A stretch of 64,000 bases of DNA from Phoronis australis (Eukaryota > Animalia > Phoronida). Each line of letters opens with the position of its first letter. Positions within the stretch are counted from its first letter, which is position 1. Shown one piece after another: positions 1-64,000 of the stretch. Below the pieces are notes generated by a model. That model searched no databases and was not told the origin of the DNA. It saw nothing but the letters and a program-made list of their open reading frames with translations. Made by a program: the position numbers and the translations under genes. Location of the stretch: assembly GCA_002633005.1 (NCBI GenBank), contig NMRA01000786.1, forward strand, positions 18,981 to 82,980, given 5' to 3'.

Positions 1-1749
1 TCGTCGCTGTCACGAAATTCCTCCTTGTCTCAATCAACAAATGTGCTCTGTTGAGTTCAGTTAATTCTCGCTGATCTTGATACGGCAGTCAGAGGCAAGA
101 GTTAATCATTGAGATATCAGCTACACGGCGACCAGCCATCTTACTGTCTTGAAAACATGCCGTGACCTAGCTCGCGACCCCACGGTTTCACGCCCACTTA
201 ACTAGTTCTAGCGAATGAGGTCAGCGATGCATTGGGTTAAAAGGTCGTGGCTAGCTAAAAGACTGGTGAGTGACACTTCTGTTGAAAATACCCCGAATGC
301 AAAAAGTGAAATAACGACTTATGATTGGACGAAAAACTCAAAGAGATTACTACATGCATAATGAGCAGAGTTTGACCTTTCTGTTGATGTGTTTACGAGC
401 GAAATTGGGTCATCGGAAGACTGATCAATGAGGACACGAAAATCGGCAAATTTCGATGAAAATTTCACGAGATATGCAGTCGTGGAGAAGGTGATGTTTT
501 TCAAAATGAAATAAATAAGGTTTAAAATGAAGTTTGATCGTTTTAAAGTATTGTTTTGTGGAGCAGAATGAATAAATAATCATAATCTGCAATAAAAAAA
601 ATTTGACCTAATTTTAACCGATAGCGACAGTTTGCAGTCTTGTCAGGAAATTGAGTTTCCGACTTAAGACTCATTTTGTCGTGGTGGGTCACATTTATGG
701 TTACAGTCTTGTACTGAGCTGCCAAGTTCATAGTCTGAGAGCAGTTTTAAAATTAGTTGTAATAAAAGTTTGAAAAACTTAATTCAGATGTTTTTTGTGT
801 TTAGGATGTTTATAGTCGACACTCCGTGTCAATGACATTTTCAGCGTACGGTTCTGCGGCTAGCTGTTTTATCTCGACCGCCCGGCATTGCTCACTTGCC
901 GTTGCGCCAAACATGCTCCGCAAAGAACTAGGCCTAAGACAAGAATCGGGGTTAAGCGGCCGTGAGCCACTCTTCAATCAAGAATAAAATTTCGAGCCAC
1001 GACATAAATATGTGATAAAACGCTACAAAACAGCGATGTTTCAATTCATAAACGATCACCTTACCAAACTTCGTGGTGGAAAAACATTTTTTTTCATGCA
1101 AGATGTCCAGATTATCCTATTTATATCACTTGCAATATCGCACTGCGACACTGTTCGGTCCCGTTGTTAGCGCGCAATGTCTCAGTCGGCTGACAGTCGT
1201 GACTTGGAAATGTCGTCAAGTAATATAACGGCCTCTTTCAATATGCATCTCTTTTTTACGGCCAAAGATAGCTGCGGGATTCAGCACGCGCGTAGGGCCT
1301 ACGGGCGAGTCACCTGTCAATCACATGTTGGTGTCAAGGTAACGTGCACTCCAAAGTGTGGGAACTTGCGTGCGTGCACCACTACAAAGTCACACATCAA
1401 AAGAGAATAGCGACAGTCCTAAGTAACAGAAACGGTCGAGACAATATACTTTTAACCATTGTCTCATTTCTCTGGCCTGATTTTTTCGAATATATGTTTG
1501 ATCAAGTGCACTGCAGACGAAAACTCAGCGCGGCAGACGAAGTCGCTGAAAGCGGAGGTTTTGACGCCGGCGGCGTTCTTAAACTTTGCAAACATGGGAA
1601 GAAATTAAAGTGACAAAAACGTTCAAGTATTATATTTTGAAGTGAGTCCATGACCCAAGGCAATAACTCGTTACTTGTATAACTGCAATTCACATTGCTA
1701 AACCACCGTCTCGGAGGCCCGGCGTCGTTGCGCTCATTGTGATCATCGA

Positions 1750-1979
1750 TCTTTTTCTAAAAGTCGGGGAATCGCGCGTTTCCTTAGCACCAGGCGCTAA
1801 ATCGTCATTCCTTAAAAGTCGGGGATGGGCGCTTAACCGAGAGGTGGGCGCTTAACTGGAAATCTTCAAAAATCGCAGGGGGCGCTTAACCGAGCAGTGG
1901 GCGGTTAAATCGAAAATCCACCTAAAGTAGGGGGTGGGCGGTTAACTGAGCATGGGCGTTAACCCGAACGTTTACGGTA
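1750..1979. mobile_element. Terminus of a non-autonomous DNA transposon with GGGCGCTTAAC subterminal repeats
   Basis: About 6 copies of GGGCG(C/G)TTAAC ending in TTTACGGTA (1971-1979), a Tc1/mariner-type MITE end. The partner end was not seen and may lie left of the window. Confidence 0.6.
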
Positions 1980-4900
1980 CACCGTTTTGTGGCATATTAC
2001 GAGACCATTTTTATGAAAGCAAAAAGCATAATTTGATTTTCGTTTTGAACCAGCTAAACAGAGCAAAACGTGACCTCAAGGTATTATACACTAGCCAAGC
2101 TGCATTTGTATTTATGTAGTTAAATTGTATCTAGTTTGCAAAAAAATCGATCTTTGCTCTAACGATGTACATCGCAGGCATGCATTGTCTGCACAACGCT
2201 CCTACGTCATAGTACGTATAATGCAGTCAGCAGCACATCCGTTTTACTGTTTAGTCATTCATAAATAGCAACGTGCTTGCCATGTTGTATTCGTATTATC
2301 GCACAACTATGTTCCACTAATATTTTCCTCATTGAACCAAATTAGAACATAACTGTAGTTATTTGATACGGATGCCAGTTCAATTATAATTACCTTGATT
2401 TCACATTTAGATAGTTATTCAATGTACTCAGACTCGGGTAGGTTCGCTGCTTTTTTAATACTAAATAACTGAGAACAAGATAAGGTTATTTAGTGATGAG
2501 TTTCTATGGGTATGTGATGGGCAGGTCTTGGAAGTTATGACTGACCCCTTACCAATTCTTACTATTGTCATCGTTGAGGTGTTTCACATTGCAGTACCAC
2601 TGATGGATATGGAATGTCTTTGCAGTAGTATAAATTTTCCAAAATTCACATCTTTCTAGACCTGAAGCTTTGCTCCAGTGTATTCCTTTTAACTGTAGAA
2701 CCAGAGCAGTAAGTTGATGAATTGCAGCCCGGGTGATTAGTTTGCATGGCTCTCTTTTTCTTACTAATGTCTTGGAACTCTGCCAGTTAATGTGAGCCTG
2801 TTTTGTGCAGATCAAAGGAATGAACAGGGCGTGGAAACAGTTCCATGATCGCCCTCGAAACAGGAAACTCAAAATTCACTAGGTGTTGCTTGTCAGGTAA
2901 CGTACCTTCCTATACCAATACTTCCATCCAGGTATATTAATCACATGGCTCTCTTATTATTTGAATGCCTTCATTCTGAGTATTACTGCTTTCTGTTCTC
3001 AAGCTGTCTGTAAGGATCTCAAAAAGAGGGATCTCTATTTGGAAGTGTCATCCAGTGAATACCGGGTCACCGATATTCAACATCAAAGACCTGCCACGGC
3101 ACCCTTATCAGAGTTGGAACTCTTTGTCAGAAAAGTTATTGTAAAGTGTCTAGGAGATGGCAATAAATTTTTAATTCATTTCTGACCGCATAAGCACCTT
3201 TAAAAAATTCAAAAACCTCAGAGGACGTTCAAAAATATCTTTGAAAACGCCATCATTATGTGTAGCTCGCATTTCATGGCATGCATGATGACTAGGCAAT
3301 GCTTTGTTCCAGACTGACCATATATTTAAACAATATGTTGGATTTGTCCCTGATTTTATTTGTTGCAAATATTTATAAAGGAGGTATTTGATGTCACACG
3401 AATTAATCGTGTCCTTATTTCACAAACAAACTTTACTTTACATTTCTCTATCTACATCTGTAATGAGAGTTAGAAATGTTCATTTTGTTCAGAAAACGTA
3501 GGTTCATTAAGTGAGTGATGGAAAATTATTGCATCCATGTTTGGCGACTTGTGTGAGTGAGGATCCAGTTGAATTTGTTGCTAACAATCTGAGGTCGCAT
3601 TATACGAGCTGGCTAAACTCACCAAGTCTACCCTGGAATCGTTTCCTACCCCTGGTTATAAGATGACTTCTAATTTCTTCTTTCTCACTTTTGCCCTTCA
3701 AATACACACATGACTAATCAGGAAGCTCTTTCAAAGCAACAATAACTCAATAAATGCTGGTTTATCTGGTCTGGTTGCCATGACTACAGACATGATAGTC
3801 TGTTCCTTGGTAGCCAATTGCCATGTGTTCACTGTGACTGGGCATACAAGTAGTGATCATATCATATTTTTAAATCATTGCACTGGATGAACTTAACTCA
3901 TTTCAGGTGCAGTCAATAAGGACACCGATAATGTGACAANAAAGATTTCTTGAATTTTAGGTGTTACGATATTCCACTCCGAAAATGTCAGTCATATGCA
4001 TGTTTTTCACTGAAAGTATTTGGTGTTGAGCTGGAACCACATGCCATGTGTTCTAGTGTTCCACTCTACGTCTATTTTAAGCTTAGTCAATATAAAAGAT
4101 GTCTATAAATATATTCCACAATGCAATTCAGGTGCAGTACCTTATACGTAATGTTAGAAGATTGACAAAAATGTGAAAAAATAAAATTGCTCTAAACTGA
4201 CAGACTTTTTGTAGACATGAGAAAATCTCGCGTCGGCGTTAAGAATGAACTTGAAATTGTGCAATTTTTTATGAAAAGCTGCTTCAGAAATCATGTCTTC
4301 CAGGGCTTGACGTAAAGAGCGGTATTTGTAACCAGAAATTTAGAAATGTCAGCTGAGATATTGGCCAACTCTTGTGTTGGGCTGGTCCAACTCGTGTGGT
4401 CTAAGTCTCATTCCTTGAAAACGCCTCAACAGTTCTTTCGGTGAACTGGAAAATAGATGTCGTAACAACTCGCCCCAACGTTTTTGTTTTTGATCCTCAA
4501 GGTTTTGTGACCTGGGATTTATGTGTGTGCAAGCTGAATTTTAAAAGACAGTAAGCTTCGATTTCAGCTGGATCGCAAATGCCATCATGTATCTTTCCAT
4601 GCTGTCCAAAGCTGTCTTTAGTGTTTTTATAAATAATGCATATACATGGTTCTTTTACTATGTCACCATAGACATTTTAATAATAGGAATAATAACAGGA
4701 CATTGGTGTCTGAATTTTGTGAAGTAAATTATGCAAAAGGTCGACACACATAGACTTCTAGGCCTTCTGCGGGTCCATTGCAACAGACACTGTGCTGACT
4801 TTGCTGCTCGACTCAGCAAGTCTGACAGTCTGCTTGTGTAATTTTGTGAGCGTTTTAACGCTTTTGTTGTCTGTAAGAGTTTTCCCTGAAACTGGTTTAC

Positions 4901-5082
4901 TTCTAAGGCATTCTTTCTTAATGCTTCGGCTAAGTGAAACACCGATCGACATGGTGTTCTGGTGCTTTTATCCTATCACCATCTCCTTCACCTCAACTTG
5001 TTGTTTTCTCACCTTAAGTATGACATTAAAGATTAAACCTGGCTAGAAAGTAGAAAATTACATTTCCTTTATTTATTTGCAG

Positions 5083-5181
5083 GCTTTCTGTCCTGGGATA
5101 CTGATGCAACGGGATGTGATATCAGTGGCGTTCTCGAACGTATCGCAGATGCTGCCCCCAATGGAGAGGAAGGGGAATTCG
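5083..5181 (+). CDS. futsch: MAP1/futsch-family gene, internal coding exon (99 bp, phase 1-1)
   Basis: Acceptor tttatttgcAG ends at 5082; donor GTAAG starts at 5182. Translates (G)FLSWDTDATGCDISGVLERIADAAPNGEEGEF(G), matching the MAP1/futsch N-terminal GFLSWD/GIRSWD motif. Splices in frame to 11558. Confidence 0.9.
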
Positions 5182-6519
5182 GTAAGACGCAATTGCAGCA
5201 GCTCAGGACTTAAGTTGAAACATGCCAACTCCATGTTTTCCGCTGTTGTGTGCGGTAAAAGTTCTTCAATTAAGGACAAAAATGGTTACTAGAATAACCA
5301 TAACTTTCTATAACCATAACTTTCTGTAGATATTTTCATGCACTTGCTACGTGAGTACAAATTTCCAAGGTTTTTTGGTGACAGTTAAATTAAACTGTGT
5401 CAAAAACTAAGCAAATTTTTCTGAAATGTTCTTTTTCTTGAAAGATTTGGTGACACAAATTTTCTCTTTTGCGTTAGAGAGTAGAGTTTTAATTATTAAT
5501 TTGCTGTAAATCAAAGTTATATCAAACAGTACTTTGACGAGTCAAAACTAGCTATTTCAAGCTTAGATAAATGAAGATTGGACTTAAATATTACTTTAAC
5601 CAAAAAACATAACTGTATATGAATCCCATTCTGATCTGAGTATAACCATAGAGAAGAAGGACTATTAAGTTCCCTAATTTCACTACGCGATTTGTGTAGT
5701 CATTGCAAAAGTAATGAAATATTTGACTCTCACTAATGTATGAAATGGGGGGTCCCAAGATAATAGCCATAAACAAGGCTTCTCATACCTCTAATTCTTA
5801 TTGTATGAGCGACATGGTTTGCAATGAACAAGCAGTCGGGAACGGGAAACACCTGACAACATTGATTAATGGCATGTTCATGGTAATCAATTTGTGAAAA
5901 ATAGCGAAATGGCAATTTTGTCAATTATTTTTGTGCGGAATTACTGAAAATTCATCACACCACTGTTCAGTGACCAAGCATAGACTACATTGTATTGCTG
6001 ATTTTTTTCCCGTTCTCGTATAGTGTACTTTGCAAGTTATTGATCCAGACATTATGTCAGCCTACTTAGGTATCAGCTTCCCTTCGATTTTGCATTCAAT
6101 TTAGCGCTGCGACAGGAAGTGAGCCTATTGCACGCGCGAACAGTTTCGCAGTGAATTTATTCCCACGAGATATGTTCATGGAGTGTAAATGTATCCTCAT
6201 ATACTTGGGATCCTTTTAGAAAATGCGGCTGTGGGTCAATGGACTCAAATGACCTCAAATCTAAGAGACAAATTGAAGGACCTGTGGGTCACATTAGTGT
6301 AAATATTCTTTCCTTTTAGATATGATTTTCATTAGGCAGTGCCATTTTAACATTGTGATTTCATTTGCTATTTGAGTGCATTTCACCAGGATTAGTGATT
6401 GGCCTAAATGGCTAACTGGGTTTCGCTTAGCAAAACACATAATCCACAACTTGGCTTTTGAAGGCCAGTGAGAAGTGACGTACAGTATGTCAGGGAGAAA
6501 AGTGATTTTCTGAGATCAA

Positions 6520-6575
6520 CCCCAATGCGGATTCGAACCTGCAACTCAAATGGTCGTAGCCAACCGCTCTGCTGG
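6520..6575 (-). mobile_element. Degenerate tRNA-derived SINE head
   Basis: GGATTCGAACC is the reverse complement of B box GGTTCGAATCC. No cloverleaf. Confidence 0.45.
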
Positions 6576-6813
6576 TAGAGGTAAACTCCACTATTTTATG
6601 ATGTCTACTTGACTGCTAAAGTCAACGACATTGATTTCAACGAACGTCTTGCAGGCCATTGCAAGAATTTGCAATTTTTAATCAAATCACAAAAACAATG
6701 GATTTTGTTCTCAGCTCCGGTCAAAGCTAATAATTTTAACAAGACTAACAATAATCACACAAATGCATTTTTCGACCTTGACGCCAATAATGTCTTCGGA
6801 GTTTATCAAAAAA

Positions 6814-6873
6814 AGCATATTTGGGCCGGGTCTTGCATGTTTGGGCCCGGTCTAGCATATTTGGGCCGGGTCT
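6814..6873. repeat. 20-bp tandem repeat, 3 copies
   Basis: Unit (a/t)gcat(a/g)tttgggcc(g/c)ggtct repeated three times. Confidence 0.85.
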
Positions 6874-9800
6874 GGTATGCACCAGCATCATTTTCAAACT
6901 GTTCATCACTGCTTTGAAATATTTTGCACCTGCTCGCATGACATTTTGTCATAAAATTCATACGCCTCACAGATGCATTCGTGTTAGTTTCCAAAATAAA
7001 ATTGAACGTAATTGCCCAAAAAATCTACCGTACCTTCATGACGAGTTGAGGAACTTAGTGCTGGTTGCGGGAAGTGTGACATATTCACCATTTCAACTTG
7101 CGCCGATATTAAATTCTTCATAATATGCAAACAAATGGCTTAACATGTGGAAACAACCAAATTTGACTAAAATGGGAATCTCAAACCACCGAATGAAATA
7201 ACAACAGTGTGAGGCTCAGGTGGTATCAATAGGTTTTCATGGCTGGTATGACTGGCATTTCAGGAATCGTTGGTGAACTGAAGTAAGAGGTAACGTTGTG
7301 TCATGGAAGTAGACTTAAGTATTTAACCAAAGATTTTTATATTGGCCAATGCGCAAAATTGTGTTAAAAAGGCGTGTAATTTGATAACAGAAAAGAGGAA
7401 AACATAAAGGCATATTTAACTTGTTATTACTTGGTATGTATTTTCAAGTGTTTGTACTAGAATAACCCCTTAAGATGAAATCTTTAAGTACTAAGTACTC
7501 AGGATGTCAACTGAATATGGGCCTGAAAAGAACTTTGGATCGCTATCTTTTGTGGCCCTGCTCAACAAAATACAGTTCTCCACAATAAAATTTTGTAACT
7601 GTAATCACTCACAATGTTACCATCTATGACACCAGGACATTTGACAAGTTGAGTGACCTAAAAGTAATTGTTCTAAACTTGGCGGATTCAGCTCACATAT
7701 GACGTCACAGTTGTAGTGACTGTAAACTTTTCAAAATTTCCCGGTCAGTCGTACAAGGCATTTCTTTCGCGAAATAAGAGGGTTTTATTCGTTATGTTGC
7801 TATTCTGTTCTAAGTTATACTAGTTTTCGAAATAAACTGGTCAACGTCGAAATTGGGAAAATTTTCGTGGCACAAAAATATGACTTGGATTTATTTCTGG
7901 CTAAAAATCTCAACAGATGTTGGTCCACACACTTTGCAACTATTCAAAAATAGCCAATTCTCAGCATTTAATAGTTATAATATTGCGTTAAAGTCTGGCA
8001 AAATTTTAGCAAAACTGCTAATATATTGCGACAAATGTACAACTAAACTGCCAAACAATTCTGGCGTGAGGTTTGTCATTAAGTTTGGTGGTGTCATAAA
8101 CATAGCTCTGTGGTAGTCTGTCCAGTTTATGTTGAAAACTACTCCACAGCTAAGTACTATTGTACTGGCTTTGAAATATCACACTAAAATTTGAGTTTGA
8201 TTGTTAGGACTCGTAATTAGTGAACCTATTGGGTGGGGAACTACACTGCCTTGTCACTCAACATGGGAAGTGTCAGGTATACAACATGAATAAATAATGT
8301 TTTGTATAAAATGTGAATAGTTAATAATTGAAAATGTGGACATTACTGTGTATGCAGTGGTTGTCATTCAGCTTGACCTAATCTTATCAAAATAGTTCTC
8401 TTGGTGAAACAGCAATCTCCCTTGGACTGAGCGGCAATGATCAGAATTTCATGAAGCGATTCAAATTTAAAAAATAAGAAATATCAAAATTGCCATTGCT
8501 TTTTAATGTTTCAGATATGTACTGCACTGTTCAACTGATGTCTCTAAAAACAGTCTACACCTGTAGCTAGTAATTTTTTGTTATATTTTTTCTGTTGTGA
8601 AATTCGATGGTCCAAGTAGTGAGTGTGTTCGGAGCAGTGGGATTTTACCGTATTTCCACTTTACCCTGGTGATTATATGCATTTTGTCTAAAACAAAAGA
8701 ATGTGGTCGGACTTAACCAGCTGACAATTCTACCAACCTTTACTTCAATGTTGCTCAATGGCAAACAAGCCGAGCAGAATTTCAAGTTAACTCGACTTAA
8801 AAAAAAACAAAAATAGAATTCCACCTTGTACTCTCGTAAAGTCTGTTTCATGTAATAAGTGCTTCAACATGATAGGATTCTATTTGATTTGCCAACCCAG
8901 AAAATGGCGCATATACGCATTGCCTGCGTGTCACTTTAGTCGGAAATAGAATCCTGCCATTGTAGTGTAAAGAATATTACAAGAGCAATTTTATGAAAGT
9001 AAGAGGCCTTATTTTTTATTTGTTTTAGATGAGCTTAACAGGGCAAAATTCAGCTTCGAAAATTAAAATTCTGTTTATCGGGCAGGCATGGTCCTGGCCG
9101 TTATTTTTCTAAGTTATCCTTAGTAAGCTTCTGAGCCTGCTCACGAAACACTCCTCTTTCGCTCGTGTGACTTTGTGTGGTACTGCTTTTTCTCTTCCAA
9201 TGGTGGAACGCAGCCCTCGAGTTTAGGCTTTGGTTTGAAACAAACATCTTCTGGCGCAAATATACACTCGTGGTCATGGATTATTGTACATTTGTGTTGC
9301 CTAACGAGTATCCTCAGAGCCCCTTCTGGGATCTCATTTATTGATTTCTAACCACACTTGATAAATACCAAGTCAGCTGACCGATCTGCATCAGTGTGGC
9401 ACATTTGTGTACAGGAGGTAATGAGTCACAATTAACGTTTTTCCAGCAGCCCAGTGTCAGCTGTTGTTTGAACAAATGTTTGAGAAATGAGTAATTGTGG
9501 AATCTGCTTTTTTTTCTCCTGATACGTACAATTCTGTTGGTATTCAATTAGTCTAGTGGCAAGGAAGAAGACGGAATAGTTATTGAATTGTAGACCATTG
9601 TGTTCTAAAAATTGATCAAATTGAAGACGCAGATCATTATGTTAAAGTTATTCTAGTAATTGTGCAGTATTATCTTGATTAATTTACTAACTACTTGTTA
9701 AAGCCATAGGTGGCAGCACATCCTAATCCATACTGCACATTACACTTAACCCTAGCTAAAGTATAAGTCACGTTTCAATGCGTACCCTTCAAGTGTAAAT

Positions 9801-10291
9801 GAACATCTTTGGAAGAAAATTGAGTCTTTAAATCTTTCAAAATCATACAAATATTCTCGAAATCAACATTTTATTACATTCATGAAATTGAAGACTGAAC
9901 TCCATTATGGTCAATGTGCTTGATGTCAAGCAGAAATGTCCATAGAGTTGTGGAGAGGTAACCCATCCGCCAGCCTGCAGTGATGCCGACAGGTCAGGCA
10001 GCACAGGTTAAGGCATCACAGTCAGGTTACACAGCACAGACGGGACCTATCTACCTAAGTCAGTGCTTATGCACTATTACAGACTGAACTCACTTTGGTA
10101 GTAGTCAGTGTCACACATCATTCTGCACCTGTTCTTTTAGGTTTTATCTAGTAATTACTACTAATATAATAAAACAATATTACTAATTGCTAAAGCCAGT
10201 GTCTGTACAGTCCCATAACAAAACGGGGAAAGACAGGTGCTACGTCACAATATAGCAGATAAAATGTCCTGGCTAGTTTGCCCTTGCTGAT

Positions 10292-10584
10292 AGTTTATAA
10301 CATGGTAAATTGTTTGACTAAACATTACAGTAATATCTCAGTTTGTAACATCTATGGTAAATCGTTTGACTAAACATTATAGTAATATTTTAGTTTGTAA
10401 CATGGTAAATCGTTTGACTAAACATTACAGTAATATCTCAGTTTGTAACATGGTAAATCGTTTGACTAAACATTATAGTAATATTTTAGTTTGTAACATG
10501 GTAAATCGTTTGACTAAACATTACAGTAATATCTCAGTTTGTAACATGGTAAATTGTTTGACTACACATTCCAGTAATATCTCA
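10292..10584. repeat. 48-bp minisatellite, about 6 copies, alternating A/B variants
   Basis: Unit catggtaaatcgtttgactaaacatta(c/t)agtaatat(ctc/ttt)agtttgtaa. It explains the repetitive ORF at 10354-10593. Confidence 0.95.
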
Positions 10585-11557
10585 CCAATATAGGACACAC
10601 TATGGTGGATAAGTGAACTTTTCATTTTCTCAATTTGTTTCATGAAAGGTATTGTGTTAAGCACAAATCCAATGCTTTACTAATTGTACAAACTTGGTAC
10701 CATAGCTACCACCAGGCAATATTTTGAATATTTCTGTACATTCGCAACAATGTAAGAGACCTTGTTAAATGCAAAAAGAAAATTTGACAATTATTTTTGT
10801 CTAGATTTGGTGAAATTTTACAGTACATTTTATTTTTGGCTCGTGACCAAGCGGAAGGGTGTGAATGGTTCTCCGGAGCTATCATAAACACAAAAAATGC
10901 TCTGACTGAGCAATGTCACTCTAGAAATAGCAACTATGCTTCACATTTACAAAATCTTATGTGATAATTATAACTGGTATGTTTGTCATATCGATTTCTC
11001 ATATATGGCAATCAATTCCTGTTGACGGTGTGTGCCTAAAGGGGAACATTGCCATTTTTAAAGCATTTTTTATCTATTTGGCATGTTTTACTAGCCATTC
11101 TCAACCTTTTTGTAACAAAACGAAATTTAGTAAAAATAACAATTCGTCAACCGGGAAGTATGAGGTAGTGAGTAAAATATCTGCCATACTGAGTTAGCTC
11201 ATATACTCGCTTAAACTGGACTACAATTGGCTGAGATGCACACGTGATTGTTATTTACGGCCTTGATACATAACAATTTCTTGATTGACTTTGGCAATGA
11301 TTGTACCTAGAAATGGGTAATTTTATGCTCATGGCAGTGATTCGCCATTCAGAAATGCAGTGTTTGCATTGTGCGACTTCATGTCAGTGTCAGCACATTC
11401 GGTTTGAAAAACTGCTATTTTTGATTAATTTTAGTTTTATAAAAATTCACTCTGGAGATTCCAAGTTCCTTCCAAAGCAACTGCAGTACGCAAAATCTTC
11501 ACCAGATACCCCTTCAAAAAAGCTAACTGGTCCCATTAAATCCCTGTTTTATTTCAG

Positions 11558-11713
11558 GCGATGTTACCATCAAGTCTGCCGAGGAGGGATGTGTCGTCAC
11601 TATTTTGGCTAATCCCATCGTGAGTGGCGTAAAGGACAGTCTTCGCGACTTACTGGTGACTCCATCTAAGCACAAGCATGTCATCTTCGCTGGCCATTCG
11701 TTCCAGGGGACAG
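11558..11713 (+). CDS. futsch: MAP1/futsch-family gene, internal coding exon (156 bp, phase 1-1)
   Basis: Acceptor ttttatttcAG ends at 11557; donor GTGAG starts at 11714. Translates (G)DVTIKSAEEGCVVTILANPIVSGVKDSLRDLLVTPSKHKHVIFAGHSFQGT(G) and joins in frame to AWILQDDTFS of the large exon, as in the MAP1 HK..I..G....G..ILQ..T.S block. Confidence 0.92.
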
Positions 11714-12523
11714 GTGAGGCACCTTTTGGCTGCTGACCACAAAAACATTCTATGGAATTCAATGTAAAGTTCTTTCCAAACACACTACACATGGTGGAAA
11801 CCTTTACAGTACAAGACAAAAGTAATCAGACAACATACCATTTTCCAGTCATGGCGGCTAGTTCTTTGAACAGGAAAAATGGCGAGTAGTTCCTATTACG
11901 AAGGCAAAATAAATTTCTAACTACATTTGTATAGCAGAATGGCTTGAGCCACCTTGGTAACTTTCTTAATAGTTCTTCTTGATTCTCAACCACAAGACTA
12001 CTCCGATGGTACATTTGACTTCTACTCAGCCGTCATGACGGAATTTCAGGTTATTTTGTGTGAGCACTTTTGGCTTGTACTATCGTTGGAAGGAAACTAA
12101 ACATTAAAGAGTACCAAATCATTTAGAAGTAGGCCAGAAAATTTCGATCCAAAACTTTGCCAATTTTCAACTAGAAGAAATGTTGTTGACTTTTTCTAAA
12201 GTTGTAATTTGAGTATCTCCTTCAATTTTCTATTAGAAGAAAGAAAGAAAGGACTGGATGTGTCCACCATCTTGTATTTGCATTTTTGAATGGCCGTAGC
12301 TCAATGGTACTCATTTTCTTTTAAAGGATACAGGGTTGTCCTCTGTTTTGGAGCGATTAAGATATCAACTTAAACCCGTAGAGGCTAGCAAACTGAAAGT
12401 TTTCACGTGACTCCATAACCTAACGAAACGAAAAAAAGGTTCATGTATCTATTTATCCAATTATTACTTTTAAATTTTAGTTCATGTAATTTTCTCTTCT
12501 TTCATGAAAGACTTAAGACAGAA

Positions 12524-12597
12524 ATTTGGTCTTGCAGTCCCACTTCATTTGGTCTTGCAGTCCCACTTCATTTGGTCTTGCCAGTCCCACTTGATTT
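12524..12597. repeat. 23-bp tandem repeat, 3 copies
   Basis: atttggtcttgcagtcccacttc repeated three times. Confidence 0.9.
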
Positions 12598-14846
12598 AGT
12601 CAAGTTATTATGAGTGCCTCACTATCTAGCAATAATTTTAATTAGAGATTATCAGTGTATTCTCAGAGATTTTGCATTTTTGCTCGAGTGAGATTTAATT
12701 ATTTTTCAGAAATAGTTTTGTGGAGCTGAAGACCAAATTTCTGGCTCAAGTCTCGTCAATTTTCATGAAACAGACCCCCGCCCATAAGTTGTTATCTTAG
12801 AATATTGTGTTGCATAGTCATATTTGTTGATAATGAGAATCATATTTTGATTTCAATGGTACAGCCCATTGTAACCAATATTGGTATTTTTTGGCATTGA
12901 TAGTCATGGTCTTTTTTTGTTGTTATACTGTGTTCAGATGATAGTGGTAAGATCAATGTTGGCTAAGCATGGTTGTAGTATACACTTTCCTGGATTTGCA
13001 TGACTCATTAAATGGCTCAATTGATTATAGAGTCGAAAAATGCATTTTTGGATTTTGTGTCTGGATAGGCTTCTTGATATTATTAGTGTTGGCCATAGCT
13101 ATAAACATAAAAGTCAATAGTGTTTTATGATTTTATTGGAAATTTCATTCCCTTCAAAGGATTCTAGTCATTCAGTATGGTTAACTGAAATCAAGGCTGG
13201 CAACCTTATCAGTTTAAGCTGCGTTTCACCATGGTAACAGGCAAAAAAATGAATGGAATCATCCCTCTCACCAATATAAAATTGCTTTTGTGGTATTCCT
13301 TACTTTTTTTCTTCGATTTCCGTTACCAATAACAATGAAACCATCAGCGACTCACGAACATGCTTCATAGTTTTTTGGGGTTGGCCATCCCTACTAATCT
13401 CTTACCTGTCATGGCAAGGAATGTCACAAGAGGTTTTGGTTTTTGATCGACTAGCTGTCAGGCCCCAGCTGCTGAGGTCGTGGGTTCAAATCCATCTTGT
13501 GGCTGATCACGAGTACACAACATTTTTGGTGATAATGTTTCTTGATATTTAATTGTTTTTGTTGTTTATATTTAATATGCTTGGTGTTCATCATGTAATA
13601 TACTGAGACCTTCCTTTATTTTCTGTTTGCTGATTAGTTGGTGCCAGGTTATTCATCACGCTTGAAATTCTGTGCTTGCCTTTTATTGAATAGTTTTTAT
13701 TCGTTTCATCAGTATACGGTTATAATAGATGGGATATTCTTAATAACATAGCTGCGCAAAATATGTCTCATGACCCATATGCGGGACGTTTGGGTGGTTA
13801 AAATTGTCAAAAGGACATAAGAAATTGGGTGTCTATGTGTAAGAAGTCGTACCCTCACTACAAGTTACCAGAGAACAACTTGACTCTGTTAAGCTGAAAG
13901 CCCTGGCTTCTCACATTACACCTAGCAAACTAATTAGACACCCCTGTGTAACTGAGCAAGCGTACACCTGGTAATTAATAACTTCCACCTGGTCTGCAGG
14001 TTTGCGTCCACACTTGTGACTTGCACTCGGACAAATTACCGTAGAACAAGTTATTCTATCATAATAACGTGGGCTATGTTGTCGCACGTGTGTCAAGTTG
14101 CCCCATTGCAAACAACATGCACTACAGCTGTAAACCTTGGGACACAAGTGGTCTCAGTCTCACAATTCCTTTTGATACAGCACCCAATTGTTCTGATGGT
14201 AGCAAGACAAGTTTTGGGACACAATCGTGTTGGAAAGTAAAATCACTTCATTGGAATTACTCTGGGAGATTCCAGCATCTTGGTTATGGCCTCAAAAGTT
14301 CTGGAAAATAAAAAATCAATCAAACTTCATTTTAGAACACACGTGGTTAATATGCTATGGTCCACAGTTGCTGTGGCATGAGATATAGGTTTTTGAAATC
14401 TTAATTTTTGTTGAATTTTGCCAGTTTTGAACCTAACATGATAGAAGGTTAATAAGCCATCACCATATTGCTTGTCTCCCAATGTGGAGTAGTTGCTAGG
14501 GGTGAGACGTCATCACTATCTGCCCCTAGTCGTTGACAATTATGGGCTTAATTTTCGTGTAGAACAAGTATAAAAACAGTTAGTGTCCCTTTACATACAA
14601 GTTCAAATCTTTAAAGCTGACACCTTACGTTGTTTTTCTTTCTGGTAATTGCTTTTTCATAACTGAATTTGGTTGCCATTCCCAAACTAATGCATTGAAT
14701 TTAGTTTTTTATTTTAACGTATCTTGTTTCTAAACAATAAGTGCACTTCATTCAATATCTACTTCTTGTCATTTTCAGTATTTTTGTTTAGTGGCGGCAG
14801 TTGTTGTTACAGTGCTATTGCAAAGGTGACTTTTTCTCATTTTCAG

Positions 14847-17800
14847 GTGCATGGATTCTCCAAGACGACACCTTCTCGGTTCAAAACATGATCCAGGTGT
14901 TCAAGGAGAGTGATGTAGACAATGCCATCAAGCAGCAAAGTGGCTCCACTCTCAGCCTACACTGCCCTGCAGAGGGAGACTGGAATTCGGCATTGCTGTC
15001 CAAGCAAGACTTTGCCAAGCACGTAGCGATTAGCATCAACCCCACCGCTGTGGGTGAACCCTCTGAAGCCATTAACCAGTTCACTTCCTTCATGTCTTTC
15101 TTTATTAAAGCAAAGCCCAGTCATGAGCTGATGCAAGCCTCTGATGTCGTGGGTAACATTCGATTCTCTAAGCCCACCATGTATGTGTTTCCCGGGAGCC
15201 AGGGAGACTCGGCTCTCTTCGGCGTCAGTGGATTCAGCCTATTGATAGATGGCGGTTACCAACGGAAGCCCTGCTTTTGGGACTTCGCCAGACATCTGGA
15301 CAGGATCGATGCACTTCTGGTCACCCATATGAATGGTGACAACTTGTTCGGTGTGGCCAATGCCTTAAATCGTAAACTAGAAGATAGCATCCATCCGGAG
15401 ATAGGCCATGTGTTCTTTAACACCAGCCAGAAAGCCAAACATTCCCCCAACGGAGACTTGCACCCTGAAGCTGGCGGGCTGATGAAGGATTCCAGTCAAC
15501 TAGTCAACCTTGTTGAATGTGGTGACAAGTTGATAGAGAACCTGCACGCCCTAGGTCTGCCACCACAGCCGTGCACAAGATCCATGACCGATGGTCAGCA
15601 TCCTATTAACCTTTATCATAAAGTTGGACATGGGCGTTTGGACATGTTTGTCCTCAACCCTGTCCAAGATAGCAAGGAGCTGAAGGATTTCTTTCAACAG
15701 TGGAACAAGCGCGTGACTAGCTTCACCTCCGTCAACCAGATACCATTGCCAAACGTTACATCTGTAAGCGCATTACTGGTGTGGCGACCAGCAGACCCTA
15801 GGGAGAAACTTACAAGGATACTGTTCCCTGGTGCTGCACCGCAAGCCAAGATATTCGAAGGCTTGGACAAAATCAAGAATCTGGATTGTCTCAAGCATGC
15901 CACTTGCTGTGACAATGATTTCCACATCAAACACCCTACAAAGAAGCCCGCTTCAAAAGTCAGCAAGCCTATGGCTAAACCCACTCCACAGGTGGTTGTT
16001 GTCCAAGACAAGCCAGCAAGGTCTAAACCATCAGCACGCCCAGAGAAAACAACCAAAGATGTTGCCAACAAGAAATCCACCTCAGCCAAAGAGCAAGCAC
16101 CAAAGAGCAGATTTGAACGTTCCAAGACACCATCTCCTCCCGTCAGGAGCCCCATTCTGACTCCAGTTCATGCTGGCACCCCTACACCTGAGGTGAAGGA
16201 GGAACCTGCTGCCCTTCTGGTTACTCCAGTGGCTTCCCCACCTGAAGAGCCTGCACTGATGGATGAAACTCCTCGCTTGGCCTCAGATGAGGCTCCAACA
16301 CCACCTGTTGCAAGCCCTGAGCCTCCTGCGGCTAGACCGGAGTCTCCTGCAGCTAGTTCTGAGTCTCCTGCAGCTAGTCCAGAGCCCCATGTAGTTGAAC
16401 CTCCACCTGCAGAGCCTGTAGATGTTTATCCTCAACCCGTTGATAACATCGGGCGGGATGTCACACAAGAGGCTGGTGAACAAGCTGATTTGATAGGAGA
16501 CTTCGAGGCACCTACTCCACCAGCCAAGGACGAACCTCCAGCAGAACCATTTATGGCATCAGAGCCACCAATGGATGCCACAGCTGAATCATCTGTGGCT
16601 CCATCTGTGGAGGATGAACCAGAGCCACTCCATGAGCCACCTACTGAAGACTTGTTGGGCGGCTATGCTGGTGAACCTAAACCTGACGATGAATCTGTTC
16701 CAGCGCCATCTGAGGCTTGGCCATTGGAGGCTGCTACTGCAGCTGATCATATACCTGAAGCCCTTCCTGAACCACATGCTATTGATCCCAGCATGTTACA
16801 ACCTGCCCCTGTAGTACCAGATTATGTAACAGAAGGCTATGAAAAACATTATGAGGAGGAGAAAGATGTTGACACAGCGGCTGTTGAAGAAAATGCTGAA
16901 GAACCTGACGTGGGTGGTGTAGGTGATGCTGGCATTTCTGTAATGTCAAACGTAACTGCATGTCCAGATATCGATAATGCAGCTGTTCAGGAAATGCCTG
17001 AGAGCTCCTTACAGAGCAAGTCTCAACTTGAAGAGTTAGGTATCTATGACGATGATGAGGGTAATGAAGAGTACCCAGAAGATGGTGCTGAAGATCAACA
17101 CCTTGCCAGTGGTTACGATGCCAAAGAAGCAGGTCATGCTGAGGATGAGGATGTGGACCTTGAAGCTCTGACGCAAATATCCAACGAGGACATAATGCAG
17201 CGTAGCATGTATTCAGAGGAACCACTTCCCGTCAGTGAACCCACCGATGTCACTTCTTTGGCTGAACGGAATGTGAGAGATGAACCTGTACCAATGGACA
17301 TTGACACTTCTGGGGAATGGGGTGAAAGTGATAAAGTAGCTGAGCAAGAACTCCCAGTGGACACGGAGGCTGATGACTTGACGACTGTTTGTACTAGAGA
17401 TAACCCACCTGATCTCCTTTCACGACCAGATTCAAGCGACGGTTGTGATGATGTGAGTAGCTTACACGTGGAACCATCACAGAGTGAACTGGATTTTGGC
17501 AAGGTGGACGAAGACGTTGCTGAGGCTGAACGTCATCGCCGTGAGTCTGGAGGTGAGAGCAACGACGTTGATGACATTGACGACGACTACAGAGAAGAGG
17601 ACGAGGCAGCAGACGGTGATGTGAACGGAGGCGCATATGACAACCAAGCTTTCAGCGTGGGTGATGATGGGCAAGAAGATCCTTCACTGCAAAAGCCAGA
17701 ACTGTCTCCACCTAGTGGTGAGCAGAAAGTTGATGGTGAGCCTAATGGGGTTGATCTGTTGTCTGACTCACCAGGTGACGCCCAGACTCCTGTCAATGAG

Positions 17801-18856
17801 ACAGGTGAAGCACAGCCTGACCTGTTTGCCCACTTTGACGCTCCGCCTGAGCAAGCAGCAGTGAAGCAAAAGTCAACTAATCCGTTTGAAGCTGACTTTG
17901 ATCCCTTTGCTCCATCAAGCCAGGCTTTGCAACCTGAATCGACGGAAGACTTACCAGCACAGCCAGGAGAATTTGGTCTGCAGTCTGAAGCTAGTGGTGT
18001 CCAGTCTTTTGACCCGCTGAGAGACTGGGGTGAGCCACTGGGACTTCCTGCTCCTCCACCCCCTCCTGAGGCGAAGGACAACAAGGCTGCTGCTAAAAAG
18101 CCATCTGCAAAATCAACCACGACAAGGAAAACCACCACCACCACGACAGCCTCGAGAACAAAAGTCACAGAGAAGACAAAGACAGAAAGTCCTAAGAAGA
18201 GTCCATCTCCAGCAAAGTCAACTTCGTCTGCGTCTTCAAGAACAAAACCAACTGCGTCAGCCGCGACTAAAGCCAGATCTAGTCCGTTGTTAGCTGCAAA
18301 GAATGGGCCAGCAGGAGATGGAAAGAAGGCTGATGCAGTGAAGCAGACGAAGCCCCGCCCTGCAACTGCGGACAGGACAAGCAGGCAAGACGAAAAGAAA
18401 CCTTTGTCCAGTCGCGTACAATCTCGGTCAGCCGCCACTTCTCGCAAAACAACCACTGGCTCTAAGACCAACGTTTCTGGCAAAGCACCCCCTGCCTTGG
18501 CGCCTGTAACTCCCAGCTATGTGGACTTGACATACGTACCGTACCATGCCAATCCGAAGTATTCCGATTTGGATTTCTTCCGTCGCGTCCGCGCCCGTTA
18601 CTACGTTGTAAGCTGCTTGCATCCAAGCCCGACTGTGTTGAATAATCTGGTCGAAGCAAAGCAAACCTGGGAAGACAAAAACCTGGAGGTGACGATCATA
18701 CCGACGTACGACACGGACACTTTGCGCCATTGGATGGGTCTTCACCGCGACCGACTGTCCGAGCTTAAGATTGACGTAGCTCCATCCGCCAGCCGATGCA
18801 CGATTCAGCTTCAAGATCACGAAACCAGCTGTTCTGCTTACCGCTTAGAGTTCTAA
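14847..18856 (+). CDS. futsch: MAP1/futsch-family microtubule-associated protein, 4010-bp terminal coding exon (heavy-chain remainder plus light chain)
   Basis: Acceptor tttttctcattttcAG ends at 14846, inside the 1351-aa ORF. Conserved MAP1 motifs: KPTMYVFPGSQGDSALFGVSGFSLLIDGGYQRKPCFWDFARHLDRID, LYHKVGHGRLDMFVLNP, ALLVWRPA, RILFPGAAPQ, then K-rich and acidic/Pro-rich linkers, WGEPLGLP, and the C-terminal light-chain domain YVDLTYVP...RVRARYYV...IIPTYDT...SCSAYRLEF*. Confidence 0.97.
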
Positions 18857-20378
18857 GCTAAATCCTCTTTGTGCTTTCAAAAGTCATGTGAACATCGTTG
18901 TTGTAAAGTGCCAGGCTAATATGTTCTTCAGGGAAGAACATTGGCAGCATTCGCTTCGTGAGTCGGATGATGGCATTGATTTATGAGTGCAGTTGCGTGC
19001 GTAATATCCTATTGTGATGAAGGTTTAGATTTGGTGATCACGGCATTTTGATATATGTGTCTGCCTAATCACGTAGGTGGTGGACGTGACATCCTTCAAA
19101 GCCCACTAGCTTTTTAAGCGTTTGCTTGCAATAATTTTAGATTTACGCCCGCTGTGTATGTTTTGTCTCTAGGCATATTTTTATCTGGAAGTTAAGCTGC
19201 GAAGCTTTAGTCAGAGTCCTGTAACATCTCGGCATATACTGTCGTTTGGCTCCAAGGACGTCAGAGTCTGTGTGTCTGTTTGGATTGTGTCCCACAGTCT
19301 GTGTGCAAGATGTGCTCTGAATAAGGATTCCCGTTCATGCTGTTTGTATTGAGGCGTTTAAGCTTCGTGAAATTGAGATGCGCAGATAATCCCCTAGTTG
19401 CCCTACTGCTCCCGACACCAATCTGCTGTACATTTAGTGTGTAGTATTTGGGCTGCGTTCCGTAATGCTAGATCACGCAAATCTAAGCGAGATGTCGCTA
19501 TGCATAGCAAGCGAAGCGCGTGATCAAACTGGCTTCCTTGCGAGTATCTTGTGTTGGAGAACGGGCTCCTGCTCAATGTCTGTCTATGTGTGCGTGCAAT
19601 ATTATTAGCTTAGACAATTATTTATGGTAGCTACCAGGAACAATCGTGTGCTGACTTGACGTATAGTGAAGTAGGGAGATTGCCTCGAGTTTCTTTCTAT
19701 TTGTTTCTCGTTTTGAAAAGTACTTGGATGTCTCGTATTCAGTATCTGCTGGTGTCGACGAGTTGAAGAGGCGTTTGAGACCAAACACATGACGCTCATT
19801 CGTGGACGTTCACTGTTGGTGAGATAATTGTGTGGTTGTTTGTGTAATTTGTGTGGCGGTATTTGGTCAGTTTGAGTCGCTATGGATTTTAGAGTCCCAC
19901 ACAGCGCCAATTAGGTCGCGCAGAAATTGTTATAGACCCGAGTTAGTGAGCTGGCAATAAATTCCATTCGTTGCCACTCCTACGCTGACTGAAAGTACCT
20001 AAACAAAATGTTCCACCTTAAACATTAATCATAGCTGTGGTGTTCACATATGTCGGTGTGTGCGGCTTTAGTGGCTGTGGAAGTGACTTCGTAAGACTCC
20101 AGTTTACACGAGAATTACACGGGAAGGGTGACTTGAGGCACGCTTTGGCGAGTTGGATAATCATTTGTGTCTATGTTGTAGCTTCGTTTATACAATCTAT
20201 TTAAGTTGTTTTGTTGACTTTTTGTTTATTTTTGTATGTTTGTTTTGCTGTATATGATAATCTTTTCACTTGATAATGGATAGGGCCACCGCATCGATTG
20301 TTAACGATATGTTGTCAGTGGAGTTCCCTTGCGGAATCGGAAAACGGCTGTTTAGCCGGAACTCGGTAACAGTGTGTC

Positions 20379-20594
20379 TAGTCATCCTGTGCACCTTCGC
20401 TAAATCCAGTGGCCGGATCCCCCAAAAATGGATGTATAGGCGTTTCGCATTTGCGAGATTGTGTAATTCTGGCCAGTCGAATTGCCTGCATATAATCTGA
20501 AGTTTGATCTCCTCGTTTGTGTATTGCAGGATTTGTTCTTACAATTGGGTTTAGGGATCTGGCCACAGGATTTTCCAGTGCCACTGCACGACTA
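20379..20594. repeat. Degenerate inverted repeat (old MITE-like hairpin)
   Basis: aaatccagtggccggatccc (about 20402-20421) pairs with gggatctggccacaggattt (about 20554-20573), with weaker pairing in the flanks. Confidence 0.6.
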
Positions 20595-20620
20595 AGCAGT
20601 ATCCACAAGTTTGGGGATCG

Positions 20621-20844
20621 ATTTATCGAAGGTCGTACGCCTGTACGTAGCTGAGACGGTCTTACGCACGTGACTGCTAACGCATCGCTTTTTTAAACGA
20701 AACTACAACTGACGTAGATCCAACGTAGACCGTATCCGCCTTGAATAGCCACCATCGTGACCACTTGAATAGACTGCATATCTGTAAAATGTTAACAAGA
20801 CTGTCTTACGATTGCTACGACTGGACGTACGACCTTTGATAAAA
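20621..20844. mobile_element. MITE-like element with about 45-bp imperfect inverted arms
   Basis: Left arm tttatcgaaggtcgtacgcctgtacgtagc..gagacggtctt; reverse complement of right arm tttatcaaaggtcgtacgtccagtcgtagc..aagacagtctt. Confidence 0.75.
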
Positions 20845-22969
20845 TGCTGACCTCGTGTTTTCACTTTCTTGCTGCATCCGGAATAGTACGATGCAGTGTG
20901 TACTTAATTCTGTAACATTTTGTTGTTGACTAGTGCTATGTGTGTTGCCAAAAATGCGTGTTTTATATTACGGTTTATTCTTTTGGTGAGTATGAACAAA
21001 AACGGCAATACGCTAGCTTCTGAGCCTGCAGTAAAACGCTCAGCTGTGGTGGGTAAAGAAATCGTGCAGTCAGCACAAGAGGGCACTCCCAGCCGTTTCA
21101 TATTTTTAACTCAGTCGGGGCTTTCTGGACGACGCTAGTGCGCGCCATTTTAAGTCGTTAGGTGACTATCAAGTCAAGTGCCAAACTAGAACAAATTCTC
21201 GAATACTGTCGTTTTGCTGCAACTCAAAAATGCGATTGTCGTTATTGAATTTTTAGACGTGCTGCAATTACTTACGTATATCTTCTGCGAGTGTCTGTCT
21301 GTTCATGTGCATGCCATTGTAACTGTAATAATTATTAAATTCAAGTCTATAATAAATCTAAAATGCTATTTGAAAAGTTTTGTTTTCAGTTCAAGTTGTT
21401 TAACCGTGTGTTGTTCTACACGTGAAGTTGAGTTGAACATGTTGAATAGGCAACTGCAAGCCTCATCCGCCCGTTGCGTAGTGAGTGGCATGTTTGAGCG
21501 GCGGCCGTATGATCTCTAGTCCGAGAACGAGTAGCGGAAGAGCACACGTTGTACATGTAGCCGTAAACGAATTTCCGCTGGGGAAACAATGAACTTGTTT
21601 CAGGCATGTATTGTAAGGTTGGGGTTTGTACAGGACTCGATGGGTCTAACGCATGATTCATACCACCAATGAGCTTTCTTGGCACCACGGATTACAGGTA
21701 AAGTACGTGGACCGTCAGTTCTGTATATTTTTATTTTTCATTCAAAGAACAAAACCAGTGATAGCGCGCACAGGGCGCGACCAACTCTTGGCCGAGAAGT
21801 CACTATTCACTAGCGGTGCCTGATGCGTCACGGTTTTACCTCCGACAATTTAGGGGCCGGCCACACCTCGAGTGGCTGATTGTGACGTCATCATGGATCT
21901 GGGTCAACAAAAACCCTTGTTATGGCAGTGAAAAATTATTTCTCCAGAGACATCGCCTGTATGATAGGGAAGAGTGGAGTGATCTAACATTGTCTTATTT
22001 GCATATTTTTGAGATTGGAAATCCCTTAAATTTTAACTGACTGAGATGGACCCTGGTGATAGCATTTCCTGTTTTTTAAATTGCCGCTGTTTAGTGTTTC
22101 TCAAGTCTTAATGTCGGCTCAGGGCGGCGGCCCCAACTGAGATTCTTTTAAAGTAGTATGCATAGGCTTTACCCGATCATACTGGGTCCTCTCTTACAGA
22201 CGACACCCTAGAGACGGAATTACCCCGTTTCTCACCTTAAGTTCCTCGCTCTCAAAACAGCATTCTCGAATGGAGGTAGTGGAATTTCAAACTGGACGAG
22301 AAAACCGACACAAAACATGTTCCAGTGAAGTTCAACAGCATCAAGACATGCTGTGCAAAATGGCTCGTATAGAAAAAAGCAGTTGATTTGACAGCCATCG
22401 AAAGCACGAAAGTTTCCTGACGATTCCAATGTAACGGTCAAAGTACAGATATGTTTCAGCAAAAGACTTTCAAAAGTTTGTTTTTTTTGAAGATCACTAT
22501 TCATATATTAGGAAAGCGTTGTTGAAGGGGTACCAAACACGGTTTTGGCCTATCAATGCAACAGGTATTAAAAAGACTCCCTTCCAGTTCTCTAAAACAA
22601 CATACATGTAATGCTGTGTAACCCTTGGCAACCTTCAGAAGTTCAGAACAAAATTTGAAAACCACTTGCTAAGTTCCGTAATTAGGCGAGAGTGACTTAG
22701 GTGAGATGCGAAATGAAGGGAACATGTCAAGAACTGTACGATGGTCACATGGCTTACCTCAAAATCCAACTGCTCCCTGGTGGTTTGGTAATTGGACCAT
22801 TTATGATGCATACCTCGCCGAGTGAATGTGGAACATAATATGGCAACACCATACAAACGTTTTAGGTTGTAGAAGTCACATTTCTTGTCTGATTTTCAAA
22901 ATTCAAAAACATAATCACGTGTACTTTTCAAAAAGGAAATTTAAAAATACTATTATTGCCCTTGTTTGT

Positions 22970-24618
22970 TTAAAAGGGAACTGTATTTTATTCTGAATAA
23001 ATTCTGGATAGTTTTCTATGAATTGTTGATTAATTTCACAAATAATTCAACTCCAAAAATTAAACTTATGTTCTCTAACGACGCTCAAAAAATTACCGGC
23101 TTGGAGCGCTGCTTAGTCTCGTGACGTATTTGGCGGGGGCAAAGTCACTGTCCTGTGTTAGCGTGCAATCAAGTAGCGTTTTTTATATTGTCGGAATAAG
23201 AAATTTTAGTGTGAAATTTCGGGTCACAAGGGATACCTGTTTGAGCCAAGGCAACACAAAGTGATACCTAGTCATCGTCATCGTCAGACGAAAATTTGCC
23301 GGTGTAACTGGTGTCAGTGACTGTGCCGAGGGCAATGTGGACTCTAGCCATCCAGTCAGCCAGTTGTCAGCCAATACTCCGGCAGCTCTGTAAACTTGAA
23401 GGGTTGGTAAGTTACCGACTGTACCTGTATGAAGACTATCGTACCACTGTGTGTTGAGCTCCGTTAACCCCGAAATTTCAGACAGCCGTTGACTACCCGG
23501 GTATAGTTGACTCAGTTATGCTCGTCACCTCGTCGTAAAACTTAGGCTACATCAACATATAAAGCTAACGGACCGGCGGGGGCGCATGCAAAATCTGATA
23601 TAGTCACCCGACACTTCCATTGTTCGTTGCAGCCGTTTAAGTGGAAAACAATCAAATAAACGTCCTTTGGTAGCATAATTTGCCGCCTTTTTAACAAAGA
23701 AGTGTGTCGTCCGTTTCAAGAACAGCACGCTCGTGACACGGCGCACGCGCCATTTCATAAAAATTTGAGACGTCTTTCGGGACATCATAACAGCTTCGCA
23801 GCACCAAGGTTGTTCTAAAATTCGGTTTGCTGGTGTAAAAATACTAAAAACTTGAAACAAAATGAAACAAGCTCCGATAATTTGTTATAACATGTACGCA
23901 ATCTAGGTACCGTCAGCGACGAACTCATGATAACAGAATCAGGGGGAAAAGAAACTGGTAAAGGTCAGGTGACGTAATCGCAAAAAGCCGACTCAAGAAA
24001 ACACATCACAATTTTACTAGCACCAGCCGATGAACGATCGCTAACATTTCCAACACCGGTAAATACAGAAGTTAGTTTACTCTAGGAACCTGTTTCCTAG
24101 GTTTACTCAAGGATGACTTAGTTTTAATGACATTTATTTGAGTCAGATTTTATTTGCACATTTTTTACCCATATCGGCTTAAACCTGTAGGCCTATATCT
24201 AGTATACACTGAGCTTTGGGCCAAGGCTTGGGTAACCCGGCGATGGTATGCGATGACCATCCCTTTAGAAGACGCCTTTTTCGAAGAGTTTGAGCAACCA
24301 GGTGCCATACAAAAAGGCATAGCGAACCTTTTACAGCACTGTGGCAAACAATAAAAAAATAAGGACGATTGATACAATGATAAATTACGATGTAAACTCT
24401 TCAAATATGACATAAGCAATGAATGTGCAAAGCAGCCGATACCCCGCCGTTCACGTCACTGACACATCAGCCAATCAGCGATCGCTTTCAGAATTCAGTG
24501 TTTTGACCATGAATACGAATTGGCTTTTGTTTGGCACGCAAGTCAGGCAAATGTGAGTTTTATTTGTATGTTGGAACCGATTAACTGCAACATTATTTTG
24601 ACTACAGTCCCCTTTTAA
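22970..24618 (+). mobile_element. Kolobok-like non-autonomous element with TTAA flanks, carrying about 1.2 kb extra internal sequence
   Basis: Ends TTAA-aagggaactgta and tacagtcccctt-TTAA. Both termini and 24200-24618 align in inverted orientation to 28695-29144. Confidence 0.7.
23420..23790 (+). repeat. Dispersed repeat, copy 1 (paralogue at 52475-52830)
   Basis: Shared blocks ctgtatgaagact, gagctccgtta..ccgaaatttca, gctcgtcac(c/t)tcgtcgt.aaacttag, ctcgtgacacg..cac. Confidence 0.75.
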
Positions 24619-27219
24619 GATGGGTCTGATTGTTTAGAGAACGAAAACATCAGCAGCCTGAGGCGATGAAATTAACTAAAACAGCATGATGTCTCTGATC
24701 AATGTTGGCAGATTTCAAGGTACCCAAGCCGGTCGATTTGCCCTATCTCGACCCGGCCGGCGAGAGTGTAAAAGTAGATTGCTTTTTTTCATGCTAACTT
24801 CCCACTAAGAATATCAATATCCAATCTGTGATACAGAGAATATGAGTTTTAACTGAATTCTGCTTTTATCACTTAAGTGTACACGCCGATAATGCAATAG
24901 CAGGTGACAGAGGAAGGACTGGTTGAAGTCACCGACACTGGGTTTCTTATCCTTGGTGGAGGAAGTTGTGCTTAGGGAATGAACTTGCACATATCGATCA
25001 GGCTGTGTGGGGTGTGATTCTTGATGCCCGTGTACATTGTACATTGTACACGTACATGAGCCACGCGCTCAATAACTGTAGATTTTTTCAATTTCGGAGT
25101 GCAAGTTTGACCCAGGCTGCCACTGTGAAAATGAACTAGATTTCACATCGACGGGAGCAATTTCTGAAAATCACCCCGTCCCACCACAGTCCCGTCTCCC
25201 ATGGATTTCTCGTTTTCTGCCTTCGGGAACTTAATCTCCTAAAATTTCATACGGTAAAATTTGGTTTTGAAGAAATCCTTGCAACTTAACAACCTTCATT
25301 TAACTCAAAATGGTTTCCTGTTTCTGCCTTTAGCTTTTTACTGAGTTTACATGCAATGGTTCAATATGTTGTTTTCTTCTATCCATAGTCCTCAAGTCCT
25401 GACTGCTAACACCCAAACGTGACATTAGAGCGTGCGACCCCAAAAGTTTGCGTTGCGATGTCCCGCTTTTTATCAGGAAATTTCGCTTTTCAACTCTGTT
25501 GTCCCGTTTCTTCATTCTCGAATGTTGGCGATTACGCAACAGGTGTCCAAAACAACAATGTCACTGTGTCATAAAAAGTTTGTTATTTCCATTTCTTTGG
25601 TAACATAACAATCGTAAAAATGTTCTCCGATTTCTCTTATTTAGGGTCACGCACACCACATGTATTAAGATCACTAATATTTTGCTTTCTACAATGGAAA
25701 GCCTTTCACTGCAACCTGCATAAAGGTCTATCCACACTACACTTCAAGACCACACTTTAGATGTTTGCTCGCTTTTATTTGTCGAAAAAATGTTATCTAC
25801 AAGTTTATGAACAATTTTTGTAAATGTCACCGCTTCCTGATTTTTTACTGAGGAACGGTATTATACGAAACCAAAGGTTTTTATTTAATACATAAAGATG
25901 CATAATTTTGGATGAATGCCTGACTAAATCCTTCACAACAACATTATGAAATATTTGTCTTGATAGGTAGAAGTGTTTTGTATCATTGAAATTGTTTCCC
26001 TGCTGGTTTAATCGGCCATTTTCATGACCTCTGCGGTTCATTTCCATTTTCGTGTTCCGGTTATTATAATTGCACGATGTCATTTCTCGCATTTAGGTAA
26101 ACTCTCGGGTTGTGAAGTTAAAAATTATCTTTAGGGTGTCAGGTATGCGAAATAAATATTATTATTTTAATGCGTTCATTTACCCAGAAAGCATATCATT
26201 AGTAATTAGAAGATACGGCTGGGGTTGGATGTCACCAGTTACATATCTTTACGACAAATTAAAGAACGATACGTCATACATATAGAACAAATAAGTATCT
26301 GGAAAATAACTCATAATGATTGGGCGGATAATTAGCAGAGATTATTATAAAAGTGGGATGGAAGAGGGAAGGGGTAGGACTTTCATACACTCGAAATAAT
26401 TATTTTTGAATTAGATTATTTGTCGTTTGCTTCCCTGAGGCGTTATCAAGAACTGGTGATGGATTTTGTAATGATGTGACTCTTACGCGATTCAGTTGAT
26501 AAAACGGAGGAGTTGCGAAAAGTTAGTTAATCAACACCGGCACAAACGAATGCAAATAAATGACACGTATGGGAGGCGCAACCTCACCAGCACGAGATCG
26601 AAGATGGCCCATCCAGGGCTACAGTTCAGTGTTCTATCGGAAACCGGGATCTAATGATTTTACTCGAAATCAAACTCGAAATTATGTATGACATCTTGCA
26701 TTCTACTTTCGTGGGTAGTTAAGATACGTATCTTGTATTCTGTGCTCGAGTACATTAGGGTATATGCATTGTATGACTTTTTGGTCCATTCTCGCACTTG
26801 ATGACCCTAGATTTGAGCCGCGCTAGGAACCCTAGTAAACACTCGAAAGACTCGGAATTTCAGCCAGACAAGGGCAAAATAGTTTTACGTAAACTATTGT
26901 GTACTCGAGTATATAACACTTGTCTTTAATTTCACTTCGAACAAAAGTAGAGCAGAAAATCCAAAAACAATTTCTAGTAAAACGATTTGACCCCGGGCCC
27001 TAGCTGGTAACCTACAACAGTTTCTGATTTATTGGAGTACATGCTTATATATTTGAGAAAACTGCCTCTGATTCATAGACAGGTCGTTTTGGCAATAAGA
27101 AGCTAATCCTATTAAGCGATGGACCATGCTTTAGTGAGATTAGATTTAGACCTAAAATTTGAGAAATGCTCCATCACCCGCCTTCAATTTACATGTACCT
27201 CAGATTAACCAGGCGTGCA

Positions 27220-27356
27220 TTCAGTAATGCTAGGACCTACGCTAGGACCTAGCTAAAATCTAGCTCCAGTCACGTGATCTCATTTATAATACACGGCAAT
27301 ATCTCACGTAATCTCGGGAAGTCTTGCTTTTTAGCGAGGCCCTAGCGTTACTGAAC
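27220..27356. repeat. Small inverted-repeat (MITE-like) element
   Basis: ttcagtaatgctagg at the left end pairs with cctagcgttactgaa at the right end. Confidence 0.5.
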
Positions 27357-27904
27357 GGGAGGCGGGTCAACTGCACCAGCAGACGTCATTTTCTTCTTGG
27401 CTTGTGATGTGTGGCAACAACAACTAATAGATGTCGCTACCCGTCCGATCTCGGAAAGATCAGTTGATTGAAGAATCAGGTGTTGTACTTCAACTTGGAA
27501 TCCTGAGTGCTGCGTCAACTTGAAATTCGAAGATCACTTGCAAACTGCCAAACCCCGTACGTCAACTTGGAATCTTGCGTGAACTTGGAATTAAGCGGCT
27601 GCCTGGCACACAATCACAGAGCAAGGCGCTTGGGCTGAAATCGTTACTGAACCTAAATGAAGCTTCCGTGGCCTGGTCACGAACACTGGTTAGTACGGAG
27701 GGACTGGAATGAAAAAATCATTTAAGGACTGTATTGTGATTACATGTCCCTCAGTAATGCATCGGCATTCAAGGTCATAGCCCTATGGCTACGGTGGTCA
27801 TTTGAGTCGTATTATTTCTGTGTTGCTGCCTATTCTAATATAAAAATAAAGCTGAATCATTCAGTGTTTGGAATTAGTGCCTGGTTGACGTTAGATCAAG
27901 GGGT

Positions 27905-28650
27905 GAATTAAACATCCTCTAACTGGCTGTAATACTTTTTAAATGTTTTTTCTATTACCTTTCGAGCACTTCTGAGCGCATTCCGAATCGCAGTTCCGAG
28001 TTTAAGCAAGCCACACTGGCTGCTTAAACTCGGAATAATTTCTTCTCTAAAAATTCGCGATGTTAACCAAACGTTTAAGCAATGGCGTGGCTCGCTTCAA
28101 CTTGGAATAACTCAATTTCTGCTTCACAAAAACTCACGTGGTGAACCAACCATTCTCTGACTGGTTGCAATACATTTTAAATGCTTTTTTCCATTACCTT
28201 TAGAATACTTTTGAGCGCATTTACAGTTTTTAACCCCATTCAACGTTTAAGCAAGATACGCCTTGCATTAACTGGAATAATTCAATTTCTTTTTCCAAAA
28301 TTCCCATAGGGAACCAAACATTTGGTAACTGGTAGCAAGACATTTTAAATGCATTTTCTAATAATTTTGGAACACTTCTGAGCGCACTTTTTTCTACCCA
28401 ATTCCAAGTTTAAGCAAGGGCGTGGCTCCCTTAAACTTGGAATAATTCAGTTTCCACCTTACAAAAAATCACATGGTTAACCAAACATTCTTTCACTGGT
28501 TCTAATACATTGTAAATGCATTTTCTATTACTTTTAAAACACCCCTGAATTCCACGTTTAAGCAGGCCATTCTATTTTCCCTTTACAAACCCTATGTTGT
28601 GAAGTAAGCATTCCCAGAAAGATTACAAGACATTATGAACAATTTTTTCT
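27905..28650. repeat. Diverged satellite-like array whose units carry a hairpin
   Basis: Recurring aaccaaacatt..actggt..aatacattttaaatgc..ttcta..ctgagcgca and gtttaagcaag..gcttaaact(c/t)ggaataat blocks, about 4-5 irregular copies. Confidence 0.8.
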
Positions 28651-28694
28651 ATCCTTGTAAATTATCAGCGATTAATTTTTACCCAGTGCCAAGT

Positions 28695-29144
28695 TTAAAA
28701 GATGACTGCAGTAAAAATAATGCAACAGTAAACCGATTCTAACATACATATAAAACCAACATTTGCCCGAGTTGTGCTCCAAACAAAAGCTGATTCACAT
28801 TTTATCGTAAAAACACTAATATTGACAGCAGTCTCTGATTGGCTGATATGTCAGTGGTTGACAGGGCATCGACTGCTTATCACATATTTCTGCTCCATAT
28901 TGGGGCATTGAGTGGATAGAGTTTACATTGCGTTTTACAATTGTATCACACCGATTCTTATTATTTACTGTTTACCAGTGTAGTAAAAAAATTCTCCATG
29001 CCTTTTTTGTATGGCACCTAGTTGTTCAAACTCTGTGAAAAACGTGTCATCCAAGAGGGCTGACATAAGACACCATCCGTTGCCCTTGCCTTGGTACAAA
29101 GCTGTATGCTAAATCAATTCAGAACAAAGTACTGTTCCCTTTAA
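28695..29144 (-). mobile_element. Short (450 bp) copy of the same Kolobok-like element
   Basis: Ends TTAA-aagatgactgcag and actgttccct-TTAA. The reverse complement matches blocks such as aggtgccatacaaaaa(a)ggcat and cactgac(a)catcagccaatcag at 24290-24480. Confidence 0.7.
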
Positions 29145-30544
29145 GTATCAGTCCACGGATCCACCGACCACTGTACAGCCAACAAGCGGCAAGGTGGGGG
29201 GTCAGCTATTCAGATCCATGTTTAGTCTGATAAATCACATTAGGGATGAGAGAAATTGGGTGAAGTATGACACCACAAAGTTTGGTGGTTTAGGAGATAC
29301 AAGGGAAGTGTTCTTGGGGGCAAAATGAGGCAATTTCGTGGTGTGGAATGAGTCATTTTTGACCAAATTTTCTACTCCAGTTTCTGCTTCAAACAGAATC
29401 GTTTCTGAACAATTTTGATCTCACATGATAGGTTCATGACCAATGTCAGTAAAAACGGCACCGACACTGCAATATCGGTTACCATGGTAACACTGGAACT
29501 GTTTCCGTGGAGGTACATTTCGTTCTTGTGAAAAACCAGTAGTAAGTTGCACCCTTATAGTGAAGCTGCCCCCGCGAGAAAACCAAAAATAATAACATGG
29601 ACATGTAGAAGACTCCATGCCCTTGAAATTAATACAATAAAAACTTTGTCAGCCCTTCAGGCAGGCTTGGTAATAGGTGTCTGAATTTCACTATTTTCAG
29701 ACCGCGTACATATGTGTATTTGTCATGTTAAACCAGTCACTAGTTGTGTGCCGTTTCTACACATTAATATGCCGTGGTATAATACAACAATTAAAAGAAT
29801 TTGTTTGCTTAAATAATTTTAATTAATTTTAAGGACACTAGCATTTCCCACTAAAATATGAAATTATACTAAATTTGTTCATCCAACTCGTCTGAATACC
29901 AAAGCTTACAATGCGTTAGTTGAATGATGGCTGACCTAAAGTACGGTTTTGCGAATTTATCTATTTATCTGGCACTGCAATTCACATCGAATGTGGTATT
30001 TCTACAAATTGGGGAGAGAAACAACTTTGGAAACTCTTGGGAAATGCACAAGATATAGAGCGAGACATTTGAGCGCCTTGTACGTGGAGCTGATGGGGAG
30101 ATGGAACGTGTCCTCCTGAGAAGTCTCAGCGTCTGCCTCGGAGGCAGGTGTGCAGCAGGAGGTACATAATCTACCGTATTAGATTCACTTGCCCGAATCA
30201 TCGTTACAACACTCGAGATATATTGCTGTGGCCAAAGACACTGAGAACATCCACTGCACACTAGAGGAGAAATCTGATAGAGCCTGATAGAGGTTTGAAA
30301 AATGACCAAAGACGTTAAGTCAAGGTTCAACGTCCTGCTTCGTGTGAGCTCAGGTAGGAATCACTAAACTCCAGGGTCTGACCCTGAGGAATATTTTTAG
30401 AAGCACGTCATTCATGCAAAAATATGTTTATTGTCACACNTCCTAGACAAATGTCTAAACTTGGTAAAGCGGAAAACATATCTTGCAAATGGCTGATAGG
30501 ATTCCAATAAAAACTTCCAGATCTTGTATTTTATGCACTGTTCC

Positions 30545-30800
30545 CCATCAAGCTTTTAGAGATTGTCTTTTGACTGATCTACTTTGGCATGGGAGGGCTA
30601 GCTAAAACAGGGACTTTCAGTAATTTCATGAAAAAATCAAACATTGATTAAAATGAAAAGGGTTACTAAAAAACATTTATATAAAAAGAAAATTGGTCAT
30701 GTTATAGACTCCACTGTTTTGTTATGAATGTATTCCTTTTTCCCGGATCTTATTAAAAATATGGTCAAGGGACCCAATTAATGGCAGATTGATATACACT
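30545..30800 (+). repeat. Old dispersed repeat (paralogue about 36230-36500)
   Basis: Shared cccaattaatggcag and collinear upstream tcatgtt..gact..tatgaat..ttttt blocks. Confidence 0.45.
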
Positions 30801-31353
30801 GTATAAAGTCATTATATAAAGACTCTCTACTTTCATGAATTAAATTAGTGTTTTAGAAAGTTAAATTCCAAAGTTTGTAGATATGCGTCAGTAAGGTGCC
30901 ACATAACCTTATGTCCATGTTGTTTCATTAAATGACAACTGATACTTCTGTCCTCTGATTGTCTGGAACACAGTTTGATAATTTTGACCCACCACCCTGT
31001 ACGGAATAACACTTTTCATTTACACCACCAGGATGTCACGCAACTAGCACTGTGACCAATCAGATACCATAAAAATCACAAACCCTGACAACAAGGTAAG
31101 CAGACAATGTCAGTACATCAAACTTAGCATTAAAGCATCTGTAGCCATTTAATAAAAGAAATGTAGGTTGATCTCTGAGGCAGATTAGGTTACATAGACC
31201 TTAGAGGGACATATGCTGCATTTAAGGTAATTCATTGGCAAGCAGCTTCAAATGCTGTACCAGCAATGAAATGGGGTCCTCCACCTTTGGCAAATCTATT
31301 GACCTACATACAGGGCACAGTAGCGCGAATGGTTATCACCAATTCTGTGTAAG

Positions 31354-34251
31354 CAAGGAGTGTACGAGTATAGGAGAGTTCACTCCGCCGTTTTACCATT
31401 CGCGGCAATGGTTACCGGTCGAAACACTAGCGCTCCAAGCGGTGAATAATCAACACTTACTTAGGAGCGCAGTCCGAACAATGTAAACACTGACGAATTC
31501 ATACTTTAATGACGTTCAACGTGCAATAAAATTACTGTGTCATTGAAAATGGATAGAATACGTAAACCAACATCCACTTATAATCCAATGAGAAGGAAAA
31601 TGTGTATTTTAATCAATATTAAAGTGTATTTGTTTTTATTCTCTTGAAGCTCCCTTCAAAATCTATCACGGTTTTGTTTCATGTTTGAGTTCTTAACAAG
31701 GCAAATTATCTTTCCTTATAACAGTTCATACCTCCACGGACTACAAAATTTGAATGATTGCTCCTGGGGGTTCAGAGGGTAATTCCCCCCAGGTGACAGC
31801 TAAGGGGGTACCAGGCAAAAACCTGGTGGGCGCCAAATGGGTGTTGACCCCCTCCCAGGCTGTTACATGGGAGGAGTGCTAAATAGGTAAACCAATGGGG
31901 TATGTTACATGGGTGTTGAGCTCCTCCCATCATCACAAATTTTGGTTGCTCCCCTGACCATTGACAAACATGTTGCTCCCAGCTCACTGCTGGTTTCACC
32001 TCCACCCAACACTGAATTTTGCATCATGCCGGTGTTCTCTATTAAATGCACCAGGATACTAGCAATGCGAACAATTGCTTGGTGTAGTGGGTGTTACACA
32101 ACGTACAAAATAGGCAACACATGCATCAATATAACAAGAAAATGTAACCAACCTTCTCACTCTCTATTAATTTACTAGTAAACAACAGCTATTTTTGCCA
32201 AGGAAATGCGTTGAAGCTGATAACTAATTTACTCACAGAGGTGTTTGTCATTGCGAAGCAAAATGATACGGATAGCTTGGGTTTAACAAAATGTCAGCCC
32301 ACCATTCAGACTCTAAAAGACCCATCAGTTTCACTTTGGCTCTCTTCAAATCACAGGCTAACCATTCATAAAATGTTTCAATCTGATCAACCTTAGTAAA
32401 ATACGAAAACCAGATTTTGACTATAGTTGTCCTTTCTGCACGTGATGCTCCAGTACTTGCTTTGTGAGACGATAATCAACAATGCAAAAAAGCCTATTCC
32501 AGAGCTGTAATATAATTTCCGGAATCTTTTCGACCCTGACATCTTCATTTTTGGTGGATTCGGGACATCAAATATTGTTCGGGCACTGCAGTCAATACCA
32601 GCTTGTTCTTCATTCATGAACATGGACTCCTCGAAGTGATGAGAGCATAACTTGCGGGTCTTGGACAAATAGGTTGCATATCTATTCATAAGGTCAGCTC
32701 CCAGCGCTTGCACCTGAACAGAAATCAATGACTGAGAGATTCAGGAACAAACCTCATACTCACTATGAGGTTCCCAGAAGACTGGTAGCCTACGCTAAAG
32801 TACACTACACTACAGAATTCCTGTCGCACTGTGATTGTGATAGAGACAAAAGCGTTTTGGTGTCAACTGAAAAAAAATCGGACTCAAATGTTGATCCACG
32901 GATATTTTAACAGGGCCGCGCCCCCGCATCATTGACACATGACGCACAGCTTAACTTAATTGGTCCAACTGGCCCATTAAAATTATGTTCGGATTTTTCA
33001 CCTTTTCACCGAGACCCACAGATTCGCTAACTTGACTCTTGACAGACTTAGTGGCCCTGTGGCTGTGATTGTGCCATGGGCTGTGTCACCAGTCATATTC
33101 CTCATGGCCATGGGCATGGGTATGTTTTCCTAAAATTGTCCCTGCGATCGTACAGGTGACATTTTGATTTGGAATTGATGGACTGCAAGTATCCAAAAAG
33201 CTGACGATCACATCGTACGTTCATCATAGTCCTTCCGCCGGCAGCCCGCGGTTTTACAGTAGGCCTAGCCTACACTGCAGACAACAGAACAGTGGCAACG
33301 GGACTGTGATCGACTTGTCTAACAACCGTGAACAGAACACACAAAATGAAAGCCAATGTATCATTTTATTGAATAACAGATAATCCTTACCTTTGTAACG
33401 GGAATCGGTGGAGCGACCAGCACCGATCTACCTAGTTTCTAAAATGTCGACTGTTCGTAGCCGATAAAAATATTTGCAGCGTTGTGTACTTTTTCACTCG
33501 TTCGAATCGCATACGAGAGAACCATGGTGACAACTTATAGAGAGTGAAACAAGAGAGAAGTAGATAAATATACTGAATTTTATTATGCGATATATATGAA
33601 ACACAGATCTACAAACTTACAACTCATCGCTAACTTCCGTCGTCATCGCAGCTTTAACTTTTAACACAAAGAATTTATAAACAAGAAGAATTCGCTAAAA
33701 ACGTCAAAGTCCAAATTTAAAAGGCCCAAACAGTTAGGTTGTTTGGTTGGGATTCCTTGCGGATAGAGTCGAGACCCGGCAAAATCCGAAGTTTTAGCGA
33801 GAGGGGCCCATTTTTATAGGCGTATTCGCACCGCGAATGTTCCAAATTACGCTAAAATAGGGGTCTCAAGATAAATGTGAAAACCAATCAGAATAGAACT
33901 AAAAATTTCGTCATCGGAAGTTCCATATAAGGAATTGACCATCTTACACCCCTTTAAAATATAATAACACACTCTAGCTTCTAAACTAAACTGACGACTC
34001 GTCCTCACTCACGGCTCCACCAATAGACGGCGCTCCCGTCACACCTTTCTGGATCCTTAGGAAACCTAAAAAATGACACGTCTGGGGTTTTCGTGGATGA
34101 ATTCATGAAATTTATCCCACTGCAAAATGCGTCCTTCCCCATTGTTTTGGCGCTTCCTGGTTGACAGTTGCTTGTTCACCAATTGGCGGCGCTAGTAGTA
34201 GCGGTAAAAGCGCACTCACAAGTGAACTCTCCTATACTACTACACTCCTTG
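31354..34251 (-). mobile_element. P-element-like DNA transposon, non-autonomous, 2898 bp
   Basis: 31-bp TIRs caaggagtgtacgagtataggagagttcact and agtgaactctcctatactactacactccttg (two mismatches). 7-bp direct repeat GTGTAAG at 31347-31353 and 34252-34258. CA..TG termini. Internal THAP remnant. Confidence 0.85.
32530..33480 (-). pseudogene. Two-exon THAP-domain remnant (transposase N-terminus) inside the P-like element
   Basis: Exon 1 reads ..SATNSRHFRN*VDRCWSLHRFPLQ with donor GTAAG at 33390. Acceptor ttctgttCAG precedes 32713. Exon 2 reads RCKRW, frameshift, then ADL..KLCSHHFEESMF..TIFDVPNPP. These are THAP hallmarks (F-P, W, CxxHF, PTIF-like) with a stop and a frameshift. Confidence 0.8.
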
Positions 34252-37200
34252 GTGTAAGCGATAAAGATGTTCACTAACATGTGCTGTCAATGAGACCAGT
34301 TGAGTGTCCGTGATTTAGTAGCTTGAACGTGCTACGTCAGTTGAGAGAGACTCTTCCTCTTATCTGTGACTTTCTGGAAGACAGGAAGCTGCTTGAAACC
34401 TGTTTAAAATAAATAGAATAGTTTAAATTCCTTTTATGCAAACACGATACTACTCACATACAAAACTCTTCAATCAAAAATACGCATCACAGACAAAATT
34501 GTTTTCTTGTTGACGTGCAAATACATATACCACGAGTTTTGAAAAGTGAACAAGGATCCAGATTTACTGTCAGTAGTTGATATGTCATTACCTCTGTATA
34601 TATGCTCCTCACTCACACGGGAACATTTGTATCAAACTTTACTGTGTGCCACCATGTTTCAGTCCAGTTGTTAAATGTTATCAACCGTATTTAGAGATGT
34701 CGACAACCTGCAAAAGACGCATATGCATACATGTATGTTACCTCACTCAGTCACTCAGTCTAACATGGTTGTTTCAAACAGCGAATCAGTGCTGGGCAGT
34801 GGTTTGCAAGCTATTGTGCCAAAGCAAGTGGTTAGTTCACTGGGCCACTTTTGTCTGTCTTTACATACATTGGCGTAATGTTATGTGGGTTTGTACTGAA
34901 CAGAGAAAGGCAAAAATATCGTAGGCCAGAAAAGTCTAATGATCTTTATCATGAGAACATTCAAAACCTGTCAACAGAACTTCAGAGTTGTTTTCTGTAA
35001 CTTTTGGCATGTTGTCATCAATATATAGACCTGATGACATCACACAGCAAACCAATGAAAAACTAATATTCATTAAATTGCACGTTTAAAAATGAAATGA
35101 GTATTTGCCAAAAATAACACTTTTACTCAACAAGCGTTATCCGAACTTCTTCCTTAATCAGATAAGATTTTAAGCAAAAATTACAGATCCCTGCTCAGTA
35201 GGTCATGCTGGCAGCGATTGGCGATGTCATTGTGAGATATAAATGAAAACACTCGGTATCGCGAGCTCCAAGCACTGGCGTATAAACGGGGGGTGAGGTG
35301 GCAGGTACAACGGGGCATGACAAACTGTTCGATGCAAAACCCCTCTCGGCACGGTACATCCTAGCTCTTAATTATTCTCTATAATCCTTTTCATTGCAAA
35401 AGTCCCAGGTTGCCAGTCATTTCGGCCCCTCGGTCACAAACCCAACCATCCCAGTCAAACCACCTTTGGAAACAATTGATCAAGACCAGAATAACATACA
35501 GAATGGGCGATAAAAATAATTAAAACAGAAACAATAACTCACGACAAACGAATTCGTGTCCACCATTCGAAACTTTAGTTAACAGTTGCACACTAGATGT
35601 CGCAAGTGCTTGCTTAATCTCAAGATCACTTGCGTCAATAGATTTCTGTTCCAAGTTGGAGCACAACATCAGGTATATAAACTGGCCAATAGGTGACGCT
35701 ACAATATATTTCATCGCTCCGAAATCCGCCTGTTACGCATGGGATCCGGTTCGGTCTAAAACTTTACCAGCAGAATGTCGGTAGAACGCCAATTTTTCTA
35801 ACATCGGCAAAAATTTTAGTTTGCCCAAGGAAAATCTTTATTTCACACTAATTTTGTGTCTGATTTTATTTGGCTATTTTTACCCACCATCGGCGCGAAG
35901 CTGTATATTTCAGTATATAAAACTTTCACCACGGCTAAGTCGAATATCAATGTTGCGAACGCGTTCAAAAGGTAAAGAAATTAATTAATCAACTCTAAAA
36001 TTCTGGTCATCTCAATTCCGTGCAATCTTGAAACTTTTTCCGTGATCTTTTATGCTCCTACATCTACCGTGATATTATCACATACCAATCGGCGAACAGG
36101 TTTACTATTAGTCAGATTATACCAAGCAGTTTTACCCATGACGGGAGCATTCATAGGATCTAGCACAATTAGATATTCCTCGTAAACTGCATGTGTCAAT
36201 TTACATACTTTTGTAGTCTTAAAACAACGTCAACAACTTTTCAATAAAGTCCTGTTTGACTGGATCGACAATGAAGAGAATCTGCCGGGGGACTACATCA
36301 ATACGACCTTTATGATTTTAAGAAATAAAATCAAAATTTTCGTGAATTGAAACGAAAAAATTCTTTAGAAAAATGTAACGTCGTTTTTGAGATTTTATTC
36401 ATGTTCTTGACTGACCTCTATTGTCCTATGAATATACTTTTTCTCTAAATTTTAATAAAGCACACGGTCACACCGCCCAATTAATGGCAGGTTGGTATAA
36501 GGTCAAAAATCAAATTTTACAGACTTCCTCCTTTCAGAAAAGAGTTTTACTGAGTTGAAATCTTTAGTTTCGAATTCATTTGGCAAAATACGTGTCAATG
36601 TGACTCTACATAACTGGCGCCATTCCAACTTTCAGAGACACTTCAACACTGCGTCGCTGTGTAGCCTTCCAGACATTCCCACGTATTTCTTTGATTGCAC
36701 AGTAAACAAAGACTAGAGTTCAGAGGTTTCCCACGCACACAAACAATACTCCGATATTAACATTGCTTACTCAAAAATCTTAGTTAAATATTTTCTAGAA
36801 AATTAGCTGTTTGCTTAATGGCCGCTTTTTACCAATAGTAACAATAAGTCTTGATGAAGAATGTTCAATTCAGTAAGATTTTTTGTTCCACCTGAAATTG
36901 ACGGCATGAACTTACCTCAATCATATCTTGTTTTTATGTACCCCACATCGGTGTATAACATGTATTAATCATAAATCTTTATATACAAGACATTGTACAC
37001 AAGTATTGTGCATCAATATTAAAAGTCATATATGTATCTACTTTTACATTTAGAATCTTGTATATATCAATAAAATTCTTGTTCATTTGTATGTGTAAAC
37101 TTGTGTATTCATTCTGATAAATGTTTCTACTAATACTTGAAGGCCCTGCTATTCGAACGTTTAGGAATGACTTATCTGCTACTGATATGACGTCATTTGG

Positions 37201-38939
37201 ACTCACAAGTAAGAATGGAATAGAAATGGACAGCCTTATCAATTTTCAAGGCCTTGGGTGGCACTGAATAGTTAGGCTACGGCCGCGGCCAATTTGCACT
37301 GCCAAAATATAGAAATTTTGGGATAGGCCAAGTTTGGGGGCATTTTGTAGGTGGGCATTGCACGTAGGCTCAGTGAATATGGTTTGTTTGTATTTGTGAA
37401 CATGCTGTGAATAAAAAAGGCCACTTTCTTGGCTGTAGCTGCACTCTTCTTCAAGATGGCGGCCCCCGGCTGCAATTGTGCATTGTTGGGTAGCGACCGA
37501 GAAATTGGCTGTGATTTTAGGTAGCCCTCAAACAAGCAAGAATTGCCAAAAAACTAGATGGTTGACAGTACTTTTGGACCACATTTTCGGAATCGGTAGG
37601 AAATTTGCTTTCAGACTCTAATGTTGGTTTTAGTCGTGCGTCGGCAGGGAAGTGGTTTTTCAGGTGAAAAGTGCCGATTTTGCATTTTTTGCCCTTATTT
37701 TTCTTAGTCTAGCTTGGTTTTCAGTGGGAATGAAATGGTCAAAAATACAAGAAAGAATAAAGTTTCTGTGCGCATCTGCTGGGTTTTTTATGTGAAATAA
37801 TTGAAAACATGCCATTCTTTGCATCCTGTTTTTGACAGAGTGAAGAAAAGGTTACAAATCAAGGGATGCGTGTTTTGCTAGGCATAACCCAGTGAGAACT
37901 GTTCTGTGCCTCCTTGGCATTTTCTAGGTTCGGGTAACCACGTGGGCAATTCAACAGGTGAAATTTTTATAAATTCAATTTAAGTGTTTGGATTAATCGG
38001 TGTGCTACGACTACGTCTGGCTCAGTAGGCTTAGGCAGGTTTGCTTTCGGTGGGAAGGGGGCAGGTGGGAGAGCAAACAAAAGCACGTGGAATACATGTA
38101 GCAAACTTCGGGGAGAGAGGACGCCAATTAATCCCACTTCGGAAGGTCATCGCCAACTTGGCACTCCTTTCAACATGCATCGCCATATGCGAACAGGTTT
38201 TGCTAATCTTGAGGTAAACACCATAGAAGCAGCCAACAGAAATTTGTGTACATGTACTCGTGCTTCAACACCATTTCACGACAACGGGTCACACTTTTTG
38301 CTCTTTTACGCGATTAGAGTGACCTGAAATAAATAAATTTCATGATGAATAAATTATTAGGATGCCTAAGTACGCCATAACTCTTCAGGTGACATAAAAG
38401 TTATGGAAGAAATCCCGAAAAAGACGGGACATCGTGATGGACACGTCAGTTACGTTTTCCTCTATTTCCGGGAGTGAAAATGAGGCTCAAGACCAAGATT
38501 CAGTTTTTTAGGACGACATTTGACAAAATTTCATTAGCTTCATTAATTGAAGGGATACACTTTCATAAAGGGTGCGGTTCGGGGTTCCTGGGTACATTGC
38601 CTAAGGGTTGTTTCAAAGTCCTTTGCGAATAATAAGCAATCGAGCTTTTAGTGGCTGTCCCCGAAAGCAGGCAAATCAGTTGTCCCAATTTCACCATCCT
38701 GCGTCAAATTTCACGGAATATCAATTTCTTAGAGGGTTGTTCAGACTGGCAAAATCCATTTGGCGCACTTTACTGTTTGGGGTAGGACGATATAGATTTG
38801 AGACCTTCTCGAAATTCAGTCTGCAACATTGTCCACTTCAGAGTAGCTTATAATATCCAACTAATCGTCTACGGATCACTCGAATTTCGTAGAATACATA
38901 AGTATGTAAATCAGAAACCTTGCACGTTACTAGAAGAAA

Positions 38940-41210
38940 ATAACATTGACGTGTTTTGTCGTCACACGACATCAAGGTTTAAAAACAAAGGACTTACACT
39001 GTAAGTACACGCAATGCATACTTTGAGTTTAACTTCAGGTTGGTACTGTATGTTACAAGACGTTTTCTTCATCCGTAATTTTAGGCGATCCCGGAAAGGA
39101 TGCACATGAATATGAACTCGACAGAAAGCTGGAGGAGCACATGAGACGGGGAATCCCAAGAGAGGTTTCAACTTAAAAAAGTTGCAGAATTTTGGTTCAT
39201 TTCAGTGTTTCTTGTCACGCTTAGTGAGTAAAATGTGAAGTCACCCTAATTCCCTCTCTAATCTTTCCCAGAACACGAACATTAATATTTTTTTCGTACG
39301 ATCTCCGAAATGAATACTTTGCAAAAACGTGCCTGCAGATTTATAATTAGTAAGTATCGGGACAGAGCTGAATTTTCGCTAAACCCGAAAGCTGCACCAG
39401 AGACAGGATGGGGAGCAGGCAGACCAGAGTCGCTGAACGCCTAAGAGACTTTGAAAACTATAGTCGGTACTCGATTTGGCAACGTGCAGGTCGTCAAACG
39501 ATGCAACTTCAGACTGTGTTTGGCTATCTGGGAAAAATCCTAAGGCCAAGAAGTCGCCATGTAGCAGAGGCGAGAATCAGTGGTGACTTCCAAACCTTAA
39601 ATTACTAACGCTTTCCCTAGATGCAATACATTTGATTCACAATTACTTCGTGAAATTAGTGTATTTGCCACCTTCAACATTCACCAATCTTTACAGGGTG
39701 TAAGCACAGTGCAGTCGGATCTGTTCGGCAAAAAGCAGGCAAAACCGAAACATGAAACACCCGCCTCCGATCGACTGCGTTCCTTGTTGGAAGGAATAGA
39801 CCCGTTCCGGATTACACGGCGAAAGAATTCTCCTTTTTTTCTGGAGATGGGAAAGCGCGTGACCTCGTTTTTGCAAATCAGGCACATTTGCGTGTCTCCC
39901 ATAGATATCGGCCTGCGACGAATTTCAGATCACGCATTCATGGGTAAAAGTTAAGATAATTAAACTTTCTCTGTTGGAGCCCACAGCACAGCATTAATCG
40001 ACCTCATTGGAAATGGAAGGACGAACAGAGTAATGCAACGGAGAAAAGATGCGGAGGTTTACGGCATATTGTGGGAAAATACAGCGAGATTCGAGTTTCG
40101 CTGGTAATCCGGGACAGCTCTGTTGAGTTAGAGATTGAATGGCCAGGAATATACATGCATGTGCCTTAACTAAAACAGGTTAGTCACCAACTGCGCCATG
40201 AGCTTTCAAATCTTAGGAGCCCAGACAAAATGCTAGGGCTCCCAGAGTTTTTGAAGGATAATTGCGATAATGAAACAACAATAAAACGAACAAGTCGGTG
40301 GAGTTATCGGCCTTAAATCTAAAAATGTACATGTACCTCGATCGACGGTTGCACTTAAAACTAATGTAGTTTCCAATAAACAGGAAAGGGTAAAAGGTAA
40401 ACATGCTCAACTTAATAATAAGTTTCGCGGGAACCATGCAATGAGCGGAACCACTCCTTCAAAAAACATTTAATTTTGGTTTAAAAGAATTCAAACAAAG
40501 ACCATTGAATTCATGGCATACTGATTTCACGGGAAAGATTTTTTAACACACTAACTGATCATAATTGTATGAACTACAACAGAAAAACTTTTACTTGTCT
40601 CTGCTGTCTGTTATTTTGAACTCTTCTGATGTGGCGTACAATCCTAATGAGATTTTTCACTGGAAAACTGGTGCACTTTACTTGCCGTGCTCCTTTTTGG
40701 TAAGCCGACGGTTTCAGTGTTCACCGTCCGAGAGTTTTTAAACGATCTAGAGCGCTTGTTTTATTCCTAATGCTCGTTATATTTGTGTTCTGGTGTTCAG
40801 TGAAACATTGGCTGCAAAACGCCGCATAATGCATTGAACAATTTGTCAACTTCGTCTCTCAATCTCCGTACAGCGAGCGAACGTTTTTGATTGACCTCGC
40901 TATGTTTTAATTGACCTAGGTATATACATGTAAATTAGTTAAGCACATGCATTTGCTGTGAGCATACACTGTAGAGCTCTAACCGTGGAATACCAACTCC
41001 AATATGTGACCAAAGTACATGTATTGCGACTCTGAGACTGGCCACAGATCAAGTGTTGTACATGTAGTTATCAAATCAAGCCCAATTCCATAGTAATTTC
41101 GTTTTCATTTTAACATTTTTGTTCATGAAGCGACACTCTTGAGCTACGATTTTAGACAACCAACAATTTCCAGCAAAACTAATCAACAAACTCTGCAATT
41201 GCATCAATTT
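38940..41210 (+). repeat. Tandem segmental duplication, copy A
   Basis: Collinear with 41490-44610: 38940-39060 matches 41490-41610, 39300-39680 matches 41980-42410, 40270-40520 matches 42700-42930, 40530-41200 matches 43965-44600. Confidence 0.9.
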
Positions 41211-41489
41211 TACAAACATGTGAAAACGAAGAGATAACAATTATACCCGCATACATACGCACATGCACACTTGTGGTGGGGGTCATTTGCAAAACAAGAC
41301 TCAACTCCCTCAAAATAAAAGTACCAAAGGGGCACATCTGTTATTAAAATCTTCGAATTTTAGTTAACTGTAAAACAAATATTTTTCAATTTTTGACTTA
41401 CATTTTAAAGAATGTCAAATTGGAAGTTGTGTTTTTACGACCCGCCGATAAATATGAAAATTTTCTAGACATAAAATTAAATTAATAAC

Positions 41490-44400
41490 GAACATTGACC
41501 TGTTGTATCATCACATGACAACCCAGTATAAAAACAAAGGGCTTAGGTACAAACAATGCATAGTTTGAGTTGAACTTCAGGTTGGTAAGTTACAAAACGT
41601 TTTTCACATTTGCAATTCACACTGTGTAACTTAGTTAAGGCGATGCACATACATGTAACTACATAAATTCGAATTAAGGCAACTGGGAGAGCACGTGAGA
41701 CAGGACAGGGAATTCCTCTGGAGATTTTAAGGAAAGTTTCAGAATTTATCCGTGTAAGCGTGAATTTTGGTTTACGATTAGTGAGTAAAATTAACACGCC
41801 AATAACTGCACAAACCTTTCCCCGAGAACATCCCCATTGACAAATCCTCCGAACACATTAGCGAATTGTGCACAGTCTTAAATTGTACACCTTGCATTCT
41901 GATAGGAAAAGCGAGTGTGAAGAACGCCCTTTTCGTCCATAATCCTGGTTATCTCTTCCTGATAATGCTTATCTAATGACGATCTCCAAAAGTGATACTT
42001 TAGAAAAAAGTGGCTGCAGTTTTATCATTGTTAAGTTTCGGGACAGAAGCAGATGAATTCTCACTATACATGAAGAATTTATTAGTTACAGAATGTGGAG
42101 CTGGCAGACCAGAGTCTCTGAACGCCTCAGAGAGTTTGAAAACTACGTGTATAGTCAGTGCTCGATTTGGCCACCTGCAGGTCGTCAATGAGGCTTCAGA
42201 TTTTGTTTAGTGACCTGGAAAAATCACGGCCAAGTCACCACAAAGTCACCACAGTGCGTGCCGAATTCAAGACAGAAACCAATTCCTCAGAAATTCGTTC
42301 CAACAATTTTGGTGATTTCTAAACTTAAAATTACTACCAGTTTTCCTATACGCAACACATTTGATTCCCAATTGTTGCGTTTACTTCATGAAATCAGTGT
42401 ATTTGCCACACTCAGCAGTTACCACACGTTAAACAGTCACTGGCCGCCCCGGATTACACAGCGACACTTGAATTTCGCTGTATACACCCACAATACCATA
42501 AACATCCGCCAGGCACATTTGCTGCCTCGTTTTCATGCCACTGGAGTTTCACATGTTATTTGTTGTTGTCTGATACTTTACAAGTTTGCCTCGGTTCCAT
42601 TGCTCGTTTCGTCCTTTCAATTCCCATGACGTATTACTGGTGTGCTGTGGGCTGCAATTCCGACGTGACAAATTTTGATAATGACATGAACCAACAAGAT
42701 AATGAACAAGTCGATGGAGTCCGTAGACCTTAAATCTAAACATGTACCCCGATCGACGGTAACACTTAAATCTATGAAGTTTCCAATAAACAGAAAAGGT
42801 TTAAAGGAAAATGTGCTTATATATAACTTAATAGCAGGTTCGCTGGAGTCATGCAGTGAGAGGGGTACTTCAAAAATATTTAACTTCCGTGCAAAACAAT
42901 TCAAACAAAAGATCATTGAATTGATGGCATACTAACTGGTCTTGCCAATACATCAAAAATGCTTAGAATACTGTGTTCAGCTAAGTTTAATCGTGGTCTG
43001 CCGTCACGATCACAGCAGAGGTAATCACCCTTTGAAGAACGGAACTCTAATGAAAATCAATAACTCAGATATGTGCTTAATATTGACACAAGATACTAAT
43101 AAAACTAATCATGGAACGACAACCCTTTCAATGAAATCAATAACTGTTCAGATATGTGCCTAATATTGACAAAAGATGCCCAAATTATCAGGAGACAATA
43201 ACTCTTTCAAGATCAATTTTCTGATGAAATAAATAAATATTCTGATATGTGCTTAATATTGACATAAGATACAAAAATAATCAAGAAACAACAGCCCTTT
43301 CAAGAAAAGAATTCTAATGAAATCAATAACTGTTCAGATATGTGCCTAATATTGACAAAAGATGCCAAAATAAACAGGAGACAATAACCCTTTCAGGAAA
43401 AGAATTTTAATGAAATCAATGAGTGTTCAGATGTCTGCTTAATATTGACAAAAATACTAAAATCAATATTTCCAAAGAATGGAAGGACAACATCGATAAA
43501 ACGCCGAGCTTGTTGTGCGTAGTCCCAATTAATTCAAGGTACGACCGCCGCGGTCCTAGTCATGGACTGGAAGTCGGGTCAAGCTTTCAGTCGAATATTT
43601 CAGTTTCCTGCAATAGAATTTTTTCCGAAAATATGCAAAATAGTAAAGCATCGTCTGGTCTTTCCAATTACACCAAATTCACCATCCACATTTCATCGTA
43701 TGTGTCAAAACATTACTCAGAAAACGTCAACTGAATTTAACATAACCTCGCTGTGAACTTATTGACACCGCAACCTTAGGCTGAGACACGTCTTTACATG
43801 CACATGTAATTCAAACTAATAAGACACAGCTTCCAGATCTATCTAAAAATTGCCGTTTTTGTCGAGGCCTCTCTTTTTGACACCGTACCAAGGTCGAAGT
43901 ACGGTTGTAGGTCTACGTACGCACTCAGATTCAAGTGCCGACTCCATACCAACGAACTCAAAATTTCGCAGGTAAGATTTTTGAACACACAAACTGATCG
44001 TTATTGCATAGACAACAGAAAAACTTTCATGGTGTCTCTGCTGTCTGCTATTTTTGTGGCGTGCAATTCTTTATTTTTAACTGGAAAATTGGATCACTTT
44101 ACTTGCCGTGCTCCTTGTCGGTAAGCCGACGGCTTCATTGTTCACCGTCCAAGGAATTTGAAACGATCTATCGCGCTTGTTTTATTTGCAATGCTCGTTA
44201 TATCTGTGTTTTGGTGTTCAGTGAAACATTTGCTACAAAACTTCGCATAATGTATTGAACAATTTGTCAACTTCGTCTTTTAATCTCCGTACAGAGAGCG
44301 AAAGTTTTTGATTGACTTAGCTATGTTGACCTAGGTATATACATGTAAATTAGTTAACCACATGCATTTGCTGTGAGCATACCCTGTAGAACTCTGGCCC

Positions 44401-44610
44401 TGGAATACCAACTCCAATACGTGACCAATTGCGGCCCTGAGACTGGCCAAAGATCAAATGTTGTAGTAATCAAATCAAGCCTAATTTTATTGTTTCGTTT
44501 TCATATTGATATTTCTGTTCATCAAGCGACACTCTTGAGCTACGACTCTAAACAACCAAAGATATCCGGCAAAACTAATCAACAAACCCGGCCATTACAT
44601 TCATTTCGGT
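41490..44610 (+). repeat. Tandem segmental duplication, copy B, with about 1-kb insertion at about 42935-43960
   Basis: See copy A. For example ttacttgccgtgctcctt..ggtaagccgacgg and aagcgacactcttgagctacga occur in both copies. Confidence 0.9.
43020..43465. repeat. About 90-bp tandem repeat, 5 copies
   Basis: Unit ccctttcaagaaaagaattctaatgaaatcaataactgttcagatatgtgc(t/c)taatattgacaaaagat..aaaataa..gga.acaata. Confidence 0.9.
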
Positions 44611-45459
44611 GATTCTTTATACACACCTACCCGTGGCCCTGACCGGATCCCGGGAATTGTCTGGCCTCTGATATCTTTTCATCTCCAGTCTCACAACCAT
44701 TTTCGACAATCAATTAAACTACATGCTAGGAGTTTATTTTGGGTGTAAAAATCATGAATCATGTTTCTGTATTTTTAGGAAACAAGTGAAATTTGATTTC
44801 TGTGTGTCTGTTCTGCAATTATAAATGAAAATTATAGCCCCTACTAGCAGGTGGGTTTAGGTGACTTTCGAAAAACAACTCGTATTTGCGTAGCCACGTG
44901 TGTATGCTTGTGTTTGCATAAATGAGTACTGTTTTCAATTGTTTCTATACTAAATCATCTGTGCAACGTTTACCTGTTGTTGAGATGCTTTTTGTTAACT
45001 TGATTTCGTAGCAATGAATCTTTTCTGTCGTACTTACATATAACCGTGAAATTAAATTCAAAAAATAAAAATATTTCTGGTAAAAAACCCAAACGAATAC
45101 TTTGTGTTGCTCACAGCGTATATTGTACTTGTTATGAATATTTCTGTTTTCTAGAGTCCACTTACTATAGTAGCATAACAGTCGTAAAACTGTATTTCAT
45201 TGTTTACGGCAACATACTCTACATGTGTATGTGCCAGGATCACTACATGTATTTTCGTTCTGAAGAAATTGGTTTATTTACAAACTAATGTAAGTATGGA
45301 AAGTCCTATACTGCAACCCATGTAGTAATCTATCCACAGTTTGGCGACTTGGGATTTTACGAAATCGCATTTGCCATCTTGACGTCAAGCTAAGCACTGA
45401 TAGCACTAATTACTCTTTTAATGGAATACCCACCATGCACCTCCGAATCATCTGACGTA

Positions 45460-45655
45460 ACACTGACAACTTTATTTGTTAGCATACCCGTACCCAGCTT
45501 GGGTGGGTGCGAAGCCAAAGGAAGCGAATGAAATCCGGACTTCAGTCGTCTGTGTAAACTATTGTAGAAAATTTCGTGATGACCGGGACTTGAACCCGGG
45601 TTGCACGAGCGCCAGTCAAGCATCTAAACCATTCGGCTAAGAGGCAATTGCCGCT
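45460..45655 (-). mobile_element. tRNA-derived SINE (Pol III head plus body)
   Basis: Minus strand reads A box TAGCCGAATGG then B box GGTTCAAGTCC within a paired ccggg-ttcaagt-cccgg T-arm. No acceptor stem, so not a tRNA gene. The 3' boundary is approximate. Confidence 0.7.
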
Positions 45656-45660
45656 TGTGT

Positions 45661-45765
45661 AATTTTTTTATTTATTTAATTATTTATTTATTTATTTATT
45701 TATTATTGTGATATTTAAAATGAGGGTGGCCTCTTCAGTGATAGCACTGCTTTCCGAGAGGGCCC
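45661..45765 (-). mobile_element. 3' tail of a LINE or SINE with (TAAA)n end
   Basis: Minus strand gggccctctcggaaagcagtgctatcactgaagaggccaccctcattttaaata (stem-loop cagtg-ctat-cactg) followed by (TAAA)n. Confidence 0.6.
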
Positions 45766-47217
45766 ATCAGAAGAAAAATGTGATCTCTAGCACAAATACA
45801 TGTATTTTGATCGAACAAAGTGCAGCTTTTACATAACAAATCACTAAAAGAACAGTCATCTAAGCATTAAATCTCGAATATCGTCAAAACTGTAGCAAGA
45901 AACGAGTTCCACAATGGTGATAGCGATCTATACACGTACCAATTTCAGACTGATTGATTAAGGGACACCGAAGATACGGCAAAAAACTCAATTAATCTGA
46001 GACCATTCTTCAGTAAATCTCGAATAACTAGAGAACGGTAAAACCTAGAGAAAAGCAAAAACGACACAATTATGATAGCCCTTGAAATTATCAATTCATA
46101 GATAAAATGAAAAAACAACACTATGAGAAACGGTAGAGCTGTGACTCCGCAAACCAATAAAGGCGCCATCGTGCGAAATATAATTGCAAACAACGTTTAC
46201 TTTATAATAATTTTTTTCCTGGCAAAGTCTTGCTTTTGTTTTATTGCATATGCTGTTTAACTAGGCTTTATTAAACCTTGTTTTACCGATCCGTCGCCCA
46301 GAATGTAATTGTAATTTGCAGATCGGGCAAACATCTACATGTAGCTTTGAAATGTATTGATTACAGCTTATTACACTGGCTGCAGTGTAGAATTTCCCGT
46401 AGAAGCTTAGAATTAAACTTATTTTTTCACAAGTAAAAATCAGTGATACTGATATATGTTTTGTGCATCACCGTAAACAAGAGACATTGGAACACATTTT
46501 AATTGTACAATTGTTGTGTTACTAAAGAAACTTGGACTCTGGAGAATAAAATCTGGTTAACAAAGACGCAATATTCTTTGTATCACCTGTTGCATAGTTG
46601 ACAACATGCGAGACTTACGATCGGGACAACTGGATGGAAAAGCGATACATTCGGAAAATGGGTCCACAATGAATGTCAAAAAGTAACTGAAAAGGTGAAA
46701 TATTCGCCCGATTACATTTTTGTTTGTTTTTAATGGACCAGGAAATTGTAGATTCCGCAAAAACCGATGAACATACCATGTTCTCCTTTTAAGTTGAACG
46801 GCAAAATAGGGCTAGGTAGCGTTGGAAATCATAATTGCATATGATATTATGTCAATTTTGCCGAGTGCCAAAAAGTGGGGCATTTTGATGGTGTAACGGA
46901 AAGCCGGAAAAAACATCATAAAGAAAACCAGTGCACATATAACAACGATCATTCCTTCACCTTGTTCGCTTTGTCTCCGCCTAAAACTGTTCAGTTTTTT
47001 ACCAATGTTGAACAATATTAGCTATGTTCCTAGCTACTCCCACGGCCTCATATTCAAGGTGATTTGTATTTTGTATAAGGCCATACCGTTATTCAGGATA
47101 AAAGACGAGCTATTGTTTTTTGTTATTGCTAATCAGTCATGTCTAAAACCTTAAATAATAAAATTCAGGATGCAGTGATATTTTCAAAAATGCGACAAAC
47201 TAGTTACTTAACTACCT

Positions 47218-47400
47218 CAGTGGCGGACCCAGGATATCGCAAGGGGGAGCCAACATTTTGTCCGGCTATAAGCATTTGCGCAAACCACGATTGTAGGCGC
47301 ATAGCACCGAATGTGGGGAGGTCGGGAGGGGGGTTCGCCCAGGAAAATTTTCTGTTTTTTCCTCTAAAAATCAAGCATTTTCCTTGATTCCTGAAGTATT
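47218..47400 (+). mobile_element. Left part of a CAGTGGCGGA-type MITE
   Basis: Begins cagtggcggacccagg, followed by G-runs and ccaggaaaattttc. Same terminus class as 52306. Right TIR not found. Confidence 0.5.
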
Positions 47401-48483
47401 ACCCAAGAAATAAAGGAAAAAAAAAAACGGAGAACGTGTCAAACAGGAAGAATGCAAGACACCTGAGACTCGAACTCACAACCTAGCGAACAGAGCGCGC
47501 ACGCTTCCTGTGTATACTAAGAGACCTACTTGTTTATGGTCCACAGCGTTTGCGCGCGAAACTTACTTCTTTTCGTAATGCTTATTACACGTTTTATATT
47601 TTGTGCAATCGGTTCTTAACAAATTTGTTGTATTTAAAATGCCCAAAAGACCAAATCAGTTTTTCGTGTTGGCAATAATGACGTCTTAAGTTAAGGTTTG
47701 ACAAAGAGAGAATTATGAGTTTCTTAATGATTCACTAAGGCTTCGATTAAAATTCACTTTTTACCAGCAGCTTCTGTTTTTTCATCGTCACTCATGTTCC
47801 ATTTTCTTTAAAAAATGAAGTAAATTTTCTTCATTGCACAGTGGAGCAGACGACGGAAACGGAGTCATAGTGCGCAGCGGCACTGCCGGTCGCCTGGGAT
47901 ATCGCGGGAGAGCCTATACTTAGCCATAGTTCCGTTACGAATTTGACACTTGAAATTGGATCTGAGCTAAGTAGGACACCACTGCTGCTATGCACTGGGC
48001 TGTTACGAAAGTCACCCAGATTCATGACCTAACATTTTTAAATTTGAAGTTTGAAAGGGTAATGCCAACTTCACATAAAAGTAGTCTGCACAAAAGTTGT
48101 TCAGAATTCAATGGAGATTTTCACCATATACATATCTTTACCATAGCCTTGGTGTAACTAATTCTATAAATTTTCAAACTGGACACCCTTTGTTTTTATC
48201 TGTTTTCGCACATGAGAACATTAGGCCTACTCAAAAACCGTAATAAGCATTTTTAAAAGGGAATTCATGGGACTTGCATGTTTAATAAAGCAGATTTATT
48301 GTCTGTAACATCACATCTACAAACAAGAATGTACAGTATATAACATACCTCAACTTTGCACGATAACAAATTTATGACTGGTGCAGTCGCTTGTTAAAAT
48401 CTGTTTTGAAGTTCACTTTGGTGTGCAAAAACTTGAAACACGGGTGGAGACACAAAGCTATTTTGTGAAAGTCACAAAAATAT

Positions 48484-49056
48484 CTATAGTTCTGAATGAG
48501 TTCCATCATGTTTCAGAGGCTCTGTATTATGCGCGAAGGGCGTGAGCCAAGCATCGTCGTAGGCCCGTCCAAGTTCAGCTTCAGGGACCGGTAACTCCTC
48601 CAAAACTGCACTGAGATCGGAATCGATAGAATCTGCATTACTTGTGACTGTATTAGTTTCCCAGTCACTGTCACCGTCACTTTCGAGTGCCAATTCCAGC
48701 TCGTTTTTACTATCTAAGTTCATGAACACTTCCTCAAGAAACTGGTCAACAGTCATCTTACCACATTTGGCACCAGCCAAGATAAAACTTGCGTAAACTT
48801 TCAAATATCTCGGCAACAACTCAGCACAGCCATATCTTGTAAATCAGAAAAATATACCGGAAACTATGAACTGTAGAATACGCATGCTCACATATGTAAA
48901 CAGCGTACGGGGCTTTCACATCAGTGTCCTGGGGTGAGTACACCCTCCTCGCGCAGTCTAGCAGTAGCTGATTATAGGCGATTGAGTACACCCGACGAAC
49001 TTTAATAGGATAATTGGCTTGTCGGCTGACCTCGCCTAGCGCAGTATAAGTGTTAA
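48484..49056 (-). mobile_element. Possible piggyBac-like 5' remnant
   Basis: Acidic ORF MTVDQFLEEVF..ESDGDSDW..WLTPFAHNTEP..SEL resembles piggyBac transposase N-termini. Repeated gagtacaccc motif and a TTAA-CACT.. terminus near 49055. Confidence 0.4.
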
Positions 49057-49409
49057 GAAAGTGCACTCTTGAAAATAATATTCATAGCATAGACTCAATG
49101 TTATTTTGAACAGCTGCATACAATGTAGCAGTCACGGTAAACATTCGACAGTTGAATTGAAAATCTCGATTTTCAGATAAAAGCGGGGCATCTGGGCCTA
49201 AACCAAGCCGCAATGGTGAATTATAAGTCGCAACACACAAAAAAGTCCCGACCATGGTTTCTGTAGAACTGGAGACGTAACACCTCAAAGCGCCCGTACT
49301 TTTTTCTTGTTTTTTTTTTGCGAAAAACATAAATCCCCGTTTTTCTTTTTAGTCTAACAGTAAAGTAGTGCTGGGGAAATTAAAGTATTATATGTATACG
49401 TCAATTTCG

Positions 49410-49535
49410 TCGTGTGTCACGTGGGACATTTTGACGGGGAGGGGATTTAAAAAGTGGGACGGTGCACCAAGGGCGGAACAATGAGTACGCAGTCTGCAAC
49501 ACATATCAATGAATTGGATTCTTTTAGAAGGTAAA
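49410..49535 (+). promoter_or_regulatory. Possible promoter and non-coding first exon for the 50644 gene
   Basis: CACGTG E-box, G-rich tract and GGGCGG GC-box, then donor-like GAAG|GTAAAT at 49531 (alternative CAG|GTAACC at 49631). A candidate acceptor cctaat...ccctcAG ends at 50605, 38 nt before the ATG. Confidence 0.3.
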
Positions 49536-50643
49536 TTTTCCATTTTTCAATTTTTTTTCACGGGTATAGTTAATTACTACAGATAACAGTATTGCTCAGA
49601 AGTCGAAGTTTAAAAGCATCTGGACAACAGGTAACCGTTGCGAGTGAAGGCGAGTCTGCGAACAGTCTTGATTTCAGAGCTGACATTTCTGAGTGGTAAC
49701 TACATGTATAACCTTTTTTCTTGATTCCCGAATTAATTCTCTAACCAAATCAATGTCGAGTAATATGTACAGTGTATAAATCTCGAACTGTACATCTATA
49801 ACCGAAGTTTTTGTCGTGACTGTCAAAGCCCAGTCGTGAATAGCGGCCATACTGATTTCATTTCTTCAATGCCGAGTGTGTTTGCTATTTGCGATTATAT
49901 CTAATTATTGTGATGCTAACTGGATTTTATTTCTGATAAATGATACTATATAGTCTTGTCTGTTCCAAAATTCCTGCTTACCGGCGGCAGGGCTGCAACT
50001 AAGTCAAAGTCAATATGCGCCTGGCAATTCCTAGCAATAGTATAACACAATAGAAACCTTCATCAACGAAATATATTCTCATTTCCTCTGACCTGTCGAA
50101 CTTATGGCCATGTCGTGAATGGTTTCATTAGCTTTTACTCCGCTTTCTGGCATGACCCATAGTGTAAGGCCATGATCTTTTGTTCGGGTAGTAGACTACC
50201 TGAGTCACTGTTCATCGGTAAGCAGTCTGTCGTGTCTGCCATGTTAAAGCCTAGCCTGTATCGGAGTTCAACGAGGCTAGGACCTGGCTAGAAATGCAAG
50301 ACCTCGCGAGATTTCGGGAGATGTTGCCGTGAACTTGAAAGAGAGCACGTGATTTTGGCTAGACTTTTTAGTCGCGAGACAGCTACTGAACACTGATTAA
50401 AATGCTCTGACGTAGACAAGAAATCAGTAAGTGCGTTAGGATCTCGTCGACGCTGTTTCAGTAGTTCATGCCTACGCTGCGTGTCATTTGATGCTGGATG
50501 ACAGAAGTGTGATCCAAGGACATTATTAATAAGACAATATCTCCGCAATACTATATTTCGGGTCAACAATTCAGAGAGGTTGACCTAATCAGTTGTAACC
50601 CTCAGATGATATTGCGAAGCCGCCAGTACCGGTACTGACGATC

Positions 50644-51912
50644 ATGAGTCGGCTGAATGTTTTTTCGGCGTTTAATCAAGGCGAATCTAAAGCGTTTTTC
50701 ACCGAATTCAAACAAACCATCAAATTCGATCGTTCAACAATCGCCTTCCGGCTCGCCCTTGAGGGGATTTATTACATCGGAGATCGCGTGATTAAATCCC
50801 AAAGTTTTAAACAGGAAACAATGAAGAGAATTGACACTGTGTTTCAATATCTACGTCAGCAGGACCGTCATAGAAAACAAAGGCCGGAAGAAAACAGATT
50901 GGCAGACGCTTTTGCGCAATTTGTAAACCTAAAGCGTATAAGCAGGAATGAGTTATCTCAATATTTTGAAAACGATGAAGAGAAACGAAATGCCATGTTT
51001 GACAGCCTTGTTCAGGCCGGCAAGCAGCAGGATCTGCTAATTACTGTACTGGCACTTCAAGCGCTTCACTGCATGGAGAACGATTCCGATTTACATGAAG
51101 GTCAGTGGAATTTAGGTCTAAATGACTGTGAGTGGACTGAAAGTTTTCGAGAGTGTCTTAGAGAATGGCGCAAAGAATCGCAGTGCTTATATTACAAAAG
51201 CGACGCTCTAAAGTACCTCATTCGAAGTGTGTTAGAAGCTCTGGAAATATTCAAGCATCTGAAAGTACCGCTATTTATTGACAATTACGGTCACAAGGAA
51301 ACAAAGTTGAGCACAGAAATTGATGGTGATACTCCAATATACCATGATACACACAAAGCGGAGGCTGATCAGATAGTGGAAGATGGAAAACTTAAGCCTA
51401 GTGACAACAAGAACATTATCCCAGGGGTATGGTTTGGGCTTTACAGTAATGAGAGTGCCTATGGCTCACACAGGTTTGAAACCACGCTCTCTAGACTAGG
51501 TGTAACCGGACTTCGACAAGGTGAGATTGTCGCGTATAAGAATGAGATTAATGTGATCCTTTACGCTCATAAAGACCCTGGAGGAGACTTTTCGGGGTTA
51601 AAGTGGCCAACTGATGCCCACGTCAAAACAAGAAACCCAAACGCATATGTTCATATATCAATATTTGTACCGGAAAACGTTTTACCCAATGACAACTGGG
51701 ATAATGTTCTGACAGACCCTTTCGAAGTCCAGCACGGGCCAATCTGTGTAAGACAGAAGCGAACAGGTAAATGTCCAGATAAGCCAGAGCAAAGAACAAA
51801 AACAGGGATCTGTGACCGTTACAACAACACAGGGGAATGCAATCCTAATTGCGTTTACCGTCACGTGTGCGAACATTGCGGACGTGAACACCCCAGACAA
51901 TTATGTCCATAG
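50644..51912 (+). CDS. Uncharacterised 422-aa protein: helical death-fold/CARD-like N-terminus, ADP-ribosyltransferase-like (PARP/PHYHIP-C-like) core, CCCH plus zinc-knuckle C-terminus
   Basis: Uninterrupted 1269-bp ORF in stop-rich DNA. Motifs: IYHDTH, IVEDGKL, PGVWFG, SAYGSHRF, YKNEINVILY, and terminal C-x8-C-x3-C-x3-H then C-x2-C-x3-H-x4-C. The ORF is well supported; the domain labels are inference. Confidence 0.85.
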   Translation: MSRLNVFSAFNQGESKAFFTEFKQTIKFDRSTIAFRLALEGIYYIGDRVIKSQSFKQETMKRIDTVFQYLRQQDRHRKQRPEENRLADAFAQFVNLKRISRNELSQYFENDEEKRNAMFDSLVQAGKQQDLLITVLALQALHCMENDSDLHEGQWNLGLNDCEWTESFRECLREWRKESQCLYYKSDALKYLIRSVLEALEIFKHLKVPLFIDNYGHKETKLSTEIDGDTPIYHDTHKAEADQIVEDGKLKPSDNKNIIPGVWFGLYSNESAYGSHRFETTLSRLGVTGLRQGEIVAYKNEINVILYAHKDPGGDFSGLKWPTDAHVKTRNPNAYVHISIFVPENVLPNDNWDNVLTDPFEVQHGPICVRQKRTGKCPDKPEQRTKTGICDRYNNTGECNPNCVYRHVCEHCGREHPRQLCP

Positions 51913-52305
51913 GAACGAAGAAACACATTAATCACAGTTCTGTAGCCGAGAGGCCCTGGGATGAATCAAAGTCACAGGAAAGAAAAACGAAAAAGGTTGT
52001 GAGTATGCACATGTTGATCTGTCCACTGGACTACACCTAAGAGTGAACCGATCGAGTGTTCATCGCAAGAGACAGGAATACTTCTTGAAAAGGCCGTGTT
52101 CAAAGCTTCAAGCAGAATTTCTGTCATCTGTCGCATTTTAGTAGGCAATTAAGGTGTGCGTCTTTGGTATTCATCCCCTAGGCAGTACAAATTTCTTTCC
52201 AGAACATTTGACCCTGCCGTAACACAAAGTACGGTATTCTTCAGTTTAAAGTGAAAACTAAGAATGCATTTAAAATATTGTAAAGTACACAAAGTATATA
52301 GATGT

Positions 52306-52414
52306 CAGTGGCGGATTTAGAGGGGGCCAGCTTCCATTTGGCAGTTCGGGGGAAATTCTGGCTAATACTCTATTTGAAGTGCCCCACCAACTCAAAATCC
52401 TGGATCCGCCCCTG
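52306..52414. mobile_element. 109-bp MITE with 5-bp TSD
   Basis: TIRs cagtggcggat and atccgcccctg. GATGT at 52301-52305 and 52415-52419. Confidence 0.85.
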
Positions 52415-52474
52415 GATGTATTTACAAAAGTTGCATCATAAATGTACATGTACATACTGTGGTAGAAAGCCAGC

Positions 52475-52830
52475 TAGCTGTATGAAGACTTTCGTCAACA
52501 TACAGCTAGGTAGCCGTGTGTAGAGCTCCGTTAGACACCGAAATTTCACACAACCTGGGTGCTCAGCTCGTCACTTCGTCGTGAAACTTAGAGCTAACAA
52601 CCTGCTTTAGTGCAGGGGTGTATGCAGAATCTGGGATTGTATTGACATTCACAATGCACATTACAGCCGTTTGTAGAAGCAAAAAAAATCTAACATACGT
52701 TATTCTTCGCAATTCTCCGCCTTTTGTAACAAAGGAAAATCCTATCTGCCGTCGTTTCGAAAACTGTGCAATCTCGTGACACGCGCACGTACTCGCCATT
52801 TCCCAAAGCTTTGCGATATCTCTCGAGAGT
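52475..52830 (+). repeat. Dispersed repeat, copy 2 (paralogue at 23420-23790)
   Basis: Same collinear blocks as 23420-23790. Confidence 0.75.
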
Positions 52831-53179
52831 ATTATCTGAAATTGTACCATTTTACTGCATATCGAGTGAAAATAAAAATACTATAACTTATAACTTTAGA
52901 AGGTTTTCCCCGCCCATGACGATAGCGCCTCATTAAGAAACAGAGCAGTTCAGCAGTAGTTGGACAATATTTCCTTGTTTCAACCGATGAAACCGTCCGC
53001 CTTTGATCTCACGACAGTTGATACCTTGTTAACATTTATTCAGCGAGGAAAAAAGACTTAGCGTAGCGGTTAACAAAAGAAAGATTCATATTTCTAAAAC
53101 CGGGCGGTGTCGTCTGGAATGCGGACTAAGTGTTATTTAATTGTAATGTTCACATTCAGAGATGCGTGCAGTCTCGATG

Positions 53180-53590
53180 TCATACCTTCAGGGGTACTAT
53201 ACGGAAGCACACGCACGATCATCGCTCTTCGGCACGAACCACCTGTGAAGCTATGAATCATGCATACGAACACAAAAATCACACAAAAGGAACAAAAATC
53301 ATGCACGCGAACCATGAAATCCTGCATACGAACAAAAAATCATACACACGAGTATCGAATCATCGCACGAACACTGGTTTGGTGGTTCGTACGTATGATT
53401 CGTATTTGCTCGTGGGTATGATTTATGTTCTTGTGTGTATGTAATTTTTGTGGTTCTTGCTCATGATTTTTGTTCTTATGCGTGATTTTTGGGTTAGTAT
53501 GCATGATTCACGAGTTCGTAAATGCATGATTTACAGGTTGACGCGTGATACGCAATGCTCGTGCTTACGATTCTATATGCCACCCATGAG
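53180..53590. mobile_element. Foldback-like palindrome built from about 20-bp sub-repeats
   Basis: aatcatgca(t/c)(a/g)cgaac repeats to the left of about 53378 and their reverse complements (gttcgta..catgatt) to the right. Confidence 0.75.
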
Positions 53591-54384
53591 CTTGTTTATC
53601 TAGTATTTAGAGTTCTTATCACTGGTCATGTTAGGCCATATTTAGTTTTTGTTAAGGGTATGGACAAGTAGTTGATTGTGTTTACGAATTGTGCGGTGAA
53701 ATAAGCAAATGTTATTTTTGAGCCTCATGAGTGAAACCCTTATATTATATAGCCCCGCCCCGAAGAGGGGGGCTACCTCATGGGCGGCACGCCTGATGAT
53801 CACCAAGAGCGTCGCTCTTTGTGATACTTGCATATTTTCTATGTTCTGCCTTGTGTTCTATTTACGTTTATGGGATTTTATTTATAAAAAACTATAAAAA
53901 ATATTCCTATTGTTCAGAACTTCAATTGTTGTCGTTATTGCTAGAAACCTGTGAGTTAGACTGAACTGAACCACGCGGATTGGTCTTCGATTGTTTCTGT
54001 ATTATTATGTAACCATTTTCTCAGAGAGATCGAATTGGTTTTGAGAGGTCGGCCAATCAGTTGGAAGATTTGTAGGTCATTACTTTGCAGTTGAAGGTTT
54101 GACTTGGGATGTAGTCATTGTTTGTTCTTCAGCGGTCGATGAAGGAAGTGGGTGTCTCAGCGTCAGGCTTTAGCTTCAGTGCATTGGTCACTCAATTCAC
54201 ATGGAAGTGCTATAGTGTCATTGTTTTGTGTTATAAAATATCATTAATTTGGTATGCATGTTTATTGAGATAATACATAGTAAGAGGTAATTAGCGTAAG
54301 ATTGTAAACTATAATAGTGTGTGGTAATGATTGTAATGTTTTGTTTGTGTATGGAAATGTGGATGCATCTTTCTGCTGCATCTG

Positions 54385-55022
54385 TGGCAGATTGTCACCC
54401 ACCTTTACAGTTCAACATATTATGTAACTTTTGTAATTACCGATATCTGTAGTAGTTTAGTTTGTCATAATATATATGACCTTTTATCTCATCTACACGT
54501 GTTGTTACACTGTAAACTACATTCGGTATCGCTTCGCAGTTAGCGCATATAAAAATTATTTAAGTATTAAATTATTTTATGTAAGCTAGCTATACTGCTT
54601 CGTCCTCATTATCATATTGTTTAGATTCTCGGGTCAGTGACCCTCTTTGTTCTACGATTATTGGTTTAATTGTACCACGTGATCTCTTTGTCTCGTCGCA
54701 ACACTGGGCCATCGTCCACAATTCTCTCCAAATTTCAGTTTTCACTCAATTTCTCTTTCCCTCCCTCCCGCAAAACCGTTTTCCTTACTTCCCTGTTTAT
54801 CCTTACCTTCCCCATGTCGCTGTCCCGGTGTTGCTGTTTTGCTTCCGCATATTATTACTTAACTTTCTATTCAACACTTATGTATACCTTCATTGTTGCT
54901 TGGCAGATTGTCACCCACCTTTACAGTTCAACATATTATGTAACTTTTGTAATTACCGATATCTGTAGTAGTTTAGTTTGTCATAATATATATGACCTTT
55001 TATCTCATCTACACGTGTTGTT
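54385..55022. repeat. Identical 122-bp direct repeat with 516-bp period, running into the gap
   Basis: 54385-54506 is identical to 54901-55022. Confidence 0.9.
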
Positions 55023-55460
55023 NNNNNNNNNNNNNNNNNNNNNNNNNNNNNNNNNNNNNNNNNNNNNNNNNNNNNNNNNNNNNNNNNNNNNNNNNNNNNN
55101 NNNNNNNNNNNNNNNNNNNNNNNNNNNNNNNNNNNNNNNNNNNNNNNNNNNNNNNNNNNNNNNNNNNNNNNNNNNNNNNNNNNNNNNNNNNNNNNNNNNN
55201 NNNNNNNNNNNNNNNNNNNNNNNNNNNNNNNNNNNNNNNNNNNNNNNNNNNNNNNNNNNNNNNNNNNNNNNNNNNNNNNNNNNNNNNNNNNNNNNNNNNN
55301 NNNNNNNNNNNNNNNNNNNNNNNNNNNNNNNNNNNNNNNNNNNNNNNNNNNNNNNNNNNNNNNNNNNNNNNNNNNNNNNNNNNNNNNNNNNNNNNNNNNN
55401 NNNNNNNNNNNNNNNNNNNNNNNNNNNNNNNNNNNNNNNNNNNNNNNNNNNNNNNNNNNN
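55023..55460. other. Assembly gap (438 N)
   Basis: Run of N. Confidence 1.
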
Positions 55461-56332
55461 GATTTGGGGTGTAAGGGTGCGAAGTGGGTCATTTTGACCT
55501 TAAAAACACCAATTATGATTAGTTAAATAATTTCTCTTAAAAATAATGCAGAAGCTTTTTACGGTATTGGAAACTTTCGGAAATTAGTGCCAATATTTAT
55601 TTGCCGATGCTATTTTACCCGATTAATCTTCGATGACAGTCGGTACATTATGCAGCGCGCGCTTCTTGGTCGCGTGCTAACACTGGTCGAGTTTTTTTAT
55701 TAGTCTTCGATTCACGTAGTGGGGCACATCCCTCGCAAGAGCAGCAAAACTTCTGCGTTCTTTTTGAATCGCGGCGTAAGTTTGAAGTGTATACGGACAT
55801 AACGGTGAGGCTCGTGGTCCGTTACAAATTCAGGCTGTCGGATCTTTCAATTGGTAAATTGGAGACGTTAGAACTGTAGGTAAGGGCATTTTTCGCATGT
55901 AGTTCATGGGCTGGGCGCTTACTTTAGGAAAGTCTGAAAACGCGTTGGGGCACTTGTTGAGCCATGGGCGCTAATTAGGTCGAATAGCGGCAGAATTACA
56001 TACAGCAGCGTAGTTTAATGCACCCAAATTACACGTCGTGCAAACCAGTCGGCCATCCCGTTTACCATCAACAATCCCAGTAGCCTTTGCGCACCCTAAT
56101 TTCCGGACATGCGCAATCGTTAAATCGATTCGGTTGCAACTCCGCTATTGCAATAAAGCGTTACTGCCAACTTCGATTGTTTTTGCCTCGCCCTAATCCG
56201 GTTACAAATAATATAGAGAACGCCGCTTAACAACCACCATGAGCGGGGCCCGCTAAATTGATGTAGGGACGCCGCCTGAAGAGGGTCTTCGCCCGAAGTC
56301 CTATAGGGTGATCAGAAGGCCACTCACTCCAT

Positions 56333-56500
56333 GGGGGCCCCGGCTGAAGGCGATCAAAAAGCTGGGCCCCTGTATCACTATTAGGGACCTGGCATCTGCG
56401 GGCGGCCTAAGAGTGTGGCTCCGCTTTTGGTAGCCTTTGTTGGGACCTCGTATAGTAATATTGCAGGCCCCGCTTTTTGACCGCCTTCAGGAGGGGCCCC
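56333..56500. repeat. GC-rich inverted repeat with about 50-bp arms
   Basis: Left arm ggggccccggctgaaggcgatcaaaaagctgggcccctgtatcactat; reverse complement of right arm ggggcccctcctgaaggcggtcaaaaagcggggcctgcaatattactat. Confidence 0.8.
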
Positions 56501-56906
56501 GCCGATATTAATACAGAAGCCGCACTTTTGAATCTCGAATATGGATCTCTTGCTTATGTTATTTCATTAAAAATAAATCATTTAAAATCATAAGCTGATC
56601 ATTCAGTATCGTGGACATTTTTGCTTTCACCTGAGGAGTCATCTTGGACTTGTAGAGAACTCAGCTTATTATTACATCAACTCTTTCACGTGATAGATGC
56701 CTATTCAATTGACTTGTGGGGTGGCTCGCGTGGATTGTGTATCAGTTTGAAATGTCAAAGTTGCAAGGTATGTCGCATGTCACTCATATTACCTGGCTTT
56801 ATTCCTTCTTTGCATTTTTATCCGATGTTGAAGTTTTTATAATGCATTTAGGACAATGCCCAAACAGTAACTTATGAGTCTCACAGAGTGCGTGTTTATT
56901 CAATCA

Positions 56907-57719
56907 CTGTCATTGTCATTGTCTCAGGGACAGACATCACAGCACATTGGACAGGTCCACAAGTGCTCAGTCCTTCTCTGCAGCAGCCAAGAAAGAGTCA
57001 CACTGCTGATGGTTCCCATGTTGAGCTGGTTAATCGGGTATCTACTTTCTCCACGTAAGGTGGTTCTGATGCCGCTTCCTCTGACAACATGAAGCTCAGT
57101 CAGTCTTTCCAGGGTGGTGCTTTCTGAGGGAGCCTCCATCTCCTGGTCTTTCAGTGCCATCAAAACATCCTTCTCGCTCCAAGTAACATCTTCCTAAAGT
57201 TCTGCCTTTCCTGCCAGGTCATCTGCTCTTTCATTAGACCCGTCACTCCAGAATGTCCAGGGGCAAACAGCCACACCAGATGTTTCAGCCTGCTTCCTTC
57301 TATTGCTTCCTTCCATTCTGGTTTAATGAAGCCACTCTTGATTTTGCTTAGCATGCTCTGCAAGTCCGTAGCAATCACTGTCCCTGTGTAGCTGGTGGTT
57401 CGGAGTCATCCGAGAGCTGCTGTGGCTGCCTCCTCTTCCATCCGCATGCTGCTGGCTGTCATCAAGTATGCAACACTTTGCTCTGCAACACATCGACCTC
57501 TCACGCGTACTGTGAATACCCAGCCTGATTTGACACCCCTGACGCCTGACCCACCTGTGAAGATAATGGCATCCGATAGTTTGCTGTTCTCTTCAATAAG
57601 TGCACAGACCTCAGTGTTCACAACTATTCCACTGCGTTCTCGGTATCCCCGCCAGTGTGATGACAACCTTTGTGCAATTAACCAATGTGTCCCTCATATC
57701 AACTTTTTGTCTCTCCTTA
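56907..57719 (-). mobile_element. 5'-truncated non-LTR retrotransposon 3' end with decayed RNase H
   Basis: Frameshifted ORFs give IFTGGS(G)..SGW, SSMRMEEEAATAAL, IATDLQSML and VWLFAPGHSGVTG (RNase H motifs), then ..WTCPMCCDVCP* and a short (GACAAT)n tail. Candidate 12-bp TSD tttattc(a/g)atca at 56895-56906 and 57720-57731. Confidence 0.85.
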
Positions 57720-58465
57720 TTTATTCGATCAGACATCTGTGAATGAAGCTCGCCGTGCATCGTAGTGGTGCAAACTACGACTGGGCTCAAAGACTTGCTA
57801 TCGTACGTACATTAGCTAGTTGCTGCGTGCAACAGTTAATTTGGGTCCCAAGACCCATTTTGATATTGAATTTGGCTCTATTCATTGATAAAAAACACAG
57901 TGTACAGCCGATAATTTCTTAATGTACCATACGCTCACGCTTGTAAGGGAATCCTGCCATATTGACTTAGCATTCGGTTACCGTCTTGTGGGCGTGGCCT
58001 GACTGTTTAGACAGAACTACCCGTTGTTTCTCCATTAAACCGCCTTCACAGGTAAGTTTGTGTGTCATTTCCTCGACACAATTTCGAGCCGCGAAAGCAC
58101 ATTGCATCAAAAATTAACGTAACTAAATCTGACTGCTGCTAAGACCTTTATTGTTAAAAGTCCACGGCCACGTACCTGGTGGCCATCCAGCTAGAGTGAA
58201 GGAGTGTAACTAGGCGGGCCTCTGAAAGCAGAACTAATTTGCCATTGTCTAAATAATAAATCCCATAGCCTGTTATCTGGATTATTCAACCAGCATTTAT
58301 GTTATTGAAAGATTTGGAGTTGATCATTTGATGCACACCGGGCTTCGTTGTGTTCTTGGGGTTTTTGTTTGTCCTTCAGGGGGTCTGAAACACTGGCTAC
58401 AAAACGCCGCATAGTGCACTGAACAGTTTGTACTCTATCGCCCCATCAAGTTACTTCGCTTATAA

Positions 58466-58607
58466 CATGGGCGGCGCAGCACTGAAAAAGTGGGGGGCTA
58501 AAGCCCCCTCAGTCCCCCTGTGGTGAACCGCCTAAAGACCATGCGTGGCGTAGCAATGAAAAAAGTGGGGCTATAGCCCCTCCAGCCCCCTATGGTGCAC
58601 GCCCATG
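58466..58607. mobile_element. 142-bp MITE with internal dimer and 5-bp TSD
   Basis: TIRs catgggcg and cgcccatg. TATAA at 58461-58465 and 58608-58612. Two internal copies of gc..tgaaaaagtgggg..cta.agcccc. Confidence 0.8.
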
Positions 58608-59199
58608 TATAAGTGCCAACATGATACCGTGGTGAATCTATGGAAAGCAAGTTATTAACACTAATTCTAAAGCATTAGCTGCGCTACAAAACTGGTGGCA
58701 ACTTGGCGCCTGGCATGAAACTTAGTCCCAATGGGCGACTGAGTGACCGCAAAAGTATATCCCTAGGCAGCCAATTGTTCCTACACGTGCTTGTTCTTGT
58801 GGGTCGGTTGCAAGGGTTTGCAAGCAATATACATGTACCACATATTCACCTGGATCATCAGTGTAATAAACATTTTCTAACTGTCCCATATACTGTCCAC
58901 ACGTGTCCTTCACAGAAATTGTCGGCCCCAAATTAGAAAAATCTGCCGTTCAACTCTGATATTTAAAAATCTAAAAAGAACAATCTAGTTTTAAATGAAG
59001 TTAACTCGTGTTCCTTGGACCCAAATGGTAGGGCAAATTAGTTCAACCCAACAGTCCCACTCAGTGAGACACCTAACCAACTAGCGGTTTGCTGCATTCA
59101 ACTTCCATGTTCAAATGCATTGGCGCAACTGGACCTTTGCAACATCGGACGGGTAGCGACATCTATTTTAGTTATTGTTGTCACCCATCGCAAGCCAAG

Positions 59200-59495
59200 A
59201 TGGAAATGGCGTCTGCTGGTACAGTAGACACGGGTAATCTGGAGGAAATTCCCGACGACTTTTCAGTCAGCCATCTTCTGAAAGAAGATATCTTAGGGAA
59301 AGAATCAAGAAGAGGGTCTTAACTTATTGTCTGCAAGGTTACATCCACGCCATAAGAATTGATAATGGTAAAAATACAGTAAATGTATAGGTCATAAGTG
59401 CTGGCGATCGATGCCCAAATCAGAGAAGATTCAGACTTGTTCATGTACGCATGCAAAGTGCTGGGAGAGATTTTAAATTTCGTGCTGGGTAAGTG
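59200..59495 (+). pseudogene. Possible decayed SWIM-zinc-finger transposon ORF exon
   Basis: MASAG.., then in shifted frames YCLQGYIHAI and IQTCSCT..AG|GTAAG, resembling the GYIH and CSCxAG motifs of SWIM-domain transposon ORFs. Heavily disrupted. Confidence 0.3.

Positions 59496-64000: not shown

What the first reader, a model, noticed from the sequence alone, without database searches (positions are those of the whole stretch)
50644..51912. Candidate undescribed immune effector: death-fold-like, minimal ART/PARP-like and CCCH/knuckle zinc-finger modules in one uninterrupted ORF
Seen: an intact 422-aa ORF among decayed transposons, with a helical N-terminal half, a central alpha/beta domain and a Cys/His-rich tail. 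Established: ART-fold enzymes use an H-x-T strand, a helix ending ..I...G, a G-hydrophobic-aromatic-F strand, an x-x-Y motif and a late catalytic Glu (PARP1: HGS, GIYFA, SANY, YNEYIVY); CCCH plus PARP fusions (ZAP/PARP13, PARP12) are antiviral. Inference: YHDTH, IVEDGKL, GVWFG, SAYG and YKNEINVILY fall in that order. The GVWF..SAYG..RF..L pattern also recalls the PHYHIP C-terminal domain. A nucleic-acid-binding tail, an NAD+-using core and a possible CARD would make a sensor-effector-adaptor architecture I do not recognise as a named family.
Basis: partly seen in the sequence, partly recalled or inferred. Interest (0 to 1): 0.85.

Follow-up and report, generated by a model that had tools for sequence, protein, structure and literature searches.

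The report
Unnamed coral ADP-ribosyltransferase-fold gene family
This intact, transcribed gene belongs to a large, unnamed coral and sea-anemone gene family whose core is predicted to have the fold of NAD+-consuming ADP-ribosyltransferases and likely serves in defence, and this copy alone among those seen carries an added zinc-finger-like tail.

The parts
50644..51912 (+). Single-exon ORF, 422 aa (P0001)
   Evidence: RNA run X3 covers it on the sense strand, no joint listed inside it (strand control)
50647..50874 (+). N1: degenerate extra copy of the family's helical N-module (aa 2-77; helical to about aa 99)
   Evidence: profile from homologues only: 17.0 bits in context; aa 1-100 scored 22.3 bits against a best of 13.5 in 2000 shuffles; 44% identity over 50 aa to the extra module of P0157; low model confidence
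50950..51261 (+). N2: the family's standard helical N-module (aa 103-206), six predicted helices; inferred regulatory module
51262..51786 (+). Predicted divergent ART-fold core (aa 207-381)
   Evidence: model pLDDT 87.1, pTM 0.83; structure searches
51343..51351 (+). Motif I H234-x-T236
   Evidence: His 122 of 122, Thr 119 of 122; register with DT His21 and ExoA His440 inferred from range starts
51424..51465 (+). Strand 2 G261-x-W263-F264 and S271-x-Y273-G274: Trp at the motif-II Tyr position, plus the second Tyr
   Evidence: W 119, F 121, Y273 114 (plus 7 F) of 122; assignment inferred from strand order
51517..51564 (+). Strand 4-5 hairpin Q292-G-E294 ... E301-x-N303-x-I-x-Y307: candidate catalytic acid(s)
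   Evidence: E294 122, E301 113, N303 117, Y307 119 of 122; strands 289-298 and 301-309
51733..51774 (+). Family C-terminal H364/C368/R373/C377 element; with H237 a possible structural zinc site (untested)
   Evidence: H364 107, C368 107, R373 108, C377 108 of 122, with 12-14 rows gapped
51811..51864 (+). CCCH-like finger, C-x8-C-x3-C-x3-H (aa 390-407), private to this copy
   Evidence: zf-CCCH E 0.37, below cut-off; weak matches to a CCCH zinc-finger protein (6nzl, E 0.026) and tristetraprolin (E 1.6); 0 of 189 other stored proteins
51868..51906 (+). Knuckle-like C-x2-C-x3-H-x4-C (aa 409-421), private to this copy
   Evidence: pattern seen directly; 0 of 189 others; pLDDT about 42-56
50412..53900 (+). 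Approximate transcribed span in run X3 (short 5' leader, long 3' region)
   Evidence: continuous one-strand depth in 200-base bins; ends not mapped, and parts overlap repeats

Best explanation
This intact, transcribed gene is a member of an unnamed anthozoan multigene family whose core is predicted to adopt a divergent ADP-ribosyltransferase fold and which likely acts as a cytoplasmic NAD+-consuming defence effector, probably held in check by its own helical N-terminal module. Shown: the ORF, sense transcription in one run, the family, the duplicated helical module and the private Cys/His tail. Predicted: the ART fold, with His234-x-Thr, Trp263 and Tyr273 forming the NAD+ site. Inferred: a Glu (294 or 301) supports cleavage of NAD+, giving mono-ADP-ribosylation or NAD+ depletion. 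Also inferred: the helical module is the variable sensing or inhibitory part, and in this copy the tail would tether the enzyme to RNA, as CCCH fingers do in PARP12/ZAP. My odds by step: ART fold 0.88, active NAD+ enzyme 0.6, defence role 0.5.
Confidence: 0.45

Rival explanations
1. ART-fold pseudo-enzyme: it binds a nucleotide or nucleic acid or scaffolds a complex, as TASOR or PARP13 do, without turning over NAD+.
For: Trp at motif II and possibly Asn at the strand-5 Glu position. TASOR and PARP13 are among the matches and are listed as inactive in PMC7955679 Table 1.
Against: His234-x-Thr, Asn257, Gln292 and Glu294 are nearly or wholly invariant. Many active mono-ARTs lack the Glu (H-Y-I/L in the same table). 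HopF1 takes its acid from another strand (PMC3384090), though no activity was shown for it there.
Confidence: 0.2
2. Active ART-fold enzyme with a non-immune job, such as nucleic-acid end processing (Tpt1-like), stress or germline signalling.
For: Tpt1/KptA are the top or tied-top structural matches. The family spans hexacorals and octocorals.
Against: Many paralogues, rapid divergence, repeated module duplication and patchy expression are not typical of housekeeping genes. The Tpt1 N-terminal lobe is not matched (chain ranges start near residue 85).
Confidence: 0.15
3. Selfish cargo spread by transposons, as reported for the Crinkler-like ART AACRNL.
For: Single-exon, multi-copy, repeat-rich flanks. 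The Cys/His tail resembles retroelement Gag fingers (recalled; PMC4157794 confirms only that Pat1-type Gag proteins carry zinc fingers).
Against: The clearest inverted-repeat pair (44963-49641) ends upstream of the ORF; only one weak 26-nt pair encloses it. L001-L007 resemble the window only inside the ORF. No transposase or RT Pfam hit in 9 neighbouring ORFs. Copies are old (dS saturated).
Confidence: 0.1
4. The core is not an ART homologue, and the structural matches reflect a common split-sheet arrangement.
Against: The matches are almost exclusively ART-superfamily, come from two separately built models, and the motif His falls in register.
Confidence: 0.07
5. One reading: a CARD/death-fold adaptor plus ART plus RNA sensor, as a conserved three-part immune architecture.
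For: N2 has six predicted helices in about 100 aa; the tail has CCCH-like spacing.
Against: N1 and N2 are copies of one family module. No death-fold Pfam family is listed for P0001 or its halves. The tail is in 0 of 189 other stored proteins.
Confidence: 0.05

Closest known systems
H-Y-[EDQ] clade ARTs (diphtheria toxin, exotoxin A, PARP catalytic domains)
   Same: Predicted strand order, H-x-T on strand 1 in register, a second Tyr after strand 2, an acid near strand 5.
Tpt1/KptA/TRPT1 (H-H-h clade)
   Different: No second His at motif II; the RNA-binding N-lobe is not matched; multi-copy rather than housekeeping.
PARP12 / PARP13 (ZAP)
   Same: CCCH-type fingers and an ART fold in one chain (PMC10450202 passages).
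   Different: ZAP has four N-terminal CCCH fingers, WWE domains and a Pfam PARP domain. Here there is one short C-terminal finger plus a knuckle, in one copy only. At most a convergent pairing.
Tox-ART-HYD1 (PF15633) minimal bacterial ARTs
   Same: Similar strand-1 and helix start (weak Pfam scores in 2 of 101 members and in P0155).
   Different: Match limited to about 25-29 columns, below cut-off; the rest does not align.
AACRN/AACRNL Crinkler-like ARTs (PMC12957317)
   Same: Animal, cnidarian-including, multi-copy ART proposed to act in genomic conflict.
   Different: They have a UBL or degenerate UBL N-terminus and an HGT motif; this family has an all-helical module and H-[VD]-T. Not compared by sequence.
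PHYHIP C-terminal domain (PF19281)
   Same: Motif order looks similar (recalled, from no call).
   Different: Not listed in any Pfam scan; no non-family hit among 1.84 billion representatives; no FN3 domain here.

Membership tests
ART superfamily | Split beta-sheet ART topology | tested here: met
ART superfamily, H-Y-[EDQ] clade | H-x-[ST] on strand 1 | tested here: met
   H234 122 of 122, T236 119 of 122; register with DT 21 and ExoA 440, assuming no gap after the range start
ART superfamily, H-Y-[EDQ] clade | Tyr on strand 2 | tested here: not met
   Trp263 in 119 of 122, no Tyr; position assigned from strand order
ART superfamily, H-Y-[EDQ] clade | Acid or Gln at the front of strand 5 | tested here: inconclusive
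   E301 (113 of 122) starts the predicted strand; N303-V-I-L-Y fits the E-Y-I-V-Y pattern better; E294 is invariant on strand 4; no coordinates or residue-level alignment available
ART superfamily | NAD+ binding and cleavage | not testable with these tools
   needs an assay
PARP family (PF00644) | Pfam PARP match or close structural similarity to the PARP1 ART domain | tested here: not met
Tox-ART-HYD1 (PF15633) | Score over the 25-bit cut-off across the domain | tested here: not met
   Best 22 bits, summed over a doubled protein, best stretch profile positions 1-25; hhalign 2%
PHYHIP_C (PF19281) | Sequence match to the profile | tested here: not met
   The family is in the library and is not listed (25 of 27 families shown) or 92
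PHYHIP_C (PF19281) | Shared fold with PHYHIP | not testable with these tools
   No PHYHIP sequence or AlphaFold DB library was available
Death-fold superfamily (CARD/DED/DD/PYD) | Six-helix death fold | tested here: inconclusive
   Searched only within the full-length model, with moderate to low confidence in this region; not folded alone
Death-fold superfamily (CARD/DED/DD/PYD) | Pfam death-fold profile match | tested here: not met
   None for P0001 at E 10 or for aa 1-100 and 101-206 at E 1
CCCH zinc finger (PF00642) | C-x8-C-x5-C-x3-H spacing and score over cut-off | tested here: not met
   Spacing is x8-x3-x3; 11.2 bits against a cut-off of 20.5. CCCH-like only
AACRN/AACRNL | UBL-derived N-terminus and HGT motif | tested here: not met
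   All-helical predicted N-half; H-V-T in 111 of 122, not HGT; paper abstract, section 6 and passages

The most novel reading that the evidence does not exclude
Anthozoans carry a previously unrecognised clade of active ADP-ribosyltransferases/NADases, with an H-W-Y site and a catalytic Glu moved to strand 4. It is deployed as a polymorphic, presence/absence-variable defence arsenal gated by its own helical module. This copy has independently gained RNA-binding fingers, re-creating a ZAP/PARP12-like design, and the clade may be the link showing that vertebrate PHYHIP is a hidden ART.
Probability: 0.25. Interest if true: 0.8.

Novelty: new variant of a known kind. Interest (0 to 1): 0.56.

Why it matters
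Animal ART-fold families are few and catalogued: PARPs, ecto-ARTs, TRPT1, TASOR/TEX15, LRRC9, NEURL4 (PMC7955679 Table 1 for human). A further, expanded family that Pfam and HMM searches do not place would add a candidate NAD+-based arm to coral defence. Its altered active site can be tested directly with a few point mutants, and it gives a route to test whether PHYHIP is an ART relative.

Tried and rejected
- No whole genome is held for this window, so paralogues and copy number in this species were not counted.
- PDB sequence searches gave nothing meaningful. NCBIfam, PADLOC and PHROGs gave only weak scattered hits.
- ESM Atlas: no usable hit for the whole protein; for the core only leads at 0.79-0.80, including Tox-ART-HYD1, exotoxin A and PARP clusters, below the reliable range.
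- No longer fused forms among proteins of 705-2010 aa (weak evidence, and 537-704 aa was covered only).
- No relatives in viral contigs, prokaryote genome contigs or phage records. 1 of 401 bacterial genomes gave E 0.0016, about what chance predicts; rejected.
- Tail hits in viral contigs: three are 9-residue matches, and L097 has no open frame of 60 aa or more carrying the match; rejected. The tail's origin is unresolved.
- hhalign to four HYD1 domains did not fix the strand-5 register.
- The maximum-likelihood tree did not finish. The FastTree (130 of 134 rows, 4 dropped for short cores) leaves P0001 on a long, poorly placed branch and does not group it with P0157 or P0161.
- No complex prediction was obtained, so there is no result on binding.
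- No RNA holder was listed by the index; X4 was too small to inform.
- Earlier scan findings: none shown.

Full report
Observation. The ORF at 50644-51912 (+) is intact: 422 aa inside a 437-codon open frame, against 121-200 codons for the longest frame in 30 shuffled windows. The window is animal DNA: it holds a MAP1B-like exon. No whole genome is held, so the host is inferred, from the relatives, to be an anthozoan.

Expression. Three stranded RNA runs under the same species label were laid on the locus. Run X3 covers all seven 200-base bins from 50412 to 51818 at depth 1.5-5.8, first mate on the minus strand only, with no joint or difference listed there. The MAP1-like gene, which is on the + strand, shows the same orientation, so this is sense RNA and not DNA carry-over. 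Its level is of the same order as the control in X3 (2-15 over the control's coding part). X1 and X2 have zero depth over those bins despite 18-51 on the control, and they share a SNP pattern that X3 lacks. Gene absence, silencing and tissue difference cannot be told apart. The two lays used different likeness thresholds (90 and 95).

The family. The protein has 28 relatives by single-sequence search and 153 by profile, of which 120 were listed. An unindexed profile search of 1.84 billion representatives gave 46 hits at E 0.001. All scored as this family, with no tail of distant relatives; I read 19 of the 32 new sequences. Named members are Oculina, Porites, Montipora, Acropora, Exaiptasia, Dendronephthya and Paramuricea proteins, all uncharacterised. 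No relatives were found in viral contigs, prokaryote contigs or phage records. All 7 metagenome loci carry the matched region in one uninterrupted frame. The tree shows lineage-wise clusters, one holding all three named octocoral proteins.

Active site. Using the motif definitions in PMC7955679 (passages and Introduction part 1), motif I is H234-x-T236 (122 and 119 of 122), the strand-2 Tyr is replaced by Trp263 (119), and the second Tyr is Tyr273 (114, plus 7 Phe). N303-V-I-L-Y307 matches the PARP E-Y-I-V-Y pattern better, which would make E301-x-N303 the two-residue motif, and Glu294 on the neighbouring strand is invariant. HopF1 is a precedent for an acid supplied by another strand. Without coordinates I could not settle this, and a profile comparison with four HYD1 domains aligned only the first strand and helix.

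Selection. Against distant members the core has dN 0.35-0.59, with dS 2.6 in one comparison and saturated in six. The close pair L002/L003 differs at 57 of 261 residues with dN/dS 0.86 (bootstrap 0.52-1.57): 1.48 in the module and 0.64 in the core. The only listed change at a motif position is at the ragged alignment end. It is one pair, so this is suggestive only.

Mechanism. Most likely a soluble enzyme that binds NAD+ through His234, Trp263 and Tyr273 and either transfers ADP-ribose or destroys NAD+, with the obligatory, faster-evolving helical module as the gate or sensor. Expansion, module shuffling and patchy expression fit the pattern described for conflict and immune genes in sessile marine animals (PMC8195603 passages; the passages seen do not describe this family). 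In this copy the tail would add RNA tethering. The fold is predicted; activity, gating, RNA binding and the defence role are all inferred.

Comparison and novelty. It looks like a minimal H-clade ART, but it fails membership of PARP, Tox-ART-HYD1, canonical H-Y-E and AACRNL (PMC12957317: abstract, section 6, passages), and PHYHIP_C by sequence. Tox-ART-HYD2 is reported in cnidarians (PMC3482391 passages) with a different signature (GFY); no hit to it was listed. I found no description of the family in searches, nor of five member identifiers; I saw only listings for most of these. PMC10450202 and PMC7955679 do not mention PHYHIP in their main text. I read no supplements and could not see de Souza and Aravind 2012 or Aravind et al. 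2015, which might list the family.

Verdict. A real gene and an apparently undescribed ART-fold family: a new variant of a known kind, interest 0.56.

Noticed in passing
window:14792-18856 (+): 1354-codon open frame with MAP1B N-terminal and MBL-like domains, expressed in X1-X3 with a likely splice acceptor near 14844. An ordinary MAP1-family exon; used as the strand control.
   Followed up: partly
window:44963-49641: Inverted repeat pair (30 nt at 90%, extending to about 160 nt at 73%) about 4.6 kb apart, enclosing an acidic reading frame at 48484-48843 (-) that recalls a piggyBac transposase N-terminus (recalled; no relevant Pfam hit). Probably a decayed DNA transposon upstream of the gene.
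   Followed up: partly
window:54385-55460: A 122-nt perfect direct repeat next to a run of N at 55023-55460: likely an assembly join artefact. The long frames listed there are artefacts of the N run.
   Followed up: yes
window:38942-44606: Degenerate segmental duplication, pieces 75-81% identical about 2.4-3.4 kb apart.
   Followed up: no
window:51920-52600: Several short multi-copy repeats start just after the stop codon, with many partly matching RNA reads on both strands; MITE-like.
   Followed up: no
P0155, P0012, P0157, P0161: Other members show whole-gene tandem fusion (P0155), a scrambled double (P0012) or a doubled helical module (P0157, P0161).
   Followed up: partly
window:51352-51774 (aa 237, 364, 368, 377): Near-invariant His237, His364, Cys368 and Cys377 could form a family-wide structural zinc site, separate from the private tail.
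   Followed up: no
runs X1, X2, X3: X1 and X2 share one SNP pattern at the MAP1-like gene, while X3 differs and is closer to the window; only X3 covers the ORF. Possible presence/absence polymorphism.
   Followed up: partly
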